A stretch of 47,472 nt of DNA. Origin: a virus. Its lineage: Duplodnaviria > Heunggongvirae > Uroviricota > Caudoviricetes. The notes below the pieces were generated by a model. That model did no database searches. It was given only the letters and a program-made list of their open reading frames with translations, and was not told the DNA's origin. A program made the position numbers and the translations under genes. How positions within the stretch are numbered: the stretch's first letter is position 1; every line of letters begins with the position of its first letter. Shown here piece after piece: positions 1 to 47,472 of the stretch. The DNA is taken from the IMG/VR virus record IMGVR_UViG_2698536559_000020; one strand, written 5' to 3'.

Positions 1-420
1 ATGACGGATTATCAGCCATACAGGAAAGGAACTGTGCTTGCCCCAACTGGGCCATGCAATCATCTTCATGTGATTTGTAATGATCCTGTTTATTACCCCG
101 TTAACGATTGTTATTGTGTTTTAGTTGTTAATATTTCTAGTATCAAGGATGGTGTCCCCCACGATCCGTCTTGCGTCTTGAATTCTGGTGATCATCGCTT
201 TATCAAGCATCCAAGTTATGTTGTTTACGCTGAAGCTATAATTTGGCGAGTGGATAACATGGTTAGAAAGCAGCGATCGGGTGAGATTTCCGTTCATGAT
301 GATATGCCAGAAGCTACATTCAATAGAATTCTGGACGGTTTTGATATATCTGATGAAGTTACGCCAAAGAACCTTAAATTTAAAAATAAATATTGCGTAT
401 CATCTATTGATGATGAGTAA
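1..420 (+). CDS. hypothetical protein (139 aa), AT-rich cargo ORF at the left edge
   Basis: ATG at base 1, uninterrupted ORF, low GC relative to the phage core; no family recognised by eye. Confidence 0.45.
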   Translation: MTDYQPYRKGTVLAPTGPCNHLHVICNDPVYYPVNDCYCVLVVNISSIKDGVPHDPSCVLNSGDHRFIKHPSYVVYAEAIIWRVDNMVRKQRSGEISVHDDMPEATFNRILDGFDISDEVTPKNLKFKNKYCVSSIDDE

Positions 421-459
421 ACAACAGGAATTGTTTCGGTATAGCTTCTGGAGTTTTCT

Positions 460-633
460 ATGGAAGATCAAAAAGCAACCAAGCCACAGGTTAAGTTCGA
501 CACAATGAAAGCATTCGCAGGTATGGGTGCTGCTGTTGAAGTTCTGATGAAGGCTGCTCCTAATGCGTTCACTCACGCTACTGTCTCTGGTAAAGAGCAG
601 CAGGGTGAGCTTCGTCGTCGCAAAGCAGTATGA
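460..633 (+). CDS. small hypothetical protein (57 aa)
   Basis: ATG at 460 with GGAG about 6 nt upstream; ORF ends just before a strong hairpin plus T-run; below the ORF-track length cutoff. Confidence 0.4.
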   Translation: MEDQKATKPQVKFDTMKAFAGMGAAVEVLMKAAPNAFTHATVSGKEQQGELRRRKAV

Positions 634-652
634 TCATAGCTGGTGCTTTTTG

Positions 653-680
653 AAAACCCGCCTTTAGGCGGGTTTTTTCT
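653..680. terminator. rho-independent terminator (CCCGCC-TTTA-GGCGGG then T6), A-tract on the other side so probably bidirectional
   Basis: perfect GC hairpin followed by TTTTTT; sits between the small + ORF and the 3' end of the - strand excisionase-like gene. Confidence 0.6.
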
Positions 681-989
681 TTAGTGATGTTCTTTGCCCT
701 TCTGTTTGCCTGTTCTGACCTGTTCCCACTCGATACGTCCTTCTTCTCGTCTTTTGTCTATGTATTCCGCAAGATCCTGAATATTGATGCAACGTTTTGC
801 TTTTTGTGATGTGCCGATGCGATATGTTGGAACGGGCAACTTACAAGCGTTTGCTTTTGCTTCTGCCGTGGCTGGACTCATGCCAAAGTACTTTTGGCTA
901 ACTGCTGAGAGTTCAATGTTAGGGGTATTGAATTCAGCCATCAGTAAAAACAAGGTGTTCATAATTTTCTCCATCAAAACCGGCTGCAC
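681..989 (-). CDS. excisionase-like / PrtN-family HTH DNA-binding protein (putative recombination directionality factor); true start may be an internal Met
   Basis: motif ...YFGMSPATAEAKANACKLPVPTYRIGTSQKAKRCINIQDLAEYI... resembles excisionase-like proteins of enterobacterial prophages; distal end of the leftward operon. Confidence 0.55.
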   Translation of the reverse strand: MQPVLMEKIMNTLFLLMAEFNTPNIELSAVSQKYFGMSPATAEAKANACKLPVPTYRIGTSQKAKRCINIQDLAEYIDKRREEGRIEWEQVRTGKQKGKEHH

Positions 990-998
990 CCGGGAAAA

Positions 999-1574
999 TC
1001 ATAATTCTGTGCTGGTGGCAGGAATTAGTTTCTGCCAGATAGCGGAAACATATTTTGCCTGATGACGGGCATCAGCCAGGGCGTTGTGCCGTTCGCCATC
1101 GAAAGGCATGTCCATTTTTGGGTCGAATCCGATGGAACGCCCAAGCGTAACGATCGTGCGTACATCGTGGTCATTCCAGTACGCCCACGGGCAGATTTGT
1201 CCTGCTCGTTCATAAGCTCCGCGTAAAATTACGTTGTCGAAGGTGGCCCCGTTACCCCAAACTTTTAAATATTTCGTATTGCCTGCGTGCCGATTAATGA
1301 AATGGCTCAGTTCAGAGAGTGCATCGCTGATCGACAAAGTATCATCAATACAGATTGCAGCTCGTGCTTCAGGGCTTTGTTTCAACCACCACAGGATGGT
1401 ATCGCCGTCAGGTGTGGCCCCTTGCTCCATAGCACTTTCCAGGCTAACAACCGTATAGAATTCTTGTCCGATGTCTCCGGTTTCTGGAGTGAAGAACACC
1501 GCGCCAATGGAAACGATCGGTGCATCCTTATTTTTCCCCATCGTCTCAAGGTCGATCATTAAGTTGTTCATCAC
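999..1574 (-). CDS. phage 3'-5' exonuclease, DEDDh (DnaQ-like) family
   Basis: N-terminal DLETMG motif and C-terminal H...D residues typical of DEDDh exonucleases. Confidence 0.7.
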   Translation of the reverse strand: MMNNLMIDLETMGKNKDAPIVSIGAVFFTPETGDIGQEFYTVVSLESAMEQGATPDGDTILWWLKQSPEARAAICIDDTLSISDALSELSHFINRHAGNTKYLKVWGNGATFDNVILRGAYERAGQICPWAYWNDHDVRTIVTLGRSIGFDPKMDMPFDGERHNALADARHQAKYVSAIWQKLIPATSTEL

Positions 1575-2323
1575 TTCACCTCCTGCGGCGGTTCCGGTAG
1601 CGGCATCCAGTGAGTTGCTTGCTCAATACCATTACCCGGCTTAATCGTTGCATCTCCGCGCCGAAAGGTGCTTCCGGTATAGCGTGCGGAGCATATTAGC
1701 GGTTCAACCAGAGAGCTATCGAAATTTATCGAAATAAGCACGTTCTGGCCCTTTTCAGGCATTCGATCACTACAGCTTATCCAACTATCCGGAGTTCCCG
1801 GAGAGTTGCCATTTACATCGAAGTTTGGCTCTGCGTCCTGAACCAGGAGGATGTAACCATTCTTGGCCGTATCAAGTTCTAACGCCTCGGTGACGGTGCC
1901 GAAATAGCGATTACCTAAATCAGCATCACAAGTGCTAACATCAATGGAAACTTCCATGCCTTCGATTAATTCTGGCAAGTTGTAAGTTTGGTTTACAGGT
2001 TGGCCTCCCTGAAGCATGGCGGCGCGGTGACACCAGATAATCCAGCCAAGCGCCATATCCCATGCCATGTATTCTCTATCACCATTTTTTGCCCTGCGGC
2101 GATCTACAGATTCCCCGAAACGCTTCTCCATAAATAATTCATAGGCTGCCCGTTCATCCGATACTGCTGCCAGCGATGCCAGTGCAATTTTAAATGCGGT
2201 AAGTATGTTGTTAACCACACCTATTTCGAATGCTATTTCACTACATACAAACGATTTATCGTCTATTATCGACTCAATTCCGGTAATCGTGTTCTGTAAC
2301 CATTCTTTGGTAATAGTATTCAT
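1571..2323 (-). CDS. DUF551 domain phage protein
   Basis: C-terminal ...ATHWMPLPEPP motif characteristic of DUF551; start overlaps the downstream gene. Confidence 0.55.
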   Translation of the reverse strand: MNTITKEWLQNTITGIESIIDDKSFVCSEIAFEIGVVNNILTAFKIALASLAAVSDERAAYELFMEKRFGESVDRRRAKNGDREYMAWDMALGWIIWCHRAAMLQGGQPVNQTYNLPELIEGMEVSIDVSTCDADLGNRYFGTVTEALELDTAKNGYILLVQDAEPNFDVNGNSPGTPDSWISCSDRMPEKGQNVLISINFDSSLVEPLICSARYTGSTFRRGDATIKPGNGIEQATHWMPLPEPPQEVK

Positions 2324-2325
2324 AA

Positions 2326-2538
2326 CTATTTCACCTTAATCTCAACATTTCGCAGCTTTAGCTCTACTGGCAGGTCTGACTTTCCGGTTAATGCTAATGC
2401 GAGATTTTCTGGAGTAATGAGAGCAGTTATTGTTTTCCCCCTCGCCAGACGAATAATCATTCGAATCTCGCAATCGTCACATGCTCCCGGTCGAACAATT
2501 GATATTTGTCCATTCATCTCACGCTCCTTTGATGCCAA
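2326..2538 (-). CDS. hypothetical early protein (70 aa)
   Basis: ORF in the leftward operon, tightly packed with neighbours. Confidence 0.4.
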   Translation of the reverse strand: MASKEREMNGQISIVRPGACDDCEIRMIIRLARGKTITALITPENLALALTGKSDLPVELKLRNVEIKVK

Positions 2539-2992
2539 TGTTTACAGCCTGGCAAGCCTCGTTGAGCACCCAGTCAACCGCGTTTTTCCATGCTCCGGTT
2601 TCGACTGGCGGATTCTCACACTTTACCTGTTCATAGAAACGCACTGCTTTAACTAGTCCTTCCGGCACTACCGACGCTGGCGGGGCAGCATAAAGCTCAT
2701 GCATCCCATCAGGCAGCGAGTGACCTACATACTCACTGAACCCGTCAACACACATACCCCCATCTTCAACAATGCATGACGCTACAGGCTTCACATCCAG
2801 CGATGCGTCCAATACATCGAGCAATGCCAGTACAACCGCAGGATTAAATGCAGCGATATAACGAGCGTTGTTCTCTGCATTTTTCTGGCCGTCAAAGCCC
2901 GGCCATTTGATAATGTCGTCACAACGGTACATACCCCGGCGTATGTACCGCATATGTACCAGTGTCCGACGAGATGAATGCACGCCATTCAC
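2519..2992 (-). CDS. hypothetical early protein, possibly Ead/Ea22-like; start uncertain (GTG at 2992 or internal ATG)
   Basis: ORF with conserved-looking ...IAAFNPAVVLALLDVLDASL... segment; start codon choice ambiguous. Confidence 0.4.
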   Translation of the reverse strand: MNGVHSSRRTLVHMRYIRRGMYRCDDIIKWPGFDGQKNAENNARYIAAFNPAVVLALLDVLDASLDVKPVASCIVEDGGMCVDGFSEYVGHSLPDGMHELYAAPPASVVPEGLVKAVRFYEQVKCENPPVETGAWKNAVDWVLNEACQAVNIGIKGA

Positions 2993-3043
2993 CCTGTGTT
3001 GCCTGTTTTGCTATCTCACGCAGTGCCTGATAGTTAACTTCAC

Positions 3044-3283
3044 TCACTGGTTGCCTCCTTTACGGATCTGCGCTGCGATGCACGAAAAAAAAGACTTTCG
3101 CGTATGACTGTTAAGAGCTGGCGCGAACGCCGCGTTAAGAACGGCAGCATCACAGCCGTCATCGATATAGAGCGCAATTTTTTTCTCCAGGCGTGCTTTG
3201 GCTTCCTGCAACTGCATACCCCGGCACGCACGCGGGATATACTCAGCAATTTGAGCGATAGATTTTTCGTTCTGTTTAAACAT
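3044..3283 (-). CDS. hypothetical early protein (79 aa)
   Basis: ORF in operon context. Confidence 0.4.
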   Translation of the reverse strand: MFKQNEKSIAQIAEYIPRACRGMQLQEAKARLEKKIALYIDDGCDAAVLNAAFAPALNSHTRKSFFSCIAAQIRKGGNQ

Positions 3284-3479
3284 GCTTCACCTCGATAGGC
3301 TTGATGGTATCGATCAGCAGTCGGCGGCGAGTATTTTCTGCAAAGTGGCGGCGTCCGGTTTCTTTGTGGTAAAATTCGTTTTTTCCGACGACCCACATCC
3401 GCTTTGTCTGGTGCAGTTTTTTTACCTGCGGACCGTCTCGGGTGATAACAATTCCTGTATGAGTTTTTATCACGCTCAT
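3276..3479 (-). CDS. hypothetical early protein (67 aa)
   Basis: ORF overlapping neighbours by a few nt (translational coupling pattern). Confidence 0.4.
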   Translation of the reverse strand: MSVIKTHTGIVITRDGPQVKKLHQTKRMWVVGKNEFYHKETGRRHFAENTRRRLLIDTIKPIEVKHV

Positions 3480-3838
3480 TTTTTATTCTTCGGTGCTTTC
3501 GGCATTACTGCCCAGTGAGTGATATTGACGTTTTCAAGGTCCCCGACCTGAAATGTCCACTGCCATTCTCCGGTTTCTTTTTGTCCCCAGGTGTACCAGA
3601 GAGAACGCCAGCCAATTAGCCAGCCTTCTCCGTTAGCATCAAATAACAGAACACTTTCATTTGCTGGCGGCAGTTCAGCTGACACTGGTATTATTTTGTT
3701 TTCCAGTGCCGCACATTTAGCTTCAAGCGCATTGAATTTACGTACCAAGTACTCAGCATTTGTTTCATTCACTTTCAGATCTCGTGGTACACATTTCCCG
3801 CGAAGAAACCCTTCCATTTCGAAAACATTCATGCGCAT
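3476..3838 (-). CDS. DUF551-like phage protein (120 aa)
   Basis: C-terminal ...NITHWAVMPKAP resembles the DUF551 signature. Confidence 0.5.
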   Translation of the reverse strand: MRMNVFEMEGFLRGKCVPRDLKVNETNAEYLVRKFNALEAKCAALENKIIPVSAELPPANESVLLFDANGEGWLIGWRSLWYTWGQKETGEWQWTFQVGDLENVNITHWAVMPKAPKNKK

Positions 3839-4377
3839 TTGCGTAACTCCGATAACTCGTTAAAACGTTCCATAAACATCCCATAGGCATGGCCTGGCGA
3901 CAGTGGAATAACTTTGAACATCTCTGTTGCCGGGATACCTTCCAGAACAGGCCAGAAAGAGCCATCATCAAGCCCGAGATCACGGCGTTCGGTTGCCAGC
4001 ATAATGAGATCGGCATATTTCACTGGCGTGCTCATAACAGGAGGTAACCCGTATTTCTCACGGATTACGGCGTCTATTTTTTCTTCCATCCGTTTATAGT
4101 CAGGAAGAAGTCGTTTCAGTGGCGCGGGGATGTCCTGGCAATATGCTTCTGTTGCATCATGCATTAACGCTTCAAAAGCAAATTCCTGCGGCACCAGCTG
4201 GCTGCAAAGCACCGCATGCTGGGCGACACTGTAGAAGTGTGAAAGATGTCCTGCAAAGCGACAGATATTTGAAAGGGAAACTGCGATATCGTTAATCACG
4301 ATGTCGTCTTTATTTATCTTGTCATAATAAAAATGCTTCCCGGAAAAAGTTTTAATAAATGACATTTCGTTCTCCAC
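3829..4377 (-). CDS. HD-domain phosphohydrolase (YfdR-like 5'-deoxynucleotidase family)
   Basis: H..H...D-containing segment (…HLSHFYSVAQHAVL…ALMHDATEAY…) and size match prophage YfdR-type HD hydrolases. Confidence 0.6.
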   Translation of the reverse strand: MENEMSFIKTFSGKHFYYDKINKDDIVINDIAVSLSNICRFAGHLSHFYSVAQHAVLCSQLVPQEFAFEALMHDATEAYCQDIPAPLKRLLPDYKRMEEKIDAVIREKYGLPPVMSTPVKYADLIMLATERRDLGLDDGSFWPVLEGIPATEMFKVIPLSPGHAYGMFMERFNELSELRKCA

Positions 4378-4493
4378 TTTATATGCGCTGCACCGCGCTG
4401 AATTCTGCTAAAAGGAAGCTCTCACCATCCGGTGATTATTGAGTTAATTACGTTTCCATAAATGCCCCCGCAGGGGCATTTGCAGTAATGAAA

Positions 4494-5318
4494 TCAGGCG
4501 GTGAAAGTACCAATAAAGGTTTCTACTTTGCTGTCTTTGAATTTCTCAACAAGCAGATCACGAAATTCGTTAGCCATTTCTTCCTGCATCGCTTCCAGCT
4601 GAATAATGCGCAGAACCAGTACAGGACGATCGCCAGTGATAATGCTGAGGCGTAATTTAAACGGACGTTCTTTCAGGCCTTCAAACGGAACGCATTTAAA
4701 TTCAAATGCCACTGGCATAATGTCTTTGGTTTTCGCTTCGACAGACTCCATCAGAGAGCGTTTGCCGCTGAAGTCATTGTCTTCAAAATCAGCGGTCTGG
4801 TTTGCTTCAATTGTGATTTTACGGACTGCCGCAGCCGCTTTGGTTGCCTGAATGGTGTCACCATTAGCATCAAAGCCCACAAGGTAGTCGGCCCAGTCTT
4901 CAATCCATTCTGCCAGTGACTTCTGGGAGTTACGCTCGCCGTTAACAGACAACAGGGCAGAGAACGGTGCTGTCTTTTTCAGTTTGAGAGTGGCGGTGTT
5001 ATCTGCGTGACCTGGTTCATCAATAGTACCCAGGTTAAGCACACTGACGGCTCGCATATTATCGGCATCGATAAAGCAGCGGGTGCCTTCATCTGCAAGA
5101 TCTTTAGAATAACGGGTAAAGTCATCGATGCTGGCAGTGGAAAGCGCACCACGGAAACGGAAGCGATTTAAATTAAATTTTTCCAGATCATGAATGCGGA
5201 AATTTTCAGGTAATGCCACTGCGTCGGCACCAATCTTACTGATAATTTCATTAACACCCTGAGCAGAAATAAGGGCATGGATTTGATTAATTGCGGTTGC
5301 GTCTAAGTTCTGAGACAT
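4494..5318 (-). CDS. YfdQ-like (DUF2303) prophage protein, 274 aa
   Basis: size and position next to the HD hydrolase match the CPS-53/KplE1 yfdQ-yfdR pair; recognition by recall only. Confidence 0.5.
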
Positions 5319-5383
5319 AATAAGTCCTCACTATATAAAGATATTCAGTGATGAGATAAATAATCAGTTAATTAAGAACGATA

Positions 5384-5746
5384 TTAATGACCTGCTGCGC
5401 GGAGTTTTCCGTCAGGTTCACCGGCAAGAGTCAGTAATTGTCCCTGGTCTTCCTGCAGAATAGTCAGGCGACCACCGCGATTGACATACATCGGCGTTTC
5501 GGTGGTGTCTTCTTCGGAAATTTTCCCGCGGTTAGTCGGGCGAACATATGAGAGTTTGTGTTTGATTTTCACACGGTTCTCATCAAATGGTTCGATTTCC
5601 AGGTTGAGTGAGACCTTCCCTTTGGTTTTCGTGTTCATCACACCGGAAGCGACTTCACTGAGAACTGCGCCGATTTTGGTTTCAAATACGCCGCCGTCCA
5701 GCTCCCCGATAAATGCCTGCACATCAGTACTGCGTTCGCTAGCCAT
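5384..5746 (-). CDS. hypothetical early protein (120 aa)
   Basis: ATG at 5746 preceded by GAGGAG 7 nt upstream; the track ORF extends to 6064 but that extension is GC-rich Arg/Pro/Cys-rich sequence with no RBS. Confidence 0.5.
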   Translation of the reverse strand: MASERSTDVQAFIGELDGGVFETKIGAVLSEVASGVMNTKTKGKVSLNLEIEPFDENRVKIKHKLSYVRPTNRGKISEEDTTETPMYVNRGGRLTILQEDQGQLLTLAGEPDGKLRAAGH

Positions 5747-5759
5747 TTTGCTGCTCCTC

Positions 5760-6157
5760 ATCATATCGACCCTGCAAGGTCGGTTGGTTTCTCCACAAAA
5801 CAGAGAAGAACACCTGCGGTGGCAGCCGCCCGGATGGATTGGGTTATGAGCCCGTCGTCCGGTGATGCTCTTCTCTGTTTTGTAAAAAGAGCGGTACCAG
5901 CCGGAAGCAAGTGTACAAACTGGTACCGCCAGGACTACACACAGCATAAAGTTGTGGTGCCGGGTGCCTCCCGGTGCCTGGCGAAGGTTGCACACCAGGC
6001 GGGTGGGTATCCACAGAAGGTCGACTGTCAGCCTCAACCTTAACCCGCGTGCGCTGAGCCGCATTCACCACAACGCTAAGGATTCTCTCTGGTTGAAAAT
6101 ACTTAGCTGTTATGTGCCTGCTTTTAGCCACATCAGGCGAGGTGGTAGGTACGTGAG
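5760..6157. other. GC-rich structured non-coding block (candidate ncRNA or terminator/attenuator cluster)
   Basis: about 400 bp with no credible ORF (ORFs of similar length in several frames, all Arg/Pro/Gly-rich); 11 bp inverted repeat AACAGAGAAGA/TCTTCTCTGTT with T-run on both strands; 8 bp GGTACCAG/CTGGTACC stem; CGCCAGG/CCTGGCG stem. Confidence 0.3.
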
Positions 6158-6532
6158 CTACTTGGTGGTATTTGCCTTCGATGAGGCAAGATAGGCATCA
6201 AGATCACTTTTTAGGTAAATAACCTTTCTACCGATTTTTAAAAAAGGTATTCGAACTTTTCCTGTGCTAGCCCAATTAGCTAAGGTTTGCGCTTCTACGC
6301 CGATATAGGCTGCGGCGTCTTCTCTATTCATTTTTTCATGTTGTTCTGACAGAATACTCGTTGCTTCAAAATCAAAGCCCAGCCTTTCAAAGGCATAGAT
6401 AATAGAGCCCAAAGCCATTTGTTTAACTGTTCTGTAGTTACTGCTTTCAACTTGGCTTAATGCAGTTTTTGCTGCTTCAATCACCACAAGCCAGGCATCT
6501 CGTTGGTTGTCGATACTGCCATCCATATTCAC
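6158..6532 (-). CDS. HTH DNA-binding protein (AlpA/excisionase-like HTH at C-terminus), first gene of the leftward operon
   Basis: ...YIGVEAQTLANWASTGKVRIPFLKIGRKVIYLKSDLDAYL... matches MerR/AlpA-type excisionase-like HTH. Confidence 0.5.
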   Translation of the reverse strand: MNMDGSIDNQRDAWLVVIEAAKTALSQVESSNYRTVKQMALGSIIYAFERLGFDFEATSILSEQHEKMNREDAAAYIGVEAQTLANWASTGKVRIPFLKIGRKVIYLKSDLDAYLASSKANTTK

Positions 6533-6621
6533 TCTCCTGCCATGTGCGAATCATCCGGTCATTCATACGCCACCGTCGGCTACTTCGTGGGAGTCCTGCC
6601 TGTTCGTTACTGCAACATCTT

Positions 6622-6665
6622 TAAGTTGTAATCTAGTTGTTGTTTTGGTTGTTGTCAACAACTTT
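6622..6665 (-). promoter_or_regulatory. leftward early promoter (pL-like) with overlapping operator half-sites
   Basis: on the minus strand TTGACA (6658-6653), 17 nt spacer, TAGATT (6635-6630); AAGTTGT / ACAACTT operator-like motifs shared with the cI-cro intergenic region. Confidence 0.5.
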
Positions 6666-6720
6666 ATGTGGTTTTGACGGATGTGAAATGGGGGCTAGGG
6701 TTATCAAAAAAGGAGGTTGT

Positions 6721-6825
6721 ATGGACGATGCGCTTTTAATTACACAATGGACACTTTCCTTCCGTGATTGGAAACTCTCAAATCACGGGAGGAAGATTGA
6801 AAAGGCGGGTAATAATGGTAACTAA
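6721..6825 (+). CDS. candidate small protein (34 aa) between OL and the cI 3' end
   Basis: strong SD AAGGAGG with 5 nt spacing to ATG; short; no homology recognised. Confidence 0.3.
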   Translation: MDDALLITQWTLSFRDWKLSNHGRKIEKAGNNGN

Positions 6826-6852
6826 ATTTCTGAAGGAGTGTTTTTTGATGCA

Positions 6853-7539
6853 TTACCAAGTGCGCGATGACCAGAATACTCTACCTATAACGTGAATTCT
6901 GGAACGCCTATCTTCGAAGGTGAGTATTTCATCTGGATACTCATCTTTATTGAAACTTCTTAGAATCAGACCACCGTCAGGTAAATTGATCAATATTTTA
7001 ACTCTAAGTAATACGCCATCACGTATAGCATAAAGATCCCCATCACGAATAGGAACTGTTTGGGAAACATCAACAGCAACAAAATCTCCATTGTTAAGTA
7101 CAGGTAGTAAACTATTACCCCAAATTTTTACGATCTTTGCATTGGAGACACATACACCAGCTTTCCTTAAATCAATCCTTCTTAGCGGGAACCAGTCTAC
7201 AGTTGATTCAACTATTTCAGCCAAACATCCATTACCCGCTGATAACTCGACATCTAGGACAGGAATGTTTGCAAAAATGTCAGGATCTAATGTTGTACTT
7301 TCAGCCTCCTTTACAACAAGGTTTGGGAAAGACGCGTTATCCTCAATGCCCAATTGCAACCACTTTTGAGAAACCCCTAACACTTTAGCAATCTCTTTAA
7401 TTTTCCGAGGCTGTTGAGTTTCTCCATTCTCGATTTTCGCTACGGATTGTTGTGAAAGCCCAATTTTTTCAGCTAGTTGCGCCTGACTCATTCCTGCTTT
7501 TTCTCTTTCGCTTTTTAGTCTTTCTGCCAATGTTTTCAC
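6853..7539 (-). CDS. CI-like prophage repressor (XRE HTH plus S24 LexA-like peptidase domain); GTG start
   Basis: N-terminal HTH (…MSQAQLAEKIGLSQQSVAKIENG…) and C-terminal S24 autocleavage domain; GTG start with GAGGGGG SD; divergent from a cro-like gene. Confidence 0.8.
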   Translation of the reverse strand: MKTLAERLKSEREKAGMSQAQLAEKIGLSQQSVAKIENGETQQPRKIKEIAKVLGVSQKWLQLGIEDNASFPNLVVKEAESTTLDPDIFANIPVLDVELSAGNGCLAEIVESTVDWFPLRRIDLRKAGVCVSNAKIVKIWGNSLLPVLNNGDFVAVDVSQTVPIRDGDLYAIRDGVLLRVKILINLPDGGLILRSFNKDEYPDEILTFEDRRSRIHVIGRVFWSSRTW

Positions 7540-7559
7540 AACATATCCCCCTCGTTTTT

Positions 7560-7676
7560 ATTGAGGTTACAACTTTATGTTTTAGCTTTCCAACATCTAA
7601 AAGTTGTGATAAAAGTTGTTGTAGTTGTATAATCGAAGTTATCAACAACTTTACTACTTACAGATAGGAGAAAGCT
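7560..7676. promoter_or_regulatory. OR region: PR (TTGTGA, 18 nt, TATAAT at 7628-7633), divergent PRM, repeated AAGTTGT/ACAACTT operator motifs
   Basis: consensus -10, multiple copies of the palindromic half-sites also seen at 6620-6670. Confidence 0.5.
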
Positions 7677-7925
7677 ATGACACCTGAGCAATTAGCCTTA
7701 TCAGAGGCAATCGCTCTGGCTGGTGGTCAATCAGAATTGGCTCGGAAGCTCACAGCCAGCAGTGGTCGTTTAGTAAAGCAACAACATGTCTGGAACTGGT
7801 TGAACAGAGAAAAGCGTCCCCCTGCAAAGCTCTCGATATTCATTGAAATGACCACTGGCGTATCAAAAGAAAAATTACGTCCAGATATTTTTCAAAAGAT
7901 TAAAGACTTATCAGATGGAAAGTAA
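7677..7925 (+). CDS. Cro-like / YdaS-family HTH regulator
   Basis: small HTH protein divergent from cI; AGGAGA SD. Confidence 0.65.
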   Translation: MTPEQLALSEAIALAGGQSELARKLTASSGRLVKQQHVWNWLNREKRPPAKLSIFIEMTTGVSKEKLRPDIFQKIKDLSDGK

Positions 7926-8505
7926 CCACAGTTTTAAGGAGATAGCCGTGGGTAAGCATCACTGGAAAGTAGAAAAACAGCCTGAGTGGTACGTGAAAGC
8001 TGTCAGAAAAACTATCGCGGCGTTGCCGGGTGGTTACGCTGAAGCAGCTGAGTGGCTGGATGTAACAGAGAACGCTTTATTCAATCGCCTTCGTGCCGAT
8101 GGCGATCAGATTTTCCCGCTGGGATGGGCAATGATTTTACAACGTGCTGGTGGAACTCACTTCATTGCTGACGCTGTGGCGCAGTCTGCAAATGGCGTCT
8201 TTGTGTCTCTTCCTGACGTCGAGGATGTGGACAACGCCGATATTAACCAGCGTCTGCTGGAAGTCATTGAACAGATCGGCAGTTATTCCAGACAGATTCG
8301 TTCAGCAATCGAAGACGGTGTAGTGGAACCGCATGAGAAGACAGCAATTAACGACGAACTGTATCTCTCAATTTCGAAGCTCCAGGAGCATGCAGCACTG
8401 GTCTACAAAATCTTCTGCGCTCCAGAAAAGAGTAACGCCCGCGAGTGTGCAGCTCCGGGCGTCGTGGCGTCGATTGCTTCTGGTTGTGGAGAAACTAACG
8501 CATGA
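7915..8505 (+). CDS. YdaT-like (CII-like) regulatory protein
   Basis: position directly after cro and overall resemblance to YdaT-family prophage proteins. Confidence 0.55.
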
Positions 8506-8840
8506 ACAGTTTAACAACACACTACCGTCGTTCGCAACTGATTGCGCTTCCTGTACCGGGTGGAAAAGCGAAGGTGGAATATTGCTATGCAGTGAATGTA
8601 CCAGGTGACAGGGAAATTGTAACCCACAGCTTTGCAGAGTGGGCTGTGGGTGATTTCAACCGGCAGAAGGAGACAGTCCTTTGCGACAAGTTAACCGCTG
8701 GTTCAAAGATCACTACGGAGTGCCCGTCAGAGTCATTCGTTGGGAGCCGGAAACACAACGGGTTATCTACCTCCGTGAAGGCTATGAACATGAGTGCTTC
8801 AGCCCGCTCGAACAGTTTCGTCGTAAATTCAGGGAAATAG
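8502..8840 (+). CDS. hypothetical protein; overlaps the next ORF in another frame (see findings)
   Basis: ATG overlaps the upstream stop (ATGA); N-terminal half looks protein-like, C-terminal half is Ser-rich low complexity. Confidence 0.35.
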
Positions 8841-8893
8841 AGGTCGGTCATGAGCCTGTTAATGACATCCCAGCCCATTGTGATAAATCGTGA
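8681..8893 (+). CDS. hypothetical protein (70 aa), TTG start
   Basis: AAGGAG SD 9 nt upstream of TTG; natural-looking sequence (…[25 protein letters not shown]…). Confidence 0.4.
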
Positions 8894-9842
8894 TCTTGCA
8901 TGCCGTATTGGTCTGAATGAGGCAATTGTGTTGCAGCAGCTTCATTACTGGCTGAATGAAACGAATTCCGGCACTGAGCATGGCGGAATTCGCTGGGTTT
9001 ATAACACGACAGAACAGTGGCTGGAGCAGTTTCCGTTCTGGTCAGAGTCCACTCTGAAACGCACATTTGCAAGCCTGAAATCACTTGGGGTTTTGCGTCG
9101 CGAGCAACTCAATAAATCGAAGCGTGACATGACCAACTTCTACACGATCAACTATGAAAGTGAGCTTCTAGAAGAGGTCAAAGTGAACGAATCCATCAGG
9201 TCAAAATGCACTTCTCCATCGGGTCAAAGTGACCTGATGGATGGGCGCAAAATGACACGATCCATTGGTTCAAAACGACACGCTGTCATCGGGTCAAAAT
9301 GGCCCAATGATCTTACAGAGAATACAACAGAGATTACTACAGAGAATAAAACCTCTTCTCGTCCGGACGCTTCGCAACCGGACACGCAGATGGCTGAACA
9401 GGATTTTTTAACTCGCCATCCTGATGCGGTTGTATTCAGCCCTAAAAAGCGCCAGTGGGGAACGCAGGATGATTTGACCTGCGCACAGTGGCTCTGGAAA
9501 AAAATCATCGCTCTGTACGAGCAGGCCGCCGAATGTGACGGCGAAGTGGTACGTCCTAAAGAACCGAACTGGACAGCCTGGGCAAACGAAATTCGCCTGA
9601 TGTGTGTACAGGATGGGCGTACTCACAAACAAATCTGCGAGATGTACAGCCGCGTCAGCCGCGATCCGTTCTGGTGCCGTAACGTGCTCAGCCCGTCGAA
9701 GCTGCGGGAAAAATGGGATGAGCTTTCCCTGCGCTTATCGCCGTCCGTCAGCACGCACACAGAAAAACGCGAAGACCCGTACTTCAAAGCCAGTTACGAC
9801 AACGTGGACTACAGCCAGATCCCGGCAGGATTCAGGGGGTGA
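8850..9842 (+). CDS. replication initiation protein (lambda O-like N-terminal domain)
   Basis: N-terminal …LNEAIVLQQLHYWL…IRWVYNTTEQWLEQFPFWSESTLKRTFASLKSLGVL… typical of phage replication initiators; iterons inside the gene. Confidence 0.7.
   Translation: MSLLMTSQPIVINRDLACRIGLNEAIVLQQLHYWLNETNSGTEHGGIRWVYNTTEQWLEQFPFWSESTLKRTFASLKSLGVLRREQLNKSKRDMTNFYTINYESELLEEVKVNESIRSKCTSPSGQSDLMDGRKMTRSIGSKRHAVIGSKWPNDLTENTTEITTENKTSSRPDASQPDTQMAEQDFLTRHPDAVVFSPKKRQWGTQDDLTCAQWLWKKIIALYEQAAECDGEVVRPKEPNWTAWANEIRLMCVQDGRTHKQICEMYSRVSRDPFWCRNVLSPSKLREKWDELSLRLSPSVSTHTEKREDPYFKASYDNVDYSQIPAGFRG
9190..9350. repeat. candidate origin of replication: four CATCGGGTCAAAATG-like iterons plus an 11 bp inverted repeat and an AT-rich repeat-containing flank
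   Basis: iterons at about 9194, 9218, 9262, 9288; inverted repeat CCATCAGGTCA...TGACCTGATGG; downstream ACAGAGAATA x2 AT-rich tract; located inside the initiator gene as in lambda. Confidence 0.5.
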
Positions 9843-10333
9843 TCATGAGTCTTTTGAATGACGTTCAGAAATTCATTGAAGCCCATCCGGGGTGTACTTC
9901 CGCAGACATTGCGGATGCTTTTGCAGATTACTCACGGCAGCGCGTTCTGCAGTCAGCAAGCAAGTTACGTCAGAGTGGGCGTGTGGCTCACCGTTGTGAA
10001 GGAGATACACGCAGACATTTCCCGCGCCTGACTGAGAGAGCGCAGGAGCTGGAACCACAACCAGTTCGTGAAACCAGACCTGTGCGTAATTTCTGTGTCG
10101 GCACTAACGATCCCCGGGTGATTTTATGCCTGACCCGCCAGGCTGAAGAACTGGAGTCGAGGGGGTTATACCGTCGTGCTGCAACGGTGTGGATGGCGGC
10201 ATTCCGTGAAAGCCACTCCCAGCCAGAACGAAACAATTTTCTGGCGCGTCGTGAGCAGTGCTTACAGAAAAGCAGCAAGCGCGCAGCATCGGGTGAAGAG
10301 TGGTATCTGTCAGGGAATTACGTGGGGGCTTAA
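9839..10333 (+). CDS. PerC-family transcriptional activator-like protein
   Basis: …LESRGLYRRAATVWMAAF… matches the PerC family signature; alternative start at 9845. Confidence 0.55.
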   Translation: MIMSLLNDVQKFIEAHPGCTSADIADAFADYSRQRVLQSASKLRQSGRVAHRCEGDTRRHFPRLTERAQELEPQPVRETRPVRNFCVGTNDPRVILCLTRQAEELESRGLYRRAATVWMAAFRESHSQPERNNFLARREQCLQKSSKRAASGEEWYLSGNYVGA

Positions 10334-10986
10334 TGAGTAATAAATATTGTCAGGCACTGGTGGAACTGCGGAACAAACCAGCCCATGAACTGAAGGAAGT
10401 GGGCGATCAGTGGCGCACGCCGGACAACATTTTCTGGGGAATTAACACTCTGTTTGGCCCGTTTGTTCTGGATCTGTTTACTGACGGTGATAACGCCAAA
10501 TGTGCCGCGTATTACACGGCGGAAGATAACGCGCTGGCGCATGACTGGTCAGAACGTCTTGCGGAGCTTAAAGGTGCTGCCTTTGGTAATCCCCCATACA
10601 GCCGCGCCAGTCAGCATGAGGGGCAATACATCACCGGCATGCGTTACATCATGAAACATGCCAGTGCCATGCGTGATAAGGGCGGGCGCTATGTTTTCCT
10701 GATCAAAGCGGCCACCAGCGAAGTGTGGTGGCCGGAAGATGCAGATCATATTGCTTTTATTCGCGGGCGTATTGGTTTTGAACTGCCTGCCTGGTTTATA
10801 CCGAAGGACGAGAAGCAGGTGCCGACAGGCGCTTTCTTCGCTGGTGCTATTGCTGTTTTCGACAAGACCTGGAAGGGACCGGCAATCAGCTACATCGGGC
10901 GCGATGAACTTGAGGCATGTGGTGAGGCGTTTCTGGCGCAGGTTCGCCAGCAGGCGGAAAAACTGGTCAGGGAGATGGCGGCATGA
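10333..10986 (+). CDS. phage DNA N6-adenine methyltransferase (Dam-type)
   Basis: NPPY catalytic motif (…FGNPPYSR…), size and context typical of phage Dam MTases. Confidence 0.8.
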   Translation: MSNKYCQALVELRNKPAHELKEVGDQWRTPDNIFWGINTLFGPFVLDLFTDGDNAKCAAYYTAEDNALAHDWSERLAELKGAAFGNPPYSRASQHEGQYITGMRYIMKHASAMRDKGGRYVFLIKAATSEVWWPEDADHIAFIRGRIGFELPAWFIPKDEKQVPTGAFFAGAIAVFDKTWKGPAISYIGRDELEACGEAFLAQVRQQAEKLVREMAA

Positions 10987-11309
10987 CGACGTTAACTCAA
11001 TGCCAGCAGCAGGTGCTGGATATGCTGATTTCTTACCAGAAAGAACGTGGCTTCCCGCCAACCAATCAGGAGGTGGCAACCATGCTGGGATACCGTTCAG
11101 TGAATGCAGCGGTGGAACATCTTCGCGCACTGGAGAAAAAAGGCGTCATCACGATAAAGCGTGGCGTGGCTCGGGGGATAACGCTTCATACCGCGGTGAA
11201 GGACGACGACAGCGAGGCGGTCGGGATTATCCGCTCACTGCTTGCCGGTGAGGAAAACGCAAGGCTGCGTGCAACTCACTGGTTACATGAGAGAGGCCTG
11301 AAAGTATGA
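10983..11309 (+). CDS. LexA N-terminal DNA-binding-domain homolog lacking the S24 protease domain
   Basis: about 50% identity by eye to LexA residues 1-70 (LT.RQQ.V.D.I…G.PPT..E.A..LG.RS.NAA.EHL.AL..KGVI.I..G..RGI.L); protein ends at 108 aa. Confidence 0.65.
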   Translation: MTTLTQCQQQVLDMLISYQKERGFPPTNQEVATMLGYRSVNAAVEHLRALEKKGVITIKRGVARGITLHTAVKDDDSEAVGIIRSLLAGEENARLRATHWLHERGLKV

Positions 11310-11695
11310 AGCTGATCCTGCCTTTCCCGCCCAGCGTGAACACGTACTGGCGACACCCCAACAAAGGGGCATTTGCTGGTAAGAGCCTGATAAGCGCGGC
11401 GGGGCGCAAATTCCAGAGCGCGGCGTGTGCAGCAATAGTTGAGCAGTTACGTCGTCTGCCAAAACCAACGTCGGCACCTGCTTCAGTGGAGATCGTGTTG
11501 TTTCCTCCGGATAACCGGATCCGCGATCTGGACAACTATAACAAGGCGCTGTTTGACGCCCTGACCCACGCGGGTGTGTGGGAAGACGACAGTCAGGTGA
11601 AAAGAATGCTGGTGGAGTGGGGACCGGTTATCCCGGAAGGGAAGGTTGAGATCACTATCAGTAAGTACGAGAAACCGGCGGGTGCAGCCGCCTGA
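11306..11695 (+). CDS. rusA: RusA-family Holliday junction resolvase
   Basis: …LPFPPSVNTYWRH…DLDNYNKALFDALTHAGVWEDDSQV… matches RusA. Confidence 0.8.
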   Translation: MKLILPFPPSVNTYWRHPNKGAFAGKSLISAAGRKFQSAACAAIVEQLRRLPKPTSAPASVEIVLFPPDNRIRDLDNYNKALFDALTHAGVWEDDSQVKRMLVEWGPVIPEGKVEITISKYEKPAGAAA

Positions 11696-11714
11696 TTAAG
11701 AGGAGAAACGAAGT

Positions 11715-12524
11715 ATGAATAATCTGATGGTTATTGATGGTATTGAAGTTCGTCGTGATGCTTATGGGCGTTACAGCCTGAACGATCTGCATCGGGCTGC
11801 CGGGGGAGAACAAAAAAACCGCCCGAAATACTGGCTCTCCAATAAGCAAACCTGTGAACTGATTGAACAACTTTTCACCGAGGGTGGAATTCCGCCTCTG
11901 GAAAAGAATCAACCAGTTAGCGTTATTAATGGCGGAAATAACCAGGGGACGTATGTCTGCAAAGAACTGGTGTATGCCTATGCAATGTGGATCAGTCCGT
12001 CATTCCATCTGAAGGTGATCCGTACTTTCGATATGGTAACCAGCGCACCGGAAAAATTATCCGGGCAGGCTGCTGACAAGATGCAGGCTGGTGTGATTCT
12101 GCTGGACTTTATGCGTCGGGAATTAAACCTGTCTAACTCATCTGTGCTTGGGGCTTGTCAGAAACTCCAGGAGGCTGTTGGCTTACCGAATCTGGCTCCG
12201 CGCTATGCAATTGATGCTCCTGCCGATGCACCCGATGGCTCAAGTCGCCCTACGCTGTCACTGAGTGCACTGCTGAAGCAGTATGGTATCCGCCTGACGG
12301 CTAATCAGGCATATCACCAGATGGTGAAGCTGGGGATCGTCGAGCAGCGCGAACGATACAGCCGTACCGCGATTAACAACATCAAAAAATTCTGGTCGCT
12401 GACAGCGAAAGGCTGCATGTTCGGCAAGAACATCACCAGTCCCGCAAATCCGCGCGAGACGCAGCCGCATTTCTTCGAATCCCGATTCCCTGAGCTGTTA
12501 AAGCTGCTCGATACCGTTCATTGA
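11715..12524 (+). CDS. KilA-N domain protein (antirepressor-like)
   Basis: N-terminal …YSLNDLHRAAGG…RPKYWL… KilA-N signature; AGGAGA SD. Confidence 0.65.
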   Translation: MNNLMVIDGIEVRRDAYGRYSLNDLHRAAGGEQKNRPKYWLSNKQTCELIEQLFTEGGIPPLEKNQPVSVINGGNNQGTYVCKELVYAYAMWISPSFHLKVIRTFDMVTSAPEKLSGQAADKMQAGVILLDFMRRELNLSNSSVLGACQKLQEAVGLPNLAPRYAIDAPADAPDGSSRPTLSLSALLKQYGIRLTANQAYHQMVKLGIVEQRERYSRTAINNIKKFWSLTAKGCMFGKNITSPANPRETQPHFFESRFPELLKLLDTVH

Positions 12525-12525
12525 G

Positions 12526-13521
12526 GTGACCGTGAGAGCACTACTGACCCCTGAAATAGCCCCGCGTATGGGGATCGTATTGTTCAGACCAGGTTCAGAG
12601 CTGATGCCCCTGTTTATGCAGGGGCGTGTACTGCTGGAGCCTGAGCCGGAACGTTATTCATCTTTCGCCAGTGGTGCCGTTCCCGCAGCATCACAACCGC
12701 TGGCGGATGATCCTGCTGTTCGGGCCGTGTTCCGCAATGAGGCAGTGATCCGTCGTGCTGGTGGCGTGGAATGTCTTGAAAGCTGGTTACTTCGTGAAAA
12801 GGGCTGTCAGTGGCCTCATTCCAACTGGCACAGCGAGAACATGACCACAATGCGACACGCTCCGGGCGCAATCCGTCTGTGCTGGCACTGCGATAACCAG
12901 CTGCGCGATCAGTTCACGGAACGGCTGGAATCAATGGCAACGGATAACTGTGCCCGCTGGGTGTTGTCTGTTGTGCGTCGGGATCTCGGTTTTGATGATA
13001 GTCACGTTGTGACAATGCCGGAACTGTGCTGGTGGCTGATTCGTAATGATCTGGCGGATGCCTTACCGGAAAGCGCAGCCCGTAAGGCACTGAGATTACC
13101 GAAGCCTGTTGTGCCGTCTGTCACCCGGGAAAGTGACCTTGTGCCTTCGGTTCCTGCCACCAGCATCATCCAGGATAAAGCGAAAAAGGTGCTGGCGCTG
13201 AAAGTGGATCCGGAATCGCCGGAGTCTTTTATGTTACGCCCAAAACGTCGCCGCTGGGTTAACGAAAAGTACACGCGCTGGGTTAAGACGCAGCCGTGTG
13301 CATGTTGTGGAAAGCCTGCTGATGATCCCCACCACCTGATAGGCCACGGTCAGGGTGGAATGGGTACAAAAGCGCATGACCTCTTCGTGCTGCCTTTGTG
13401 CAGAAAGCATCACAACGAGCTGCATGCGGATACCGTGGCATTTGAAGAGAAGTATGGCTCCCAGCTGGAGCTGATATTTCGTTTTATCGATCGCGCGCTG
13501 GCAACTGGCGTGCTGGCGTAA
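12526..13521 (+). CDS. DUF968-like protein with C-terminal HNH-like zinc-finger motif
   Basis: C-terminal …CACCGK…HHLIGHGQGG…CRKHHNELH… Cys/His cluster; typical of the nin-region gene of lambdoid prophages. Confidence 0.5.
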   Translation: MTVRALLTPEIAPRMGIVLFRPGSELMPLFMQGRVLLEPEPERYSSFASGAVPAASQPLADDPAVRAVFRNEAVIRRAGGVECLESWLLREKGCQWPHSNWHSENMTTMRHAPGAIRLCWHCDNQLRDQFTERLESMATDNCARWVLSVVRRDLGFDDSHVVTMPELCWWLIRNDLADALPESAARKALRLPKPVVPSVTRESDLVPSVPATSIIQDKAKKVLALKVDPESPESFMLRPKRRRWVNEKYTRWVKTQPCACCGKPADDPHHLIGHGQGGMGTKAHDLFVLPLCRKHHNELHADTVAFEEKYGSQLELIFRFIDRALATGVLA

Positions 13522-13534
13522 GTGGAGAACGAGC

Positions 13535-14287
13535 ATGAACCTTGAGGCCTTACCAAAATATTACTCCCCAAAATCTCCAAAATTGAGCGATGACGCACTG
13601 GCGACAGGCTCGGGTGGTTTAACGATTACGGATGTGATGGCTGCGCAGGGGATGGTGCAGTCAAAAGCACCGCTTGGGTTTGCTTTATTCCTGGCAAAAG
13701 TTGGTGTTCAGGATCCTCAGTTTGCGATTGAAGGTCTGCTCAATTACGCGATGGCACTGGATAACCCGACATTGAACAAATTGAGTGAAGAAACCCGGTT
13801 ACAGATCATCCCTTACCTTGTGAATTTTGCCTTTGCTGATTATTCCAGGTCTGCGGCAAGTAAGGCTCGCTGTGAGCATTGTGCAGGTACGGGATTTCAT
13901 AATGTATTGCGCGAAGTGGTGAAACACTCCAGAAGCGGGGAGTCTGTTATCAAGGAAGAGTGGGTGAAGGAATTATGTCAGCATTGTCATGGTAAGGGAG
14001 AAGTCAGCACAGCGTGCAGAGGGTGTAAGGGTAAAGGTATTGTCCTGGATGAAAAAAGGACCCGGCTTCATGGCACGCCTGTTTATAAGATTTGTGGGCG
14101 TTGCAATGGAAACCGGTTTAGCCGTTTACCAACCACACTGGCGCGGCATCATGTCCAGAAGCTGATACCAGATCTGACGGATTATCAGTGGTACAAAGGA
14201 TATGCAGATGTCATTGATAAACTGGTTACAAAGTGCTGGCAGGAAGAAGCATATGCTGAGACACAATTGAGAAAAGTGACAAGATAA
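13535..14287 (+). CDS. late-gene antiterminator Q (QuuQ-like)
   Basis: CxxC…CxxC zinc-finger region, size 250 aa, immediately upstream of late promoter, terminator and lysis region. Confidence 0.7.
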   Translation: MNLEALPKYYSPKSPKLSDDALATGSGGLTITDVMAAQGMVQSKAPLGFALFLAKVGVQDPQFAIEGLLNYAMALDNPTLNKLSEETRLQIIPYLVNFAFADYSRSAASKARCEHCAGTGFHNVLREVVKHSRSGESVIKEEWVKELCQHCHGKGEVSTACRGCKGKGIVLDEKRTRLHGTPVYKICGRCNGNRFSRLPTTLARHHVQKLIPDLTDYQWYKGYADVIDKLVTKCWQEEAYAETQLRKVTR

Positions 14288-14318
14288 ATGATTTTCACCG
14301 AAGATGGCGACATGATGC

Positions 14319-14346
14319 TTGCATTTTCAAAAAATATGGATAAAAT
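14319..14346 (+). promoter_or_regulatory. late promoter PR'-like (TTGCAT, 16 nt, TAAAAT)
   Basis: consensus-like hexamers directly downstream of Q and about 45 nt upstream of a strong terminator. Confidence 0.45.
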
Positions 14347-14393
14347 TTACCAAACGATGGGCTTTGTATGTCTACCGTTGATAAGATTTAAGA

Positions 14394-14418
14394 ACCCGCC
14401 ACTGAGCGGGTTTTTTTG
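14394..14418 (+). terminator. tR'-like rho-independent terminator (Q antitermination target)
   Basis: CCCGC-loop-GCGGG followed by T7. Confidence 0.65.
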
Positions 14419-14673
14419 TGCCCGAAAATAAGCGTGGTGCTTTAAGCTTGCTGCAGGCTGTGAGTACAGGTCGTTCTGTTTGCAGTTTTTCGATAAGAAC
14501 AATAAATCAGATGGTAATTGAAATGAAAGCTGGTTGTTAATTTCGCGTTGCGTTTTCTTTGTTTTCTGAATAATGAAACATACTAGGACATTTATGTTCA
14601 TTAATTTTGTTCTTATTGAGTATCTCTGAGTTATTCGTATCATTCTGCCGTGCCATCGCAATGATGCGATGCG

Positions 14674-14749
14674 GGCCCTTTAGCTCAGTGGTCAGAGCGA
14701 GCGACTCATAATCGCCAGGTCGCTGGTTCAAGTCCAGCAAGGGCCACCA
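14674..14749 (+). tRNA. tRNA with CAU anticodon, ileX-like (tRNA-Ile2 lysidine type, or tRNA-Met)
   Basis: cloverleaf deduced by hand; anticodon loop CTCATAA; close to E. coli ileX sequence; CCA encoded. Confidence 0.75.
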
Positions 14750-14750
14750 G

Positions 14751-14827
14751 CCGTCACTAGCTCATCGGGACAGAGCATCAACCTTCTAAGTTGATTGTGC
14801 GGGGTTCAAGTCCCCGGTGACGGTCCA
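14751..14827 (+). tRNA. tRNA-Arg (UCU)
   Basis: perfect 7 bp acceptor stem CCGTCAC/GTGACGG, anticodon loop CTTCTAA, T-loop TTCAAGT, CCA encoded. Confidence 0.7.
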
Positions 14828-14829
14828 GT

Positions 14830-14905
<76 letters not shown>

Positions 14906-14908
14906 TAT

Positions 14909-14983
<75 letters not shown>

Positions 14984-15248
14984 GTGGACATGAGTTATAA
15001 AACTTGGCAGTGCTGATGTTTTCGTGGAGAGCGAAAATTCCCTTATCCATCTCCACTCTGTGACAGACGCAGGTCGCAGACTCAGCACTGTTTTTTTTAC
15101 AGCATTCAGATGGTGCGTTGTCTGTTTTGGTTCGGAGAGACAGGGTACGTAGCGCGCAGGACCTGGACTGATGACGCGCCATCTCAATGTCGTTAATATA
15201 AGAGGTGCCCCATCACCTCAAAAATAATATATGTCGTCTTATGCGTTC

Positions 15249-15275
15249 AACCGCCGTATATGGCGGTTTTTTTTA
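15249..15275 (+). terminator. rho-independent terminator
   Basis: CCGCC-GTATAT-GGCGG followed by T8. Confidence 0.6.
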
Positions 15276-15310
15276 TTCCCTCAATTTTCTGTTTATAGAG
15301 GTTATTCGCA

Positions 15311-15805
15311 ATGCGTAATGTGTCGTTTGACGTTCGCTATTCCTTTCATCTTGAAACGATGATGGCGACCCTGTACCGAAGGCTGGAATATCTGCTTTAT
15401 TTTATTCTGATGCTGGCTGGTGGGCTTGTTCTGGCAGATGTGGGTAATACCGCGTTACAGGGGCTGGTGGTCATCATTGTTGCTTTCACTGCGCTCACAC
15501 TTCGTCCCGCAAGAAATGCGCTGCTGTGTGAATCTCAGGCCGCAAGATACCGTGAGCTCATGCATGATTTTGAGTTTCATCCGGATGAAACAGAGTTTCC
15601 CGATATGGATGAAATTGAGCTGCATGACAACACCGCAATTGGCCTGCTGAGGAATGCTGCATACAAGAGAACGCTGATAGTGCTCGGGTATTCACAGGAG
15701 GCAAATGCCATTCATCTCACAATGATGGAGAAAATCGCAGCATGGTTTGCCGGTGATCTGCCGGAAGAGTGTGTGCCCGCTGGTGCAGTGGATAACGAAA
15801 TCTGA
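15311..15805 (+). CDS. hypothetical two-transmembrane-helix protein (moron between tRNAs and lysis cassette)
   Basis: two hydrophobic helices near the N-terminus followed by an acidic soluble domain; occupies the locus where lambdoid phages carry toxin/moron genes. Confidence 0.5.
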   Translation: MRNVSFDVRYSFHLETMMATLYRRLEYLLYFILMLAGGLVLADVGNTALQGLVVIIVAFTALTLRPARNALLCESQAARYRELMHDFEFHPDETEFPDMDEIELHDNTAIGLLRNAAYKRTLIVLGYSQEANAIHLTMMEKIAAWFAGDLPEECVPAGAVDNEI

Positions 15806-15911
15806 AAATGCCTGTTTTCAGTTGAGAGATACGCTCCGGAAGACCAAACTGATTAACGCAAAGGTAATACATTTATTGTTTTGAAAATCCGATCAGCACG
15901 TTTGCTTTTCT

Positions 15912-15964
15912 GCCAGCTCCCCCAGAGCTGGCTTTTTTTGAGGTCTGCTCCGGCAGGCTTTTTT
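15912..15964 (+). terminator. tandem rho-independent terminators upstream of the Rha cassette
   Basis: GCCAGCTC…GAGCTGGC then T7; then GGTCTGCTCCGGCAGGC then T6. Confidence 0.5.
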
Positions 15965-16104
15965 ATTTCCGCGCCACGCCCGGCGCATATCAAAAACCAC
16001 AGAGCCTTACAGAAATGAGCTTCGGAGAAACACCGTAATAAGCGGCGGCTTCTCTGTGGGCGGTGTTTCTGGGCGACGAGGCTCATTTCTGTAAGGAGAG
16101 CGTG

Positions 16105-16656
16105 ATGAACTATCCAACCGTTGTTAACGGCATTGATTTTCGCGATCTTGTTTTTGTGACAGGCAACGAGCCAGTGACGGATACCCGAAAGGTTGCCGTA
16201 GCATTTGGTAAAGAACATAAAGATGTATTGCGGAAAACAAGGGCCGTCATTCAACAATGCTCAAAAGAATTTGCAGAGCGCAATTTTGCGCTTTGCTATG
16301 AAAACAATGAGTTACAGAACGGTAAACCACAGCCTGTATATCGAATGACAAAAGACGGTTGGACGATGTTGGTATTTGGTTTTACGGGGAAGGCCGCAAT
16401 GACCTTTAAGGAAGCGTACATCCAGGCTTTCAACTGGATGGCGGAGCTTATTCGGCAGGGAGTGGCAAATCTTGAGGCTGAACGCAATGCCGTCATGCTG
16501 GAATACATGAAAGAGAAGGATGTTGCCAGTATGTCGGGGCGTTTGCTTAACCGCTGGGGAAGAGTGAAAAAGCCACAGCTTCAGGCAAGGATCGAACAAC
16601 TTGAGCAGCGAGGGCAGATATCCCTGCCCGGTATCGACAGCGTATTAACACACTGA
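16105..16656 (+). CDS. Rha-family phage regulatory protein (antirepressor-like)
   Basis: …TDTRKVAVAFGKEHKDVLRKTRAV… Rha signature; AAGGAG SD 6 nt upstream. Confidence 0.75.
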   Translation: MNYPTVVNGIDFRDLVFVTGNEPVTDTRKVAVAFGKEHKDVLRKTRAVIQQCSKEFAERNFALCYENNELQNGKPQPVYRMTKDGWTMLVFGFTGKAAMTFKEAYIQAFNWMAELIRQGVANLEAERNAVMLEYMKEKDVASMSGRLLNRWGRVKKPQLQARIEQLEQRGQISLPGIDSVLTH

Positions 16657-16680
16657 GGTCTGCTACGGCAGGCTTTTTTG
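16655..16680 (+). terminator. rho-independent terminator, near-identical copy of the hairpin at 15941-15964
   Basis: GAGGTCTGCTACGGCAGGC then T6 immediately after the Rha stop codon. Confidence 0.55.
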
Positions 16681-16873
16681 TGTCGGCACACAGCAGCGCA
16701 ATAGTCACTGTTAGTTTGTTCCCGGGAGGGATAAATGAAAATTAATTCATGTTTTTTTCATGAAAAAGGTTTTTTTGTGGCGTGCGATCGCCAGGATGAC
16801 TTCTTCCTCAGTTTCGGGCCTGATATTGGCGTGGGGCGTTTCTCATTCATTCGCCCCGCGCGGGAGCATGGCG

Positions 16874-17368
16874 TTACCGCAGGGCTTTTTCAATTAACGG
16901 AAGTGCTGCCGGAATGTTCATTACCCCCTGAGTCAGTAATTGCAGGGTCAAATGTTTTATGGCGTCTGACGGAAGCTCTCGAAGTTTTGAAATCAGTCCC
17001 TTCTTCTGATCTTCAGGAATATTGGCAATCCGGATTATGTCCTCTATAGCAGTCAGGGTGCTGTGATGAAATTTTATGGTCTGAACTTTCAGTATGGCGC
17101 TCAGACCACCATCATTTCGCAGAAAATCAATGCCATTGATTGTGATTGCTGGCATCCAGACATGGCTGTATCCGCATGAGTCAAGTCGTAATCCACTGGT
17201 TATAAGACCATGACCTTCCAGATATAAAAGATTAGCAATCGCTGTTTTGTTGTCAGGGAATACCGATAACAGGCGCTTTAACTGCTCATTGTTTCTTATT
17301 TTGTCGGGGAATATGTCGTTGAGAGACGATAAGAGCTCGAGTTGCGTTTGACGATCGAACTTGTCCAT
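16874..17368 (-). CDS. hypothetical protein (164 aa), reverse-strand moron inside the late region
   Basis: AT-rich, protein-like helical sequence; the overlapping + strand ORF 16735..17049 looks less protein-like. Confidence 0.45.
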   Translation of the reverse strand: MDKFDRQTQLELLSSLNDIFPDKIRNNEQLKRLLSVFPDNKTAIANLLYLEGHGLITSGLRLDSCGYSHVWMPAITINGIDFLRNDGGLSAILKVQTIKFHHSTLTAIEDIIRIANIPEDQKKGLISKLRELPSDAIKHLTLQLLTQGVMNIPAALPLIEKALR

Positions 17369-17506
17369 GATGAGTGCTTGCTTTTGATAGTGTTAATTCA
17401 TGAAGTTTAACTCCGCCAAAGTTATTTATTCAACCGCCCTTCAGGGCGGGCAGAAGCCTTCACATCGACACTGAGGTCGCCATCCGGCGGCCTTTTTTGT
17501 ACCCGA

Positions 17507-18079
17507 ATGAAAACCTTCATCTGTACTGCCAGCGGTCCTTCGCTGTCTGCTGAGGACTGCCGGTTTATTGCGGACTGCGGTCTGCCTGTCATCGCCGTTA
17601 ACAGCACCTGGAAACGGGTTCCTTTTGCCACGCACGTGTTTGCCTGTGACTTCTCCTGGTGGAAGGCCTGCGTCCGTCACATCACCATTCCGGCTCAGCG
17701 CTGGACTGACAGCCGGGCTGCTCACAAGCGCTTCGGCATTAACTTCTTTCCTGAAGAGCGCGGCTCTCCGGTTAACTCCGGCAGACGGGCCATTGAGTTT
17801 GCGCTCTGGCTGGGAGCGGAGCGGGTGATTCTGCTGGGATATGACTGCTCCGTCTCACGCGGAACACACTGGCACGGTGACCATCCGGAGGGGCTTAAGA
17901 ACCCGACGGAGAACAGCACACGTCTGTGGCGGAGCGAATTTGAAAAACACGCGTCCGTACTGAATGCACGGGCGGAAATCATCAACTGTTCGGTGGAAAC
18001 AGCCCTGACCTGCTTTCCCCGGCGACGGCTCAGGGAGGTTCTTGATGCCACTGTCAAAAAGTCGCCCCGTGTATGTTAA
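17507..18079 (+). CDS. DUF115 / GT42-like (Cst sialyltransferase-like) glycosyltransferase-domain protein
   Basis: N-terminal …ASGPSL… then …VIAVN…, …FACDFSWW…, …ILLGYDC… resemble the GxGPSL / RCNQF / LSGIDFY motifs of Cst-II-type enzymes; no SD upstream, start immediately follows a hairpin. Confidence 0.4.
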   Translation: MKTFICTASGPSLSAEDCRFIADCGLPVIAVNSTWKRVPFATHVFACDFSWWKACVRHITIPAQRWTDSRAAHKRFGINFFPEERGSPVNSGRRAIEFALWLGAERVILLGYDCSVSRGTHWHGDHPEGLKNPTENSTRLWRSEFEKHASVLNARAEIINCSVETALTCFPRRRLREVLDATVKKSPRVC

Positions 18080-18977
18080 GGGAATGCACGGGATTGGCGA
18101 CAACATTAACCAGCGCATGTTCATTGATGCGCTTTCGCGTGCCGGATACAGGGTGGAGCTACAGACACCCCTGCCACAGCTTTACGCGGACCTGCCGGGG
18201 GTGACCTTCATTCCCTCGGAGACCACCCTGCGTACCCAGCAGAAAAATGAGCAGCGGGCCTACAGGAGCCTGCCGTACATCGCCCGACCCTCACCGGATG
18301 CACAGCGTATCCGCATCATGCATGACCGGCAGAGCAAGGCGCAGGGGGAAAGCGTCGTTATGACAATGACACGACAGTTCGGGATTGCGCCAGCTCCGGC
18401 GTCTCTTCCGTCGTTCAGGCGTTCATCACTGGTGGTGACCGACAAACCGGTGGCGGTGATTCGTCCGACAACGGTGCGCAATGAGTGGAAGACCACCTCT
18501 CGTGGACCGCTGAATGAGTACATCGACATGGCCTCGCGGATGCTCGCTTCGCGCGGTTATCACTGTGTGAGTGTGGCAGACCTTAACGAGTCTGATGCCT
18601 GTGAAAAGCGTCGCGAATGGATTGACGGCATGGTGCCGTTTGCGCATCAGCGATTTCATCACGGTGAGCTGTCACCGGAAGAACTGCTGTCACTGACTGA
18701 GAGCGCGGCTGTGGTGGTCTGCGGGGACTGTCTGCTGCTGCACGCAGCGATAGCGTACGGTACCCCGCTGCTGGCCATTCTTGGTGGCATGGGCGGTGCC
18801 TGTCGTCCTGAGATTATTGCTGACCCGTCCCACTATGACCTGTCGAAGGTGTGCTTCATTAAGCCGGACAATTTCTGTCTGTGTCATGAGATGACGCACG
18901 ACTGCGACAAGCACATCAGCGGAGCGGAAGGCAAAATCGCGGCGTTTCTGGATGGCCCCGTATTCAGGGGAGGCTGA
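18045..18977 (+). CDS. GT9-like (heptosyltransferase-fold, GT-B) glycosyltransferase
   Basis: N-terminal …GIGDNINQ…, C-terminal …VVVCGDCLLLHAAIAYGTPLLAILGG… resemble GT9 motifs; GGGAGG SD; overlaps upstream gene by 35 nt. Confidence 0.45.
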   Translation: MPLSKSRPVYVKGMHGIGDNINQRMFIDALSRAGYRVELQTPLPQLYADLPGVTFIPSETTLRTQQKNEQRAYRSLPYIARPSPDAQRIRIMHDRQSKAQGESVVMTMTRQFGIAPAPASLPSFRRSSLVVTDKPVAVIRPTTVRNEWKTTSRGPLNEYIDMASRMLASRGYHCVSVADLNESDACEKRREWIDGMVPFAHQRFHHGELSPEELLSLTESAAVVVCGDCLLLHAAIAYGTPLLAILGGMGGACRPEIIADPSHYDLSKVCFIKPDNFCLCHEMTHDCDKHISGAEGKIAAFLDGPVFRGG

Positions 18978-18978
18978 T

Positions 18979-19299
18979 ATGCCTGACAAATCACCGGGAT
19001 TCTGGATGTCCCTGCTGGCCTGGTTTCGGGCGGAGCCGGATGTGTCTGTTGCTGCTGCAACCGGGCTGATGGCCCTGCTGCGTTCCTGTCAGCAGGGAAA
19101 GTCACTGAGGGCGATGTTGCTGGACTCATGCATCTGCGCCTTTCTGGCGTTTTATCTGCGTGATGCGCTGGGGCTGTGCGGTGTGGACCAGGACTGGGCC
19201 ATGATTCTGGGCGTGGTGCTGGGGTATCTGGGGACAGAGTTCATCCGCACCCTGCTGATTCGCTGGGCGGAGCGTCGCGCCGGGATTACCCGACACTGA
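18979..19299 (+). CDS. class I holin (lambda S-like)
   Basis: …CICAFLAFYLRDALGLCG…ILGVVLGYLGTEFIRTLLIRWAERRAG… aligns with lambda S; followed by endolysin. Confidence 0.75.
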   Translation: MPDKSPGFWMSLLAWFRAEPDVSVAAATGLMALLRSCQQGKSLRAMLLDSCICAFLAFYLRDALGLCGVDQDWAMILGVVLGYLGTEFIRTLLIRWAERRAGITRH

Positions 19300-19312
19300 A
19301 GGAGTTCTCATT

Positions 19313-19780
19313 ATGAACAAAAATGTGAAGGCCTTTCTGGATGCGCTGGCGTGGACAGAAGGCACCAGTACCAGCCGTTACACGAAAAATGACGGTTACG
19401 ACATCATCGTTGACGGCATCGACTCGCCGCACACCTTCACGGACTACAGCACACATCCGGCTGTTCTGGTCACGGTTAACCGTCGCGGGCTGAAATCCAC
19501 GGCAGCAGGGCGTTACCAGCTGCTGTCCCGTTACTGGCCGCATTACCGCGACCTGCTGAAACTGCCGGACTTCTCGCCAGCCTCACAGGATGCGGTGGCC
19601 GTGCAGATGATAAAGGAGCAGGGGGCATATGCGGATGTGGTGGCGGGGCGTACTGAGATTGCCGTGCAGAAGTGCCGGAACATCTGGGCCAGCCTGCCGG
19701 GGGCCGGATACGGTCAGCGTGAGGTGACGATGGCGATGTTCGTGGCGCAGTACCGGCGCTGTGGCGGGGTGACGGCATGA
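19313..19780 (+). CDS. endolysin, lambda R-type lytic transglycosylase
   Basis: …KAFLD.LAWSEGT…GAGRYQLLSR.W…FSP.SQDAVA.Q.IKE.GA…IWASLPGAGYGQ… matches lambda R. Confidence 0.85.
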   Translation: MNKNVKAFLDALAWTEGTSTSRYTKNDGYDIIVDGIDSPHTFTDYSTHPAVLVTVNRRGLKSTAAGRYQLLSRYWPHYRDLLKLPDFSPASQDAVAVQMIKEQGAYADVVAGRTEIAVQKCRNIWASLPGAGYGQREVTMAMFVAQYRRCGGVTA

Positions 19781-20013
19781 GTGTGATACCGCAATGGCGT
19801 TACTGGTGGCGTTTCTACTCGACGCATGCCCTGCTTATCGCCTCTGCCGTGCCGCTGGCGATGAATGAGGCGGAATCATATCTCGGGCAGTCGCTGCCGT
19901 TCTGGCTGAAGCTGCTGGTTGCCCTGGTCATTCTGGTCAGTGGTGTGACTGGTCGTCTGATTGTGCAGGTGAAGGAGGGGGAGAATGTGGACACTGCTCA
20001 GCGCACTGATTAG
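19777..20013 (+). CDS. small membrane protein (78 aa) in the lysis cassette
   Basis: two hydrophobic segments; ATG overlaps endolysin stop. Confidence 0.35.
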   Translation: MSVIPQWRYWWRFYSTHALLIASAVPLAMNEAESYLGQSLPFWLKLLVALVILVSGVTGRLIVQVKEGENVDTAQRTD

Positions 20014-20266
20014 TGCCATTGCCGCCTTCTTCGGTGCCAGAAAGGCTGATACCGCACAGAGCGAAAAACAGCTCATCAACCGCACGTCCCGTACCGGGGC
20101 TGACATCACCCGAAAAACACAGAGGAAAACAGAACGTGAAATTCGTGAAGCGACTGATATCAGCGCTGCTGATTCCGGGCGCGTGCGTGCTTCTGGCAGC
20201 GTGTCAGAACGCACCGGAATCATTAACGACGCAATCCGACGGGTTAACGGTGAAGGCCACCGTTAA
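19985..20266 (+). CDS. i-spanin (Rz-like)
   Basis: N-terminal TM helix then charged helical periplasmic domain; contains the start of the o-spanin in another frame. Confidence 0.55.
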   Translation: MWTLLSALISAIAAFFGARKADTAQSEKQLINRTSRTGADITRKTQRKTEREIREATDISAADSGRVRASGSVSERTGIINDAIRRVNGEGHR

Positions 20267-20480
20267 CTGTGGAGAGGACACGCCTTTCCACACGCTGCCG
20301 TCTTATCCGGAGTGCAGTGAATGTGACAAGACTGACGACCCTGCTGTTCTGCGCGATTACATCGCTGCTCAGCAGGCGTGGGCCATCGACGCCGTCGGTG
20401 TCCACACCTGGAACAGCATATTACGTGACAATACCGCCAGCTGTCTCAGACAACTGCGGGACAGCGGCATCATCAACTGA
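20136..20480 (+). CDS. o-spanin (Rz1-like lipoprotein), GTG start, overlapped architecture
   Basis: signal peptide with lipobox LLAAC (…KFVKRLISALLIPGACVLLAAC…), starts inside the i-spanin gene in a different frame. Confidence 0.5.
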   Translation: MKFVKRLISALLIPGACVLLAACQNAPESLTTQSDGLTVKATVNCGEDTPFHTLPSYPECSECDKTDDPAVLRDYIAAQQAWAIDAVGVHTWNSILRDNTASCLRQLRDSGIIN

Positions 20481-20502
20481 ACCTGACGCAGAGGAAAGAA
20501 AC

Positions 20503-20853
20503 ATGAGCGTATCACTCAGCACCCTGTCAACGATTGTCTCCGGCGTGTCAGCGATAGCGTCGGGGGTGGTCAGTGTTTACGAAAACGGCGCGAAGCTGCT
20601 GGACATTATGAAGTCTGCCATCGTGAAGGTGGAAGAGGCTTACGAAGCGCTGAAGGCAACGGGTGCCACCAAGAAGGCGCTGGTGCTTGCCACCCTGAAA
20701 GCGGCGGCAGAGTCGCTGGGGGAGGAATGGGACAACATCTGCGCCTATTTCTCGGCGCTGATTGACTCGGTGGTGGACCTGTACAACACGGCGGTGGCGG
20801 CAATATCCGGTACGACGGATGAAGACGCCGCCGGCGAAGAGGTTACCGCCTGA
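20503..20853 (+). CDS. hypothetical protein (116 aa)
   Basis: GAGGAAAGAAAC upstream of ATG; followed by hairpin plus T-run. Confidence 0.45.
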   Translation: MSVSLSTLSTIVSGVSAIASGVVSVYENGAKLLDIMKSAIVKVEEAYEALKATGATKKALVLATLKAAAESLGEEWDNICAYFSALIDSVVDLYNTAVAAISGTTDEDAAGEEVTA

Positions 20854-20900
20854 TAACGCCCTTTCATCCCGAAGGGGCTTTTTTTTGACGAGGAGAAAAA

Positions 20901-21332
20901 ATGTCAAAAATCACACTAACGGTCGCAGAGACCATCAGCATTGTGCTGAACAACGATGATGTGCTTTCTCTGGTGAAGCAGAAATATCTGGAATCCACGC
21001 CGCCGGAATTTGACCTGAGCGAACTGGAGGCGCTGGTCAGTGACACGTCAGATGATGACGAACCAGAGGCTGACGAATCAGAGACTGATACGGACAGTCT
21101 GGCACTGTCTGAAACGACGGTCAGCGGAAAGGCGGGCGACACACTCACCGTTCAGGCCACCGCCGCAGGCGACAGCGACGTGCAGGTGAATACCTCAGAC
21201 CTGAGCGTTGCGACAGCAGAATATGCAGACGGCGTGCTTACCATCACTCTGGTGGCAGAAGGCACGGCAACCATCACACTGACGAAAGGTGAGTCCTCTG
21301 CGGAGGTGGCAGTCACCGTGACGGCAGACTGA
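20901..21332 (+). CDS. hypothetical acidic protein with Ig-like (BIG2-like) C-terminal segment
   Basis: GAGGAGAAAAA SD; followed by strong terminator CCCCGG…CCGGGG T5. Confidence 0.45.
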   Translation: MSKITLTVAETISIVLNNDDVLSLVKQKYLESTPPEFDLSELEALVSDTSDDDEPEADESETDTDSLALSETTVSGKAGDTLTVQATAAGDSDVQVNTSDLSVATAEYADGVLTITLVAEGTATITLTKGESSAEVAVTVTAD

Positions 21333-21405
21333 TAAAACAAAACCCCGGCTGCGGGAACAGTCCGGGGTTTTTAGTTTTCTGACCTTGGGTAAGGCAAGGG
21401 AGAGC

Positions 21406-21588
21406 ATGAGGAAGTATAAACGAATTCTGTTGAGGTTGACTATGAAAAACGGCCTTGAATTGAAAGCGCCTGTAACTGATGACATCAGCAGAGCGGTGGC
21501 TTTTGCCATTAAGTGGGTGGCGGTTGGCATAGCCGTGTCTCCGATGCTGTATGGGCTGGCAAAATTGATTGTTGCTCTGAAATCGTGA
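21406..21588 (+). CDS. small membrane-anchored hypothetical protein (60 aa)
   Basis: GGGAGAG SD; C-terminal hydrophobic helix. Confidence 0.35.
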   Translation: MRKYKRILLRLTMKNGLELKAPVTDDISRAVAFAIKWVAVGIAVSPMLYGLAKLIVALKS

Positions 21589-22041
21589 GTGGGGATGGGG
21601 GTTATGAGGAGCATGGCAACTGATGATAAAAGCAGAAACGACTCCGCAGGGGGCAGATGATGCCGCAAAAATCATCGTGGTATGCCGGGGCATCAGACAT
21701 ATACTGACGCCAGTTGCATGGATTATTTGTACCGCACTGGTTGCATACACAACAATTTATTTAAACAGATGAGTACTGATTTTATTCGGGCAACGGCCTT
21801 TGCAATTCGCCTTGTGGCGATCGCTGTTCTGATTTGGGCTGTGCGTTGGTGGTGATATGACGCGAAAACACTGGACACACAGAATGCCGCGAACGGCGGC
21901 GAAATGGGCACTGGTAGCGATACTGGTGCCTTTTTTCCTGGTGAGTTGCGTCAGCCCGGACAGGGCGCGACTGCTGTTCCGTTTAAGTTTGAGTTGTCTC
22001 AACTGGTGGAGATGCGCATCAGTGATGAATGGGGGGGGGTT

Positions 22042-22707
22042 ATGGCTGATCTTAAAGATCTCAGCAGGCAGCTTCTGGGAGTGCAGAAGCAGGTGCGCTT
22101 TGCCACTGCGCGCGCCATCACTGCCACGGTGAGAAAAATTGAAGCGGCAGAGAAAGAAAACCTTCGCCGGAAGCTGGAGAATCCGACACCGTTCACAGTG
22201 AACTCGGTGCGCTCAAAAGGGGCGACAAAGGACAATCTGACCGGGCGGGTGTTCATCATGGATACCGCCGTGCCTTACCTTGAACCCTTTGAGGTGGGAG
22301 GGCTGCATTATCTCGGTGAGGGGCAGAAAGCTGTACTGAACCCGAAAAATATCCGGCTGAACAAATACGGCAACCTGCCAAAGGCAAAACTGCAACAGCT
22401 GAAGGCCAGACCGGATGTGTTCATCGGTAAGGTGATGAACAACGATGGTGAGGCCGTTGGTGGCGTCTGGCAGCGTAAGAAAGCGAAAAAAGTGGCAAAA
22501 ACCAGGAAGCGGAGAAAACGCTCTCCCAATGGCACACGCGCTCCCCGCAAAAAAAACCGTCCACCAAAGCTGTTGATACGTTTTGGTGATGCACTGCCGG
22601 TCACGCCGGTACTGGGTTATCAGGAACTGGCCCATGACATGGCATCGCGTCTCATGAAGACGGAGCTGAATGTGGCGCTTGAACAGGCTTTAAAGACGGC
22701 GAAGTGA
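22042..22707 (+). CDS. hypothetical basic protein (221 aa) upstream of terS
   Basis: ATG preceded by a G9 homopolymer acting as SD; Lys/Arg-rich segment (…KKAKKVAKTRKRRKR…). Confidence 0.45.
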   Translation: MADLKDLSRQLLGVQKQVRFATARAITATVRKIEAAEKENLRRKLENPTPFTVNSVRSKGATKDNLTGRVFIMDTAVPYLEPFEVGGLHYLGEGQKAVLNPKNIRLNKYGNLPKAKLQQLKARPDVFIGKVMNNDGEAVGGVWQRKKAKKVAKTRKRRKRSPNGTRAPRKKNRPPKLLIRFGDALPVTPVLGYQELAHDMASRLMKTELNVALEQALKTAK

Positions 22708-22810
22708 TGCAGACAGTACAGCAGGTGGGTAACGGGTCCTTCCTGAGCGGGTTATTGCACGGGCATTGCGCGAGCGCGGTGTTTCGCTAGCTATAAATTT
22801 TTGAAATTTG

Positions 22811-23165
22811 GGTAACAGGTAACAGAGGGTAACAGATGAATCAGGCGGAATTCGCAAAACTTCACGGTGTCAGCCGCAAGACGGTAACAGCGTGGAAGGC
22901 CCGTGGCTGGCTGGTTCTGGACGGTGAGGACATCGATGTTAATGCCTCAAACGAGCGGATCCGGCGTTACCGGAAAACTGTTACCCGAGCAAAAATTGAG
23001 CAAAAAGGTAACGCTTTGGGTAACAGGGTAACACCCGAAGGTAACAAAAAAACTGTTACCCGAACAAAAAACGAGCAAAAAGGTAACAGGGTAACACGCA
23101 AGGGTAACCGTTTGGGTAACAGGGTAGCACCTGAAGGTAACACTCCGGGTAACAACGAAGGTAAC
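22811..23165. repeat. array of about 17 GGTAAC(A) repeats upstream of and inside terS (candidate terminase recognition sites)
   Basis: three tandem GGTAACAG copies immediately before the terS ATG and many more within the gene, a few inverted; they encode the repeated GNRV/GN motifs in the protein. Confidence 0.6.
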
Positions 23166-23549
23166 AGCATTGCTCTGTACGATTACTCCCCTGATGTTTC
23201 GAAAGAAGCACGGGTTGAACAGTTCATTGCCAGCCACGGGGCCATGATGACCCTCGATGAAGCCAGAACCATGAAAGAGAACTATTTCGCGCTGCTGGCA
23301 AAACTCGAGTATGACGAAAAGAAAGGAACGCTGCTCCCGTGGAAGCATATGATTGATCGGGTGAGTAGTGAATATACCCGGATGAGGACGCGCCTTGTTG
23401 CCCTTGCGCCGGAGCATGGTCCTCGTCTGCGGGTGCTGGCGGGGATGACTGACGATCAGGGATTCACAGCAGCGTTGCAGGAACTGATTTACGAGGCGCT
23501 TAGTGAACTTGGAACTGATGACAGGGCATCCGCCGGAGATACAGTTTGA
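22836..23549 (+). CDS. terminase small subunit
   Basis: N-terminal HTH (…MNQAEFAKLHGVSRKTVTAWKARGW…), immediately upstream of and overlapping terL. Confidence 0.7.
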   Translation: MNQAEFAKLHGVSRKTVTAWKARGWLVLDGEDIDVNASNERIRRYRKTVTRAKIEQKGNALGNRVTPEGNKKTVTRTKNEQKGNRVTRKGNRLGNRVAPEGNTPGNNEGNSIALYDYSPDVSKEARVEQFIASHGAMMTLDEARTMKENYFALLAKLEYDEKKGTLLPWKHMIDRVSSEYTRMRTRLVALAPEHGPRLRVLAGMTDDQGFTAALQELIYEALSELGTDDRASAGDTV

Positions 23550-25482
23550 AGAGGCGCTGATCCTGGCGCGAGGATGTGCCGTTCCGGCCCCGCCGATGTC
23601 CTTAAGCCAGTGGGCCAACACCTTCGCTGTACTTTCCCGTGAGACCAGTGCCCAGACGGGGAAATTCCGCTCCTATCCCTATCAGGACGGCATGATGGAT
23701 GCCATCACAGACCCGTCGGTCACGTATGTGTCAGTGATGAAATCAGCCCGTGTGGGATACACGAAAATTCTTGACCATGCGGTGGGCTATTACCTGGCAC
23801 ATGATCCGTCCCCCATCCTGGTGGTTCAGCCGAGGGTGGAGGACGCCGAAGACTACAGTAAAACCGAAATTGCCCCGATGCTGCGCGACACGCCGGTGCT
23901 GGCAGCCATCAGCGGCGACCCGAAGGCAAAAAACAGCAACCAGACCATTCTTCGCAAAACCTTTTCCAACGGCGCAAACCTCACGCTGGTCGGGGCCAAC
24001 TCCCCCGGCGGGTTTCGCCGTATCACATGCCGCATCATCCTTTTTGATGAGGTGGACGGGTATCCGGCAGGGGGCGCAGGATCCGAAGGGGATCAGATTG
24101 CGCTGGGAACAAAACGTTCCGAAACCTTCTGGAACCGCAAGATTGTGCTCGGCTCCACGCCAACCGTGAAAGGCGTGAGCCGTATTGAAAAAGCCTGGCT
24201 GGAAAGCGATCAGCGCCGCTACTTCGTGCCCTGTCCTCAATGCGGGGAATATCAGGTGCTGGAGTGGGGCAGCAAAAGCACCCCTTACGGCATCAAGTGG
24301 GAAAAGGACAGCGAAGGAAACGGGCTGCCGGAGACCGCTTACTATCTGTGCCGCCACCACGGCTGTGTGATTGTGCACAGTGAACTGCCCGGGATGCTGG
24401 CAAAAGGCGAATGGCGTGCCGGTGCACCATTCAGGGGGCATGCCGGTTTTCATATCTGGACGGGATACAGTCCACACTCAAATGCTTCCTGGCCGAATCT
24501 GGTCGCCGAGTGGCTGAGGGTGAAGGACGATCCGCTGATGCGCCAGACATTCATCAACACCACGCTGGGCGAGCCTTACGAGGATGCAGGCGAGTTTGCG
24601 ATGAGTGAGCAGCGGCTGATCGCCCGCGTTGAGGTCTGGGGGGCGGAGGTGCCGCATGGCGTGCTCCTGCTCACCGCCGGGGTGGATACACAGGATGACC
24701 GCTTTGAAATCACCGTTCTCGGCTGGGGCATGAACGAAGAGTGCTGGGTGATTGCGCATGACGTGATTTTTGGTGACCTGGAAACAGAAGAGCCGTGGGA
24801 GCGCCTTGACGCGTATCTGAAACAGGTCTGGCGGCGGGCTGACGGTTTCGGGCTGACGGTTTCGGCAGTCTGTCATGACTCGGGCGGTCATCACACCAAC
24901 AAAGTGTACGAGTTCTCGAAGGCGCGTATCGGGCGTCGTATCTGGGCGACAAAAGGTGAGTCCGCCACTGGCGGCAAACGTAATCCCGTCTGGCCGACGC
25001 GTGTCGTTTCGTCCCGCAACCGGAAATCCTTCCGCCCCGTCATTCTGGGGGTGAACTCCGCGAAGGACGACATCAGGCACCGGCTGCATATTGAGCCGGA
25101 TCCGGCAGGCGCGCCGACCGCAGGCTGTATCCATTTTCCGTCGTTTCTGGATCTGCACTATTTCAGTCAGCTGCTCTCTGAGCGTCTGGTACGTAAGGAG
25201 AGCGGCGGGCAGGTGTACCGTGTCTGGGAGTTGTCTTCCGGGCGGGCGAATGAGGCGCTGGACTGCATGGTGTACGGTTACGCGGCCCTGAAGGGGCTGC
25301 TGCATCACGGCCTGAAACTGAACCGTCTGGCTGAACGGGCGGCGCAGGATCTGTCGTTTATGGCGCCGCCTCCCGCGCAGCCGGAAGAAAAAATCAGTTT
25401 AAGTATGCCGGGCGCAAAAGCACCGGAGACACCCCGTAAGAAAATACCGCTGCATATGAGGCTTGCAGGAGTGAGACGATGA
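23503..25482 (+). CDS. terminase large subunit (lambda gpA family); start may be at 23518
   Basis: …VKSARVGY.K.L…, …IL.DEVD…, …CP.CGE.Q.L.WG…, …FHIWT.YSP…, …NTTLGE.. match lambda A. Confidence 0.85.
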   Translation: MNLELMTGHPPEIQFEEALILARGCAVPAPPMSLSQWANTFAVLSRETSAQTGKFRSYPYQDGMMDAITDPSVTYVSVMKSARVGYTKILDHAVGYYLAHDPSPILVVQPRVEDAEDYSKTEIAPMLRDTPVLAAISGDPKAKNSNQTILRKTFSNGANLTLVGANSPGGFRRITCRIILFDEVDGYPAGGAGSEGDQIALGTKRSETFWNRKIVLGSTPTVKGVSRIEKAWLESDQRRYFVPCPQCGEYQVLEWGSKSTPYGIKWEKDSEGNGLPETAYYLCRHHGCVIVHSELPGMLAKGEWRAGAPFRGHAGFHIWTGYSPHSNASWPNLVAEWLRVKDDPLMRQTFINTTLGEPYEDAGEFAMSEQRLIARVEVWGAEVPHGVLLLTAGVDTQDDRFEITVLGWGMNEECWVIAHDVIFGDLETEEPWERLDAYLKQVWRRADGFGLTVSAVCHDSGGHHTNKVYEFSKARIGRRIWATKGESATGGKRNPVWPTRVVSSRNRKSFRPVILGVNSAKDDIRHRLHIEPDPAGAPTAGCIHFPSFLDLHYFSQLLSERLVRKESGGQVYRVWELSSGRANEALDCMVYGYAALKGLLHHGLKLNRLAERAAQDLSFMAPPPAQPEEKISLSMPGAKAPETPRKKIPLHMRLAGVRR

Positions 25483-25730
25483 TGAATACCCCCGGCGTGT
25501 TTGCCGGAATGTCAAAAGAACAACTGAAGGCGGCACTGAATGAAGCTCAGGCGGCCTATATTGAGCTGCTTTCAGGGCGGCGTGGCGTGAGTTTCTCCTA
25601 TGCACAGGGGGACGGCACGCGCACCGTGACTTATTCACAGGCCAGCAGTGCGGATTTGCTGGCGCTGATCGCGACGCTCCAGCGGGCGCTGGGGATAAGG
25701 ACGAGAAGGTCCCTGAGCGTGCGTTACTGA
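25479..25730 (+). CDS. head-tail joining protein, lambda gpW-like
   Basis: size and position between terL and portal. Confidence 0.55.
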   Translation: MMNTPGVFAGMSKEQLKAALNEAQAAYIELLSGRRGVSFSYAQGDGTRTVTYSQASSADLLALIATLQRALGIRTRRSLSVRY

Positions 25731-25738
25731 GGTGAGCG

Positions 25739-27379
25739 ATGATAGTCGATAAAAATGGCAGACCTTTTCCGCAACAGACGGAAAAAAAACGCGCACTGAA
25801 TGACAGCGGGCGTATCCCCTACGACTCTGCCGGTTTCTCGCACGGTTCGGTGGCGGGCTGGAACCCGGTACTGTGGTCACCGGACAATGAAGTGAATATC
25901 TGGCGCAACCGTATGGTTGCCAGAATGCGCGACCTTGTCCGCAATGACGGCTGGGCGAATGGCAGTATCACCCGCCTGCTGGACAATGCCATGGGGGTGG
26001 TTTTTCGCCCGAGGATGAAGCCTGACTACCGGATGCTGGCAGAGATGACCGGCAACCGGGCATTTGATGCAGACTGGGCGGATGAGTACGGGCGTTGTGT
26101 GGAAGCGCACTGGCGCAACTGGGCCGGTGATGCCGGGTGTTACTGCGACCTTGAGCGCAGACAGACCCTGCCACAGCTTTTCCGGCTGGCATTCCGCCAC
26201 AAGATGGTCGACGGCGATGCGCTGGCGGTCATCCACTGGCGACCGGACAGAATAGCCCCCGGTCGCGGGCGCTACAGTACGGTGGTGCAGGTGATTGACC
26301 CTGACCGGCTGAGTAACCCGAACGATGCGTTTGACCAGCCGCATATCCGTGGCGGTGTGGAAATTGACGCGGACGGGGTGCCGGTGGCCTATCACATCCG
26401 GTCCGCACACATGGGGGACTGGTGGAGCGGCAGTGACACGATGCACTGGGAACGCGTGCCGCGTGAAACGTCGTGGGGAAGGCCGGTGGTGGTGCATGAC
26501 TTTGATCATGACCGTGCGGGCCAGCACCGTGGTGTCGGTATTCTCAATCCCGTGGTTCAGCGTCTGAAAATGCTCATCAAGTACGACCAGGTGGAGCTGG
26601 AAGCCGCCATCATCAATGCCATGTTCGGTTTTTTCATCACGTCGCCCTATGACCCGAAACTGACAGAAGATCTGATGAGTGACGCGGAGGTGATTAATGG
26701 CTACCAGGATGCGCGCATGAAGTATCACGATACTAACCGGATTTCGATGTCGGGCGTGCGTATTCCCATCACGTTCCCCGGCGAAGAGCCAAAAGCCGTG
26801 AGCGCCGCCCGCCCGGTCAGTAACTTCAAGGAGTTCGAGGGCACGGTGCTCAGGAATATTGCCGCCGCGCTGGGGCTGTCCACCCAGCAGGTGACGCAGG
26901 ACTGGTCTGATGTGAATTACAGCTCTGCCCGTGCGGCACTTCTTGAGGCGTGGAAAACACTGACCCGCCGTCGTGATGAGTTTGCGGTTGGCTTTGCCCA
27001 GCCGGTGCTGACGGCGTTTCTGGAAGAGCTGCACGAAGAAGAGGATTTGCCGCTGCCTGCGGGTGCACCGGACTTTCTGGCGGCACGGGCTGCTTACACC
27101 CGCGCCCAGTGGATGGGACCGGGGCGCGGCTGGGTGGATCCGGTCGCGGAGAAAAAAGGGGCGATTCTGGCGATGGAGGCCGGCATGTCCACGCTGGAAA
27201 TCGAAGTGGCCGAGAACGTGGGGGAAGATTTCGAGGATATTCTCGACCAGCGGGCGCGTGAAGAGCGGGCCTTTAAGGAAAGAGGCCTGACACCGCCTTC
27301 CTGGTTTCAGGCAGAGCAGTTTGCCCCCACACCGACGGGGAGCGCCCCGGCAGAGCCGAAGGAGCCTGATGTTTCATGA
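25739..27379 (+). CDS. portal protein (lambda gpB family)
   Basis: …RDLVRNDGWANGSI… and overall similarity to lambda B. Confidence 0.85.
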   Translation: MIVDKNGRPFPQQTEKKRALNDSGRIPYDSAGFSHGSVAGWNPVLWSPDNEVNIWRNRMVARMRDLVRNDGWANGSITRLLDNAMGVVFRPRMKPDYRMLAEMTGNRAFDADWADEYGRCVEAHWRNWAGDAGCYCDLERRQTLPQLFRLAFRHKMVDGDALAVIHWRPDRIAPGRGRYSTVVQVIDPDRLSNPNDAFDQPHIRGGVEIDADGVPVAYHIRSAHMGDWWSGSDTMHWERVPRETSWGRPVVVHDFDHDRAGQHRGVGILNPVVQRLKMLIKYDQVELEAAIINAMFGFFITSPYDPKLTEDLMSDAEVINGYQDARMKYHDTNRISMSGVRIPITFPGEEPKAVSAARPVSNFKEFEGTVLRNIAAALGLSTQQVTQDWSDVNYSSARAALLEAWKTLTRRRDEFAVGFAQPVLTAFLEELHEEEDLPLPAGAPDFLAARAAYTRAQWMGPGRGWVDPVAEKKGAILAMEAGMSTLEIEVAENVGEDFEDILDQRAREERAFKERGLTPPSWFQAEQFAPTPTGSAPAEPKEPDVS

Positions 27380-28236
27380 ATCAACTTGCACTGTTAAGCC
27401 AGCGCCTGCTGAACACGCCGCTGGCCCTTCATCCGCGAAAAGCGGAAATCATTGTTACGGCACTGGCAGAACGACTCGGGATCACCCGGATAAAAACGGG
27501 GGCCTGGTATGACGATGATGAAGACGATTTCTGCCGTCCCGCCCGTGAAAGCGGGTACGACATTCTGGAGGGGATCGCCGTTATTCCCGTGCACGGCACC
27601 CTGGTACAGAAACTGGGGATGCTGCGGCCTTACTCCGGCATGACGGGGTATGACGGCATCCGGCGAAATTTTCTGACGGCGCTTAACGACCCTGATGTGA
27701 AGGGCATCTGTCTTGATATCGATTCCCCCGGCGGAGAAGTGGCCGGGTGTTTTGATCTGGTGGACACGATTTTTGCCTGTCGCGGGCAGAAACCGGTGCA
27801 CGCCATTCTCTCGGAGTCGGCGTACTCGGCGGCCTATGCCCTTGCCAGCGCCGCCGACCGGATCCTGGTCCCCCGCACGGGTGGCGTGGGGTCCGTTGGT
27901 GTCATCTATGTGCACTGTGACATGTCGCGCCAGATGAAGGATGAAGGGCTGAACGTGACCATCATCACCTGTGGCAGCCGGAAGGCGGAGACCAGTCCGC
28001 TGCGTCCGCTGAGTGAGGCGGCACAGGCAGCACTTCAGGCGGACATTGACGCCGCAGGTACGCTTTTTATCGAAACCGTTGCCCGCAACCGTGGCATCAG
28101 CGCGGATGCGGTGCGTGCACTTGAGGCCCGGACGTTACGGGCTGACGAAGGGGTGCAGGCAGGTCTTGCCGACGATGTGATGTCACCGGATGAGGCCTTT
28201 TCTTTTCTGTTAAAGGAGACAGCAAACAATGCGTAA
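27376..28236 (+). CDS. head maturation protease (lambda gpC / S49 family)
   Basis: …LRPYSGMTGYDGI…DIDSPGGEVAG… matches lambda C. Confidence 0.8.
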   Translation: MNQLALLSQRLLNTPLALHPRKAEIIVTALAERLGITRIKTGAWYDDDEDDFCRPARESGYDILEGIAVIPVHGTLVQKLGMLRPYSGMTGYDGIRRNFLTALNDPDVKGICLDIDSPGGEVAGCFDLVDTIFACRGQKPVHAILSESAYSAAYALASAADRILVPRTGGVGSVGVIYVHCDMSRQMKDEGLNVTIITCGSRKAETSPLRPLSEAAQAALQADIDAAGTLFIETVARNRGISADAVRALEARTLRADEGVQAGLADDVMSPDEAFSFLLKETANNA

Positions 28237-28801
28237 ATTTTCTTTCATGCACCTGGTAGGCATGGGCGGTCGTTCGCGAATGGATGACGATCCGGAGGAC
28301 AAACGCGACGACGAGAATGCGGAGGAGGACGAGGACCGCCGCGAAAGTCGTAAGGCACGCTCCCGTGCGGATGACGATAACGACGACGGGCAGGCGGAGG
28401 AGGACGAGGACCGCCGCGAAAGCCGCAAGGCGCGCTCCCGTGCGGATGATGACGATAACGACGACGATGAAAACGCAGAAGACGACAATGACGAAGAAAA
28501 GGCCCGCGCCAGCGAACGTCATCGCTGCGCAGCCATCTTCGCCACGCCGTATGCAGCGAAAAATCCGGCCCTTGCCGCAGAGCTGGCCTTCAACACCCGC
28601 ATGAGTGTGAAACAGGCCAGAGCGGTGATGAAAGCGGCGGTGGCAGGAGGCGCAGGTCAGAAAGGTGGACTGACTGCCCGTATGCAGTATGCACCACAGC
28701 CGGGAACCGGACGTGATGTCCGCCCTGCACCGACGGAGGCGCACGCGATGGCACAGCACGCCATGAAACTGTACAACGAGGCTATGGGGGGTAAAGCATA
28801 A
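28229..28801 (+). CDS. scaffolding protein (Nu3-like) with acidic internal direct repeat
   Basis: C-terminal segment resembles lambda Nu3; two copies of EEDEDRRESRKARSRADDD. Confidence 0.55.
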   Translation: MRKFSFMHLVGMGGRSRMDDDPEDKRDDENAEEDEDRRESRKARSRADDDNDDGQAEEDEDRRESRKARSRADDDDNDDDENAEDDNDEEKARASERHRCAAIFATPYAAKNPALAAELAFNTRMSVKQARAVMKAAVAGGAGQKGGLTARMQYAPQPGTGRDVRPAPTEAHAMAQHAMKLYNEAMGGKA

Positions 28802-29202
28802 TGAGCACATACGGAAACAACCCGTCGGCACCGGGTTACTGGTCGGACGCATACCAGCCGGACCAGCTGCTGTGCGGACCGCTTCAGGTGGTCACAAAAA
28901 CCGTGACCATCACCGGAGGAGAGGTATACCTGCGCGGTACGGTGCTGGGGCGCATCACGGAAAGCGGCGCGTACACCCTCTGCACACAGGGGACGGGGGT
29001 GACGGACGGCAGCGAAACGCCGGTGGCGATTCTGGCTGACCTGGCGGATTCTTCCTCCGGTGATGTGCTGGCTGGCGTCTACCTGATGGGTGAGTTCAAC
29101 GCAAACCGGGTCATTTTTGATGAAAGCTGGGACATTGACGATCTGTGCGTGGCGCTGGAGAAAGAGAAAATCTTTCTGCGCAACCCGGTCACGGTGCCCT
29201 GA
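28801..29202 (+). CDS. head decoration protein (lambda gpD-like)
   Basis: size and position between scaffold and major capsid. Confidence 0.6.
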   Translation: MSTYGNNPSAPGYWSDAYQPDQLLCGPLQVVTKTVTITGGEVYLRGTVLGRITESGAYTLCTQGTGVTDGSETPVAILADLADSSSGDVLAGVYLMGEFNANRVIFDESWDIDDLCVALEKEKIFLRNPVTVP

Positions 29203-29257
29203 TCCCCACTGAGAGCCTGACAGCCGCATGATGCGGCTTTTTTTATGGAATTTTTTC

Positions 29258-30313
29258 ATGAGCGAAAAAGACTTTAATCTGCTGTACGACACCGCGTTTC
29301 TGGCGCAGGTGGTGCCGAACCTGTTTGTGGCCCAGAACTGGCTGCTGGACAGTTTCTTCCCGAATATCGTGCTGAGCGATACGGAGTCCGTGGCCATTGA
29401 CGTGGAAGTGGGCGCACGCCGTATGTCGCCGTTCTGCTCCCCTCTGGTGGAAGGACCAATGGTTGAGGCCCTGCCGTATCAGACCAACATCTTCAAACCG
29501 GCCTACATCAAGGACAAGCGCGTTCCCGATTTGCTTCGTCCGGTGCGCCGTATGATCGGCGAACGCCTGGGCGGGCGTGAGTACACGCCAGCAGAGCGTG
29601 CAATGCTGAACCTCCAGTACGAGATGGCCGACCAGATCAACATGCTGAACCGTCGTCTTGAATGGATGGCGGCACAGGCGCTCCAGTACGCGAAGGTGAC
29701 GATAGCCGGTGAGGGCTACCCGACCACGGAAGTGGATTTTCGTCGTGACAGTGACCTGACGGTGACGCTGAGCGGTGATGATGTCTGGCCTTCTGAGGAA
29801 AGCAGCACGATCCCGACCACCTGCCTGGAGGCGTGGGCGACGCTGATGCTGAAAAAATCCGGTGCGTACCCGACCGAGGTGATTTTCACGCCGTCGGCCT
29901 GGAAGGCGTTCATGAACGACAGCTTCATTCGTGAGAACGCCATCAACATGCCCGCCCTGAACCCGACCAGCAACGTGGTGAACCCGGGGACGCAGATCAA
30001 CACCGGTGCGGTGTACAAGGGCAAATGGGGTAACTTCAACCTCTGGCTGTATAACGACTGGTTCATCGATCCGGATGACGGAACCGAAAAACCGATGCTG
30101 GATGACGGCAACGTCATTCTGACCGGAGCAGCCCTGATGGGAACCCGCGCGTTCGCCTGCATCATGGATCCGGCGTTTAATTACGGCCAGATGGCCTATG
30201 CCCCGAAAATGTGGGATCAGCAGGATCCGGCACAGCGTTTCCTGATGATGCAGTCGGCACCGATTGTCATCCCGTCCCGTGTCAATGCGTGCCTGTGCGC
30301 GTCGGTGGTGTGA
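29258..30313 (+). CDS. major capsid protein (lambda gpE family)
   Basis: C-terminal …GTRAFACIMDPAF…DPAQRFLMMQSAPIV… aligns with lambda E. Confidence 0.8.
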   Translation: MSEKDFNLLYDTAFLAQVVPNLFVAQNWLLDSFFPNIVLSDTESVAIDVEVGARRMSPFCSPLVEGPMVEALPYQTNIFKPAYIKDKRVPDLLRPVRRMIGERLGGREYTPAERAMLNLQYEMADQINMLNRRLEWMAAQALQYAKVTIAGEGYPTTEVDFRRDSDLTVTLSGDDVWPSEESSTIPTTCLEAWATLMLKKSGAYPTEVIFTPSAWKAFMNDSFIRENAINMPALNPTSNVVNPGTQINTGAVYKGKWGNFNLWLYNDWFIDPDDGTEKPMLDDGNVILTGAALMGTRAFACIMDPAFNYGQMAYAPKMWDQQDPAQRFLMMQSAPIVIPSRVNACLCASVV

Positions 30314-30314
30314 G

Positions 30315-30500
30315 ATGGCGTCCGGCAAAAAGGGCGCGCCGGTTGACTATGTTGTGCTGCGTGGTTGTGTGCAGCACAACGGACAACGGGTGGCGCAGGG
30401 CCATGTGATCACCCTGAGCGAAAGTGAGGCGCAGCGTCTTCTGCGCCTGGGGGTGATTGTTTCACTGGCGGAGATGAAGGGTGATGACCGGACCGGTTGA
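30315..30500 (+). CDS. hypothetical head-associated protein (61 aa)
   Basis: ORF directly after capsid gene. Confidence 0.4.
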   Translation: MASGKKGAPVDYVVLRGCVQHNGQRVAQGHVITLSESEAQRLLRLGVIVSLAEMKGDDRTG

Positions 30501-30816
30501 CTGGGACAAAAACCTGCTCTCCCCGTTGTTCGGGGTGTTTGGTGAGGAGTGCGAACACCGCCCGCGTGGCGGTGAGGCGTACCGGCTGACGGGGATTTTT
30601 GACCGGGCGTACACGCAGCAGCTTGTCGGCGAGGACGGGGGCACGGAATCAAACTCCACGCTGCCCGTGCTGGGTGTGCGGGATGCGGAATGCCGCGTGA
30701 AGCCGAAGCAGGGCGATATTTTTCTCATCGTGCGGACGGGGAAGCTGTATATCGTGCGGGATGTGCAGCCGGACAGCCACGGCGGCACGCGTCTTGAACT
30801 GAACAGGGTGAAGTGA
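30481..30816 (+). CDS. head-tail connector / head completion protein (tentative)
   Basis: position and size in morphogenesis operon. Confidence 0.45.
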   Translation: MMTGPVDWDKNLLSPLFGVFGEECEHRPRGGEAYRLTGIFDRAYTQQLVGEDGGTESNSTLPVLGVRDAECRVKPKQGDIFLIVRTGKLYIVRDVQPDSHGGTRLELNRVK

Positions 30817-31376
30817 TGAATACCGCAGAAGTCAGAAAAATTGTCACCAGGGCACTGAGTGACGCCACCGGGGCTGGCTGGAAAGTGTATTCCCCGCGCA
30901 CCCTGCCGGTAATGCCCGATCAGTATCCGCTAGTCATTGTGTCCGTGCAGACCGAACACAAGGTGTCACAGGGGCGGCATGTGCCGCAGTACACGACCAC
31001 GACGACGTTGCGTATCGACGGTCGCGTACTGGCGTATGCCAGCGGTGACGATACGGAGAGCGCAGCCGGTGTTGCGTGGGAAGAGGCGGAGGCGATGAAG
31101 GAGGCGTTAGAGCGTGCCATCATCGGTAATCCGGACGTCCGCATGAAGTTTCAGCAAATCAGCAATATCCGGGCGCATATCGGTGTGGACTCCGAAGGTG
31201 AAGGACACGCCGGCATTGTGGTGCTGGAGCTGGATCTGGAGTACTACCAGGGGCCGGAGGATTTCTTCCCGTCTGAGATCGTGCCACTGCGTGAGGTGAA
31301 CGTTCGCGGCGTGCATCCGCCACTCCACCTTCATTTTGATTTGCCTGCCGGTGATGAAACCGGCAGCGAAACCTGA
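30813..31376 (+). CDS. tail completion / neck protein (tentative)
   Basis: position and size. Confidence 0.45.
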   Translation: MMNTAEVRKIVTRALSDATGAGWKVYSPRTLPVMPDQYPLVIVSVQTEHKVSQGRHVPQYTTTTTLRIDGRVLAYASGDDTESAAGVAWEEAEAMKEALERAIIGNPDVRMKFQQISNIRAHIGVDSEGEGHAGIVVLELDLEYYQGPEDFFPSEIVPLREVNVRGVHPPLHLHFDLPAGDETGSET

Positions 31377-31389
31377 CAGGAGAAATTCC

Positions 31390-31626
31390 ATGTTTGTGAA
31401 ACCTGTACCGGGGCGCAGGGTGCGCTATCCCGGCGACCCGTCACGTCTGCTGCCTGATGAGGGGGCCGAGGTGCCGGATCGTGATTTGTTCTGGCGACGC
31501 CGCCTGAAGCAGGGGGATGTGGTGCTGGCTGACAGGGCCACCACGGCAGCCACCGGCAAAGTGACCGCGTCCACGACAGGAACAGGCAGCACGTCTGCCA
31601 CCACAGCGAAAGGGGGTGATGCATGA
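31390..31626 (+). CDS. DUF2635-like small protein preceding the tail sheath
   Basis: …VRYPGDPSRLLPDEGAEVPDRDLFWRRRLKQGDVV… resembles the small conserved gene upstream of sheath genes in Mu-like tails; GGAGA SD. Confidence 0.5.
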   Translation: MFVKPVPGRRVRYPGDPSRLLPDEGAEVPDRDLFWRRRLKQGDVVLADRATTAATGKVTASTTGTGSTSATTAKGGDA

Positions 31627-33125
31627 CGGTCTCGTTCAGCAATATCCCGACAAATCTCCGTGTGCCACTGTTCTACGTCGAAGTGGACAACTCGATGGCG
31701 AACAGCGCCACGGAGACACAGCGCACACTGCTGATTGGTCAGATGACGGCAGAGGGGACCGCCACGGCAGGGACGGCATACCGCTGTTCGTCGGCCTCCA
31801 CGGCAGCCGGACTGTGTGGTGAAGGCTCAATGCTGCATACCATGCTGACAGCCTACCTTAAAAACGACAGCTACGGAGAGACCTGGCTGCTGCCGCTGGC
31901 AGATGATGACAGCAGCATGACGACGGCCACGGGCAGCATATCTGTTGACAGTGTGCCGACGGCATCCGGCGTCATTTACCTGTACATCGCAGGGACCCGT
32001 GTTCGCCTGACGGTGAAGTCAACGCACACGCAGTCGGAGATAGCCAGTCTGCTGGCGGCAAAAATTAATGCAACCTCTGCGCTGCCGGTGACCGCATCGG
32101 TGGCCAGCGACGGCACGACCATTGAACTCACCGCCAGAAATAGCGGCGAGGTGGGGAACACCATTGACATCCGGCTGAACTATCACGGGTCATCCGGCGG
32201 CGAGTCCACCCCGGACGGCCTGACGCTGACCATCACGGCGATGAGCGGTGGCGAAGGTGCACCGGACCTTGCGGATGCGCTCGCCTCTCTGGGCGACCGC
32301 TCGTTTGATTTCATTGTCCTTGCTTATCCGGACACCACATCGCTCAACGATATGAAGGATTTTCTGTCGGATGACGAAGGGCGCTGGGCGTGGGACAAAC
32401 AAATCTACGGTCATGCCTTCACGGCGGCGAGCGGCAGCTACGGCGAGCTGGCGGACAAGGGAGAAAGCCGCAACGACCGGCACATGACCCTCTGGGGCGT
32501 GTATGACGGTCCGAACACTTCGTATGATTATGCTGCCGCGATGGTGGGAGCGCTGGCGCAGTCGGTCCGCAACGATCCGGCGAGACCCACCCAGACGCTG
32601 TCGGTGTCCGGTGTGCTGGCCCCGCCGCTGGCAAGTCGTTTCACCCTGACGGAGCGGAACGCGCTTCTCTACAGCGGCATCTCAACTTTCACGGTGTCGG
32701 ACGACGATACGGTGACGCTTGAGAACACCATCACCACGTACCAGACCAACGGCTACGGTGCGGCGGACGACAGCTACCTGCAGATCGAGACGATGTACAC
32801 ACTGATGTATGTGATGCGCTCCATGAAGACGCAGGTGACGTCGAAGATGGGGCGGATGAAGCTGGCGGACGATGGCGCGAATATTCCGGCAGGGAGTGCG
32901 ATTGTCACCCCGTCGATCATCCGGGCCGAACTGATTGCTCAGTTCAACACGCTGGCGAACAACGGCTACGTACAGGATGCGGATGCGTTTGCGGAGCAAC
33001 TGGTGGTTGAACGTGACAGTGACAACCCGAACCGCGTGAACGTGGTGTGGCCGGGTCGCCTGATGAACCAGCTGCGCATCTTTGCGGTGCTGAACCAGTT
33101 CAGGCTGAACAGCAGCAGTGATTAA
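31623..33125 (+). CDS. contractile tail sheath protein
   Basis: 500 aa, position before tube and tape measure, Mu-like tail module. Confidence 0.8.
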   Translation: MTVSFSNIPTNLRVPLFYVEVDNSMANSATETQRTLLIGQMTAEGTATAGTAYRCSSASTAAGLCGEGSMLHTMLTAYLKNDSYGETWLLPLADDDSSMTTATGSISVDSVPTASGVIYLYIAGTRVRLTVKSTHTQSEIASLLAAKINATSALPVTASVASDGTTIELTARNSGEVGNTIDIRLNYHGSSGGESTPDGLTLTITAMSGGEGAPDLADALASLGDRSFDFIVLAYPDTTSLNDMKDFLSDDEGRWAWDKQIYGHAFTAASGSYGELADKGESRNDRHMTLWGVYDGPNTSYDYAAAMVGALAQSVRNDPARPTQTLSVSGVLAPPLASRFTLTERNALLYSGISTFTVSDDDTVTLENTITTYQTNGYGAADDSYLQIETMYTLMYVMRSMKTQVTSKMGRMKLADDGANIPAGSAIVTPSIIRAELIAQFNTLANNGYVQDADAFAEQLVVERDSDNPNRVNVVWPGRLMNQLRIFAVLNQFRLNSSSD

Positions 33126-33164
33126 CCATGATGCCGCCTGCGGGCGGCTTGTTTACGGGAGACG

Positions 33165-33530
33165 ATGATGAGTCAGAATGCGTTAGCGGGCACCTGTACT
33201 GTGACGATTGACGGCGTGTCGGTCAATGTGGCCGGGACGTTCAAATATTCCGTGGGTGACATTGAGCGTGAAACGCTCACGGGGATGAGTGGCGTGCACG
33301 GGTTTAAGGAGTCATACAGGGCGCCGTTCATTGAGATGACGGTGCGTGATTCCGGTTCGCTGTCACTGAAGGATTTTGCGGCATATACGGATGTGACGGT
33401 GGCAGCCTATCTGGTGAACGGCAAGACGATTGTCGGCCAGAACATGTGGCTGGTTGGCCGGATTGAGACAGACAACAACGATGCAACCTTTACGGCCCGT
33501 TTTGAAGGGCAAACGGTGTCGGAGAGCTGA
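33165..33530 (+). CDS. tail tube protein
   Basis: about 120 aa directly after sheath. Confidence 0.65.
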   Translation: MMSQNALAGTCTVTIDGVSVNVAGTFKYSVGDIERETLTGMSGVHGFKESYRAPFIEMTVRDSGSLSLKDFAAYTDVTVAAYLVNGKTIVGQNMWLVGRIETDNNDATFTARFEGQTVSES

Positions 33531-33811
33531 TGATGAATGAGAAACAGACAGAAGAACTGGTGGTTACCCTGAAACGTCCGGTGAAGGATCCGGATACCAG
33601 GACGGAGTTCCGTGAGCTGCGCCTGAAAGAGCCGGTGCTGTTCCAGGCGGAGGACTTTCACCGCAATACCGCCTCACTGGGCGCAATGGCGGCCATGCGT
33701 GAGCTGATTGCGGCAGTGGCGGGTGTGCCGTCTGCCCCGCTGAAGTTCATGGCGGTGTCCGATTACAAAAAGTGCGAACGGTTCCTGACGGGTTTTTTCC
33801 TGGAAGCCTGA
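33530..33811 (+). CDS. tail assembly chaperone (short form)
   Basis: small gene between tube and tape measure with slippery site near its 3' end. Confidence 0.6.
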   Translation: MMNEKQTEELVVTLKRPVKDPDTRTEFRELRLKEPVLFQAEDFHRNTASLGAMAAMRELIAAVAGVPSAPLKFMAVSDYKKCERFLTGFFLEA

Positions 33812-33957
33812 GCCAGTGGCAGGCGAGGGCGGCTGAACTGACGTGGTTCTTTCGCTGGTCCCCGCGCGAGGCGTGGGGGCTGACCGCCGGTGAAATCCTG
33901 TGGTGGACGTCACAGGCGGTGCGGATCAACAGACTGAGGAGTGGCGATGGCGGGTAA
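33530..33957 (+). CDS. tail assembly chaperone, -1 frameshift-extended form (slip at T_TTT_TTC, 33793-33799)
   Basis: canonical X_XXY_YYZ heptamer; -1 frame stays open to 33957 and overlaps the tape measure start. Confidence 0.5.
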
Positions 33958-35914
33958 TGCTTTCAATTTTGAGCTGAATGCAAAGGACAACGCGAGTGCG
34001 CTTTTACAGAGAGCCTCAGAGGCTGCCGGTTCGCTGGCGGGTAACGCAGAGCAGGCGGCCGCCTGCGTGTCGTCACTGTGTGACGGTCTTGATGCGGTGA
34101 ATGAAACGCCCCTGAGCGGGGCATCCGGTGCGGCAGATGCGCTGGGCGGGAAGATAACGCAGATCCACGACTCGGTAACGCTACTGATGAATGCGCTGCT
34201 GGCCACAGACAGTGCGGGCAACAGGGCGCTGGGAAAGGAGAGTCAGGAGAATGCGGACAGGATGTCCGGATATTTTGAACGTCTGTCCCGGCTGGGGAAA
34301 GACACATCACAGCACTTCGGGGATATTGTGCCGCCGCTGCGCAATGTCGGGGCACTGTCATCAGAGCTGTTCAGTGCGCTGGGGCGCGGAGGTCTTGCGG
34401 GGCTTGCGGTCGCTGGCGGTGGCATGGCGGTGAAGGCGGTCGTCAGTCATCTTTATGATGCCTCGAAAGCGGCATACAGCCTTGATGTGAACGCAAGAAA
34501 CGCCGGAATGAGTGTGAGTGCGTTCAGCCGGTTTGCCGGGGTGTTCCGCCTGATGGGGCTGTCGGCAGAGCAGGCGCAGGCGGAGACCGGTTCACTGTTC
34601 ACGACACTGAACGATGCGCTGAACACCCGTTCACCGGAGGTGGTGGGCATACTGAATCAGTTTGGCGTGAAGCTGGCGGAGAACAGCAACCACACGGTGA
34701 ATCTTGAGAAAAGCACGCAGAACCTGACTGACGCCTTCGGGCGGATGAACAGCTCATCGCAGAAGGTGGTGGCGGACGCACTGGGGCTGTCAGATGCACA
34801 ACTGGCGCTGCTGCGGGGAACAAAAAACCTGAATGCGGCGCTGGCGGAGTCCGATCGCCTGAAACTGACGATGCCGGACAGCCTGAACGCAAAGCTGGTT
34901 CAGGCGAACAGCAACCTGAACCTTCTGTCTGCTGCGTGGGACGGCTTCACTGACAGAGTGAAGGCGAAAGTGCTGGGCAGTGATGCCGTCACCGCCTCTG
35001 TTGACTGGGCGGTTGACGTCATGAGCGACAGGCGCAGCAGCCAGCAGAAAACGGGTGATCATCTGTCAGAGCTGCGCAGTTATCTGTATGCGCATCCGGA
35101 GAAACTGAAGTCACTGACGTCGCGGCAGAGATACAATCTCGATAACAATATTGCGACATCCGATCTTCTGGAGATGTATACACGGCTGTCCGGTCAGCGG
35201 TCCGACAGGCTGAATGCGCTCACGGCAACGCTGAGTGATGACCTGGCAGCGGCGCTGTCGGCGCCGTCACAGGCGATATCACAACCTCCCTCATCATCAC
35301 CGCAAGGTGGTACAGGTCACAACGACATCACCCCTGAACTGCTGGCACATTTTGCGGCGCTGGAGAAGCAGTACAACCTTCCGGCAAACACGCTGTACGG
35401 TCTGGCCATGACGGAGTCGTCGGGACGGGCGGATGCGGTCGGGCCGCTCACCCGTTACGGTGCGGCAAAGGGGATGTTTCAGTTCATCGACCCGACGGCG
35501 CGGGAGTTCGGGCTTTCCGGCATGGATGTGTTTAACCCTTACCGGGCCTCGGAGGCGGCGGCCAGAAAACTGGCGGGGCTGATGGCGCAGTATGGTGGTG
35601 ACATGCAGCGCGCCTTTCAGGCGTACAACTGGGGCGAAGGCAACATGAGTGCCTGGCTTCGCGGACATAAGGGGATGCCGCAGGAGACGCAGGCCTACGC
35701 GCCGAAGGTACTCAGGCACATGTCACAGATATCCGGCGGCAGCATCATCACGCCGCAGTCCGGCAGTTCAGTGGCAGACGTGCGGGATGAAATCAGTCGC
35801 GGTTTCAGCGAAAACAAAATCCGGCTGGACATTAACGTCACCAACACGACCACGGGGCAGACAACCCGCCGGACGGTGAAGGGAGGCGCGGTGTCCACGG
35901 CGATGGATGTGTGA
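33941..35914 (+). CDS. tail tape measure protein with C-terminal lytic transglycosylase domain
   Basis: 657 aa, helical repeats, C-terminal SLT-like motif (…GMFQFIDPTAREFGL…). Confidence 0.8.
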   Translation: MAMAGNAFNFELNAKDNASALLQRASEAAGSLAGNAEQAAACVSSLCDGLDAVNETPLSGASGAADALGGKITQIHDSVTLLMNALLATDSAGNRALGKESQENADRMSGYFERLSRLGKDTSQHFGDIVPPLRNVGALSSELFSALGRGGLAGLAVAGGGMAVKAVVSHLYDASKAAYSLDVNARNAGMSVSAFSRFAGVFRLMGLSAEQAQAETGSLFTTLNDALNTRSPEVVGILNQFGVKLAENSNHTVNLEKSTQNLTDAFGRMNSSSQKVVADALGLSDAQLALLRGTKNLNAALAESDRLKLTMPDSLNAKLVQANSNLNLLSAAWDGFTDRVKAKVLGSDAVTASVDWAVDVMSDRRSSQQKTGDHLSELRSYLYAHPEKLKSLTSRQRYNLDNNIATSDLLEMYTRLSGQRSDRLNALTATLSDDLAAALSAPSQAISQPPSSSPQGGTGHNDITPELLAHFAALEKQYNLPANTLYGLAMTESSGRADAVGPLTRYGAAKGMFQFIDPTAREFGLSGMDVFNPYRASEAAARKLAGLMAQYGGDMQRAFQAYNWGEGNMSAWLRGHKGMPQETQAYAPKVLRHMSQISGGSIITPQSGSSVADVRDEISRGFSENKIRLDINVTNTTTGQTTRRTVKGGAVSTAMDV

Positions 35915-37337
35915 GGAGCAGAAGGTGGGCATTATCACAGACGCGGTGGCGGACACGCTGGGGCTGTCTTCCACCGGCGGGTGGGACTGGCAGTCGCATA
36001 TTAATCAGGCGTCCTTCCGCGGTGTGCCGTTTGGCGTCATCAGCGGTGAGAGCGTGGTGGGCCGCCGGGTGGCGGTACATGAATATCCGTACCGGGATAC
36101 GGTGTGGGTGGAAGACCTGGGACGCAGCGCCCGGAAGTTCACGCTGCGTGGGTTCCTGATACAGGACAGTCTGGTGTACAGCGCCGGAGATGTGTTCAGC
36201 CAGCGTGACGCGATGATTGCGGCCTGCGAGACATCCGGTGGTGGTCTGCTGGTGCATCCGACGCTGGGTGAGATGACGGTTTACGTGCCGGACGGCGGTC
36301 TGCGCATTGAGGAGGGGGTGGAGTCCGGGCGTGTGTTTTCGTTCATGCTGACCGTCATTGAGTCAGGTGAAAAAGCGTTTTCACTGGTGACGGGGACAAG
36401 CTCCACGTCATCGGAGACGTGGTATCAGACGCTGACCACAACGGCCGCCGTGATGCTGGCGGCGATTACCGGTGAGATGAACAGTGTCACCGGGGCGGTT
36501 AAGACGATAAAGAGCACGGTGAGCGCGTGGGAGACGATATTTTCGCGGGCGGTGACATCGGTGACCAGTATGACCAGCACGGTGTCATCCCTGTATTCGC
36601 CGGACAGCTACGGGCGTTACTGCACAGCCAGTGACAGCGGGACCGCATCAGGCAGCACGGCCTCGTCACTTTCCACGTGGCTTGCCACCACGGAGGCGGA
36701 TGATGACAGCATTCTGGAAACCATTCAGGCCTGCTCCGTGCGGGACCGGTCGGCGGCGGAATCGGCGATAGCGGCGCTGGATGACATCTCGTCCGTATCC
36801 GGTGCTGTGTCCGCGATACAGGCGGTCATCACCACGCTGGCGGAGGCCACGGGCAGTGACACGGAGAAAATCCGCGTCATGGCAGAGATTGCGTCGGCGG
36901 AAGACGGGACGTATTACGAAGGGGAGACGGCCTGCGCCATCAGTGCATCCGTGCAGGCCTTCATCCGCACCCTGGGCGCCGGTGCGATGCTGTGGCGACT
37001 GATGCAGTACACCCCTCAGGGTTACGATGATGCGGTGTCGGTGATGCGGAAGGCCCGCACGGTGACAGAGGCGGTACTGCTTCTGCTTGCTGATGCCGGA
37101 GATGACGACAGTCACGATGCGCTGAATGCGCAGTACACGCAGTTTGTCACGCACTGGCAGACGAATTATCTGTCACAACAGGACGTGATGAAGGTGACCA
37201 GCCGCTCACCGCAGCCGTCGCTGGCGCTGGCAAACCGGCTGTATCAGGACGCCGCGCGTGCGGACGAACTGGTACAGGCGGCCTCTCCCGTCCATCCGGC
37301 GTTCATGCCGCTTTCCTTCACAGCGAGAAACTCATGA
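35907..37337 (+). CDS. DNA circularisation protein (Mu gpN-like)
   Basis: N-terminal …WDWQSHINQASFRGVPFGV…VHEYPYRD… signature. Confidence 0.7.
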   Translation: MCEEQKVGIITDAVADTLGLSSTGGWDWQSHINQASFRGVPFGVISGESVVGRRVAVHEYPYRDTVWVEDLGRSARKFTLRGFLIQDSLVYSAGDVFSQRDAMIAACETSGGGLLVHPTLGEMTVYVPDGGLRIEEGVESGRVFSFMLTVIESGEKAFSLVTGTSSTSSETWYQTLTTTAAVMLAAITGEMNSVTGAVKTIKSTVSAWETIFSRAVTSVTSMTSTVSSLYSPDSYGRYCTASDSGTASGSTASSLSTWLATTEADDDSILETIQACSVRDRSAAESAIAALDDISSVSGAVSAIQAVITTLAEATGSDTEKIRVMAEIASAEDGTYYEGETACAISASVQAFIRTLGAGAMLWRLMQYTPQGYDDAVSVMRKARTVTEAVLLLLADAGDDDSHDALNAQYTQFVTHWQTNYLSQQDVMKVTSRSPQPSLALANRLYQDAARADELVQAASPVHPAFMPLSFTARNS

Positions 37338-38422
37338 GTACAACCACAGACGACACCCTGACACTGAAGGTAAACAACACCGTCATGTCGGGGTGGAATG
37401 ATATCCGGGTGACGCGGGGCGTAGAGCGTCTGCCGTCGGATTTTGAGCTTTCGCTCACGGACTGGTATCCGCAGGAAGGATACCAGCTTGCCCCGCCGGG
37501 GAGCAGCTGCACGATAACCATCGGCGACGACCGGGTGATGACCGGCTATGTCGACCAGTGGGTGAACACCCTGACGCCGCAGTCGCATGACATCCGGGTG
37601 ACGGGCAGGGGGATGTGTCAGGACCTGGTGGACTGCTCCGCCTGGTGGGAGAACAACATGATAAAGGGCGGTGATGCGCTGGCCATCATCAGAAAACTGG
37701 CGTCGGTGTACGGCATCACGGTGACGACAGACGTCGACAGTTTCACCACGGTGCCGGATTTTGTCATCAACTGGGGGGAGTCGTCGCAGCAAATCATCGA
37801 CCGCATCTGCCGGTATGAGGGGCTTCTGTATTACGACCTGCCGGATGGCAGCCTGTTCCTGACGCGTGCGGGAACGGCGTCGGCAGCCAGCGGGGTGACA
37901 CAGGGGGTGAACCTGCAGAAGGCGGAGTACACACGAAGTATGAATGAACGGTTTTCGGAATACACCGGCCTGTCGGTGTCAGTGAACAGTATCAGCGAAC
38001 TGTCGCCGGCATCCTGTTACGACAGCGTGATGCTGGCAACAGCCAGCGACCCGGAAGCGGCCGGTATGCGCACCCGCCGTCACGTCACGATAGTGGAGAG
38101 TACGCTGATGACAACGGGGTGTGCACAGCAGGCGGTGAACTGGGAAATGAACCGGCGCTACGGGCGTTCAATGGCCCTGAATGTGACGGTGGACAGCTGG
38201 CGTGACAGTGCAGGGGGGCTGTGGCAGCCCAACACCTTTGTGCCGGTGAGCATACCGGCACTGGGGGCGGACAGTCTGAACTGGCTGGTTTCTGAGGTGA
38301 CATTCAGTCGTGACGATGAGACGGGGACCACGGCATCGCTGGTTCTGATGCCGCCGGAAGCGTTCAGCGTGCAGCCGTACCGTTTTTATTCCGGCGTGGC
38401 CGGAAGGGATGTGTCGTCATGA
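37334..38422 (+). CDS. baseplate hub / tail protein (Mu gpP-like)
   Basis: size and order. Confidence 0.65.
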   Translation: MSTTTDDTLTLKVNNTVMSGWNDIRVTRGVERLPSDFELSLTDWYPQEGYQLAPPGSSCTITIGDDRVMTGYVDQWVNTLTPQSHDIRVTGRGMCQDLVDCSAWWENNMIKGGDALAIIRKLASVYGITVTTDVDSFTTVPDFVINWGESSQQIIDRICRYEGLLYYDLPDGSLFLTRAGTASAASGVTQGVNLQKAEYTRSMNERFSEYTGLSVSVNSISELSPASCYDSVMLATASDPEAAGMRTRRHVTIVESTLMTTGCAQQAVNWEMNRRYGRSMALNVTVDSWRDSAGGLWQPNTFVPVSIPALGADSLNWLVSEVTFSRDDETGTTASLVLMPPEAFSVQPYRFYSGVAGRDVSS

Positions 38423-39000
38423 ATCCTGTACAGGTGCTTTTCCGCCGTCTGGTATCACTGCTGAGCGTGGGGCGCGTGACGGCGGGGGATGACAGCGGTG
38501 TGGTGCAGACCGTGCAGGTGCAGAGTCCGTCAGAGGTGCGCAGCGACACGCCGGTTCTTCAGCAGTTTGGATTTTCCTCAGTGCTGCCTGCCGGAACGGA
38601 TGTGGTGGTAATGAGCCTTGCCGGAAACCGCAGCAGCGCGGTGGTGGTGGCGTCCGGGCATCAGTCATACCGGATTAACGGTCTGAACAGCGGCGAGGTG
38701 GTGGTGTACAACCAGTGGGGGCAGTACGTCCGGCTGGGTGAGGATGGGATTGTGGTGGAGGCGTCAGGGCAGCCGGTGTTGGTGAACAGTGCCACCACGC
38801 TTGAGGTGACGGCGACGGACGGGGTCACCCTGAAAACGCCGTCGCTGAAGGTGACGGGGGATATCACGGACAACTGCGAAAGCAACAGCACCACGCTGAA
38901 GGCGCTGCGGGAGGCATACAACGACCACACACATCCGGTCAGCGGTGTGGAAAGTGGCGGCAGCACGGTGACAAGTCAGGCAACCACGGAGACGGTGTGA
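38419..39000 (+). CDS. baseplate assembly protein V-like (spike)
   Basis: size and order. Confidence 0.6.
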   Translation: MNPVQVLFRRLVSLLSVGRVTAGDDSGVVQTVQVQSPSEVRSDTPVLQQFGFSSVLPAGTDVVVMSLAGNRSSAVVVASGHQSYRINGLNSGEVVVYNQWGQYVRLGEDGIVVEASGQPVLVNSATTLEVTATDGVTLKTPSLKVTGDITDNCESNSTTLKALREAYNDHTHPVSGVESGGSTVTSQATTETV

Positions 39001-39001
39001 G

Positions 39002-39439
39002 ATGAGCGATATCACGCTTTTTTACGATGAAGAGGCGCTGCATTGCGACTGGTCGGTGGGGACGGGCGATATGGTCTGCGGAAATGACCTGCAGACGGCC
39101 ATTCTCATCAGCCTGTTCACGGACCGGCTGGCGGATGCATCAGATGAGACGGACGACGGCAACCGGCGCGGATGGTGGGGTGACCTTGAGCAGGATTACC
39201 GGGTCGGCTCCCGGTTGTGGCTGCTGCGCAGGCAGAAACTGACCACGCAGGTGGCGCTGAAAGCGGAGGCATACGCCCTTGAAGCGCTGCAGTGGCTGAA
39301 GGACGACGGCGTGGTGGCTTCACTGGATGTGGAGGCGTGGATAGTGCCGCCGGACCGGCTGTACATGACCATTGTTTATCAGCGTCCGGATGCGGACACG
39401 ACGGAATACCAGAAATTTTATCAGGTGTGGGAGGTATGA
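39002..39439 (+). CDS. baseplate protein (Mu gp46 family)
   Basis: size and order. Confidence 0.6.
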   Translation: MSDITLFYDEEALHCDWSVGTGDMVCGNDLQTAILISLFTDRLADASDETDDGNRRGWWGDLEQDYRVGSRLWLLRRQKLTTQVALKAEAYALEALQWLKDDGVVASLDVEAWIVPPDRLYMTIVYQRPDADTTEYQKFYQVWEV

Positions 39440-39440
39440 C

Positions 39441-40595
39441 ATGCCGTTTGAACGCCCCGGATTAAGTGAGCTGCGGGAGAAAAGCCGGTCGTATGTGACC
39501 GGTCAGCTGGATGAGGCGGGGGCTCTGCTGCGGTTTTCCACGCCGGGGATTCTGGCGGATGCCGTGGCGGGCATGACGCATCTGCATTACGGCTACCTTG
39601 ACTGGATAGCGCAGCAGTGCACACCGGCCACGGCCACCGGGGAATATCTGGCGGCGTGGGGTGCGCTGAAGGGTATCATCCGCAAGGCCGCAGAGGCCGC
39701 GGCCTGTGACGAGGTGCAGTTCACGGGAACCGTCGGCAGCACCGTGAGTGCGGGGGCGGTACTGAACCGTGCGGACGGGTATCAGTACACGCTGGATGAG
39801 GATGTGAGCATTGACAGTGACGGCAGCGGTACGGGGAGTATTACCGCCGTGCTGCCGGACCCGACGGATGACAGCAGCGGCGGTGGCGACGACGGTAACG
39901 CGGATGCCGGTACGACACTGACACCGGATGTCACCTGGTCCGGTATTGACTCAACGGTGACGATGGTGACGGCTGCCACCGGCGGCAGTGACACTGAGGA
40001 AGAGGAGACGTACCGTCAGCGTGTGCTGTATGCGTACCAGAACCCGCCTCAGGGCGGTGCGGCGGCGGACTATGTGCAGTGGGCACTGGAGGTTCCCGGC
40101 GTGACCCGGGCGTGGTGCGTGAACCGTGCGCTGGGGTTCGGAACGGTGGGTGTCTACATCATGACGGACGGTGACGACGAGGACAACGCCGGGGGCTTTC
40201 CTGACGGCACGGACGGCGTGGCAACGGATGAGGACTGGACAGACCGGAAAGCCACGGGGGTACAGCTCACGGTGGCGGACTATATCCGCGATTACCAGCC
40301 GGTCACGGCGGTGGTGTATGTGATGTCGCCGGTGGCCAGAAGCATTGATTTTGAAATACAGGGGCTGAGTGATGCCACGGCGGCACTGAGGGCACAGGTG
40401 GAGAGCGCCATCAGCGAGGTGCTGTACAACGTGGATGAACTGGACGGCAGCGGGGTGATTAATCTTTCTGACCTGTATTACGCCATTGCGGACATTGAGG
40501 GGACAGACGGCTTCATTCTGGTGTCTCCTGACAGCAACATCACGCTGTCGCAGGGAGAGCTGCCGGTCACCGGCAGCATCACATGGGCAACATGA
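39441..40595 (+). CDS. baseplate J-like protein (Mu gp47 family)
   Basis: size and order, acidic Gly/Asp-rich central insert. Confidence 0.65.
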   Translation: MPFERPGLSELREKSRSYVTGQLDEAGALLRFSTPGILADAVAGMTHLHYGYLDWIAQQCTPATATGEYLAAWGALKGIIRKAAEAAACDEVQFTGTVGSTVSAGAVLNRADGYQYTLDEDVSIDSDGSGTGSITAVLPDPTDDSSGGGDDGNADAGTTLTPDVTWSGIDSTVTMVTAATGGSDTEEEETYRQRVLYAYQNPPQGGAAADYVQWALEVPGVTRAWCVNRALGFGTVGVYIMTDGDDEDNAGGFPDGTDGVATDEDWTDRKATGVQLTVADYIRDYQPVTAVVYVMSPVARSIDFEIQGLSDATAALRAQVESAISEVLYNVDELDGSGVINLSDLYYAIADIEGTDGFILVSPDSNITLSQGELPVTGSITWAT

Positions 40596-41722
40596 GGAAC
40601 AGGATGAGTCGTTTTTCACATGATGACTACACGTGCGCGCTGCTGAATCTTCTGCCATCGGGGATGGCGTGGAGCCGGTTGCCTGAGAGCGTGCAGTACA
40701 GGCTGATACGCGGGCTGGCGCAGGCGTATCAGCAGAGTGACGCTGATGCGTGTGCACTGATAACAGGGGCCTTCCCGGAAACGGCGGATGCGCTCACTGA
40801 TGAGTGGTATGCCTCGCTGGGGCTGAATGATGAATGCGGAACGCAGGTATCCACCACAGACCTGGCGCAGGCCAGAAAATTCATTCTGGCGAAGCTGCTG
40901 TCGACGGGCGGGCAGAGCGTGGCGTATTTCACGGAGCTGGCGGCGACGATGGGCTACAGCATCCGTATTCGTGAGTACCGCACGCCGCTGTGCGGATTTT
41001 CGTGGTGCGGGCATCTGCTGAGTGACGACAACCGGTTTCACTGGGTCGTGGTGGTGTCACCGCCGGGGGATGACGTGACCACCTCACGGGCGTACCTGGA
41101 GTGCCTGTTTCGTCGTTATGCCCCGGCACAGACGCTGGTGACGTTTGAGTGGCAGTCGTCATACAGCGCCGCCCTGAGCGTGGCGTGGGACAACAGCACG
41201 CGCCTTCTTTCAGGTGCACTGACGGCGGATGAGGGTGTGGTAGTGTCGGGCGTGACTGTGAATGTCGTCATCAAATCCATGTCCGGGCAGAGGTATGTGG
41301 CGACGGTGGCCACAGACAGTGACGGGGGCTGGTCGTTTGAAGCGGATGATGAAACCTTCACAAATGGCAGTTACACGGTTTATGCGCAGGCGGACGTGGA
41401 TATGCCGGATGATGTCACGGTGCCTGTACGAAGCGCGTTACTGAATGTACGGATACAGGCACAGGAAGAGGCGGAAACCGGTGATGATGAGCAGACATCT
41501 GACGACACGACGCAGGAGCCGCTGGTCATTAACCGGGTGATGCTTCAGTCGGGGCGCACGACGCAGGAGCCGCTGATTATCAGCAGGGCACACCTTCAGT
41601 CGGGATACCCGACGCAGGAGCCGCTTGTCATTAACAGTGCGATGCTTCAGTCGGGATATCTGACGCAGGAGCCAGTGGTCATTAACAGGCTCTGGCTGAA
41701 TTTTGCCGTCACTAATGAGTGA
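40583..41722 (+). CDS. tail protein (Mu gp48 / YmfQ-like, DUF2313) with C-terminal 17-aa tandem repeats
   Basis: N-terminal YmfQ-like region; four TQEPLVINRVMLQSG-type repeats at the C-terminus. Confidence 0.6.
   Translation: MGNMRNRMSRFSHDDYTCALLNLLPSGMAWSRLPESVQYRLIRGLAQAYQQSDADACALITGAFPETADALTDEWYASLGLNDECGTQVSTTDLAQARKFILAKLLSTGGQSVAYFTELAATMGYSIRIREYRTPLCGFSWCGHLLSDDNRFHWVVVVSPPGDDVTTSRAYLECLFRRYAPAQTLVTFEWQSSYSAALSVAWDNSTRLLSGALTADEGVVVSGVTVNVVIKSMSGQRYVATVATDSDGGWSFEADDETFTNGSYTVYAQADVDMPDDVTVPVRSALLNVRIQAQEEAETGDDEQTSDDTTQEPLVINRVMLQSGRTTQEPLIISRAHLQSGYPTQEPLVINSAMLQSGYLTQEPVVINRLWLNFAVTNE
41510..41713 (+). repeat. four tandem 51 bp coding repeats
   Basis: repeat units begin at 41510, 41561, 41612, 41663 (ACGCAGGAGCC…). 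Confidence 0.75.
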
Positions 41723-42809
41723 CAACAACGAAAGGAGACTGTTTTTGAACTCAATCATACTTGAAGGATTCCGGCAGATAGCGGCGGATGAGGCGCTGTG
41801 CGACAGCTACACTTCAGACAACATTCTTTCCGCACTGAACAAAAACGGCGTCACACTTATCACCGAAATGTCAGGTTCGGTGAGTTCTGTGTGCCGCACC
41901 ACGCAGACCATCAATACGGTGGCGCGTACCGGGCTGGCATTCACGACATCATCAAACCTCATGCTCAGGTGTCTGCTGCCTGATTTGAGTGAGACGGCGG
42001 TGCAGTTCGGGTTTCGCTTGTCACTGGGGGAGGGAGAGAAGTATTCCCCTTCTCCGTCTCACATCGGGATTGGCAGCGCATCGTTCACCACCCCGTATCC
42101 GGATGAAGCCGCCAGCTACTATTTTGAGATTTTTGCTACCTGGAACGGCAGCAGCACGGTCAGTGCCAGTCTGTACTGTAACCGCGCGCTGGTCGGGAGA
42201 GCGACTCTCGGTGTGTCATCGTCAGGAACAGGGGCGGTGAGTGTCCGGATTGGCGGTGGCAACAATGTATTTGCATCAGGTGTGAGCGGCATTTTCATGC
42301 TGGGTGATATGTACTGCATGACGGTGCCGTATGGTGATAACTATGATGCCTCACCATCACTGCTGGGGAGTATTGAGGTCGGCTACAGTCCGGTAACGGC
42401 ATTCACCGGGGGGAGTGCCACAAACTCGCTGAGTAAAGATATTGTCACCGGGCTGAACGCATCTGATGACGACAGCGGGTATCTGATACTGAACAGTTCA
42501 GGTGAAGCCGCCGGGGTCACGTTTGAGGATATTGATAACACAGAAGGAACCCTGGTTGCGGTGCAGGCGGCGGTAACCCTGAGGGAATCCGCTTCGCCGA
42601 ACAATTTTCTGGCATGGAGTGTGGGGTGCGGAAGCAGCAGGGGCGATGTGATATCAGAAACGGAGGCAGTAAGCGACACAAACAGCTGGACGACGGTGAC
42701 GCAGGGGTTCATGAGCATGCCCGGAGATGGCGGTGCGTTTGAAACAGGTGCACTGACCTTCACGGCGAATCTGTATAACCGGGAGAAAAGTGAACAGGAG
42801 ACGGCCTGA
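41703..42809 (+). CDS. hypothetical tail protein (possible receptor-binding/fibre-associated)
   Basis: position between baseplate genes and tail fibre. Confidence 0.4.
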   Translation: MPSLMSDNNERRLFLNSIILEGFRQIAADEALCDSYTSDNILSALNKNGVTLITEMSGSVSSVCRTTQTINTVARTGLAFTTSSNLMLRCLLPDLSETAVQFGFRLSLGEGEKYSPSPSHIGIGSASFTTPYPDEAASYYFEIFATWNGSSTVSASLYCNRALVGRATLGVSSSGTGAVSVRIGGGNNVFASGVSGIFMLGDMYCMTVPYGDNYDASPSLLGSIEVGYSPVTAFTGGSATNSLSKDIVTGLNASDDDSGYLILNSSGEAAGVTFEDIDNTEGTLVAVQAAVTLRESASPNNFLAWSVGCGSSRGDVISETEAVSDTNSWTTVTQGFMSMPGDGGAFETGALTFTANLYNREKSEQETA

Positions 42810-43600
42810 TGAGAAAAATATCGGACATCACATCATATGTGGATGAGAATGACGAGTTCACGGACGGTGAGCCAGCCACAGGCGTGAAGCCGACGCCGTT
42901 GCTTGCTCTCTGGTTCAACGTCATACAGCGGGAGATGGTGAAGGTGGTGGAGAGTGCGGGGCTGACACTGGACCCGACAGATGACACACAGCTCTGGCAG
43001 GCGTTATCGAAATATTTTGCCTCACAGGAGAATGTGAACACCGCTATTGGTGCTCTGGGTACGATGGCCTCCCAGAACAGTGATGCGGTGGATATCACCG
43101 GAGGCGCGATAACAGGCACCTCTCTGACGGGTGACCTCACCGGTAATGCGGACACGGCCACAAAACTGAAAACGGGGCGGACAATCCGGACAAATCTTGG
43201 CAGCACGAGTGCTGTCAGTTTTGATGGCAGCTCTGATGTTACGCCGGGCGTGACCGGCACACTGCCGGTGAGCAATGGCGGTACAGGGGCCACGACTGCG
43301 TCAGAGGCCAGAACAAATCTGGGGCTGGGAGATGTGGCAACCCAGAGTCTGAGTACGCTCGATGCCCGTTACCTGCTGACGACAGGAGGTGTGTCGGCGG
43401 TAAGGCTGGGGAGTGTCAGTTCATATAGCCCTCCCGGCAACGAGTCGTCGTGGACGCAGAATCTTTCCTCCGGCAATGTGCTCACAGGGATTATCGTTCA
43501 GGATACAGGGTCCAATTCTGCGGATAACATTGGCGGAATTTATTACAGGCAGGTTCAGTACTGCGTGAACGGAACCTGGATAACAGCGGAGTCAGTTTAA
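42809..43600 (+). CDS. tail fibre protein
   Basis: …DITGGAITGTSLTGDLTGNADTATKL… conserved tail-fibre motif. Confidence 0.7.
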   Translation: MRKISDITSYVDENDEFTDGEPATGVKPTPLLALWFNVIQREMVKVVESAGLTLDPTDDTQLWQALSKYFASQENVNTAIGALGTMASQNSDAVDITGGAITGTSLTGDLTGNADTATKLKTGRTIRTNLGSTSAVSFDGSSDVTPGVTGTLPVSNGGTGATTASEARTNLGLGDVATQSLSTLDARYLLTTGGVSAVRLGSVSSYSPPGNESSWTQNLSSGNVLTGIIVQDTGSNSADNIGGIYYRQVQYCVNGTWITAESV

Positions 43601-43601
43601 C

Positions 43602-44141
43602 ATGGTGAACATTAAAAATTTCACGACATACACCCCGGAAAACCCGCCCGTGGCGTGGGGCAGATATCTCATCAGCGAGGACGGTCAGGACTGGTATGAA
43701 TGTCAGACGCAGTTTGCAGAGGATACATACAAAGTTGCGTATGACAGTGACGGTATTGTGCGCAGTATTTCGGGCGATGTGTCGGCACTTTGTCCTGTCA
43801 ACATGAGTGTTGCTGAGGTTGAGTCGCTGCCGGACGGAGCGGATATTGACGGCAACTGGGTGTTTGACGGGGAGAGTGTTGTGGCGCGCACACTGACAGC
43901 AGAGGAGTGGCAGGCAAATGCGGAATCGCAACGAAGCGCGCTGATATCGGATGCGAAGGCGACAATCAGTCTCTGGCAGTCGGAGCTTCTGCTGGGCACC
44001 ATCAGTGATGATGACAAAGAGAGCCTGACAGAATGGATCGCTTACATAAAGGCGCTTCAGGCGCTGGATTTAAGTGATGTGACGGATGAGGAGAGTTACA
44101 ACTCGACAGTCTGGCCGGATGAACCGGGAGCCACAGCATAA
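43602..44141 (+). CDS. tail fibre assembly protein (Tfa)
   Basis: size, position and C-terminal …WIAYIKALQALDLS… motif. Confidence 0.65.
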   Translation: MVNIKNFTTYTPENPPVAWGRYLISEDGQDWYECQTQFAEDTYKVAYDSDGIVRSISGDVSALCPVNMSVAEVESLPDGADIDGNWVFDGESVVARTLTAEEWQANAESQRSALISDAKATISLWQSELLLGTISDDDKESLTEWIAYIKALQALDLSDVTDEESYNSTVWPDEPGATA

Positions 44142-44143
44142 AA

Positions 44144-44166
44144 ACCGCTGAGAAGCGGTTTTTTTG
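44144..44166 (+). terminator. rho-independent terminator ending the late operon
   Basis: ACCGCT-GAGA-AGCGGT followed by T7. Confidence 0.65.
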
Positions 44167-44543
44167 TGCCTGAAAAACGGAAGGCACGGCTACTGCAATA
44201 AAAAAAAGCCCCAGCCATGGTGAGTCGGGGGGGCTGAAAAGTCCTATGCCCAAATGGATGTATATAAAGCATCTAAATTCTAATAAGTCAGGGTGAATAC
44301 TGGAATAGTTTAATGACAGTATTGCTGAAAATCTAAATAATTGTACCGAAAAATGATTTTTTAGCCGTCTCTTACACGATTGGAAATTTCATTGACTTCA
44401 CTGCTCTCACCAGACATGGCGAAATTTCTCACATGCGAATGAATGATTCTCGGATGTGTGTGGAAGATATTTGGTGGGCGTTTTTCAGGGACAACACGCG
44501 CCTGAAAAACCAAAGTTCCGGTGACTGTAACGTTGTATCAATA

Positions 44544-44569
44544 AGAAAAGCCGGCATGGTTGATGCCGG
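44544..44569 (-). terminator. candidate terminator for the reverse-strand hydrolase gene
   Basis: CCGGCAT…ATGCCGG hairpin with U-rich tail on the minus strand. Confidence 0.4.
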
Positions 44570-44654
44570 TTATATCAAGACGTGATATATAAGTGGGATG
44601 AAAGAGTTTCCGGAAGCAGAATCTAACGAAAAAACATATTTGAATCAAATATGT

Positions 44655-45443
44655 TCAGATATGTTGTGATTTGGTTTTGTGTAACCAGTTTTTTATAGCG
44701 ATATTTACCTCATTTGGGTGAGTTATGTTTAATGCATGATGAGCACCAGATATGATTTTAAGTTCAGAATACCCGAGCATTTTGTGCATACTCGTCGCTC
44801 TTTCCGGTGGTATTCCTGTATCGCTGGAACCATGAAGAATCAGAGTGGGTGTTCTGATGGTGTGAACTTTATCTGAAATGTCGTCGCGCTCCAGCATTGC
44901 ATGCATGGCAACCCTGATGTTTTCAGGTTTATGGCGCAACCATGTTTGTTTCCATTTCGCTGCTTCAGAGGCATTATTTCCGAAAAAAACGGGTAATAAT
45001 GACGATATTATCTCTTCCTTTATGACTGGGTCTTGCCATCCATTACACAGCTCCATATAACTGGACGCAATCTCTGGTGGATCCTGCTCTGCCTGGGTTG
45101 CCATAAGGATTAGTCCGAATAAACGTTCTGGATGCGACAGCGCAAATCGTAATGATATATATCCGCCCATCGACATTCCCCCTAAAACGAACTTATCCAT
45201 TTGTAGTGAATCTGCAACGCCTAGAATATCATCAACGATATCATAGAGCGAGAAAGCTTCTGTTTCTTTAGTATTTTTATCAAACCCCCTGACATTAATA
45301 CAAACAACTCTGTGTTTTTCTTTTAGCTCGTCAAGCTGATATTTAAACATTTCATTATTCATGAAAAATCCATGAACGAATATGACGGGGGGATTGTTTT
45401 TATTTGTTTCAGTGTATCCAGAATCAGTAAACGTAAAATTCAT
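44655..45443 (-). CDS. alpha/beta-fold hydrolase (esterase/lipase-like), low-GC cargo gene
   Basis: …VIFVHGF… then nucleophile elbow GGMSMGG (GxSxG), C-terminal His; GGAG SD. Confidence 0.7.
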   Translation of the reverse strand: MNFTFTDSGYTETNKNNPPVIFVHGFFMNNEMFKYQLDELKEKHRVVCINVRGFDKNTKETEAFSLYDIVDDILGVADSLQMDKFVLGGMSMGGYISLRFALSHPERLFGLILMATQAEQDPPEIASSYMELCNGWQDPVIKEEIISSLLPVFFGNNASEAAKWKQTWLRHKPENIRVAMHAMLERDDISDKVHTIRTPTLILHGSSDTGIPPERATSMHKMLGYSELKIISGAHHALNITHPNEVNIAIKNWLHKTKSQHI

Positions 45444-46112
45444 GATTACTCCATTATTTAGACGGTTATGTTGTATATTTCGCTAATGATAGCGGAGAGT
45501 TAAAGTGTGCTGCTGAACAGAAATCTACCTGTCAAAACCCTTCTGACGTTTATCTACCAAGATGGAGATAATATTGTCAAGTATTCGTTAGGATACAAAA
45601 GTATCGGTTTAATAGTAAAATCTAAGAAGTATTCGTGCGACTGTATGCCTCATTGATTTTTCCTTTCTCGCAAGACATAGCTAATTCTCGGCACGTTGAT
45701 GAGCTATTTTCATATATTGTGCAGTAAGCGTTTTTCTCGGAGGTGCTGGCAAGAACAATACATCCTAGTTTTTTCTGATTAGTGCCGCTTATGCATCGAT
45801 GATAAGGGATATTTGTTCTGTGAGCCTGGCGGGAATGGTGTCGCCAGCATCATTGGCTTCTACCCAGTAAAAAGAGGCGAGGAAACATGCACGACAGGTG
45901 CTACACGTCATGCATAGATTGGGATTACTCATAACTAGCCACAGCTATAGGTCGTTAAGAGATTCGCAGCACGCTGTATGCAATAACGTGCTGCGGCTGG
46001 CTGGTGAACTTTCGATAGTGCGAGTATTGAATGATTTCCAGCCGTTACCGATTTTACGTGTTTATTATTGAACAAACCACTCGTCAGCAGACTCCCAGGT
46101 ATCTTTCAGAGT

Positions 46113-46313
46113 CTACTGAACAAATGTTTTTGCAGAATCCTTATCTGCGGTGCGTGTAACAGAAAGCTCATCATTGCTGGTGGCTTTTACGATCACTTCT
46201 ACATCGTCATAACGCTTACTGATGCGCCGAGTTAATTCTTCCTTTAACGCATCCACAGCACTGTTTGGCATTTTAGTCATTTTCTCTTTGGCTATGCAGA
46301 TATCAATACGCAT
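46113..46313 (-). CDS. DinI-family (DinI/MsgA-like) SOS-regulated protein
   Basis: MRIDICIAK…[13 protein letters not shown]… aligns with DinI; GGAGGG SD; LexA boxes upstream. Confidence 0.75.
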
Positions 46314-46328
46314 AAAAATCCCTCCACG

Positions 46329-46372
46329 CTGTGTTTATATACAGTGTTATTTTTAACTGTGTAAATAAACAG
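46329..46372. promoter_or_regulatory. two LexA (SOS) boxes: CTGTGTTTATATACAG (46329-46344) and CTGTGTAAATAAACAG (46357-46372)
   Basis: both fit CTGT-N8-ACAG with AT-rich core; 16-60 nt upstream of dinI-like start, overlapping its putative -35/-10. Confidence 0.65.
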
Positions 46373-46374
46373 TA

Positions 46375-47472
46375 TCAAGAGGTCTTGTTTCTGCTCCTTT
46401 GGAGTTCTTCAAAACGATTATGTAAAGATTTCGGATACAGTTCGGTATATACCTGCCATAGCACGTTTAATGAACGATGCCCTGTAACCTGAGCGACTTC
46501 CTCAATACTAAAACCAGCCTCAAATAAGCGACTTGCCCCTTCCCTACGCAAATCATGGTATCGCAGATCTTTAATACCTAATTTGCTTCTTACCCTCTGA
46601 AATCCTGCGGTAACAGAAGTGCTGTTATATGGAAAAATGAATTCTGATTTTTGGGGTTGTTGCTGGACGATATCCCAGGCTTCCCCAAGCAAGGCAACTT
46701 TCATATGGTTGCCTTCCTTTTTACGTGGATCTTTCCTATCTCTTACTAGTATAGATTTTTGTTCCTGGTCGAGATCTTCCCATCGTAACCGGCATACTTC
46801 TCCAATTCGCATACAGGACCACACAGAAAATTTGAGGATATCAACGAACGGAATTTTTGAGCATTTATGAGTAGATCGTTGTTGAAGGCCTTCAATGAGC
46901 ATGTCCAGTTCATCAGATGCTGGTCTACGATTACGACGGTTTGATTTACCAATCAAACCGAGTTTAAGTAGATATGGACGAGCGCTTTTCGCCGGGTTTG
47001 ATGTGTAATTGATTCCGTATACAGGTTTTGCCGCATCCAGAACACTGCCAAGATAACTAACATCGTGGCTGACTGTTGCTGGGCCTGCACCAGCGTTGTT
47101 TCTTAGTCTGCAATGTTCAATTACGTCATTTTCTGTCAGTTCAGATAGTTTGATCGCGGAGATGTCGCTATCCATAAGTAGTTCCAGCACATATCTTTTA
47201 GTACGGCCTGCTTTACCTCCGGCATTTGGGTCATTTAAATATTTGTGTAGTAAGTCACGGACTGTAAGTCCGTCAACAGCATTTGATGATGGAATGCCAT
47301 ATAGATCTAATTCCATCACTTTCTGTGCGCCCCATGTTTTGGCATGAGCATGTTTAGGGAATGTTTTGCTTTCCCTGTAAGTGATAACACCTTTTTCTTT
47401 GATAATCACATTACAGCGATAGCGTGGTGTGCCATCGGATTTTAGTCGTTTCTCTATGTTATAGTACGCCAT
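46375..47472 (-). CDS. int: tyrosine integrase (phage integrase family)
   Basis: C-terminal catalytic residues (…HDLRREGASRL… HxxR; …GHRSLNVLWQVY… Tyr); start codon is the last three bases of the window. Confidence 0.85.
   Translation of the reverse strand: MAYYNIEKRLKSDGTPRYRCNVIIKEKGVITYRESKTFPKHAHAKTWGAQKVMELDLYGIPSSNAVDGLTVRDLLHKYLNDPNAGGKAGRTKRYVLELLMDSDISAIKLSELTENDVIEHCRLRNNAGAGPATVSHDVSYLGSVLDAAKPVYGINYTSNPAKSARPYLLKLGLIGKSNRRNRRPASDELDMLIEGLQQRSTHKCSKIPFVDILKFSVWSCMRIGEVCRLRWEDLDQEQKSILVRDRKDPRKKEGNHMKVALLGEAWDIVQQQPQKSEFIFPYNSTSVTAGFQRVRSKLGIKDLRYHDLRREGASRLFEAGFSIEEVAQVTGHRSLNVLWQVYTELYPKSLHNRFEELQRSRNKTS

Follow-up and report, generated by a model that had tools for sequence, protein, structure and literature searches.

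A modular non-coding RNA locus in the early-left operon of a phage, probably a mimic of the host small RNA RprA built on an STnc100/PasD-type fold

Positions 5760-6157 of the phage DNA analysed here (IMG/VR record IMGVR_UViG_2698536559_000020, Caudoviricetes; the window, 47,472 nucleotides) are a modular non-coding RNA locus on the minus strand rather than a gene desert. Judged from its sequence, the locus joins a divergent STnc100/PasD fold to the target-binding end of RprA, and the phage probably makes a mimic of this host biofilm and stress sRNA. The reading that we favour, with moderate confidence, is that transcription from pL yields an Hfq-type sRNA mimicking processed RprA, whose terminators also gate the downstream early genes.

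The GC content is 0.575 in 5800-6099, against 0.36-0.49 in the left flank and 0.39-0.43 in the right flank, which is matched with the high GC described in an earlier note on this DNA. The placement of the block inside the leftward early operon, also given there, is well founded. A cI-like repressor gene (6853-7539) encodes HTH_3 and Peptidase_S24 domains, and downstream of it lies a pL-like promoter, the sole minus-strand site found by promoter scan of 5300-7000, with the HTH_17 gene as the first gene of the operon (Table 1). The 5' UTR of this gene (about 6533-6600) is the same leader that runs straight into module M1 in phage Flotzy, so the HTH_17 gene has been inserted where the pL leader would otherwise meet the RNA unit. 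The promoter scan gave no sigma-70 promoter next to the RNA unit, and inspection of the M1 region by eye showed nothing better than weak hexamers. If the RNA unit is dependent on pL, it would be silent in a stable lysogen. On the other side, the start codon of yfdP is at 5746.

We agree with the earlier note that the block has no credible coding frame. ORFs of 49-95 aa exist in several frames and none is conserved; yfdP has an in-frame upstream extension of 226 aa, which is likewise unconserved. In pairwise comparison with three orthologues the indels were mostly not multiples of three. Seven of eight indels break the frame in ST64B and 14 of 16 in Flotzy, and mEp460_4F5, at 97% identity, differs by indels of 1, 3 and 4 nt. 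The RefSeq record that we examined annotates nothing over the block but a 'frameshifted hypothetical protein', which is a pseudogene call by PGAP. A conserved coding frame, named beforehand as an observation that would speak against a non-coding element, was looked for in the orthologues and none was found.

The strand of the early leftward operon is also the strand that folds best against shuffles. The minus strand has a minimum free energy of -173.7 kcal/mol versus -135.9 +/- 5.7 in shuffles (z = -6.66; none of 100 shuffles folded as well), and the plus strand has z = -4.77. Two stems reported before are present and longer than described: the 11 bp perfect inverted repeat near 5800 and 5868 (AAAACAGAGAAGA / TCTTCTCTGTTTT) lies within a 25-nt repeat of 84% complementarity (5795-5819 / 5859-5883), and the 8 bp stem of 5892-5926 is a perfect 10-nt repeat (5891-5900 / 5920-5929; GCGGTACCAG / CTGGTACCGC). 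A third, CGCCAGG / CCTGGCG, is a perfect 7-nt complementarity in the window (5927-5933 / 5977-5983) but is not conserved in the ST64B orthologue; its 5977-5983 strand alternatively forms hairpin P4, which recurs with differing sequences in the family. Structured RNA and terminators were both proposed by the earlier note, which overlooked the long-range helices and the fold-defining loop pairing, including the perfect pairs of P1 (9 nt) and of the P4 loop (7 nt). Comparison among relatives for compensatory changes, proposed there as a check, showed that the stems covary. The block is a chain of RNA modules conserved among mosaic phages, with helices backed by compensatory changes.

Table 1. Features of the RNA locus and its surroundings (positions in the window)
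Feature	Position	Strand	Basis or remark
pL-like sigma-70 promoter, TTGACA-17 nt-TAGATT	6630..6658	(-)	Promoter scan, 10/12 matches
First pL gene, 124 aa, HTH_17 domain	6158..6532	(-)	Pfam HTH_17, E = 3.8e-9
M1, conserved 5' leader ACCACCUCGCCUGAUGUGGCUAAAAGCAGGCACAUAAC	6110..6147	(-)	Conserved in phages with differing flanking genes
P0 hairpin (GCUAAGUAUUUUC...GAGAAUCCUUAGC), directly 5' of the core	6075..6107	(-)	Inverted repeat of 13 nt, 85% complementary
STnc100/PasD-type structured core	5951..6074	(-)	Rfam STnc100 match, helices, covariation
P1	5951-5959 with 6066-6074	(-)	9 nt, perfect
P2	6047-6062	(-)	5 bp, bulged A6050
P3	6001-6004 with 6043-6046	(-)	
P4	5977-5983 with 5993-5999	(-)	
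P4 loop pairing	5984-5990 with 6035-6041	(-)	Pseudoknot or alternative pairing
P5, CCGGG-AGGCA-CCCGG	5960-5974	(-)	
Single-stranded 21-nt linker UUUAUGCUGUGUGUAGUCCUG	5930..5950	(-)	Conserved between differing core and terminator
Intrinsic terminator, stem GCGGUACCAG / CUGGUACCGC (5920-5929 with 5891-5900), then UCUUUUU (5884-5890)	5884..5929	(-)	
M5, long hairpin opening into a three-way junction	5795..5883	(-)	20-pair outer stem, arms A and B
Small hairpin (GACCUUGCAGGGUC) and yfdP Shine-Dalgarno GAGGAG	5747..5789	(-)	Sequence, fold, RefSeq yfdP annotation

The main body of the block matches a known family on the minus strand, where the earlier note could recall no matching RNA. The Rfam search suggested there aligned the STnc100 model (RF02076) over its full length (model 1-206) with 5882-6104(-), at 46.5 bits and E = 1.8e-8; the score is 0.5 bit short of the gathering score of 47 bits, and the block is unlisted at the gathering threshold. 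The same model gave 40.6 bits on the phiES15 orthologue and 35.1 bits on that of ST64B. The hallmark helices P1, P2, P4 and P5 are all present in the window; P5 and the core of P1 are identical to the family consensus, and P2 is preserved by compensatory GC/CG changes. The alignment ends within the terminator hairpin. Other Rfam families (DicF, ftsZ-DE, mir-9412) scored at chance level. Identity with PasB was considered and rejected: that RNA has 83 nt, and the block lacks its probe AATCCCGCAGTGATCGCGGAGCT.

RNAalifold on 35 family members recovered P1, P2, P3 and P5 with double changes in 7 of 20 pairs; at the P1 column 4/140, for example, 17 members have GC and 15 have AU. P5 becomes GGUGG-AGGCA-CCACC in the Klebsiella and Flotzy orthologues, and the P5-P1 motif was found in more than 120 IMG/VR contigs, in 106 distinct contexts. 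Since MAFFT alignments of the whole family put P4 and the loop pairing out of structural register, the loop pairing was tested in each sequence separately with a permutation control. At least 12 different complementary sequence pairs occur across the family, and the complementarity of each loop with its own partner beat 2000 of 2000 permutations. This loop-to-strand pairing is seen neither in the Rfam STnc100 consensus line nor in the RNAalifold-based description in a 2026 preprint.

Relatives of the core are known to be expressed and bound by Hfq (PMC8550237, PMC12370729), and STnc100 and PasD relatives are Hfq-dependent sRNAs visible on Northern blots (PMC8550237). PasD1 and PasD2 accumulate as terminated sRNAs of about 170 nt, and a strong terminator follows within about 20-50 nt after most copies in the family. 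The usual context of STnc100 is the late region, downstream of Q or stx and upstream of the lysis genes; we confirmed it for the members HK639, L009 and L114, and the window copy is early-left instead, with no second copy in the rightward or late operon. A conserved knotted core of about 125 nt exceeds by far the needs of an RNA that only delivers a seed, which speaks against the RprA mimic as the whole of its function. The conserved, covarying long-range loop pairing is a property of the STnc100/PasD family, and so much structure suggests a role beyond seed delivery.

Two further modules stand 5' of the core. In M1, CCAC:GUGG is interleaved with GCCUG:CAGGC, together with an A-rich third loop. 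Among 21 variants the second stem covaries (GCCUG:CAGGC, GCCCGG:CCGGGC, CGCCC:GGGCG) and the first merely lengthens, and because this covariation is limited M1 is only a candidate H-type pseudoknot. Its 5' edge is a mosaic boundary near 6147, with BLAST matches stopping at 6146-6147. The P0 stem is retained with other sequences in ST64B (GAUAAGAG / CUCUUAUC), phiES15 (GAAGCGCAUU / AAUGCGCUUC) and Flotzy (GAAAGCGCACUC / GAGUGCGCUUCC).

On the 3' side of the core, the linker carries the 14-mer UGCUGUGUGUAGUC (5933-5946(-)), which lies 3 nt before the terminator stem and is identical to the invariant 3' seed of RprA. A scan of contigs with this 14-mer returned one E. coli copy, many chance matches and host rprA genes, and the identity with RprA was found through the last of these; the RprA sequence of E. 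coli K-12 was also compared. In the rprA genes of Citrobacter, Pantoea, Xenorhabdus, Yersinia, Pectobacterium, Edwardsiella and others, the same 14-mer immediately precedes the terminator. The earlier note did not notice this identity of the single-stranded stretch, which we rank above all other clues to function. ST64B (with one inserted base), phiES15, Kp4866-6 and Flotzy all retain the linker, despite differing core and terminator. Through the base of the terminator, 17 of 19 positions of the window match RprA. The Rfam RprA model (RF00034; gathering score 70 bits) gave no match in the window even at E up to 10, and on the seed and terminator of Flotzy and phiES15 it gave 43.2 and 41.0 bits, both below 70. 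The 5' half of RprA with the rpoS-pairing region, which we take to be AUCCCCUG...AACGAAUU, is absent, and upstream of the seed there is the P1 strand of the STnc100-type core. A literature search of incomplete coverage for a phage RprA-like RNA found nothing, and an earlier description is possible.

In the csgD leader, ACUACACACAGCA (csgD -97 to -85) is complementary to the phage seed at all of its 13 nt. By duplex energy 33 of 500 shuffles were equally good, and our argument is based on the exact complement at the mapped site, not on energy. Within the seed lies the GCUG whose pairing with csgD has been demonstrated by experiment for RprA; nucleotides 60-105 of RprA alone down-regulate csgD, and a complementary RprA mutation suppresses the mutation of csgD CAGC (-87 to -90) (PMC3465796). 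A processed RprA of 47 nt exists in vivo and is active (PMC9262595). A target complementary to the seed was found nowhere else in the window. Rather than a seed, the conserved 14-mer could be a signal for protein binding or for processing that came with a borrowed terminator module.

The element that follows the linker has the anatomy of an intrinsic terminator, with a GC-rich stem-loop of 10-13 bp and a U tract; it folds into a 13-pair stem of -27.2 kcal/mol (z = -3.4). A simple terminator scanner missed it because the loop of 15-19 nt exceeds the limit of 8. Every orthologue has a GC-rich hairpin with a U run at this position, and the stem sequences are unrelated.

Behind the terminator stands M5, whose outer stem contains the 11-bp repeat and whose arm B is a short variable hairpin. 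Its structure is backed by 13 diverse copies, with 92.2% of cells paired versus 41-55% when partners are slid, 11 pairs changed on both sides versus 5.7 +/- 1.4 in shuffles (0 of 500), and a covariation of 0.219 versus 0.114. The tip of arm A, CGGGCUCAUAACCC (5841-5854), is identical to the anticodon stem-loop of initiator tRNA-fMet, which is a 14-nt identity to positions 29-42 of E. coli metY. M5 may be a second terminator or a processing site. The phage ncRNA and the terminator cluster that the earlier note had offered as explanations are thus both covered, by structured RNA and by terminator-type hairpins. A tRNA or tmRNA at 5795-5883 is rejected, as ARAGORN and the Rfam tRNA model find only four tRNAs in the window, at 14674-14983. 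Klebsiella phage Chronis also has the M5 motif, in its late region and a short way downstream of tRNA-Asn.

In phiES15, Flotzy, SfII and L082 the orthologue of the block likewise stands early-left, after a repressor of the S24 or cI type. In related phages the seed-plus-terminator module is joined to several differing 5' domains, and mEp460_4F5 keeps the core and has its linker, with the seed, swapped for another. Of 5426 complete E. coli genomes, 2860 have a match to the block, which in 1157 cases covers at least 80% of the 501-nt query.

As we picture it, the repressor-controlled pL transcript would carry M1, P0, core, linker and terminator in 5'-to-3' order, with the core as a multi-helix domain of about 125 nt in which the loop of one hairpin pairs with an upstream strand. 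Termination at 5884-5929 would give an Hfq-type sRNA of about 260 nt counted from M1, and by analogy with RprA and StxS it might be trimmed to a short 3' fragment. Because the linker shares 14 nt with the invariant RprA 3' seed, the phage RNA is predicted to be a trans-acting mimic of processed RprA. The seed would pair with RprA targets, among them site Ib of the csgD leader and probably dgcM/ydaM, and firing of pL would then repress regulators of curli and biofilm. In cis, the terminator and the three-way-junction hairpin would make yfdP, yfdQ, yfdR and the genes beyond dependent on read-through.

The block might, though we think it unlikely, be purely a cis-acting leader, in which a tL1/tL2-type terminator region of the pL operon serves polarity, RNA processing or stability, or translation of yfdP, and the RprA-like stretch, acquired with a terminator module through recombination with rprA, does nothing in trans. 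Its location after the first pL gene as in lambda tL1, the two terminator-type hairpins in tandem and the extra terminators within the leader of some relatives all fit such a leader, and the similarity to RprA reaches into the terminator in Flotzy and phiES15, as a recombined 3' module predicts. But the 14-mer is invariant while the neighbouring terminator stems are replaced by unrelated sequences, which argues for selection on the unpaired stretch itself; this stretch is moreover the experimentally mapped target-pairing region of RprA, and for relatives of the core discrete sRNAs that depend on Hfq do accumulate.

An extended form of the RprA mimic, which we offer as speculation that is rather doubtful as a whole, is an 'RNA toolkit' switched on at the very beginning of the early-left programme, in which the mimic, capturing part of the host Rcs/RprA regulon (csgD, dgcM and others), is combined with the STnc100/PasD core and with a decoy of the initiator-tRNA anticodon arm, and free recombination of seeds and 5' domains is a general route to host-mimicking sRNAs. 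The core could then bind a protein or polymerase, or switch between P4 and the loop pairing, and M5 could lure away initiation factors or nucleases that cut anticodon loops, such as VapC-type toxins.

It is improbable that the core is a cis antiterminator RNA like put of HK022, which would bind the transcribing RNA polymerase and cause read-through of downstream terminators in a phage without N. No N-like gene is evident here, the first pL gene encoding the HTH_17 protein; the family occurs in long read-through operons (late, just downstream of a promoter; the P1 ban operon; early-left), and a put-like mechanism was suggested for the related phage LLS as N is absent (PMC12315714). Against this, put is a two-stem RNA of about 70 nt (PMC9378689) and the fold here is a closed multi-helix one of about 125 nt, most copies are followed by a strong terminator, the related PasD1 and PasD2 accumulate as terminated sRNAs, and the window has one copy only, with none in the rightward or late operons. 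Kinship with put was also rejected by direct comparison: blastn of 5740-6700 versus HK022 24500-30100 gave chance matches (E of at least 2.3), and no hallmark of the family was found in the HK022 immunity/put region.

That the interval encodes a small protein or a longer form of YfdP is highly improbable, since the available ORFs, the yfdP extension, the PGAP pseudogene and the 'hypothetical protein' CDSs annotated across the region in SfII, SfIV, PhiR49_1 and others are outweighed by the mostly non-triplet indels (1 and 4 nt even at 97% identity), by substitutions that are compensatory inside RNA helices, by annotations that differ in frame and strand among phages, and by conservation that tracks RNA modules and not ORFs.

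If the seed that it shares with RprA is what the RNA works through, host control of curli and biofilm (csgD, dgcM) can be overridden or reinforced by a prophage element that is very common. The effect would come with each firing of the early promoter and would tie prophage induction to a community-level phenotype. The locus would also be a clean, testable case of host-sRNA mimics built by shuffling a seed-plus-terminator cassette among structured 5' domains.

Compared with known systems, the locus resembles STnc100, PasD1 and PasD2 in its closed multi-helix core, with P1 as UGGUG...CACCA, an AAU, a bulged P2 hairpin, a P4 hairpin and an identical P5 (CCGGGAGGCACCCGG), in the linker and intrinsic terminator after the core, and in its occurrence in enterobacterial lambdoid prophages; those relatives are Hfq-dependent and each has its own linker or seed. 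It differs from STnc100 in the sequences of P2 and P3, which are fully compensated, and in lying early-left after the first pL gene, whereas the usual site is between Q or stx and the lysis genes. The linker of PasD is UGUGAG, unlike the RprA-like linker of the window.

With RprA, which belongs to the core sRNAs of Enterobacterales and is Rcs-controlled, it shares the identical 14 nt, unpaired and directly 5' of the terminator, within what is called the 'highly conserved region' (RprA 60-105), and the orthologues in Flotzy and phiES15 also have an RprA-like terminator. Unlike RprA, it lacks the 5' half that activates rpoS and ricI, the terminator in the window is different, and its 5' domain has no relation to that of RprA, being much larger and richer in structure. 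RprA is under RcsB control, whereas this RNA is phage-borne and predicted to be under pL.

StxS, the pR'-tR' RNA of Shiga-toxin phage, is cut by RNase E and uses the rpoS site of RprA, DsrA and ArcZ; the 3' fragment thereby has the targets of host sRNAs, RprA among them (PMC7547250). The RNA described here is similar as a phage RNA predicted to be the promoter-proximal, terminated product of an antitermination-controlled operon. The late promoter is the source of StxS, which acts on the DsrA/ArcZ/RprA site to activate rpoS, whereas the present RNA is early-left and copies the other seed of RprA, that for csgD/dgcM.

Like put of HK022, it is structured, belongs to the early operon of a lambdoid phage that has no N, and precedes terminators; it differs in size and architecture, and in the terminator that follows, where relatives demonstrably stop. 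It is matched with lambda tL1 in map position after the first pL gene and in the anatomy of the intrinsic terminator, but in this locus the terminator closes a conserved, modular, sRNA-like unit at its 3' end, and a conserved three-way junction comes next.

The block at 5760-6157 is GC-rich, as the earlier note had described (G+C 0.575 in 5800-6099 versus 0.36-0.49 to the left and 0.39-0.43 to the right). The proposed leftward early setting was confirmed, with a repressor gene, a pL-like promoter and an HTH_17 gene preceding it on the minus strand. No credible frame exists in it, only short ORFs in several frames and an in-frame upstream extension of yfdP. Alignment of the block with seven orthologues also revealed no conserved coding frame, and the indels are mostly frame-breaking: 1, 3 and 4 nt in mEp460_4F5 at 97% identity, while ST64B has 7 of 8, and Flotzy 14 of 16, that are not multiples of three. 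Substitutions are compensatory pairs within RNA helices. The sole RefSeq/PGAP call is a "frameshifted hypothetical protein" pseudogene (L001 3062-3372, equal to window 5761-6071), and the RNA locus is annotated with small hypothetical CDSs in several phage records, inconsistent in frame and strand. These calls are probably mis-annotations spread by homology. Against dinucleotide shuffles, the minus-strand RNA folds with z = -6.66 and the plus strand with z = -4.77.

BLAST match edges cluster near 5770, 5931 and 6147. SfII keeps the block beside different genes, and ST64B aligns at 77% within the block with flanking genes unalignable at DNA level. The block is thus a mosaic unit. Of 5426 complete E. 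coli genomes, 2860 contain sequence that matches it.

Covariance-model search gave a full-length alignment of Rfam STnc100 with 5882-6104 on the minus strand (46.5 bits, E = 1.8e-8). The score is under the gathering score of 47 bits, which is why Rfam reports nothing for the block at its curated threshold. A second core copy was looked for in the window and not found. More than 120 IMG/VR contigs carry the 22-nt P5-P1 motif CACCGGGAGGCACCCGGCACCA, and its surroundings there amount to 106 distinct sequence contexts. All members share one order: (G/A)UGGUGAAU, the P2 hairpin, a short strand S1, a variable insert, CGCGG, the P4 hairpin, P5 (CCGGG-AGGCA-CCCGG) and CACCA closing P1. RNAalifold on 35 diverse members recovered P1, P2, P3 and P5, with double changes in 7 of 20 pairs; at one P1 pair, 17 sequences have G-C and 15 have A-U. 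The window P2 (GCGGC / GC-A-CGC) is a fully compensated form of the common CCCCC / GG-N-GGG, and P5 is GGUGG-AGGCA-CCACC, with three compensated pairs, in the Klebsiella and Flotzy lineages. Complementarity between the P4 loop and S1 takes at least 12 different forms across the family, including CCAGUC / GACUGG, AUCAGCR / UGCUGRU, CUGGUG / CACCGG and AGACUGACAAA / UUUGUCAGUCU; the window version is AAGGUUG / CAACCUU. Own-partner complementarity exceeded 2000 of 2000 partner permutations. Because the connecting loops are short, this pairing may be a true pseudoknot or alternative conformations.

The three inverted repeats reported earlier are all present, together with two further long-range perfect repeats (5951-5959 / 6066-6074 and 5984-5990 / 6035-6041). 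In the third stem (5927-5933 / 5977-5983) the P4 3' strand CGCCAGG can alternatively pair with CCUGGCG, a stretch that takes in the seed end and the first 3 nt of the stem of the terminator. This pairing is perfect in the window, but ST64B does not keep it and it is probably fortuitous; it could, even so, weaken the terminator. In the window 5977-5983 also pairs with 5993-5999, which gives the P4 hairpin recurring across the STnc100/PasD-type family.

Features in and around the block; modules were compared among ST64B, 118970_sal3, phiES15, Kp4866-6, Flotzy, SfII, mEp460_4F5 and further IMG/VR copies
Feature	Position	Strand	Remarks
S24/HTH repressor gene	6853-7539	minus	
Sigma-70 consensus	6658-6630	minus	sole minus-strand site in 5300-7000
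HTH_17 gene	6158-6532	minus	just before block
M1	6110-6147	minus	conserved leader; candidate H-type pseudoknot; covariation in one stem only
P0	6075-6107	minus	hairpin kept; sequence differs per lineage
Core	5951-6074	minus	kept
Linker	5930-5950	minus	almost invariant
Terminator	5884-5929	minus	GC-rich hairpin and U run in every lineage; stem sequences unrelated
M5	5795-5883	minus	20-pair stem, then three-way junction
yfdP, then yfdQ (DUF2303)			after block

The linker carries a seed shared with the host sRNA RprA. When genomes were scanned at species level for TGCTGTGTGTAGTC, a 14-mer from the linker, one E. coli prophage copy was found and, unexpectedly, the rprA genes of other genera (Citrobacter, Pantoea, Erwinia, Pectobacterium, Yersinia, Edwardsiella, Xenorhabdus, Photorhabdus, Morganella and others), where it stands directly 5' of the RprA terminator. 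The E. coli K-12 RprA reads ...AACGAAUUGCUGUGUGUAGUCUUUGCCCAUC... at the seed. Independently, the Rfam RprA model aligns with the seed and terminator of two orthologues, at 43.2 bits in Flotzy and 41 bits in phiES15, under the threshold of 70 in each case. RprA 60-105 is a "highly conserved region" that alone is enough for csgD down-regulation; nt 60-97 pair with csgD site I, the csgD change CAGC(-87 to -90) is suppressed by a complementary RprA change, and nt 45-75 pair with ydaM/dgcM (PMC3465796). A processed RprA of 47 nt is present and active in vivo (PMC9262595). The K-12 csgD leader holds ACUACACACAGCA, which is perfectly complementary to the phage linker over 13 nt and lies exactly at the CAGC(-87 to -90) site. 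By our estimate, the probability that a 400-nt block shares 14 identical nt with a 106-nt RNA by chance is a few in 10,000, and the position and conservation of the match add to the case.

The seed-plus-terminator cassette occurs in four settings: it follows the window-type core, it follows two further variants of the core, it follows M1 directly where no core is present, or it lies upstream of a core. In mEp460_4F5 the window core is kept and the linker alone is replaced (AGCCACUGCUUUGG for UUUAUGCUGUGUGUAGUCCUG, 5930-5950), at 97% overall identity and a net 8-nt length change, a clean seed swap. This linker is common to mEp460_4F5, mEp460 and Stx2a/Stx2c phages, and the cores of mEp460 and the Stx2a/Stx2c phages differ again. 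In Flotzy the pL leader, which matches the 5' UTR of the window HTH gene in sequence, continues straight into M1. It suggests that the RNA unit was ancestrally a promoter-proximal pL product; the HTH gene is an insertion in the window phage.

Relatives carry further elements around these modules. A covarying hairpin (CUUGG-N13-CCAAG, CUGG...CCAG or ACUGG...CCAGU) lies about 30 nt upstream of M1 in L311, L333, L349, L307, SfII (L132) and L127 and overlaps the ribosome-binding region of a divergent gene in all but the last; the window has no such hairpin. Canonical tRNA T-arm sequences (CUGGUUCRAUUCCAGAC and GGUCCGUUCGAUUCGGACACC) occur in two hairpins just 5' of the core on the minus strand of L255 (about 1860-1940), L128, L133 and L263, in phages Stx2a_1447, Kp4866-6 and 118970_sal3. 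The 300-400-nt pL leader holding them matched no Rfam family, and may form a larger tRNA-like structured leader.

In 13 diverse copies of M5, 92% of cells are paired, against 41-55% with partners slid, and both sides change in 11 pairs versus 5.7 +/- 1.4 in shuffles. Within it, CGGGCUCAUAACCC (5841-5854, minus) equals positions 29-42 of E. coli initiator tRNA-fMet (metY), the anticodon stem-loop with the hallmark G-C pairs and CAU anticodon. This stretch is the most conserved part of M5; variants keep CAU and change positions 37/38. The arm could act as a decoy, either of anticodon-loop nucleases or of initiation factors, or it could be what is left of a tRNA. The same element also lies directly downstream of tRNA-Asn or tRNA-Arg in Klebsiella phages including vB_Kpn_Chronis (L004, 1001-1051), with a YlcG-like gene on one side and lysis genes on the other, in the late region; its outer-stem sequence is different there. 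M5 is therefore an RNA module that moves independently. The window has a four-tRNA cluster at 14674-14983, plus strand (Met-CAU, Arg-UCU, Thr-UGU, Gly-UCC), presumably late region. Weak sub-threshold Rfam matches at 613-685 (rnk_pseudo 32 bits, P9 26 bits) are probably a terminator-like hairpin.

STnc100 and its relatives PasD1/PasD2 are prophage sRNAs; PasD is Hfq-dependent and visible on Northern blots (PMC8550237), and a 2026 preprint connects PasD with STnc100 (10.64898/2026.05.13.724894). Their usual home is the late region, whereas the window copy is early-left. We confirmed this home in HK639 (between Q and lysis genes, amid four annotated terminators), L009 (upstream of P21-type holin and lysozyme) and L114 (between a Pfam Antiterm Q protein and endolysin). 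Many late-region members (the IMG/VR loci L009, L023, L034, L037, L064, L067, L077 and L114 among them) have TTGAC-N17/18-TAAATT-like hexamers with variable spacers and a predicted start at GUGGUGAAU; there the RNA would be a promoter-proximal late transcript of pR'-tR' type. Some of these have no obvious terminator after the core. Several viral contigs (L012, L019, L036, L050, L059, L070, L075, L123) hold two core copies 267-4000 nt apart, which differ in S1/S1' pairs and linkers. In the P1-like phages P1 (L003, 1501-1532), P7, D6, SJ46 (L130, 1501-1630) and RCS47, the ban operon, controlled by C1, contains a related core, between tRNA genes/upl and tciA (TerB-like), near an annotated "dicF-like region". 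ST64B (L002, 5232-5308) has an isrK-family RNA over its gathering score (64.3 bits) in or near sb41, in the rightward early region, where a weak c4-a1b1 match was also seen.

We consider, with somewhat better than even confidence, that the block encodes a predicted Hfq-type sRNA, which would be transcribed from pL and stop at the intrinsic terminator; its unpaired seed would copy that of processed RprA, and the terminators would also gate the early genes downstream. That the block acts purely in cis, as a terminator or processing leader, is possible but rather unlikely. A put-like antiterminator is very improbable: no similarity to HK022 was found, the HK022 put architecture differs from the window RNA, a terminator follows most core copies within about 20-50 nt, and the related PasD1/PasD2 accumulate as terminated sRNAs. 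A coding gene in 5760-6157 is rejected on the frame-breaking indels and compensated helices.

The family of this fold is already described, and phage sRNAs mimicking host sRNAs are established. In the literature covered, which was incomplete, we found no description of an RprA-identical seed on a prophage RNA, of the early-left placement or of the covarying loop pairing. RprA has an rpoS-pairing half, whereas the phage RNA is without it. The precedent to which we liken the window RNA, as a phage mimic of host sRNAs, is StxS, a phage RNA that copies host-sRNA specificity including that of RprA and is active as a processed 3' fragment (PMC7547250).

Follow-up and report, generated by a model that had tools for sequence, protein, structure and literature searches.

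A candidate SLATT-like membrane effector encoded as a stand-alone accessory gene by temperate enterobacterial phages

Introduction

Among the "suicide pore" effectors predicted for bacterial immunity (CBASS, DRT, RADAR accessories), SLATT proteins belong to the most common types, and to our knowledge the literature nearly always treats them as acting downstream of a sensor or signal generator. They are predicted to act as pore-forming effectors (PMC9226505), and the systems using them include CBASS, DRT10/UG17, DRT3, AbiA, and RADAR (PMC9226505; bioRxiv 10.64898/2026.04.29.721553). The SLATT_4 type (PF18186) represents an effector of type I CBASS (PMC11381338), and reverse transcriptase (RT) systems with SLATT proteins also occur in prophages and satellites (PMC9122126; bioRxiv 10.64898/2026.04.29.721553).

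Here, we describe a phage gene which appears to code for a distant relative of these proteins, but is not accompanied by any of the partners known from type I CBASS or the RT systems. It is located in a stretch of 47,472 nucleotides, called the window in the following, which represents an E. coli prophage combining a lambdoid early region with a contractile tail; positions 11913-47472 are 99.84% identical to the record NZ_CP027550. The terminase gene is frameshifted in a near-identical E. coli record, while the window's own terminase ORF is intact. An original prediction, made from the DNA sequence of the window, had placed the gene at a moron locus and proposed a small membrane effector of the exclusion or abortive-infection type, with no family recognized.

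Results

Predicted structure of the protein

The gene (15311..15805, + strand, ATG start, as given by the ORF list and the sequence) belongs to the phrog_6315 family and codes for a putative stand-alone SLATT-like two-TM protein of 164 aa. As judged from hydropathy, charge distribution, the AlphaFold2 (AF2) model, and the alignments to the SLATT_4 and PDLC00712 models described below, residues ~4-89 (15320..15577, + strand) make up a SLATT-like core, in which an amphipathic N-terminal helix with a RYSFHLE motif is followed by TM1 (residues ~27-43, nt 15389-15439, + strand), a short periplasmic turn, TM2 (residues ~48-64, nt 15452-15502, + strand), a kink at Pro66, and a cytoplasmic helix (residues 66-89); both TM segments were assigned from hydropathy. 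An N-in/C-in topology is predicted, because Arg23/Arg24 precede and Arg65/Arg68 follow the hairpin. The C-terminal 99 aa (residues 66-164) contain 19 D/E versus 7 K/R residues and include a family-specific, acidic, cytoplasmic helical C-domain at residues ~99-151 (15605..15763, + strand), which was delimited from family alignments, motif counts, and the AF2 model. This domain ends with the conserved motif AWFAGDLP (residues 144-151, nt 15740-15763, + strand), which is part of a fuller C-terminal family motif, LTxxEKxxAW(F/L)AGDLP, conserved according to motif counts and alignments.

The AF2 model calculated with 126 family sequences reached a pLDDT of 92 and a pTM of 0.84 and superseded a poor model (pLDDT 55) obtained with only 6 sequences. 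Its membrane part consists of one long helix (4-41), a turn, a second helix (47-64), and, after the kink at the invariant Pro66, the helix 66-89, while the C-domain folds into four short helices (99-104, 111-124, 128-133, and 138-146). The ORF, the hydropathy, and the charge count agree with the original description of a 164-aa protein with two membrane helices followed by an acidic part, and the AF2 helices are concordant with the short hairpin predicted from the sequence.

Genetic setting and transcription

The gene for a Q-type late antiterminator (13535-14287, + strand; Pfam Antiterm PF03589, 9e-54) is followed by an array of four tRNA genes (14674-14983, + strand; CAU, Arg-UCU, Thr-UGU, and Gly-UCC, as detected by ARAGORN, Rfam, and PGAP), of which the CAU tRNA is called Met by ARAGORN and Ile by PGAP in the 99.8% identical record. 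A strong intrinsic terminator was found by terminator scan at 15249-15276 (+ strand), with an 8-bp GC-rich stem (15249-15268) and a T-run whose distance to the ATG is only 34 nt. The Shine-Dalgarno sequence AGAGG (15297-15301, + strand) is recognizable from the sequence 9 nt before the ATG, and the region behind the gene is closed by two tandem intrinsic terminators (15912-15932 and 15940-15961, within 15912..15968, + strand; terminator scan). Further downstream, the Rha gene (16105-16656) is followed by a reverse-oriented 164-aa ORF, an MptE-like/GT9 gene pair, and the gene for a lambda-family holin (~18979-19299), besides which the late region of the window also has an endolysin gene. The location between the tRNA array and Rha and the presence of an upstream terminator are therefore as originally predicted.

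A different picture emerges for the possible promoter which had been proposed along with that terminator. The sigma-70 scan of 15000-15310 returned zero sites, and blastn comparisons with two other phage loci (L004 and L006) define a mobile module (15298..15994, + strand) that comprises the RBS, the ORF, and the terminators without a promoter or leader. This module is 83% identical to the corresponding DNA of L004, an unrelated lambdoid phage, with the terminators inside the block and the 5' edge at the Shine-Dalgarno sequence. The empty scan and the start of the homology at the RBS (15298) argue against an own promoter of the window gene, and transcription in this subclade must originate upstream. 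The gene of L006 is located 30 nt after another late gene, and a 78% identical relative (L104) shows the same arrangement as the window, with tRNA-Thr, tRNA-Gly, a terminator, the RBS, and the ATG in succession. Lambdoid Q proteins modify RNA polymerase, which leads to read-through of terminators. Since the window gene lies between terminators and downstream of Q without its own promoter, its expression probably depends on late transcripts antiterminated by Q after induction, or on a low level of read-through, as its position suggests. Only the tRNAs were detected by Rfam around the gene, while DicF and cspA elements are present elsewhere and unrelated.

Conservation and selection

The 164-aa gene is conserved and under purifying selection. 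In comparison with the 86%-identical copy of another lambdoid phage, its dN/dS value is 0.29, and the median value within the clade of Fels-2-type phages is 0.066 (46 distinct alleles from 65 loci), with intact copies retained in 64 of the 65 loci. A dN/dS value of 1.07 was obtained in the frame of STM2733.1, an antisense ORF of the Fels-2 annotation. The exact window protein is encoded on ~590 public E. coli contigs, named "hypothetical" every time, and the Fels-2 version on at least 1000 contigs from Salmonella and other enterobacteria; the gene is present at high nucleotide identity in 3 of 5426 complete E. coli genomes. An exhaustive profile search of 1.84 billion representatives retrieved 203 cluster representatives at E <= 1e-3, including 100 relatives at E <= 1e-10. 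Nearly all family representatives consist of 150-180 aa (typically ~155 aa) and align over their full length. Within the PHROGs collection, the window protein matches phrog_6315 (E = 2.4e-27, residues 3-151 versus positions 6-151 of 152), which is annotated as function unknown. A lack of conservation across related prophages, which together with a lack of phenotype had been named as speaking against the proposed effector, is not observed, as indicated by the 203 representatives and both selection values.

Relationship to SLATT proteins

The window protein alone yields zero matches in Pfam, NCBIfam, and PADLOC, and the original statement that no family is recognized holds at curated thresholds. 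It does not hold below them: the NCBIfam model SLATT_4 (NF033632) matches 53 of 126 family members, with a best E-value of 6.3e-6, and the remaining matches are to SLATT_1 (n=16), SLATT_5 (n=2), and SLATT_fungal (n=2), no NCBIfam family other than SLATT coming close in member matches. The whole-family consensus sequence matches SLATT_4 with E = 3e-6 and 27.1 bits at a curated cut-off of 55, with consensus residues 11-109 aligning colinearly to positions 8-127 of the 154-position model; the value for SLATT_1 is 0.008. Together with five cluster consensus sequences, six such sequences were available, five of which match SLATT_4 (E 3e-6 to 0.002), while the sixth reaches only 0.27 with SLATT_4 and 0.066 with SLATT_fungal. 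Composition alone does not explain this signal, because none of the six reversed-sequence controls matches any SLATT model. The search for remote homologs suggested with the original prediction has thus uncovered a sub-threshold relationship to SLATT_4.

Similar indications come from other libraries. The PADLOC model for the CBASS "Effector 2TM" (PDLC00712) matches 14 members (best 2.8e-8), PDLC00710 matches four, and two models of RT-associated SLATT proteins match three members each (best 2.7e-4). The consensus of one subclade aligns to PDLC00712 with 4.1e-6 (residues 5-90 to positions 16-106 of 171). With Pfam, only faint matches of the 126 members to SLATT_4 and PycTM were obtained. In a Foldseek search of BFVD, the top match and about ten named proteins among the top 35 matches are SLATT-domain proteins, the commonest kind among the named matches, with probabilities of up to 0.97 and weak E-values (0.07-2), while PDB searches returned generic helical hairpins only and were uninformative. 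Note that all SLATT matches fall below the curated cut-offs and that the last ~45 residues of the family lie outside the SLATT models and are family-specific. The elements of a SLATT core, a pair of TM helices with a cytoplasmic helix on its N-terminal and another on its C-terminal side, are present according to hydropathy and the AF2 model. As far as sequence comparison can tell, the family is therefore quite likely to represent a divergent SLATT_4-like branch. SLATT-focused literature searches returned nothing about the present family, and a guessed Fels-2 locus tag (STM2734) led to no paper.

Genomic distribution and partner genes

A view on the ~100 family loci collected and mapped shows that the family recurs as an insert of one gene at several accessory sites, in temperate phages unrelated to each other, which is consistent with the original reading of the window site as a moron locus. 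Copies between Q and holin genes are co-oriented with the late genes in the window, L004-7, L103, and L104, and a copy of Xenorhabdus (L016) lies antisense in the same region; the gene of L103 is located immediately 5' of DUF1378 and the holin gene. A second site is the immunity region, from the pL/leftward early genes to the repressor (L003, L008, L017, L022-33, L042-44, and L063), where the copies run against the leftward early genes as well as the repressor gene. In Fels-2-type P2 phages, the copy is placed antisense within the early operon, between fil/cII and the replication genes and on the strand of cI/int, and the ORF is unannotated in NC_010463. Finally, one copy (L019) lies co-oriented within a baseplate gene cluster.

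No cyclase, TIR, SLOG, RT, or CD-NTase/SMODS gene adjoins the family gene in any of about two dozen loci from five context types, whose called genes, Pfam labels, and ORF maps were inspected individually. The PGAP annotation of the near-identical prophage likewise names no cyclase or reverse transcriptase. In the mapped loci, no large protein-coding partner is conserved beside the family gene, and the sole conserved upstream element is a mini-ORF.

The immunity-region copies occupy the same position and strand as the sieB genes of lambda and Rac. This is best seen from a comparison of the K-12 Rac prophage with a Rac-like prophage (L003), which contains the family cassette in place of sieB, on the same strand and with kilR/kilS and ydaF-racR-ydaS conserved on its two sides. 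The window copy is located in the late region and not at the sieB site. Homology to lambda SieB was rejected by hhalign of the family alignment (probability 0.3%), as was homology to RexB, and SieB (PF14163) is absent from the Pfam matches of the 126 members. According to these profile comparisons, the same niche is occupied by different proteins in this case, and the value of the replacement as functional support would be that of guilt by association.

Mini-ORF and leader element of the relatives

The family gene is preceded by a mini-ORF in ~89 of 100 loci. The distance from the end of this mini-ORF to the ATG is 7-12 nt, which places its stop codon in or beside the Shine-Dalgarno sequence. 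The products consist of 26-40 residues with a proline-rich C-terminal half and are represented by MSDSDNFHVLPRPAPAPKPEPGQDKK in the Fels-2 type and by M(L/R)INQFG..PDGQVPYRPAPSPRPPSKP in the lambdoid type. Their core, [VL]P[YR]RPxPxPxP, is retained, though the respective 2TM proteins are only ~33% identical.

A leader element, GCCGG(G)A-TTxTTAxCC-ACG-(C)CCGGC-GCGTGG, is found ~60-100 nt further upstream and contains two helices that overlap. Perfect pairing of helix A (6 bp) is seen in 17 of 19 diverse sequences versus 2% of shuffles, and the arms of this helix vary in a compensatory manner in at least four variants (GCCGGG/CCCGGC, ACCGGG/CCCGGT, GCCAGA/TCTGGC, and GCCGAA/TTCGGC). Helix B occupies the loop of helix A, surrounds its 3' arm, and covaries as well (CACG/CGTG, CGTG/CACG, CATG/CATG, and TGTG/CACA); it is the helix chosen by RNAalifold, with AU:9/GC:8 and CG:10/UA:9 at two of its pairs. 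An Rfam search of the leaders gave no match.

Neither element is found in the window, where the mini-ORF is absent and the leader is not detected even with 3 mismatches, and all members of the late-region subclade of the window lack both. In our interpretation, the window copy is derived, having lost the usual translational and leader control and come under the control of the late operon. The elaborate combination of leader and mini-ORF in the relatives suggests a toxic product.

Discussion

Proposed function

Regarding the function of the gene, we give an even chance to a stand-alone SLATT-like inner-membrane effector that is carried as an accessory gene by temperate enterobacterial phages and acts in pore-type exclusion or abortive infection. 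The protein would stay idle in the inner membrane with its cytoplasmic C-domain serving as a built-in sensor or gate, until a trigger from a competing phage induces oligomerization and the membrane is permeabilized or depolarized; the resulting membrane damage would then abort the development of the competitor, in the same niche as sieB or Rex. The membrane effector proposed originally gains support from the sub-threshold SLATT signal, while its role in exclusion or abortive infection is inferred only. A more specific and rather doubtful version of this idea would have the solo SLATT module sense a phage cue by the AWFAGDLP domain, with mini-ORF and leader gating production in the ancestral form and the window subclade being rewired to Q. 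Such a module would require neither a nucleotide second messenger nor a reverse transcriptase, and the leader helices and the mini-ORF would constitute a new cis-regulatory device of the ancestral form, which may couple toxin synthesis to the translation state, e.g., by ribosome stalling on the Pro-rich sequence during phage attack.

The same observations may be viewed differently if the SLATT likeness reflects no more than a shared simple hairpin. The protein would then have a role in lysogenic conversion or another membrane function, such as envelope or stress physiology or the control of induction. Every SLATT score being sub-threshold and helical hairpins being structurally generic would fit such a role, as would the relative located in the tail/baseplate cluster and the glycan-modifying GT9 and MptE-like genes nearby in the same late region of the window. 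However, the SLATT models match forward and not reversed sequences, the SLATT label recurs in three HMM libraries independent of each other as well as in a fold library, and the cassette takes the place of sieB, which makes this explanation an unlikely one.

The immunity-region site may also be connected with a non-lethal mode of superinfection exclusion, in which the membrane protein prevents DNA entry or acts on some other early step of the incoming phage and the host survives. Exclusion proteins of this early-block type are exemplified by T4 Imm, P22 SieA, and HK97 gp15. A small inner-membrane protein borne by prophages would be suitable for this purpose, and the orientation of most lambdoid relatives and of the Fels-2 copies opposite to the lytic operons fits expression in the lysogen. 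We nevertheless consider this reading quite unlikely, as the SLATT-like signal indicates a permeabilizing effector and the leader and mini-ORF of the relatives look like a means to keep a toxic product under tight control; moreover, the comparisons to SieB and RexB, the only exclusion proteins tested, were both negative.

From the perspective of the window copy, a late-transcribed pore former encoded beside the phage's own holin could equally serve lysis, and the protein might be an auxiliary holin, an antiholin, or a timing factor in the subclade located between Q and holin. The window gene and its nearest relatives are all found in this part of the late operon, the L103 copy directly precedes DUF1378 and the holin gene, the N-in/C-in two-TM hairpin resembles class II holins, and the gene does not have its own promoter. 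On the other hand, the window already contains a lambda-family holin and an endolysin, a protein of 164 aa with ~100 cytoplasmic residues is unlike known holins, and most family genes are distant from lysis genes and oriented against the lytic operons. None of the Pfam families matched by many members is a holin family, the one holin model listed, Phage_holin_7_1, recognizes a single member (E = 0.025), and the window protein itself matches no holin family in Pfam or PHROG, leaving a role as lysis accessory very unlikely.

Finally, a chance ORF or a decaying functionless pseudogene, as might be suspected from the "hypothetical" annotation and the three complete E. coli genomes containing the gene at high nucleotide identity, is a practically negligible option in view of the purifying dN/dS values, the intact Fels-2-type copies, the length-conserved representatives, the pLDDT of the model, and the recurrence of the exact protein on public contigs.

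Significance

What is new here, on the basis of the profile matches, is a stand-alone prophage-borne SLATT-like protein which is missed by current models. If the preferred reading as a pore-type effector is true, a widespread stand-alone prophage branch would imply that a single gene for a SLATT-type hairpin can be sufficient for exclusion. The "hypothetical protein" of Fels-2 and many lambdoid prophages would then have a name, and the classical site in the immunity region would have another possible occupant besides sieB. The mini-ORF and covarying leader of the relatives would offer a tractable model for the silencing of toxic membrane effectors. Should the protein turn out as a lysis or physiology factor instead, it would be an ordinary accessory gene. 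The solo architecture and the replacement of sieB are notable features, and the mini-ORF and switching leader of the relatives, which lie outside the window, are more unusual.

Comparison with known systems

The closest described counterpart is the SLATT_4 effector of type I CBASS (PF18186/NF033632). The proteins are of similar size (~155 aa versus a 154-position model) and share the order of an N-terminal helix, two short TM helices, and a cytoplasmic helix; among the HMMs, SLATT_4 matches best and most often, and the PADLOC CBASS 2TM model matches too. In contrast, the family scores at only about half of the curated cut-off, and its C-terminal ~45 residues with AWFAGDLP extend beyond the model. 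Unlike the type I CBASS effector, the family gene is a single prophage gene, mostly behind a proline-rich mini-ORF, without an adjoining CD-NTase/SMODS gene in any locus examined, and its neighbors in the window are tRNAs, Rha, Q, and unrelated phage genes. The SLATT proteins of RT systems (SLATT_5 of DRT10/UG17 and the accessories of DRT3, AbiA, and UG23) are related to the family by weak PADLOC and SLATT_5 matches, but no reverse transcriptase or known non-coding RNA adjoins the family gene.

With SieB of lambda, P22, and Rac, the family shares the character of a small prophage membrane protein and, for the copies of many relatives, the immunity-region niche and strand, whereas there is no detectable sequence or profile similarity and the window copy belongs to the late region. 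RexB, the ion-channel effector of lambda RexAB, has four TM helices and depends on RexA for sensing. The likeness to RexB lies in the proposed logic of a prophage membrane protein depolarizing the cell on phage attack, but the proteins are not similar and no partner was found for the family gene. In Stx-type phages, accessory genes are located downstream of Q and tRNAs and upstream of the lysis genes. The window gene resembles stx in this placement and in lying behind terminators downstream of Q, which points to Q dependence at a stx-like site, although its 164-aa product is unrelated. The Rha gene of the window is 86% identical to that of Stx phages, but Rha lies after the lysis genes there, so this similarity does not map the locus and was rejected as a marker.

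Upstream elements of the family gene in the relatives

In about 89 of the 100 loci, the gene for the SLATT-like two-TM protein (phrog_6315) is preceded by a conserved mini-ORF. The two are only 7-12 nt apart, so that the stop codon of the mini-ORF lies within or adjoins the Shine-Dalgarno sequence of the family gene. The mini-ORF is located at 4880-4967 in phage Fels-2 (L002), ~7888-7992 in a Rac-like prophage (L003), ~6860-6992 in a Xenorhabdus locus (L016), and ~6877-6975 and ~4405-4502 in two further collected loci (L017 and L022, respectively). Its product of 26-40 aa has a proline-rich tail with the core [VL]P[YR]RPxPxPxP, and may function as a leader peptide that causes stalling or, alternatively, as a small protein partner. 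Its likeness to Pro-rich leaders and PrAMP-like PRP motifs is loose and speculative. The mini-ORF was not found in the window or in the late-region subclade formed by the window copy and its nearest relatives.

The relatives also share a conserved leader element about 140-230 nt upstream of the ATG of the family gene (~4800-4835 in L002, ~7800-7835 in L003 and ~6777-6812 in L017). It consists of two helices, A (GCCGGG...CCCGGC) and B (CCACGC...GCGTGG), which overlap and exclude each other. Each of them shows several compensatory changes, and in the lambdoid group the element is followed by a third covarying hairpin. A comparison of the element with Rfam gave no matches, and it was not found in the window with 3 mismatches allowed.

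Genomic contexts of selected relatives

The family cassette stands in place of sieB when the Rac-like prophage (L003 7501-9172) is compared with the Rac prophage of E. coli K-12 (L105 3916-4679). The replacing segment, consisting of the leader, the mini-ORF, the SLATT-like gene and an 86-aa ORF, lies on the same strand as sieB in Rac, and both flanks are conserved, with kilR/kilS on one side and ydaF-racR on the other.

The family gene of Fels-2 (NC_010463; L002 4977-5435 (+), 152 aa) is missing from the deposited annotation, which instead shows the antisense ORF STM2733.1 (L002 4890-5294 (-)). As judged from the dN/dS values over 46 alleles, 0.066 for the family frame vs 1.07 for that of STM2733.1, the latter has probably been annotated on the wrong strand.

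On a Symbiopectobacterium contig (L019 7001-7519), the family is represented by a protein of 172 aa (profile E = 3.7e-32). Its gene has no mini-ORF and lies co-oriented within a cluster of tail/baseplate genes, with a Gp138_N-like gene on one side and the sheath-initiator gene on the other, a context that fits neither the immunity-region nor the late-region pattern.

Other features of the window

The window diverges at ~6600-9770 (immunity and early-right region) from NZ_CP027550, an E. coli prophage to which it is 99.8% identical elsewhere. This difference is a mosaic exchange of the repressor module, and annotation taken from NZ_CP027550 is therefore reliable only from ~11900 on.

Within the late region, a 164-aa ORF on the opposite strand (16874-17368 (-)), flanked by Rha and a glycosyltransferase pair, is another accessory-gene candidate because of its reverse orientation; it had no Pfam matches and is termed "hypothetical" in the near-identical record. 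The pair consists of two overlapping genes immediately 5' of the holin gene (17507-18977 (+)), the first coding for a product of 190 aa that weakly matches the MptE-like family (PF01973) and the other for a heptosyltransferase-like family 9 glycosyltransferase, and may constitute an LPS- or glycan-modifying conversion module of the late operon.

The first tRNA of the array (14674-14749 (+), anticodon CAT) is called Met by ARAGORN; the PGAP label for the identical gene is tRNA-Ile (lysidine-modified, Ile2 type), like the ileZ-type tRNAs of Stx phages.

Follow-up and report, generated by a model that had tools for sequence, protein, structure and literature searches.

A putative translational-lock leader RNA upstream of Rha and other accessory genes of temperate enterobacterial phages

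What controls a prophage Rha gene that lies between two nearly identical terminators, behind a leader able to fold over its own ribosome-binding site? The question is raised by a 47,472-nucleotide stretch of tailed-phage DNA (IMG/VR record IMGVR_UViG_2698536559_000020), referred to below as the window. Its Rha gene (16105-16656, ATG at 16105; all features described here are on the plus strand) encodes a protein of 183 aa with Phage_pRha and ORF11CD3 domains. An earlier note on this DNA had likened the leader to the antisense-RNA or attenuator control of antirepressor genes in P1/P22-type immunity regions. Our analysis leads elsewhere: the window leader belongs to a family of structured leader RNAs that is widespread in temperate enterobacterial phages and had not been catalogued before. 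With a probability of roughly 60%, we propose that this structured 5′ leader of ~150 nt, located between a terminator and the start codon of a late-operon accessory gene, acts as a translational lock in cis.

Structure of the leader upstream of Rha

The module spans 15955-16107, where covariance model R1 is matched over model positions 1-152 (132.7 bits, E=1.4e-32); the window sequence was part of the R1 seed alignment, and independent copies score 50-130 bits. It is the sole full copy in the window. Its 5′ part forms a small hairpin, P0 (15971-15986, GCGCC-ACGCCC-GGCGC), the loop of which (K, 15977-15981, CGCCC) is complementary to a distal segment, K′ (16071-16075, GGGCG). Segment A (15997-16004, CCACAGAG) flanks the 5′ arm of a long stem, B (16005-16024), whose leading CC pairs with the GG of the ribosome-binding site, and this arm is followed by the 5′ arm of an inner stem, C (16026-16035). 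The apical loop of 25 nt contains A′ (16052-16059, CTCTGTGG), the complement of A. Beyond it are the 3′ arm of the inner stem, C′ (16061-16070), then K′ in an asymmetric internal loop between C′ and B′, and lastly the 3′ arm of the long stem, B′ (16077-16096). B′ overlaps the ribosome-binding site, such that the first four bases (AAGG) of the Shine-Dalgarno sequence AAGGAG (16093-16098) are paired in B:B′.

Several elements of this structure had been recognized in the earlier note. The inverted repeat with one mismatch is real, although the positions given for it were off by 1-2 nt; each arm is 20 nt long, and the single non-complementary position is a G-U pair in the plus-strand RNA. The nested hairpin is equally real (C:C′, a perfect inverted repeat of 10 nt), and the 3′ arm does enter AAGGAG, of which B′ covers AAGG. 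The leader RNA folds at -54 kcal/mol (z = -4.6), with none of 200 shuffled sequences as stable, and P0, K:K′, A:A′, B:B′ and C:C′ are each able to form in the window, the duplex energies being -12.2 (A), -8.3 (K), -32.7 (B) and -13.9 kcal/mol (C). The suggestion of an attenuator did not hold up: no U-run follows the long hairpin, which is therefore not a transcription attenuator.

Conservation and covariation across phages

The first hint of a family came from compensatory changes between the window leader and a copy in a Stx phage. A pattern scan of viral contigs yielded at least 120 matching stretches, and R1 gave 105 hits in 100 loci retrieved with the Rha protein alone and, among the matches listed, 115 hits in the pattern-scan loci, many of which carry 2-3 copies. 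The module is found upstream of nearly all enterobacterial Rha homologues sampled, with hosts from Escherichia through to Xenorhabdus, Morganella and Gilliamella. The genes after it encode TerB, KilA-N, Rha, AntA, P22_AR_N, HNH or T5orf172 proteins, and it stands in front of differing genes in Edwardsiella, Providencia and E. coli phages. One Stx phage examined has two copies; a search of the K-12 Qin prophage returned none. The start codon follows the module at a fixed spacing in more than 150 copies. Mean identity in the module columns is 50% and none of them is invariant, while the CC opposite the ribosome-binding site's GG is near-invariant among the copies. No Rfam 15 family overlaps the module, either in the window (gathering threshold and E<=10) or in 20 module-bearing loci (gathering threshold), and we found no description of this leader in the literature on Rha, antirepressor leaders and morons.

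Across 151 distinct copies, all five pairings (B:B′, C:C′, P0, K:K′ and A:A′) covary. The covariation score of the whole structure is 0.365 vs. 0.147 in shuffles, 0 of 500 of which score as high, a significance that these controls overstate because the module sequences are related; structures slid along the alignment reach at most 0.126. For P0, 98% of cells are paired, with double changes in 4/4 pairs, and for C:C′ the figures are 92% and covariation in 10/10 pairs. The B:B′ columns are 72% paired in the model alignment, for which indels are partly responsible, and TerB-type copies have bulges and mismatches in this stem. The earlier note's claim that the leader sequesters the ribosome-binding site is nevertheless borne out, in that the pairing is kept by compensatory changes in ~150 diverged copies.

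The note had missed two long-range pairings, K:K′ and A:A′, as well as the family-wide spread. Together with C:C′, both are among the strongest signals in an all-against-all mutual-information scan. K:K′ forms at least 5 contiguous Watson-Crick pairs in 142/151 copies, in 29 sequence variants, and A:A′ at least 6 contiguous pairs in 143/151, in ~39 variants. An alignment-free test on the 151 copies agrees, with mean runs of 5.55 for K:K′ (3.39 when permuted) and 6.93 for A:A′ (4.77 when permuted). Since K:K′ covaries, transcripts must start upstream of P0 and P0 belongs to the RNA. A:A′ crosses both stems, which implies either a compact double pseudoknot or a switch between two folds.

The strand on which the structure is maintained bears directly on antisense control, in which a C4/c4-a1b1-type or sar-type RNA would regulate the antirepressor gene. 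The sense fold is more stable than the antisense fold in 127/151 copies, as judged by per-sequence folding; column counts of G-U vs. A-C are blurred by alignment noise in B:B′. A consensus scan of the minus strand (15800-16300) found neither a promoter nor a terminator, although weak promoters could escape such a scan. The Rfam search for C4-like RNAs that the earlier note had proposed returned no C4 or c4-a1b1 over 15900-16110, at the gathering threshold or at E<=10, and among C4 (RF01695), c4-a1b1 (RF03163) and isrK (RF01394) no model overlaps the leader even at E<=10. The only isrK hit in the window is sub-threshold (14.5 bits, E=7.7) and lies at 14321-14416, adjoining Q and 1.6 kb upstream. 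What speaks for such control is that the class and position of the gene resemble P1 immI, and that the equivalent Q-to-antirepressor spacer of Gifsy-1, our positive control, contains a true C4-type element (C4 at 69 bits, c4-a1b1 at 48 bits, and isrK, all at gathering score). Given the strand preference and the absence of these matches and signals from the leader, we regard antisense control as highly improbable, and the note's likeness to C4 of P1 or sar of P22 is not sustained.

What P1/P7 c4 and P22 sar share with the leader, as predicted here, is the outcome: RNA occludes the ribosome-binding site ahead of an antirepressor-type gene. In c4 a processed upstream RNA does the blocking and in sar a convergent antisense transcript, whereas in the window leader it is the contiguous 5′ arm B that pairs with the site, and the loop pairings K:K′ and A:A′ leave the site untouched; neither sequence nor structure is homologous. 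The IsrK/orf45/anrP system of Gifsy-1 (PMC4825925) is similar in that it has an antirepressor-like gene in the late region near Q, immediately after a terminator, and a read-through transcript is kept translationally silent by a stable leader fold with alternatives, as we predict for the leader here. However, the Gifsy-1 spacer matches Rfam isrK, c4-a1b1 and C4 while the window leader matches none, and Gifsy-1 activation depends on a short RNA acting in trans together with a coupled reading frame upstream, neither of which is evident in the window.

Terminators and the boundaries of the cassette

The upstream unit ends in T1 (15912-15938), an intrinsic-terminator-like hairpin with U7 (-15.3 kcal/mol), which directly adjoins the 5′ side of T2 (~15940-15964), a hairpin of sequence GAGGTCTGCTCCGGCAGGC with U6 (-12.9 kcal/mol) at the 5′ edge of the Rha cassette. 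A second copy, T2′ (~16655-16680, U6, -12.8 kcal/mol), begins within the Rha stop codon, which is the TGA inside T2′. A related terminator, T3 (17472-17505, ACTGAGGTCGCC...), is a weaker third copy of T2, and T3-type terminators also precede leader modules in other phages (L043, L048). Folding energies of all four lie between -12 and -16 kcal/mol, and a run of U6-8 comes after each. T2 and T2′ are identical at 25/26 bases, with similarity reaching 34 nt at 88% identity, and TGAGGTCTGCT(C/A)CGGCAGGCTTTTTT occurs exactly twice in the window (15939-15964 and 16654-16679; expected 0, from 100 shuffles). The duplicated hairpin flanking Rha, as first described in the note, is thus confirmed.

The note had also read this duplication as a sign of insertion or duplication at a terminator, which is supported in part. 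Four other viral contigs (L248-L250, L252) have the homologous upstream unit, closed there too by the T1-T2 tandem, and in them different sequence starts right after the T2 U-run; because other DNA follows T1-T2 there, the left junction of the Rha cassette lies just past T2. Within the family, 79 of 99 non-redundant copies have a terminator 15-60 nt upstream of the module, and this share of ~80% makes a terminator the usual cassette boundary. Exact duplication on both flanks is rare, being found in only 3/74 Rha cassettes. If a circular cassette entered by a single crossover, one terminator would be expected as a direct repeat on either side of it, and the near-identical terminator 3′ of Rha is best explained as a lineage-specific trace of recombination or insertion at T2. 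Besides two full-length viral contigs, three identical E. coli genomes were the only sequences found to have both flanks of the cassette. A search for a relative with an empty site, i.e. with the flanks adjacent, found none, and two further contigs break off at their ends.

These features raise the possibility that the module is chiefly a portable junction at the DNA level, like the promoter-stem-loop cassettes documented in T4-type phages (PMC2839356), with shared sequence allowing cargo to be swapped and RNA structure being secondary. In phages 2851 and ECP1 the P22-type leader before KilA-N genes is 95% identical, and Klebsiella phage RothC has it at 81% identity over a homing-endonuclease gene. 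Cassettes occupy varied sites (after Q and tRNAs in the window, after Rz in P22 and Stx phages, between tail genes in a Providencia phage), tandem module copies are common, and the T2/T2′ repeat fits insertion by a single crossover. Such a role leaves unexplained the dozens of compensatory double changes in five helices, which recombination cannot account for because it needs identity rather than complementarity, and the near-invariant CC opposite the ribosome-binding site. We therefore doubt that a DNA junction is the main function; the DNA and RNA roles are, however, mutually compatible.

The promoter-stem-loops (PeSL) resemble the module in being short conserved regulatory units repeated before variable non-essential genes and likely substrates for modular shuffling, small-circle insertion included. 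A repeated module at variable genes, with breakpoints at the module, is likewise what we find, but the promoter that defines PeSL is absent: PeSL combines an early promoter with a terminator stem-loop in virulent phages, whereas the module here joins a terminator to a predicted translational leader in temperate phages and covaries at the RNA level. The cassette also recalls the morons of lambdoid phages, a concept of Juhala and Hendrix (cited in PMC4104026), in which an accessory gene and a downstream terminator occupy Q-to-lysis or other late-operon sites of varying position. A predicted factor-independent terminator, T2′, does lie downstream of Rha. Classic morons differ in carrying their own promoter, which was not found for the Rha cassette in the window, and a shared structured leader is no part of the moron definition.

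The idea of a miniature transposon was rejected because every copy of the element adjoins a start codon and because its arms show covariation rather than plain decay.

Proposed action of the leader

A consensus scan found no sigma-70-like site between T2 and the Rha ATG, and we suggest that transcription from the Q-dependent late promoter reads through into the leader. A promoter inside the leader, at the conserved ATATCA and TTTCAC motifs, was rejected, as these lack key -10 bases, the scan found no site there, and the covariation of K:K′ also puts P0 within the transcript. In the computed ground state, the first bases of the ribosome-binding site would be paired at the base of the 20-bp B:B′ stem, which continues into the 10-bp C:C′ stem. 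Covariation supports two further contacts: K:K′ joins the P0 loop to the long stem's internal loop, and A:A′ joins the apical loop to the 8 nt directly 5′ to that stem. Judging from leader geometry, the module most likely serves as a lock on Rha-type, antirepressor-like and other cassette genes, which would stay silent unless the leader refolds or is cut.

How the lock might be opened is a matter for more tentative proposals. In the window, the closed fold is computed at -67.5 kcal/mol vs. -43.7 kcal/mol for the best nested fold with A:A′ forced, and this difference of ~24 kcal/mol makes a thermodynamic switch implausible without a helper or a cut. The leader might be unlocked by a transient co-transcriptional three-way junction, closed by A:A′ before B′ exists, or by an endonuclease that removes the 5′ arm. 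When the A-to-A′ segment is folded alone, A:A′ closes a three-way junction in most of 75 homologues, while RNAalifold gave no structure for the A-to-A′ sub-alignment, the inner hairpins H1 and H2 coming from single-sequence folds only. A hammerhead-like core for the junction was rejected, since the CUGANGA pattern does not occur and Rfam gave no hit.

A helper is the premise of a sensor, in which a ligand, protein or trans RNA would stabilize the A:A′ and K:K′ fold (three-way junction, B looped out) and so expose the ribosome-binding site. The architecture does resemble an ON-type translational riboswitch, with A:A′ as closing helix, C′ and B′ as expression platform and, in most homologues, a three-way junction, and in the IsrK system a short RNA activates a silent antirepressor message (PMC4825925). 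Apart from the stability of the closed fold, however, junction and loop sequences are poorly conserved (a weak argument against a riboswitch), the cargo genes share no metabolic theme, and no partner RNA was found. We thus consider a sensor improbable.

A cut, on the other hand, is suggested by phage P22. Its genome (BK000583) contains a copy of the module at 39492-39646, upstream of rha (114.5 bits). Small-RNA sequencing of infected Salmonella has identified an 89-nt RNA, P22F, which ranks second of ten P22 small RNAs (2054 reads per million), is present in vesicles and has identical copies in some other phages (PMC13397905, June 2026). By sequence matching, P22F corresponds to 39550-39638, the 3′ two-thirds of the P22 module, which indicates that the two are the same element. 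That paper gives P22F as a read cluster without an assigned function and, in the part accessible to us, describes neither the upstream half (P0, A and the 5′ half of B) nor the pseudoknot pairings nor the spread across gene families. The P22F reads show sense transcription and a 5′ end within the B arm.

The leader may accordingly be mainly a processing site, with the 20-30 bp duplex as the target of RNase III or the purine/A-rich part of B as that of RNase E; the cassette message would be separated from the long late transcript and its ribosome-binding site freed, with the pseudoknots placing or timing the cut. B:B′ and C:C′ together make a near-perfect duplex of ~30 bp that contains an asymmetric internal loop, and B:B′, with 20 bp and one G-U, provides the approximately two turns of uninterrupted duplex of an RNase III substrate. 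The reported P22F is abundant and discrete, its 5′ end lies within the B arm, and cutting the window leader at the corresponding point, between 16012 and 16013, is computed to leave the ribosome-binding site unpaired. The ends of P22F nevertheless do not show the 2-nt stagger of canonical RNase III: the 5′ end lies in the duplex, while the 3′ end is 13 nt beyond the expected position. This 3′ end falls between the ribosome-binding site and the AUG, so that the message would be inactivated, not activated, unless the end reflects library size selection. The bulges and mismatches in B:B′ of TerB-type copies also argue against a dedicated duplex substrate. Processing as the main role is possible, but we do not favour it.

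Conversely, the abundance of P22F and its reported presence in vesicles could mean that the region encodes an independent trans-acting small RNA whose place before Rha is incidental. There is no promoter-like site upstream of it and no terminator at its 3′ end, and the element is always joined to a start codon at fixed spacing (>150 copies), which renders this explanation very unlikely.

The proposed cis-acting lock has precedents in its putative working mode. The leaders of the MS2 maturation gene and of hok mRNA are kinetically controlled, and those of lambda N and T7 0.3 are processed by RNase III, the sites in the lambda N leader and T7 early mRNA being precedents for cutting here. In each, long-range pairing closes the ribosome-binding site at equilibrium and expression occurs via a transient fold or a cut; none is homologous to the window leader. 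Combining these elements, we tentatively put forward a speculative scheme that we hold to be possible rather than probable: a new family of double-pseudoknotted leaders, in which A:A′ and K:K′ would form a metastable three-way junction on the nascent late transcript and leave each transcript a brief, single chance of translation until closure or cutting of the 30-bp lock. It would provide plug-in control of potentially harmful cassette genes (antirepressors, KilA-N, nucleases, TerB) and, in Stx phages, gate two antirepressor-type genes possibly affecting induction.

Taken together, these results extend the short list of cis-regulatory RNAs in phages by one well-supported family, which has two pseudoknot contacts. 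The module offers a concrete, testable structure for the orphan RNA P22F and corrects start-codon annotation, e.g. that of P22 rha, whose annotated start falls inside the leader. It also suggests how accessory genes might move between temperate phages, each travelling together with its leader and terminator as one unit. Prophage induction, which drives toxin release in Shiga-toxin phages, can be triggered or cross-triggered by antirepressor-like genes, and the putative shared RNA lock, hitherto uncatalogued, stands before such genes twice in one Stx phage and once in P22.

Structure of the Rha leader

The window is an E. coli prophage, 100% identical over this region to three complete genomes. 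From left to right, lambdoid early genes are followed by the Q antiterminator (13535-14287), a short promoter-terminator unit, four tandem tRNA genes (14674-14983), a membrane ORF of 164 aa (15311-15805) and the Rha gene (16105-16656), after which come a minus-strand ORF, two more ORFs and the lysis genes. On the + strand, the Q-to-holin interval carries several terminator-like hairpins which, together with the accessory genes, are typical of a Q-dependent late operon carrying added genes, and late-operon read-through is the probable source of the Rha transcript.

Directly past Q (14315-14420), there is a good sigma-70-type promoter, judged by eye (TTGCAT, 16-nt spacer, TAAAAT), and about 60 nt beyond it a strong terminator (AACCCGCCACTGAGCGGGTTTTTTT, -13.5 kcal/mol). 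These are presumably the late promoter and its first terminator, which would yield a short 6S-like RNA; Rfam returned only sub-threshold matches there (isrK, E=7.7; Trp_leader, E=0.16). The first tRNA is Met (CAT anticodon) according to ARAGORN and Ile according to RefSeq, and the others are Arg(TCT), Thr(TGT) and Gly(TCC). In NZ_CP027550 (L002, locus 27896-29681), which holds the same prophage, RefSeq flags a frameshift in the large terminase gene and lists two more genes as pseudogenes; the window prophage may be defective.

The earlier note described a near-perfect inverted repeat in the leader, running into the Shine-Dalgarno sequence and enclosing a nested hairpin, and all three features were recovered. 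The long stem B:B' joins 16005-16024 to 16077-16096, its single non-complementary position being a G-U in the + strand RNA; the inner stem C:C' is a perfect 10-mer (16026-16035 with 16061-16070); and the 3′ arm terminates in the AAGG of the AAGGAG ribosome-binding site, upstream of the start ATG at 16105. The leader RNA has a predicted fold of -54 kcal/mol (z = -4.6), and such a leader would lock translation of Rha. R1, a covariance model of the module (152 positions, from 98 non-redundant copies), finds one full copy in the window, at 15955-16107 (132.7 bits). Elsewhere, at 3045-3099 on the minus strand, a U-run is followed by a hairpin (CGTGC-ATCGCA-GCGCA) resembling P0, the small upstream hairpin of the module, and then by AAGGAGG and a GTG start. 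Its match to R1 is confined to the first 36 and the last 13 positions (E about 1), and the terminator-plus-P0 portion may occur alone.

Covariation and alternative folds

Five pairings in the module covary. In the R1 alignment of Rha-derived copies (76 distinct rows), the whole-structure covariation score is 0.365 vs. 0.147 for shuffled alignments, a value reached by 0 of 500 shuffles, and controls with partners slid by 1-3 columns score at most 0.126. Double changes occur at 4/4 pairs of P0 (98% of cells paired), 10/10 of C:C' (92%) and 17/18 of B:B' (72%, with indel noise). They also occur at 6/8 pairs (85% of cells paired) of A:A', a pairing not included in R1, which links 15997-16004 (CCACAGAG), the 8 nt directly preceding the stem, with 16052-16059 (CTCTGTGG) in the apical loop. 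One A:A' position is AU in 37 rows, GC in 15, CG in 8 and UA in 3, and another is CG in 28, UA in 21, AU in 8 and GU in 6. When every column pair was scanned for mutual information, C:C' and A:A' ranked top, and an additional contact emerged between the P0 loop and the internal loop separating C' from B' (K:K').

Both loop contacts were also examined without an alignment in 151 distinct copies, with loops permuted among copies as the control. In 142 copies, K:K' comprises an unbroken run of 5 or more Watson-Crick pairs, formed by 29 sequence variants: CGCCC/GGGCG in the window and, elsewhere, TCTCAC, CCGCAAT, TTCACA, TTCGTAC, TTCCGC and CCGAATG, each with its complement. Its mean run is 5.55 vs. 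3.39 when permuted (maximum 3.66). For A:A', at least 6 pairs form in 143 copies (about 39 variants), with a mean run of 6.93 vs. 4.77. Of the 151 copies, 127 have a better fold on the sense than on the antisense strand, and the GG of the ribosome-binding site is paired with a near-invariant CC directly past A.

A:A' crosses each of the two stems, B:B' and C:C'. If these are stacked, about 30 bp separate A, at the base, from A', at the tip, which by geometric reasoning, rather than computation, keeps them from pairing. Two readings remain. The RNA may alternate between a closed fold, in which B:B' buries the ribosome-binding site, and an A:A' fold; or the inner arm would fold back along B:B' into a compact double pseudoknot, placing C:C' and A:A' (about 18-20 bp) beside the 20-bp B:B'. 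When the A-to-A' segment is folded alone, A:A' closes a three-way junction in most of 75 homologues, its two hairpins deriving from B/C and from C/loop sequences in single-sequence predictions; such a junction would be an expected intermediate on the nascent chain. In the window, the closed fold is predicted at -67.5 kcal/mol vs. -43.7 kcal/mol for the best nested fold with A:A' forced. Since the closed fold is far more stable, any role of an alternative fold would be kinetic, assisted or subsequent to a cut, and release of the lock may be kinetic or processing-based.

Distribution of the module and its terminators

In Stx2 phages, the Rha gene is 86% identical and homology begins at window position 15983, thus covering the leader, which has the same fold (z = -4.6) with compensatory differences, e.g. 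CTTACAG/CTGTAAG against CTTTCAG/CTGAAAG. A leader-only query revealed the module ahead of other genes: one for a 283-aa protein in an Edwardsiella phage (a close relative, from the pattern set described next, has an AntA domain), an antirepressor gene sited between tape-measure and tail genes in a Providencia phage, a BRO-N gene in E. coli cM8a and a TerB gene in E. coli 214-4. A degenerate pattern scan of viral contigs matched at least 120 stretches; among the matches listed, the proteins that follow are TerB, KilA-N+P63C, Rha+ORF11CD3, AntA, P22_AR_N+ORF11CD3, HNH_3+AP2, T5orf172 and one unassigned family. For a leader-independent sample, loci were fetched by Rha protein alone: R1 gave 105 matches on the first 100, and the module abuts the start codon in nearly all enterobacterial Rha homologues sampled (hosts include Rosenbergiella, Xenorhabdus, Morganella, Providencia, Erwinia, Pantoea, Yersinia and Gilliamella) and is absent from the distant non-enterobacterial ones sampled. 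Several loci have two or three copies; one Stx phage has a copy before an antirepressor gene (between R and Rz) and another before Rha.

Two observations concern TerB-type cassettes. In PPompW phages (LC567818 and others; about 15650-15715), the module match ends at about position 62; the annotation has ISEc20, an IS110-family element, at this break, suggesting that the element inserted into the module. Downstream of such cassettes, at a distance of a few hundred bases, is the small RNA STnc100 (Rfam RF02076; L043, 3408-3620; L011, 2852-3018; L009), in keeping with the reported linkage between TerB genes and the prophage-encoded small RNAs PasA, PasC and PasD (bioRxiv 10.64898/2026.05.13.724894).

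The duplicated terminator proposed to bracket Rha is borne out: the 26-nt TGAGGTCTGCTNCGGCAGGCTTTTTT occurs only at 15939-15964 (T2) and 16654-16679 (T2'), and no shuffle matched it. With a strict detector, 79 of 99 non-redundant copies show a terminator-like hairpin and T-run at 15-60 nt before P0, so T2 is a usual 5′ boundary. In four other viral contigs, a homologous upstream unit closes with the tandem of T2 and the preceding terminator T1 (15912-15938), with unrelated DNA directly past the U-run, which puts the left-hand edge of the Rha cassette no more than a few bases from T2. Sharing of the T2' kind is rare: in 3 of 74 distinct Rha cassettes, the zone of the upstream terminator and the flank 3′ of the gene have at least 14 identical bases in common. 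The bracket probably arose by recombination at a terminator; a direct repeat would be the expected product of integrating a circular cassette by a single crossover, and circles of this kind have been described for T4-type regulatory cassettes (PMC2839356). Among the E. coli complete genomes and viral contigs searched, no relative was found in which the two flanks adjoin.

Directly past T2', the stretch 16680-16735 contains GTGTCGGCACACAGCAGCGCAATAG, like the P0 region of other copies (e.g. CTGCGCATTCACAGCGCAATTAC), and may be the stump of a second module. Beyond it lie GGGAGGG and an unannotated 104-aa + strand ORF (16735-17049), which overlaps the annotated minus-strand ORF 16874-17368. In Gifsy-1 (L253, 33278-33480, minus strand), the terminator at the end of the Hfq-binding small RNA IsrJ (100 bits) is nearly the same as pre-module terminators of other enterobacterial copies (GCCTCGCCATCGTGCGGGG, as in L138, Erwinia). 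Directly past it is a degenerate module copy lacking the inner arm (29 bits, E=9e-6), and therefore some pre-module terminators may be the 3′ ends of known small RNAs.

The P22 copy and known antirepressor RNAs

The P22 module (BK000583, L246; 39492-39646, 114.5 bits) lies between the lysis genes and rha in a region with no annotated feature. The annotated rha start (orf201, 39575) falls within it; homologues and R1 place the start at 39644, making the protein 23 residues shorter. According to a June 2026 small-RNA survey of P22-infected Salmonella, ten phage small RNAs account for 99.8% of P22-aligned reads; one of them, P22F (89 nt, function given as unknown), reaches 2054 reads per million in infected cells, behind P22E only (PMC13397905). 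Its printed sequence matches BK000583 39550-39638. P22F thus begins mid-B arm, spans C, the apical loop, C', K', B' and the ribosome-binding site, and stops 5-6 nt short of the AUG. This shows that the sense strand of the module is transcribed during lytic growth, that the leader, whole or in part, builds up as a discrete, stable and abundant RNA, and that P22F has a 5′ end within the sequestering arm. After a cut at the equivalent window position, the ribosome-binding site is predicted to be unpaired. The 3′ end is off the site expected of a canonical RNase III double cut.

The analogy to C4-type antisense control drawn in the earlier note was a fair lead which did not hold: the leader stretch matches none of the c4-a1b1, isrK and C4 models, a consensus scan gave no antisense promoter, and the ribosome-binding site is paired by a cis arm. 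No Rfam 15 family covers the module, either in the window or in 20 other module-bearing loci. By comparison, the Gifsy-1 spacer between Q and the antirepressor matches all three models at gathering score. These matches fall on the published isrK/orf45 region (L253, 34131-34329, minus strand), those of c4-a1b1 and isrK overlapping and that of C4 just downstream, and the “orf45” stretch is therefore a C4-type RNA. Experiments on Gifsy-1 revealed a translationally silent read-through message that is switched on by the short IsrK RNA (PMC4825925). The window leader would share with this system an RNA-level block, and it has likewise an antirepressor-type gene past a terminator, but without a model match and with cis-arm pairing it is not a member of the C4/isrK family. 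In a 2025 review on small RNAs of phages, antirepressor control is represented by sar, c4, IsrK and 24B_1, and there is no leader of this type.

Leaders that act in cis to occlude a ribosome-binding site are a kind already known. The present one is of greater interest than the earlier note gave it, since it represents a widespread RNA family with pseudoknot contacts, and it is the family itself that is new.

Follow-up and report, generated by a model that had tools for sequence, protein, structure and literature searches.

A methyltransferase-less gene pair beside a lambda-type holin as a probable member of a conserved phage cassette of glycosyltransferase-fold enzymes

The two overlapping genes directly upstream of the holin in the window (the whole stretch of 47,472 nucleotides analysed here, IMG/VR record IMGVR_UViG_2698536559_000020) are, judged by their sequences, a reduced and methyltransferase-less copy of a conserved phage cassette. 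We hold with considerable confidence that the two products, here called A and B, have the enzyme folds described below, that they are functionally coupled, that they belong to this cassette and that they are expressed late, all of these taken jointly. What the pair does is a more tentative matter, and we propose that the late A-B unit may build a glycan of the Kdo/heptose type on a component of the virion. The features on which the argument draws are as follows.

13534-14286, plus strand: Q-type antiterminator (RefSeq 'antitermination protein', locus L001 16135-16887)
17473-17498, plus strand: intrinsic terminator with a 9-bp stem, a 4-nt loop and U6, ending 8 nt 5' of the gene A start
17507-18079, plus strand: gene A, 190 aa; predicted soluble DUF115/MptE-like (Maf/sialyltransferase-fold) enzyme, putative CMP-ulosonic-acid (Kdo-type) transferase
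18033-18038, plus strand: GGGAGG, Shine-Dalgarno sequence of gene B as read from the sequence, within the 3' end of gene A
18045-18977, plus strand: gene B, 310 aa from the ATG; predicted GT-B enzyme of a phage-specific family, distant relative of GT9 heptosyltransferases
18967-18973, plus strand: GGGGAGG, Shine-Dalgarno sequence of the holin, within the end of gene B
18979-19299, plus strand: holin of the lambda S family (Pfam E 4.5e-20; TIGR01594 above cut-off)
19313-19780: GH24 endolysin, next after the holin

The window coordinates of the Q antiterminator are those of locus L001 minus an offset of 2601, and the same gene in the relative L091 has a Pfam Antiterm match. On identical DNA, RefSeq lists in order a 'hypothetical protein', a 'glycosyltransferase family 9 protein' and a 'phage holin, lambda family'; no near-identical DNA was found among sequenced phages. 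Both open reading frames and their 35-nt overlap (18045-18079) are present as an earlier, sequence-only reading had given them. Gene A begins at the first available start codon after a stop, and no purine-rich Shine-Dalgarno sequence lies between the terminator hairpin and its ATG, as that reading had also remarked in placing the gene right after a hairpin. Gene B has an additional TTG at 18042 besides its ATG at 18045, from which its Shine-Dalgarno sequence is 6 nt distant, and its stop codon (18975-18977) is separated by 1 nt from the holin ATG. The overlap, the Shine-Dalgarno sequence inside A and the A-B fusion proteins found elsewhere support the coupled expression that had been suggested for the pair, and translation of B would be coupled to that of A.

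The hairpin 5' of A has a G+C-rich stem (-16.5 kcal/mol and z -3.2 on folding) and is the top-ranked terminator-like site within 13400-20600; the relative L090 has an equivalent hairpin and U-run 5' of A with a different sequence. Terminator-like hairpins precede A in 12 of 59 distinct loci. For other genes that have a gap of 30 nt or more the count is 39 of 334, and the enrichment is not significant (Fisher p = 0.09). The hairpin, which the earlier reading took to be possibly regulatory, is an ordinary intrinsic terminator, and there is no ground for giving it a special role beyond termination. No promoter-like site was found on the plus strand in 17369-17506. Q-modified (antiterminated) late transcription alone should pass the terminator into A; the Q-type antiterminator would drive transcription through terminators into A-B and the lysis genes, and the pair would be transcribed only within the Q-antiterminated late operon, with the holin and endolysin. 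Late expression is argued for by the terminator 5' of A, the lack of a promoter-like site, the holin Shine-Dalgarno sequence inside B and the late operons of relatives. A promoter of its own, the mark of a lysogenic-conversion moron, is missing from the pair, which has a terminator directly 5' and is packed against the holin.

The motifs earlier quoted for product A are found in its translation (SGPSL 9-13, IAVN 29-32, FACDFSWW 45-52 and ILLGYDC 108-114), and since they coincide with columns that are invariant in the A-family alignment (S9, G10, S12, N32, D48, W52, G111 and D113) they are not due to chance. Against Pfam PF01973 (DUF115/MptE-like) A scores 21.9 bits, with a gathering cut-off of 34.6 and residues 91-117 alone matched; a precomputed PF01973 match is present in about 40 of 120 A homologues among the matches listed. 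The predicted structure has a DUF115/MptE-like core, and in structure comparison it comes closest to the glycosyltransferase Maf, over 165 aligned residues out of 190. Among solved proteins the A-family profile reaches the CstII sialyltransferases only, via nucleotide-sugar binding motifs: the GT42 motifs GxGPSL, (T/N)SG and LxGxD are present in the family and align to CstII residues 3-64 and 124-162, with a marginal similarity to CstI/CstII (E 0.055). A cluster, HWHGDH, is specific to the A family. A consists of a single domain, and the flanking acceptor-binding domains of Maf are absent. The modelled fold of A is that of the DUF115/MptE-like enzymes, common to Maf and the GT42 Cst sialyltransferases, so that the initial assignment of A to a DUF115/GT42 Cst type was a good one.

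This fold is also common to pyrophosphokinases on structure comparison, which counts against our preferred explanation. A might be an enzyme of the pyrophosphokinase type, like the HPPK MptE or thiamine pyrophosphokinase, rather than a glycosyltransferase, and A, B and the methyltransferase might together make or destroy a small molecule, for instance an altered sugar nucleotide or a metabolite involved in signalling or defence. We consider both proposals improbable in view of the extensive match to Maf, the CstII enzymes as the only solved proteins reached by the profile, the fusion of B to glycan enzymes and the result of PADLOC, which found no defence-system match for A, B or their neighbours.

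Product B scores 17.6 bits against the GT9 Pfam family PF01075 (cut-off 22) and lies far below the heptosyltransferase equivalogs (27.2 with 134.6 needed for TIGR02195, and 17.8 with 569 needed for PRK10916). A precomputed PF01075 match is found in its close homologues P0122 and P0123, and PGAP names B itself a 'glycosyltransferase family 9 protein'. The predicted structure has a GT-B fold whose closest solved structures are GT9 enzymes, and the characterised enzymes nearest to B, by structure search and by the TIGR02195 and WaaF alignments, include the LPS heptosyltransferases WaaF and WaaC. A fold search of BFVD gave weak matches alone (TM 0.5-0.6), to uncharacterised viral GT9-like proteins. 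The likeness of B to GT9 heptosyltransferases, which had been noticed from its terminal motifs, is therefore borne out as a GT9-like fold with profile scores below the GT9 thresholds, and the profile searches and structure predictions that the sequence-only reading had asked for place both products nearest to glycosyltransferase folds.

In GT9 enzymes the catalytic Asp (D13 in WaaC) lies in the loop after the first beta-strand, and the sugar-binding motif of the C-lobe is D-(S/T)-G-x-x-H. In TibC the catalytic Asp of this loop is D110 (PMC4358343). B has an invariant G16-x-G18-D19 after strand 9-12 and before helix 17-32, a placement read from the predicted structure. The C-lobe motif is missing from the consensus of the B family, where the 'DSGlmH' of WaaF aligns to 'gvGwivP', and the donor may for that reason not be ADP-heptose; window B reads GDCLLLH at this position by eye. 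The family has an invariant C-terminal C278-x-C280-x4-H285-x-C287 (CxCx4HxC), an N-lobe motif, TxLRTQxKN, that is invariant across hosts, and many invariant arginines together with a Cys/His knuckle. Searched against 1.84 billion representatives, its profile matches 963 clusters of proteins at 50% identity, and E is <= 1e-30 for 640 of these; on this count the family looks narrow.

Window A belongs to PHROG 4603 (E 3.7e-53) and window B to PHROG 6804 (E 3e-70), the two families that make up the canonical cassette with a Methyltransf_23 protein, a generic methyltransferase of the small-molecule type and not a DNA methyltransferase. The order A-B-methyltransferase is found in 75 of 84 phage or viral-contig loci and in 21 of 24 genome loci, and at least 406 viral contigs carry the cassette; homologues of A and/or B also occur in P1, D3, PAJU2 and jumbo phages. 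The window genes are adjacent, on the same strand and with A before B, as in these 96 of 108 related loci. When the whole window was searched by tblastn with three methyltransferases of the cassette, no match was better than E 0.8, and the holin stands directly 3' of B in place of a methyltransferase gene. In other phages A and B are joined in one polypeptide (P0197, P0169, P0170 and others), and further fusions join the methyltransferase, LicD or GT9 to B or combine A+B+B'+GT9-like, which indicates a multi-step glycan pathway. The hosts are Proteobacteria, with one cyanophage excepted, and with 4 of 72,556 plasmid records carrying it the cassette is essentially phage-restricted.

In its relatives the cassette always lies inside a late operon and in its direction, and the sites are of three kinds: between Q and the holin, between spanin and HNH/TerS/TerL genes, and between head-completion and tail genes. 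In other phages it stands among structural genes, with stop and start codons that overlap; D3-like phages and Mulvp2 have it amid genes for head-tail connectors. Jumbo phages and a T4-like cyanophage, in which the cassette adjoins the neck gene gp14, are strictly lytic carriers, and the virion proteins of the carriers are unrelated (siphovirus D3, myovirus P1, jumbo and T4-like phages). When six genes per side were clustered over about 80 loci, no universal neighbour emerged as a candidate acceptor. A protein of 221 aa, which comes directly after the cassette in three loci, was rejected as a partner, since it is also found just 5' of TerS in the window and probably belongs to the packaging module; an Ig-domain protein was rejected as a companion, since it co-occurs only in identical copies of the window prophage. 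The PAJU2 homologue of A was labelled 'structural protein' by its depositors, and the Ab31 paper is silent on this label. A full-text literature search found no paper that characterises the cassette.

The methyltransferase-less version carried by the window, an E. coli prophage, is present in 3 of 5426 complete E. coli genomes, and the E. coli relatives L090-L094 are likewise without a methyltransferase. The pair had been called unusual for a lambdoid late region, which holds for its rarity in E. coli but not in the sense of an isolated oddity, given the breadth of the cassette. It is under purifying selection: dN/dS is 0.08-0.24 and the frames are intact in diverged copies, which rules out a decaying remnant and indicates that a function is maintained without the methyltransferase. 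The window pair is otherwise an ordinary member of the cassette, and the loss of the methyltransferase is the exception.

In our preferred explanation A and B would be soluble enzymes that work together as a single unit for building a glycan in the late lytic phase. Maf and the Cst sialyltransferases, which share the DUF115 fold, use CMP-activated ulosonic acids and the GT9-type class uses ADP-heptose; CMP-Kdo and ADP-heptose are the CMP-ulosonate and the ADP-sugar made by essentially every proteobacterial host. The enzymes would draw on these host precursors of the LPS inner core and attach a short glycan of the Kdo/heptose type to some acceptor that is available late in infection, and in the canonical cassette this glycan would be capped with a methyl group. 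Donors specific to Gram-negative bacteria fit the range of hosts, and we judge the case for these two donors to be evenly balanced.

The acceptor that we prefer, a component of the assembling virion rather than the LPS of a lysogen, is a doubtful choice even though we place a virion protein slightly ahead of LPS. The presence of the cassette in lytic jumbo phages and the T4-like cyanophage and its near absence from plasmids argue for a lytic function, and its position in D3-like phages and Mulvp2, amid genes for head-tail connectors, with the label of the PAJU2 homologue, argues for a link to the virion. Counted against our explanation, the unrelated virions of the carriers, the bare core of A and the invariant TxLRTQxKN suggest, from sequence comparison, that the acceptor is of one constant chemistry and not a range of different proteins. 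Furthermore, P1 can form plaques without its homologues (PMC10695390), so that any virion role would be accessory.

The Arg/Gln/Asn motif that is invariant in B, in its acceptor lobe, would suit a constant anionic acceptor such as Kdo, and A and B might act like WaaA/WaaZ and WaaC/WaaF on Kdo2-lipid A or another envelope glycolipid of the inner membrane, thereby masking receptors, keeping progeny from adsorbing to debris or weakening the outer membrane at lysis. We rate this explanation, for any of these purposes, as unlikely but worth weighing, since WaaF and WaaC are among the enzymes nearest to B, essentially all hosts are Proteobacteria, the cassette often adjoins lysis genes and B is fused to LicD, whose family decorates surface glycans. 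It is at odds with the terminator 5' of A and the lack of an own promoter, with the score of B against the LPS heptosyltransferase equivalogs (27 vs 134.6 bits), with a B family that looks narrow and with the scarcity of the cassette on plasmids, where envelope-modifying genes move freely; late infection would also leave scant time to replace surface LPS. Lysogenic conversion in particular is unlikely because the cassette is tightly built into operons of late or structural genes and is also carried by phages that are strictly lytic. The earlier proposal of lysogenic conversion or receptor masking through LPS is the least well supported of the roles put forward, for a pair that would be co-transcribed with lysis genes.

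DNA is an acceptor common to all carrier phages, and the cassette might instead glycosylate phage DNA (or RNA) before packaging and so evade restriction, like Mu Mom or the Kdo/heptose DNA glycosyltransferases. The genes are late-expressed, non-essential and often next to HNH or terminase genes, the arginines and the Cys/His knuckle of B are suggestive, and phage GT-B enzymes that add Kdo or heptose to 5hmC DNA exist (bioRxiv 10.1101/2023.12.21.572611). However, known systems need a C5-methyltransferase with a TET-type oxygenase, or a hydroxymethylase, to provide the hydroxyl, and none of these is annotated by RefSeq in the 41.6 kb that include window positions 1-39000. The cassette methyltransferase, being Methyltransf_23, is not of the DNA type, and B is GT9-like and not like the T4 beta-glucosyltransferase. 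We know of no case in which unmodified DNA bases are glycosylated, and we hold this explanation to have little chance of being correct.

A similarly small chance is given to glycosylation of a conserved host protein, in the manner of TibC/AAH with autotransporters or Maf with flagellin, which would aid late development or counter defence. The closest structures do include the protein O-glycosyltransferases Maf and TibC, and a conserved target would explain the invariant residues on the acceptor side, but functions of host takeover are usually early and not late. Both products lack the parts that mark these enzymes, B the beta-barrel at the N-terminus and the iron finger of four cysteines found in TibC (PMC4358343) and A the flanking domains of Maf. 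Nor was a candidate target found.

Among the known roles of glycosyltransferases in phages are O-antigen conversion, the glucosylation of DNA and, in mycobacteriophages, glycosylation of the virion. The cassette matches none of these cleanly, and it pairs two enzyme types that otherwise serve the LPS inner core or the glycosylation of flagellin or adhesins; it also takes in genes of P1 and D3 that have been without a function for more than 20 years. If true, a glycan on the virion would be a form of decoration not known to have been described in these phages and would give a function to P1 pmgO and pmgP. The wider claim, that many Gram-negative phages including P1 and D3 put a glycan of the Kdo-heptose(-O-methyl) type on their own particles or DNA, is speculative, and we think it unlikely. 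The identity of the acceptor would show what Gram-negative phages decorate with the inner-core sugars of their hosts, and could bear on phage host range, immune recognition and evasion of defence.

Compared with known enzymes, A is a bare core of 190 aa, whereas the flagellin glycosyltransferase Maf (PDB 5mu5) is a chain of 632 residues with flanking substrate-binding domains; the lid of the Campylobacter GT42 enzyme CstII is missing from A, and the sequence likeness to CstI/CstII is, as noted, marginal. B differs from WaaC and WaaF in its scores far under the equivalog cut-offs, in having no D-S-G-x-x-H and an extra invariant CxCx4HxC, and in being phage-borne and, by genomic position, late-expressed. 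TibC, of the BAHT group with AAH, has 406 aa where B has 310, an N-terminal beta-barrel (residues 1-97) where predicted B starts at Rossmann strand 9-12, and an iron finger (C339/C342/C358/C370) where B has CxCx4HxC (PMC4358343); a beta-hairpin thumb was not seen in B, and no autotransporter gene lies near A-B.

Among phage systems, the glycosyltransferases that put Kdo or heptose on 5hmC DNA are likewise a phage-encoded, multi-enzyme decoration from host sugar nucleotides (bioRxiv 10.1101/2023.12.21.572611). They are of other enzyme families and depend on 5hmC-forming enzymes, of which none is annotated at window 1-39000. The gene sets for virion glycosylation in mycobacteriophages combine glycosyltransferases with O-methyltransferases, of different families from those of the cassette, and to our knowledge virion glycosylation has not been shown for Gram-negative phages of the cassette type. 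In phage P1, PmgO is 40% identical to A and PmgP is another DUF115-like protein, of divergent sequence; a homologue of B is absent from P1, and its PmgQ, a 'glycosyltransferase' in RefSeq, is unrelated to B and has no Pfam match. PmgO, PmgP and PmgQ, with HdmB of P7, are annotated as 'putative morphogenetic function' and lie, like the cassette, in a late operon. Closest in kind are the uncharacterised cassettes of PAJU2 (gp10-gp11-gp12), D3 (orf7/orf12/orf13) and the Klebsiella jumbo phage Eowyn (gp5-gp4-gp3). These carry the methyltransferase among head-tail genes, whereas the window and its E. coli relatives are without one and the pair lies away from head-tail genes, between the Q region and the holin or, in L090, 5' of nanS-p. 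Their homologues are 42-48% identical to A and 37-43% identical to B, and they have the same order and strand, with overlapping frames, in a late or structural operon.

In the window, the two sugar-transferase-like genes A and B lie directly before the holin gene:

17473-17498, plus strand: intrinsic terminator before A (9-bp stem, U6, -16.5 kcal/mol, z -3.2)
17507-18079, plus strand: gene A, 190 aa from the first possible start codon
18033-18038, plus strand: Shine-Dalgarno sequence of B, GGGAGG, within the 3' end of A
18045-18977, plus strand: gene B, 310 aa counted from ATG; an alternative TTG lies at 18042

The genes are co-directional and overlap by 35 nt. The stop codon of B (18975-18977) ends 1 nt before the ATG (18979) of the holin, which is of the lambda-S family and has its Shine-Dalgarno sequence located within B. 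The ATG of A lies 8 nt past the end of the strong terminator and is preceded by no purine-rich Shine-Dalgarno sequence. We confirmed on the sequence everything that the sequence-only reading had reported on positions, overlap, missing Shine-Dalgarno and hairpin, and the motifs it quoted from A are real, matching invariant columns of the protein-family alignment. Because a terminator precedes A, no promoter-like site was found before A and at least five terminator-like sites lie between the Q gene and A, the pair should be reachable by antiterminated late transcription only, which would then continue straight into the holin gene.

The same reading had assigned A to DUF115/GT42-type enzymes and B to GT9, which holds at the level of fold, although both proteins fall under the curated sequence thresholds: A scored 21.9 bits against Pfam MptE-like/DUF115 (cut-off 34.6), and B scored 17.6 bits against Pfam GT9 (cut-off 22) and 27 bits against the heptosyltransferase II family TIGR02195 (cut-off 134.6). 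By fold alone A could instead be a pyrophosphokinase or another small-molecule enzyme, which seems to us unlikely. Both proteins match PHROG families strongly (A, 4603, E 4e-53; B, 6804, function unknown, E 3e-70), and AlphaFold models from the family alignments were confident (pLDDT 93 and 95). The B model is closest to GT9 structures (3tov 19.1, TibC 18.6, WaaF 18.3, WaaC 16.3); a GT9-like chloroplast NDH subunit reached 16.3 and every other GT-B enzyme at most 11. The ADP-binding C-lobe of B can be aligned to WaaF, and an invariant GxGD directly after the first strand sits where GT9 enzymes have their catalytic Asp. The GT9 motif D-S-G-x-x-H is not conserved in the B family alignment, and beyond the GT9 features the family has an extra invariant CxCx4HxC at the C-terminus. 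Two features of TibC, its beta-barrel and its iron finger of four Cys residues (PMC4358343), are missing from B. A full HMMER scan returned 963 relatives of B among 1.84 billion cluster representatives (640 at E <= 1e-30), which points to a narrow family far from mainstream GT9.

A, B and a ~205-aa Methyltransf_23 methyltransferase follow in that order, mostly overlapping, in 75 of 84 phage and viral-contig loci; in bacterial-genome loci all three are present in 24/24 and so ordered in 21/24. Members of this cassette include PAJU2 gp10-12, D3 orf7/orf12/orf13 and gp5-gp3 of jumbo phage Eowyn. In other phages A and B are also fused to each other (P0197, P0169 and P0170; many representatives), and B is fused to methyltransferases, LicD, canonical GT9 domains and additional B copies, as is typical of pathways that assemble a glycan in several steps. 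In one metagenomic protein (P0281, 1032 aa) a canonical GT9 domain holding an intein with a LAGLIDADG endonuclease is joined to a B-family domain. In Erwinia tracheiphila (L108:5974-6893) B is split into two ORFs, probably a pseudogene, with the rest of the cassette complete. There is no methyltransferase gene in the whole window, and E. coli relatives of the pair likewise have none. We considered whether the pair is a remnant and rejected this, as dN/dS is 0.08-0.24 (for the two genes, 0.24 and 0.14 against L090, a diverged E. coli relative, and 0.08 and 0.10 against locus L091). Since both genes are thus under purifying selection, the two-gene form is a functional variant.

The cassette is always co-directional inside late operons of other phages, at three types of site. 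One is the interval separating a Q-like gene from the holin or endolysin gene; at another the cassette is flanked by spanin or endolysin genes on one side and HNH, TerS, TerL or portal genes on the other; at the third it stands between genes for head completion and genes for the tail, and stop and start codons overlap there. Lytic jumbo phages have it, as does a T4-like cyanophage, beside neck gene gp14. Plasmids almost never carry it (4 of 72,556 records, including two phage-sized replicons of 52-57 kb). Apart from that cyanophage and three contigs that are doubtful, being metagenomic or contaminated, its hosts are Proteobacteria. P1 can form plaques without its homologues (PMC10695390). Together these observations point to an accessory function during lytic growth and argue against lysogenic conversion, which the earlier reading had raised.

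A prophage adjoining zur/dinF in E. coli 2015C-4136CT1 matches the window DNA at 100% identity; in its PGAP annotation A is a 'hypothetical protein' and B a 'glycosyltransferase family 9 protein'. Of 5426 complete E. coli genomes only 3 have the pair, and the adjoining lysis genes are confined to these three. At ~17.4 kb, the terminator before A, G+C climbs from 42-49% to 57-62%, and it remains high across the lysis genes. A-B is therefore part of a late module foreign to most E. coli prophages, which makes the prophage a hybrid: its early region is common in E. coli, its late region rare. The order is Q antiterminator, four tRNA genes, small terminator-closed units, A-B, holin and endolysin, with these further features:

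13534-14286, plus strand: Q antiterminator gene, upstream of A-B
14674-14983, plus strand: four tandem tRNA genes downstream of Q (anticodons CAT, TCT, TGT, TCC)
15940-15961, 16655-16676 and 17473-17494, plus strand: three look-alike intrinsic terminators, GAGGTC(T/G)GC..CGGC(A/G)GGC(T/C)TTTTT
16874-17368, minus strand: 164-aa ORF between the Rha gene and A; PHROG 3983 (function unknown), E 1.5e-52
20901-21332, plus strand: 143-aa Ig-domain protein, between lysis and terminase genes

The CAT tRNA is tRNA-Ile according to PGAP and Met according to ARAGORN. Each look-alike terminator ends one small gene unit in the Q-to-A interval, and two of the three have ACACTGAGGTC in front; their likeness suggests that terminator-bounded units were inserted repeatedly or that one terminator was duplicated. 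The 164-aa ORF matched no Pfam, NCBIfam or PADLOC family and is absent from the shorter Q-to-A intervals of loci L091 and L092. Stx phages have a similar layout, likewise with tRNA genes downstream of Q, and carry toxin genes at the site occupied here by A-B. In L090, A-B (77% and 79% amino-acid identity) precedes a nanS-p-like DUF1737+SASA esterase gene and DUF1378, in the surroundings of a typical Stx-phage late region. At L090:2643-4887 the pair stands directly upstream of this nanS-p-like gene, for a sialate O-acetylesterase, and of a second gene, DUF1737+DUF6645. That a gene of sialyltransferase fold here has a sialate esterase beside it probably comes about by chance in this type of late region.

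Our data establish two glycosyltransferase-fold enzymes, their coupling by expression and fusion, a glycan-type cassette and its place in late operons; a mechanism read from sequence only cannot be proven. The donors of DUF115 and GT42 enzymes are CMP-ulosonic acids and that of GT9 enzymes is ADP-heptose, and to our knowledge CMP-Kdo and ADP-heptose are the only such donors made by essentially every proteobacterial host. On these grounds host CMP-Kdo and ADP-heptose would be the donors and a short Kdo/heptose-type glycan the product, to which the canonical cassette would add a methyl cap.

As acceptor we tentatively favour a virion component, at well under even chances, because in several phages that are not related to each other the cassette is surrounded by head-tail genes and because the depositors label the PAJU2 A homologue 'structural protein', taken at face value. 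The 143-aa protein has an acidic linker rich in Ser, Thr, Asp and Glu and, at its C-terminus, an Ig-like Big_2 domain (Pfam just below cut-off; PHROG 215 'structural protein with Ig domain', E 4e-10). It may decorate the virion and, speculatively, be a target of glycosylation; outside this prophage we did not find it together with the cassette. The virion view is weakened by the diverse virion proteins of cassette-bearing phages, by the lack of an acceptor-binding domain in A and by the N-lobe motif TxLRTQxKN of B, invariant across hosts, all of which would suit a chemically constant acceptor. Kdo-lipid A is one such acceptor, which we regard as possible if rather unlikely, and a conserved host protein is an improbable one. 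DNA, which we also doubt strongly, has a precedent in phage enzymes adding Kdo or heptose to 5hmC DNA (bioRxiv 10.1101/2023.12.21.572611); these belong to other families than A and B and require 5hmC-forming enzymes, and the annotation covering positions 1-39000 of the window lists none.

We found no study of the cassette's function in the literature searched, and the genes of this family in P1 and D3 have been unannotated for decades; the cassette is widespread, and the window holds a reduced but otherwise ordinary example. P1 and P7 differ in having A-type genes only, PmgO and a second divergent copy, PmgP. In P1 (L003:5504-6130, 6801-7502) this DUF115-like PmgP adjoins PmgO, and PmgQ, encoded past the ppp phosphatase gene, carries the RefSeq name 'glycosyltransferase' but matched no Pfam family. 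P1 may thus carry an analogous three-enzyme sugar module lacking the GT9-like member. The window pair works like known glycosyltransferases, in a recognisable, phage-borne family; what is new compared with these is the phage-specific, late-expressed pairing of a DUF115 enzyme and a divergent one of GT9-like type, and its form without a methyltransferase.

Follow-up and report, generated by a model that had tools for sequence, protein, structure and literature searches.

A GGTAACA array across the start and linker codons of a small terminase gene as the probable split cosB of a lambda-like cos site

The small terminase gene (terS) of an Escherichia coli prophage is preceded and filled by copies of a 7-bp word, GGTAACA, which are probably the TerS recognition elements of a lambda-like cos site. 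Its cosB would be split into a triple of sites in the position of lambda R3, directly before the gene, and an accessory array written into the codons of the TerS linker. This reading, built from sequence comparisons, draws on the position of the copies relative to a homologous mapped cos, on codon choice within the array, on a relative in which the array has moved out of the gene, and on two other TerS lineages with motifs of their own.

Results

The repeat array at terS

The window (the whole 47,472-nt stretch analyzed, IMG/VR record IMGVR_UViG_2698536559_000020) holds a prophage that three complete E. coli genomes (2015C-4136CT1, 377323_2f, and EC12) carry at 100% identity and five others at ~91%. 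An earlier note on this DNA had reported about 17 copies of GGTAAC within 355 bp. Our motif scan of positions 22811-23165 gave 18 exact copies, 15 forward and 3 inverted (starting at 22966, 22980, and 23055), and a degenerate copy, GGTAGC, lies within the cluster at 23123. That this density is not due to chance, as the note had held, is borne out by the background: the remaining 47.1 kb contain 18 further copies, giving an expectation of 0.14 per 355 bp (Poisson P ~3e-32), and the total for the whole window on both strands (36, against 14.5 ± 4.2 expected from shuffling) was reached in none of 100 dinucleotide shuffles. GGTAACA, a 7-mer, forms the conserved core, with 15 of its 16 window copies inside 22811-23166 and 3.8 expected window-wide. 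An extra GGTAAC outside the span (GGTAACG, at 22728) adjoins the cosQ-like box described below.

Three copies are non-coding, and the other 15, including all inverted ones, lie within the terS reading frame (22836-23549, plus strand), much as the note had described. The proximal triple (22811, 22818, and 22828; feature 22811-22834, plus strand; bp 49-72 of the predicted mature genome) adjoins the ATG at 22836, with a Shine-Dalgarno-like AGAGGG between its second and third copies, and is our proposed equivalent of an R3 site for TerS. Inside the gene, two inverted copies (a hexamer at 22966-22971 and a 7-mer at 22979-22985; feature 22966-22985, minus strand; mature-genome bp 204-223) are placed like lambda R2 or N15 rR2. 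They are followed by the distal array (23007-23166, plus strand; mature-genome bp 245-404), which comprises 12 forward GGTAAC(A) copies spaced 8-13 bp apart, the degenerate copy at 23123, and an inverted copy at 23054-23060. The GN/RVT-rich stretch of the TerS linker is encoded here, and the array contains an internal duplication.

The note had also observed that the repeats translate into Gly-Asn motifs in the middle of TerS. Nine copies do so, reading GGT-AAC within linker residues 48-118; three others are read in a second frame, G-GTA-AC, as Val-Thr within RVT or TVT, two inverted copies are read as GTT-ACC, again Val-Thr, and one inverted copy falls in the third frame within Arg-Tyr-Arg. 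An Rfam scan of 22500-23400 was empty, so the repeats are not explained by a known RNA element.

One of the in-gene copies, a GGTAACA at 22883-22889 (plus strand), stands isolated in the codons of the recognition-helix region (K-T-V-T). Roughly half of the relatives lack a counterpart, and the copy falls on the conserved KTVT peptide; we discounted it as a selected site, and it is probably a by-product of that peptide.

The cos site around the array

Left of the array lies a cosQ-like box, GGGTCCTTCC (22734-22743, plus strand), whose heptamer GGGTCCT (22734-22740) starts 29 nt from the predicted nick, compared with 30 nt in lambda and 31 nt in Serratia phage BZS1. The lambda counterpart, ACGGGTCCTT, contains the same heptamer and starts 30 nt left of the nick. 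The left edge of the conserved cos region shows in E. coli C8, where an insertion of ~630 bp stops immediately before GGTAACGGGTCC.

The position of the cut was predicted from BZS1, whose record opens with an annotated 12-nt cosL, GCATTGCGCGCC, 62 bp ahead of its terS. The BZS1 ends were established with PhageTerm and by sequencing the virion ends and comparing them with a PCR amplicon that spans the cos of the prophage (PMC7556043). In the window, GCATTGCGCGAG (22763-22774, plus strand) aligns with this cosL, sharing 10 of the 12 overhang bases and the flanks, and is by homology the predicted 12-nt 5′ cohesive end (cosN). The first GGTAACA would then begin at bp 49 of the mature chromosome; in BZS1 the first repeat lies at bp 48, 48 bp downstream of the mapped 12-nt cohesive ends.

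The spacer between cosN and the first sites, CGCGGTGTTTCGCTAGCTATAAATTTTTGAAATTTG (22775-22810, plus strand), is conserved in relatives and occupies the position of lambda I2. It matches lambda CGCGGGTTTTCGCTATTTATGAAAATTTT, which directly follows the overhang there as well, the two having CGCGG.TTTCGCTA..TAT.AAA.TTTT in common, whereas the overhang sequence itself differs between the window and lambda. A search for integration host factor (IHF) sites gave no convincing I1-type site and none between the proximal and distal sites. Its sole match, a weak one with one mismatch at 22794 on the minus strand, falls in the I2-equivalent spacer, and we do not claim an IHF site.

Downstream, terL (23503-25482, plus strand) overlaps the end of terS and encodes a large terminase of the gpA family (PF05876, E 1e-75; PF20454, E 1.7e-82), which would be the nuclease that nicks cosN; a lambda-family portal gene then follows. 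The earlier note had proposed a terminase recognition array that could be either a cosB or a pac site. The comparative evidence supports the cosB part, and the pac part, with headful packaging and imprecise ends, was rejected because the TerL is of the cos-type gpA family and the 12-nt ends of the relative are unique and mapped.

The TerS protein

The 237-aa product of terS matches PHROG 57 (E 1e-25) and shares 52% identity with the proteins annotated as TerS in Citrobacter phage phiNP and in BZS1. Its predicted domains are a winged helix-turn-helix at the N terminus (residues 1-47), a linker that is disordered over residues 48-118, and a helical C-terminal domain. In an AlphaFold2 model built from an alignment of 26 sequences, the pLDDT is 81-86 over residues 1-47 (helices 3-10, 14-22, and 35-49 and a beta-hairpin), ~31 over the array-encoded residues 48-118, and 50-77 over the C-terminal domain. 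The predicted disorder of residues 48-118 suggests a lax coding constraint in the array-encoded segment.

A weak, remote similarity to lambda gpNu1 was visible in a profile comparison of the winged helix-turn-helix regions (hhalign, TerS residues 2-46 with gpNu1 residues 4-51, 29% identity, E 1.5e-4, probability 51%), while the Pfam family PF07471 (Phage_Nu1) did not match TerS up to E 10, against 2.5e-100 for lambda Nu1 in the same run. A sequence search against PDB chains returned chance hits only, and the top structural neighbors found by Foldseek in the PDB (Pukovnik Xis, BldC, RdfS, RacA, and CueR) all had E values above 0.4, so that Xis/BldC/MerR-type winged helices as the nearest folds of the modeled N-terminal domain are suggestive only. 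A protein search recovered 433 TerS relatives in Enterobacterales, none with a Pfam domain, most of which carry the NCBI name "RNA polymerase subunit sigma-70". The recognition-helix region, RKTVT.WKARG, is invariant across the family.

Conservation and copy number among relatives

A megablast of the region against GenBank phages gave no match, and relatives were reached by protein search only. From species-representative genomes and IMG/VR we assembled 77 distinct terS genes, which come from Escherichia, Citrobacter, Serratia, Erwinia, and IMG/VR contigs and have pairwise protein identities of 0.50-1.0; 75 are full length. Nearly all share one layout, in which GGGTCC lies ~105 nt and CATTGCGCG ~73 nt before the ATG and copies of GGTAAC follow at -27, -20, and -8, this triple being present in most of the 75 full-length relatives. 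A footprint of 70 distinct upstream regions resolved into three blocks, TGGGTCCtTCC, GGgCATTGCGCGC, and CTAGCTat.AacTTTTGAAATTTGGGTAACAggTaaCa...GGTAACA.ATG, in the last of which the spacer part reads CTAGCTat.AacTTTTGAAATTT.

Within the gene, an inverted copy at +144 (GTT-ACC, Val-Thr) is found in 74 of the 75 full-length relatives and one at +130 in a subset, followed from +171 by an in-frame array of 4-7 copies spaced 12 or 15 bp apart. Relatives carry 4-9 in-gene copies in all, most often 5-8, compared with 15 here. Photorhabdus/Xenorhabdus-type relatives keep the array but have the proximal sites reduced to one, and copies left of cosQ, on the terminating side, also occur in three loci (L031, L043, and L046). 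The earlier note had named relatives without the repeats as evidence against its reading; a single full-length relative among the 75 has no in-gene copies, and this one has an equivalent non-coding cluster, an outcome that speaks for the reading.

The comparison of repeat number that the note had proposed revealed a conserved array whose copy number is polymorphic by whole units. E. coli TerS alleles, which are 201-251 aa long, vary in steps of whole 33- or 75-bp units: one carries five copies of GNTLGNRVTPE, a 33-bp unit with three hexamers, and in another a 75-bp unit with an inverted copy inside it is present three times. The window allele has a recent 96-bp internal duplication, with a 33-bp period detected by TRF at 23082-23154, and a 205-aa E. 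coli allele (P0003) equals the window TerS minus 32 residues. Hence, the array grows and shrinks by unit duplication, and the window has an expanded allele.

Selection on the DNA word

Codon choice distinguishes the repeated DNA from the peptide that it encodes. Across the 75 full-length terS genes, Gly-Asn pairs of the linker are written GGT-AAC in 380 of 383 cases, and the following codon begins with A in 379 of 383. In a codon alignment, the linker Gly columns are GGT in 71/71, 73/73, 74/74, and 67/69 sequences and the linker Asn columns AAC in 70/72, 74/74, 73/73, and 67/68. By comparison, residues that are equally invariant elsewhere in the protein use mixed codons: G24 is GGC in 47 sequences, GGT in 19, GGG in 8, and GGA in 1, N2 is AAT in 34 and AAC in 41, and G164 is spread over all four codons.

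The seventh base extends this constraint into the next residue. Arg after Gly-Asn is encoded by AGA or AGG in 77 of 78 cases, as opposed to 57 of 776 (7%) elsewhere in terS, and Ser after Gly-Asn is AGY in all 26 cases, as opposed to 232 of 576 (40%) elsewhere. The 7-mer logo is the same in non-coding and coding copies, and the position that follows the hexamer has an information content of 2.0 bits in the former and 1.9 bits in the latter. The codon fixation and the forced AGR and AGY codons point to selection on a 7-bp DNA word that overrides normal codon preference, showing at the level of sequence that in the linker it is the DNA word, not the peptide, that is under selection.

A relocated array and other TerS lineages

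The relative without in-gene copies is found in Tatumella saanichensis (L005). Its TerS is intact, with a linker, KKATKKVPPSSKKSQEPGRSKKSRTRKQG, that has neither Gly-Asn nor GGTAAC in its coding sequence. Its cos consists of the cosQ box and the cohesive-end homologue, followed by a triple at -253, -246, and -234 from the ATG and, after a copy-free stretch of ~120 bp, by a second cluster of five forward and one inverted GGTAAC (-92 to -8) that is wholly non-coding and ends at the ATG. This layout indicates that the distal cluster was kept at a similar copy number when outside the gene.

The same architecture recurs with other words. The TerS of Acetobacter phage phiAP1 is related in its C-terminal part only and has a different N-terminal domain. 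This phage retains GGGTCCTTCC and a related cos backbone, and there GGTTGCA and a half-copy, TTGCAG, adjoin the start codon, while three inverted and one forward GGTTGCA lie in the linker codons in different frames; 5 of the 14 genomic copies fall inside 211 bp. Prophages with a TerS 57-60% identical to that of phiAP1, which were reached by a profile scan (closer ones, 97-99% identical, being uninformative), show the same GGTTGCA arrangement, encoding VQP/LQP. Three further loci (L107-L109) have yet another N-terminal domain and carry (C)TTTGCA at -8 and two to three more times between +167 and +209; two of these loci have all four TTTGCA copies of their 2.8 kb in start-codon or linker positions, and the motif (CTTTGCA) encodes AKD/LQ. 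Three TerS DNA-binding domains with three motifs in one architecture are supportive rather than conclusive, as the second and third lineages have just 3-6 copies per locus with motifs chosen after inspection, and as the co-variation of motif and domain is confounded by whole phage lineages that differ.

Inspected by eye, Bordetella phage PY223, which has a distant TerS, seems to have a long cosB of GAAAGCG-like repeats that is non-coding, without an array inside the gene.

An exact 14-mer scan of IMG/VR for GGTAACAGGTAACA gave, among the matches listed, mostly chance occurrences and unrelated iteron-like arrays, with no obvious satellite that has this cos but lacks terS. GGTAACA thus also occurs in iteron-like arrays beside replication-type genes in unrelated contigs, indicating that the word itself is not terminase-specific.

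Discussion

How the sites might act is suggested by N15 and lambda. In N15, R3 lies at bp 48-59, "positioned similarly to R3-lambda" in the words of the Feiss laboratory, and a remote inverted copy, rR2, lies at bp 249-260 within the TerS gene as a non-essential accessory site (PMC4669245). We infer that TerS is the binder and that the proximal triple at bp 49-72 is the critical site, which would play the part of lambda or N15 R3 and position TerL on cosN. The distal cluster (bp ~204-404), with two to three inverted copies and then the forward array within linker-coding terS, would have the role of lambda R2/R1 or N15 rR2 and increase efficiency without defining the cut. The winged helix-turn-helix domains of an oligomeric TerS, carried on long flexible linkers, could occupy many 7-mers simultaneously, which may allow high-avidity, cooperative recognition of viral DNA, perhaps with looping, and may keep the terminase bound to the left end of the chromosome once the nick has been made. 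The 8-13 bp spacing would crowd adjacent winged-helix domains, and thus not all copies may be occupied together. With the terS start at bp 74, the space before the gene has room for the proximal sites only, and the in-gene cluster would sit in the only part of terS with lax coding constraint. As N15 rR2 is not essential, the in-gene array might contribute little to packaging.

The likeness to N15 covers the lambda-like cos, the gpA-type TerL, a proximal site at bp ~48-59, and an inverted copy ~200 bp distal in the TerS gene. However, the R sites of N15 are 12 bp long and number two, a proximal and a remote one, and its cohesive-end sequence is different, while the array here consists of a 7-mer in 3 proximal and 15 in-gene copies, mostly forward, in frame with Gly-Asn, and polymorphic in number. 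With lambda, the window shares the order of cosQ, cosN, I2-like spacer, and first site at bp ~50, the N-terminal winged helix-turn-helix (predicted here), and a forward/inverted/forward pattern that matches R3/R2/R1. In lambda, by contrast, cosB (R3, I1, R2, R1) combines a strong IHF site with three R sites of 16 bp and is fully non-coding, filling ~190 bp before the Nu1 start at bp 191, whereas here terS runs from bp 74 and most sites are coding. P1 pac, too, is a cluster of short hexamers inside a small-terminase gene, with seven TGATCA/G copies within pacA and a described IHF site (PMC10028697). P1 packages by headful, and Dam GATC sites in its hexamers gate cleavage. The system here is of the cos type, with defined 12-nt ends in a relative; its motif is without GATC, and its predicted cut comes ahead of terS rather than between clusters of repeats.

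In P22, Sf6, and SPP1, too, the pac site lies within the terS gene. In lambda gene O, the iterons of the replication origin are a protein's own sites written into the code of its inter-domain linker; this is a replication initiator and origin with no homology to the present system and serves as a design analogy only. The cooperative multimerization of BldC/Xis-type proteins, which bind direct repeats head-to-tail, is a plausible model for how a 12-bp-spaced array could be occupied, although these proteins are transcription or recombination directionality factors rather than terminases, and the structural matches to them are weak (E above 0.4). Terminase sites inside terS are already known from N15 rR2 and P1 pac. 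What sets the present array apart is a 7-mer occurring up to 19 times across a cos-type site, mostly in frame as Gly-Asn, with synonymous-site constraint and polymorphic number, in a design that recurs with other motifs in related TerS lineages. In a full-text literature search, GGTAAC was not connected with terminase or cos in any paper; the repeats and a cosB go unmentioned in the BZS1 paper, and the word terminase is absent from the phiNP papers.

Among the other readings of the array, the most credible, though an improbable one, is that the sites are real as DNA sites but that something other than TerS reads them, for instance a nucleoid or DNA-bending protein of the host or a second phage factor that organizes cos. 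The iteron-like GGTAACA arrays near replication genes show that other readers are possible, and the correlation of motif with TerS DNA-binding domain is confounded by lineage. On the other hand, the sites lie exactly at the lambda/N15 R3 position, they travel with terS across mosaic prophages of many genera, and TerS has a confidently predicted winged helix-turn-helix whose invariant RKTVT.WKARG matches an invariant motif; nor would a host factor be expected to switch motif among three lineages while the cos backbone is kept. Next in credibility, and also unlikely, would be that the triple alone is the packaging site and that the in-gene copies serve another purpose, such as packaging termination or processivity at the downstream cos, or autoregulation of the late operon by TerS. 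The dispensability of N15 rR2 for plaque formation (PMC4669245) fits this idea, as do the overlap of the triple with the terS ribosome-binding site, the copies left of cosQ in L031, L043, L046, and the window (GGTAACG at 22728), and the single proximal site of the Photorhabdus/Xenorhabdus-type relatives, which keep the array. Against it stand the identity of the motif in both compartments and the Tatumella distal cluster, maintained at similar copy number outside the gene.

Least credible is the view that the repeats are a Gly-Asn-rich flexible linker born of replication slippage, their DNA identity reflecting recent duplication or concerted evolution. The 96-bp duplication, the E. coli alleles that differ by whole 33- or 75-bp units, and the predicted disorder of the encoded segment would all suit such an origin. 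Yet the codons are fixed across genera at 50% protein divergence, while spacer codons and other invariant Gly and Asn residues drift; the seventh base forces AGR and AGY codons that elsewhere make up 7% of Arg and 40% of Ser codons; the 7-mer also occurs in upstream non-coding DNA, in other frames, and in other orientations; Tatumella keeps the DNA cluster without Gly-Asn; and the motifs of the other lineages encode different peptides (VQP/LQP, AKD/LQ). The codon tests, together with the Tatumella locus and the motifs of the other lineages, led us to reject the pure protein-repeat reading as highly improbable.

If the GGTAACA copies are indeed the TerS sites of a split cosB, they define cosB for a widespread and essentially unstudied group of Enterobacterales phages and prophages, including BZS1, phiNP, and hundreds of prophages, whose TerS belongs to no Pfam family and is routinely mis-annotated as a sigma-70 subunit of RNA polymerase. 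The array would also be among the cleanest natural examples of dual coding, with a predicted protein-binding word held at synonymous sites and forcing AGA/AGG for Arg. A rather doubtful extension of this idea is a design rule for the TerS family, with three motifs in three lineages as its instances, in which the linker-coding segment of terS stores the distal sites of the protein itself and each unit adds one site together with ~4 linker residues. Sites and tether reach would then scale together, and the unit polymorphism of E. coli could tune packaging efficiency or specificity. As a 7-mer array at ~12-bp spacing, the region would offer a defined substrate for how oligomeric small terminases engage DNA, be it by wrapping, looping, or filament-like binding. 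The fragment 22734-23166 is a candidate minimal packaging signal for cosmid and transduction tools, and the GGTAACA motif could serve as a quick marker of cos sites in related prophages.

The GGTAACA word in unrelated viral contigs

Clusters of GGTAACA, the proposed TerS recognition word, also occur in viral contigs unrelated to the window. Among the IMG/VR matches listed, L179, L169, L188, L221, L224, L130, and L176 carry 8–11 copies within ~300 bp of intergenic DNA. In several of these contigs (e.g., L188, L221, and L176), inverted doublets of the word flank A/T-rich stretches, and in L130, the cluster lies directly downstream of a P-loop Rep/primase-like ORF. These clusters look like iteron or operator arrays, in which other elements would use the same word.

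Naming of the TerS family

No Pfam domain was found in the TerS family, that is, the product of the window terS (22836–23549) and its relatives P0002–P0120. Its members very commonly stand in NCBI/UniRef records as "RNA polymerase subunit sigma-70", a name that this small terminase subunit seems to have received through systematic mis-annotation.

Variation of the cos region among relatives

The loci L053, L064, L067, L072, L074, L078, L079, and L082 form a sub-family whose TerS is closest to Photorhabdus/Xenorhabdus proteins. Here, the homologue of the predicted cohesive end lies merely 60 nt ahead of the ATG, with only one proximal GGTAACA; the inverted copy at +144 is retained, together with three to four in-gene copies.

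Bordetella phage PY223 (L092, 870–1131) encodes a distant TerS relative, the start codon of which is apparently ~190 bp from the cos-like backbone. The stretch between them is non-coding and contains GAAAGCG-like repeats, and the Pro/Gly-rich TerS linker is apparently devoid of embedded repeats. The cosB of this phage thus appears to be wholly non-coding, as in lambda, within the same broad TerS family.

Left of the cosQ-like box, on the side that would form the right end of the mature chromosome, a single GGTAACG (22728) adjoins the box in the window, and the relatives L031, L043, and L046 have two or three additional copies of GGTAAC at −124 to −146 relative to the ATG. These copies may play a role in termination.

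Immediately beyond the conserved cos region, from the stop of the upstream gene to the GGTAAC-GGGTCC box, E. coli C8 (L008, NZ_CP010125) carries an insertion of ~630 bp with small ORFs (1610–2255, compared with 22708–22727 in the window). This insertion looks like a moron-like cargo and is shared by four E. coli prophages from the ~91% identical group. The gene directly upstream of cos in the window (21904–22707) has a match (E 3e-52) to PHROG 1924, annotated as "minor tail protein", although it stands apart from the tail genes. According to the authors of the Serratia phage BZS1 study, its position upstream of terS is kept in distant phages (PMC7556043).

Finally, terS is truncated or frameshifted in the Erwinia tracheiphila (L006) and Erwinia tasmaniensis (L007) loci (124 and 91 aa, respectively), which are probably decaying prophages or contain assembly errors. 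The cos backbone and the repeats remain recognizable in both despite the broken gene.
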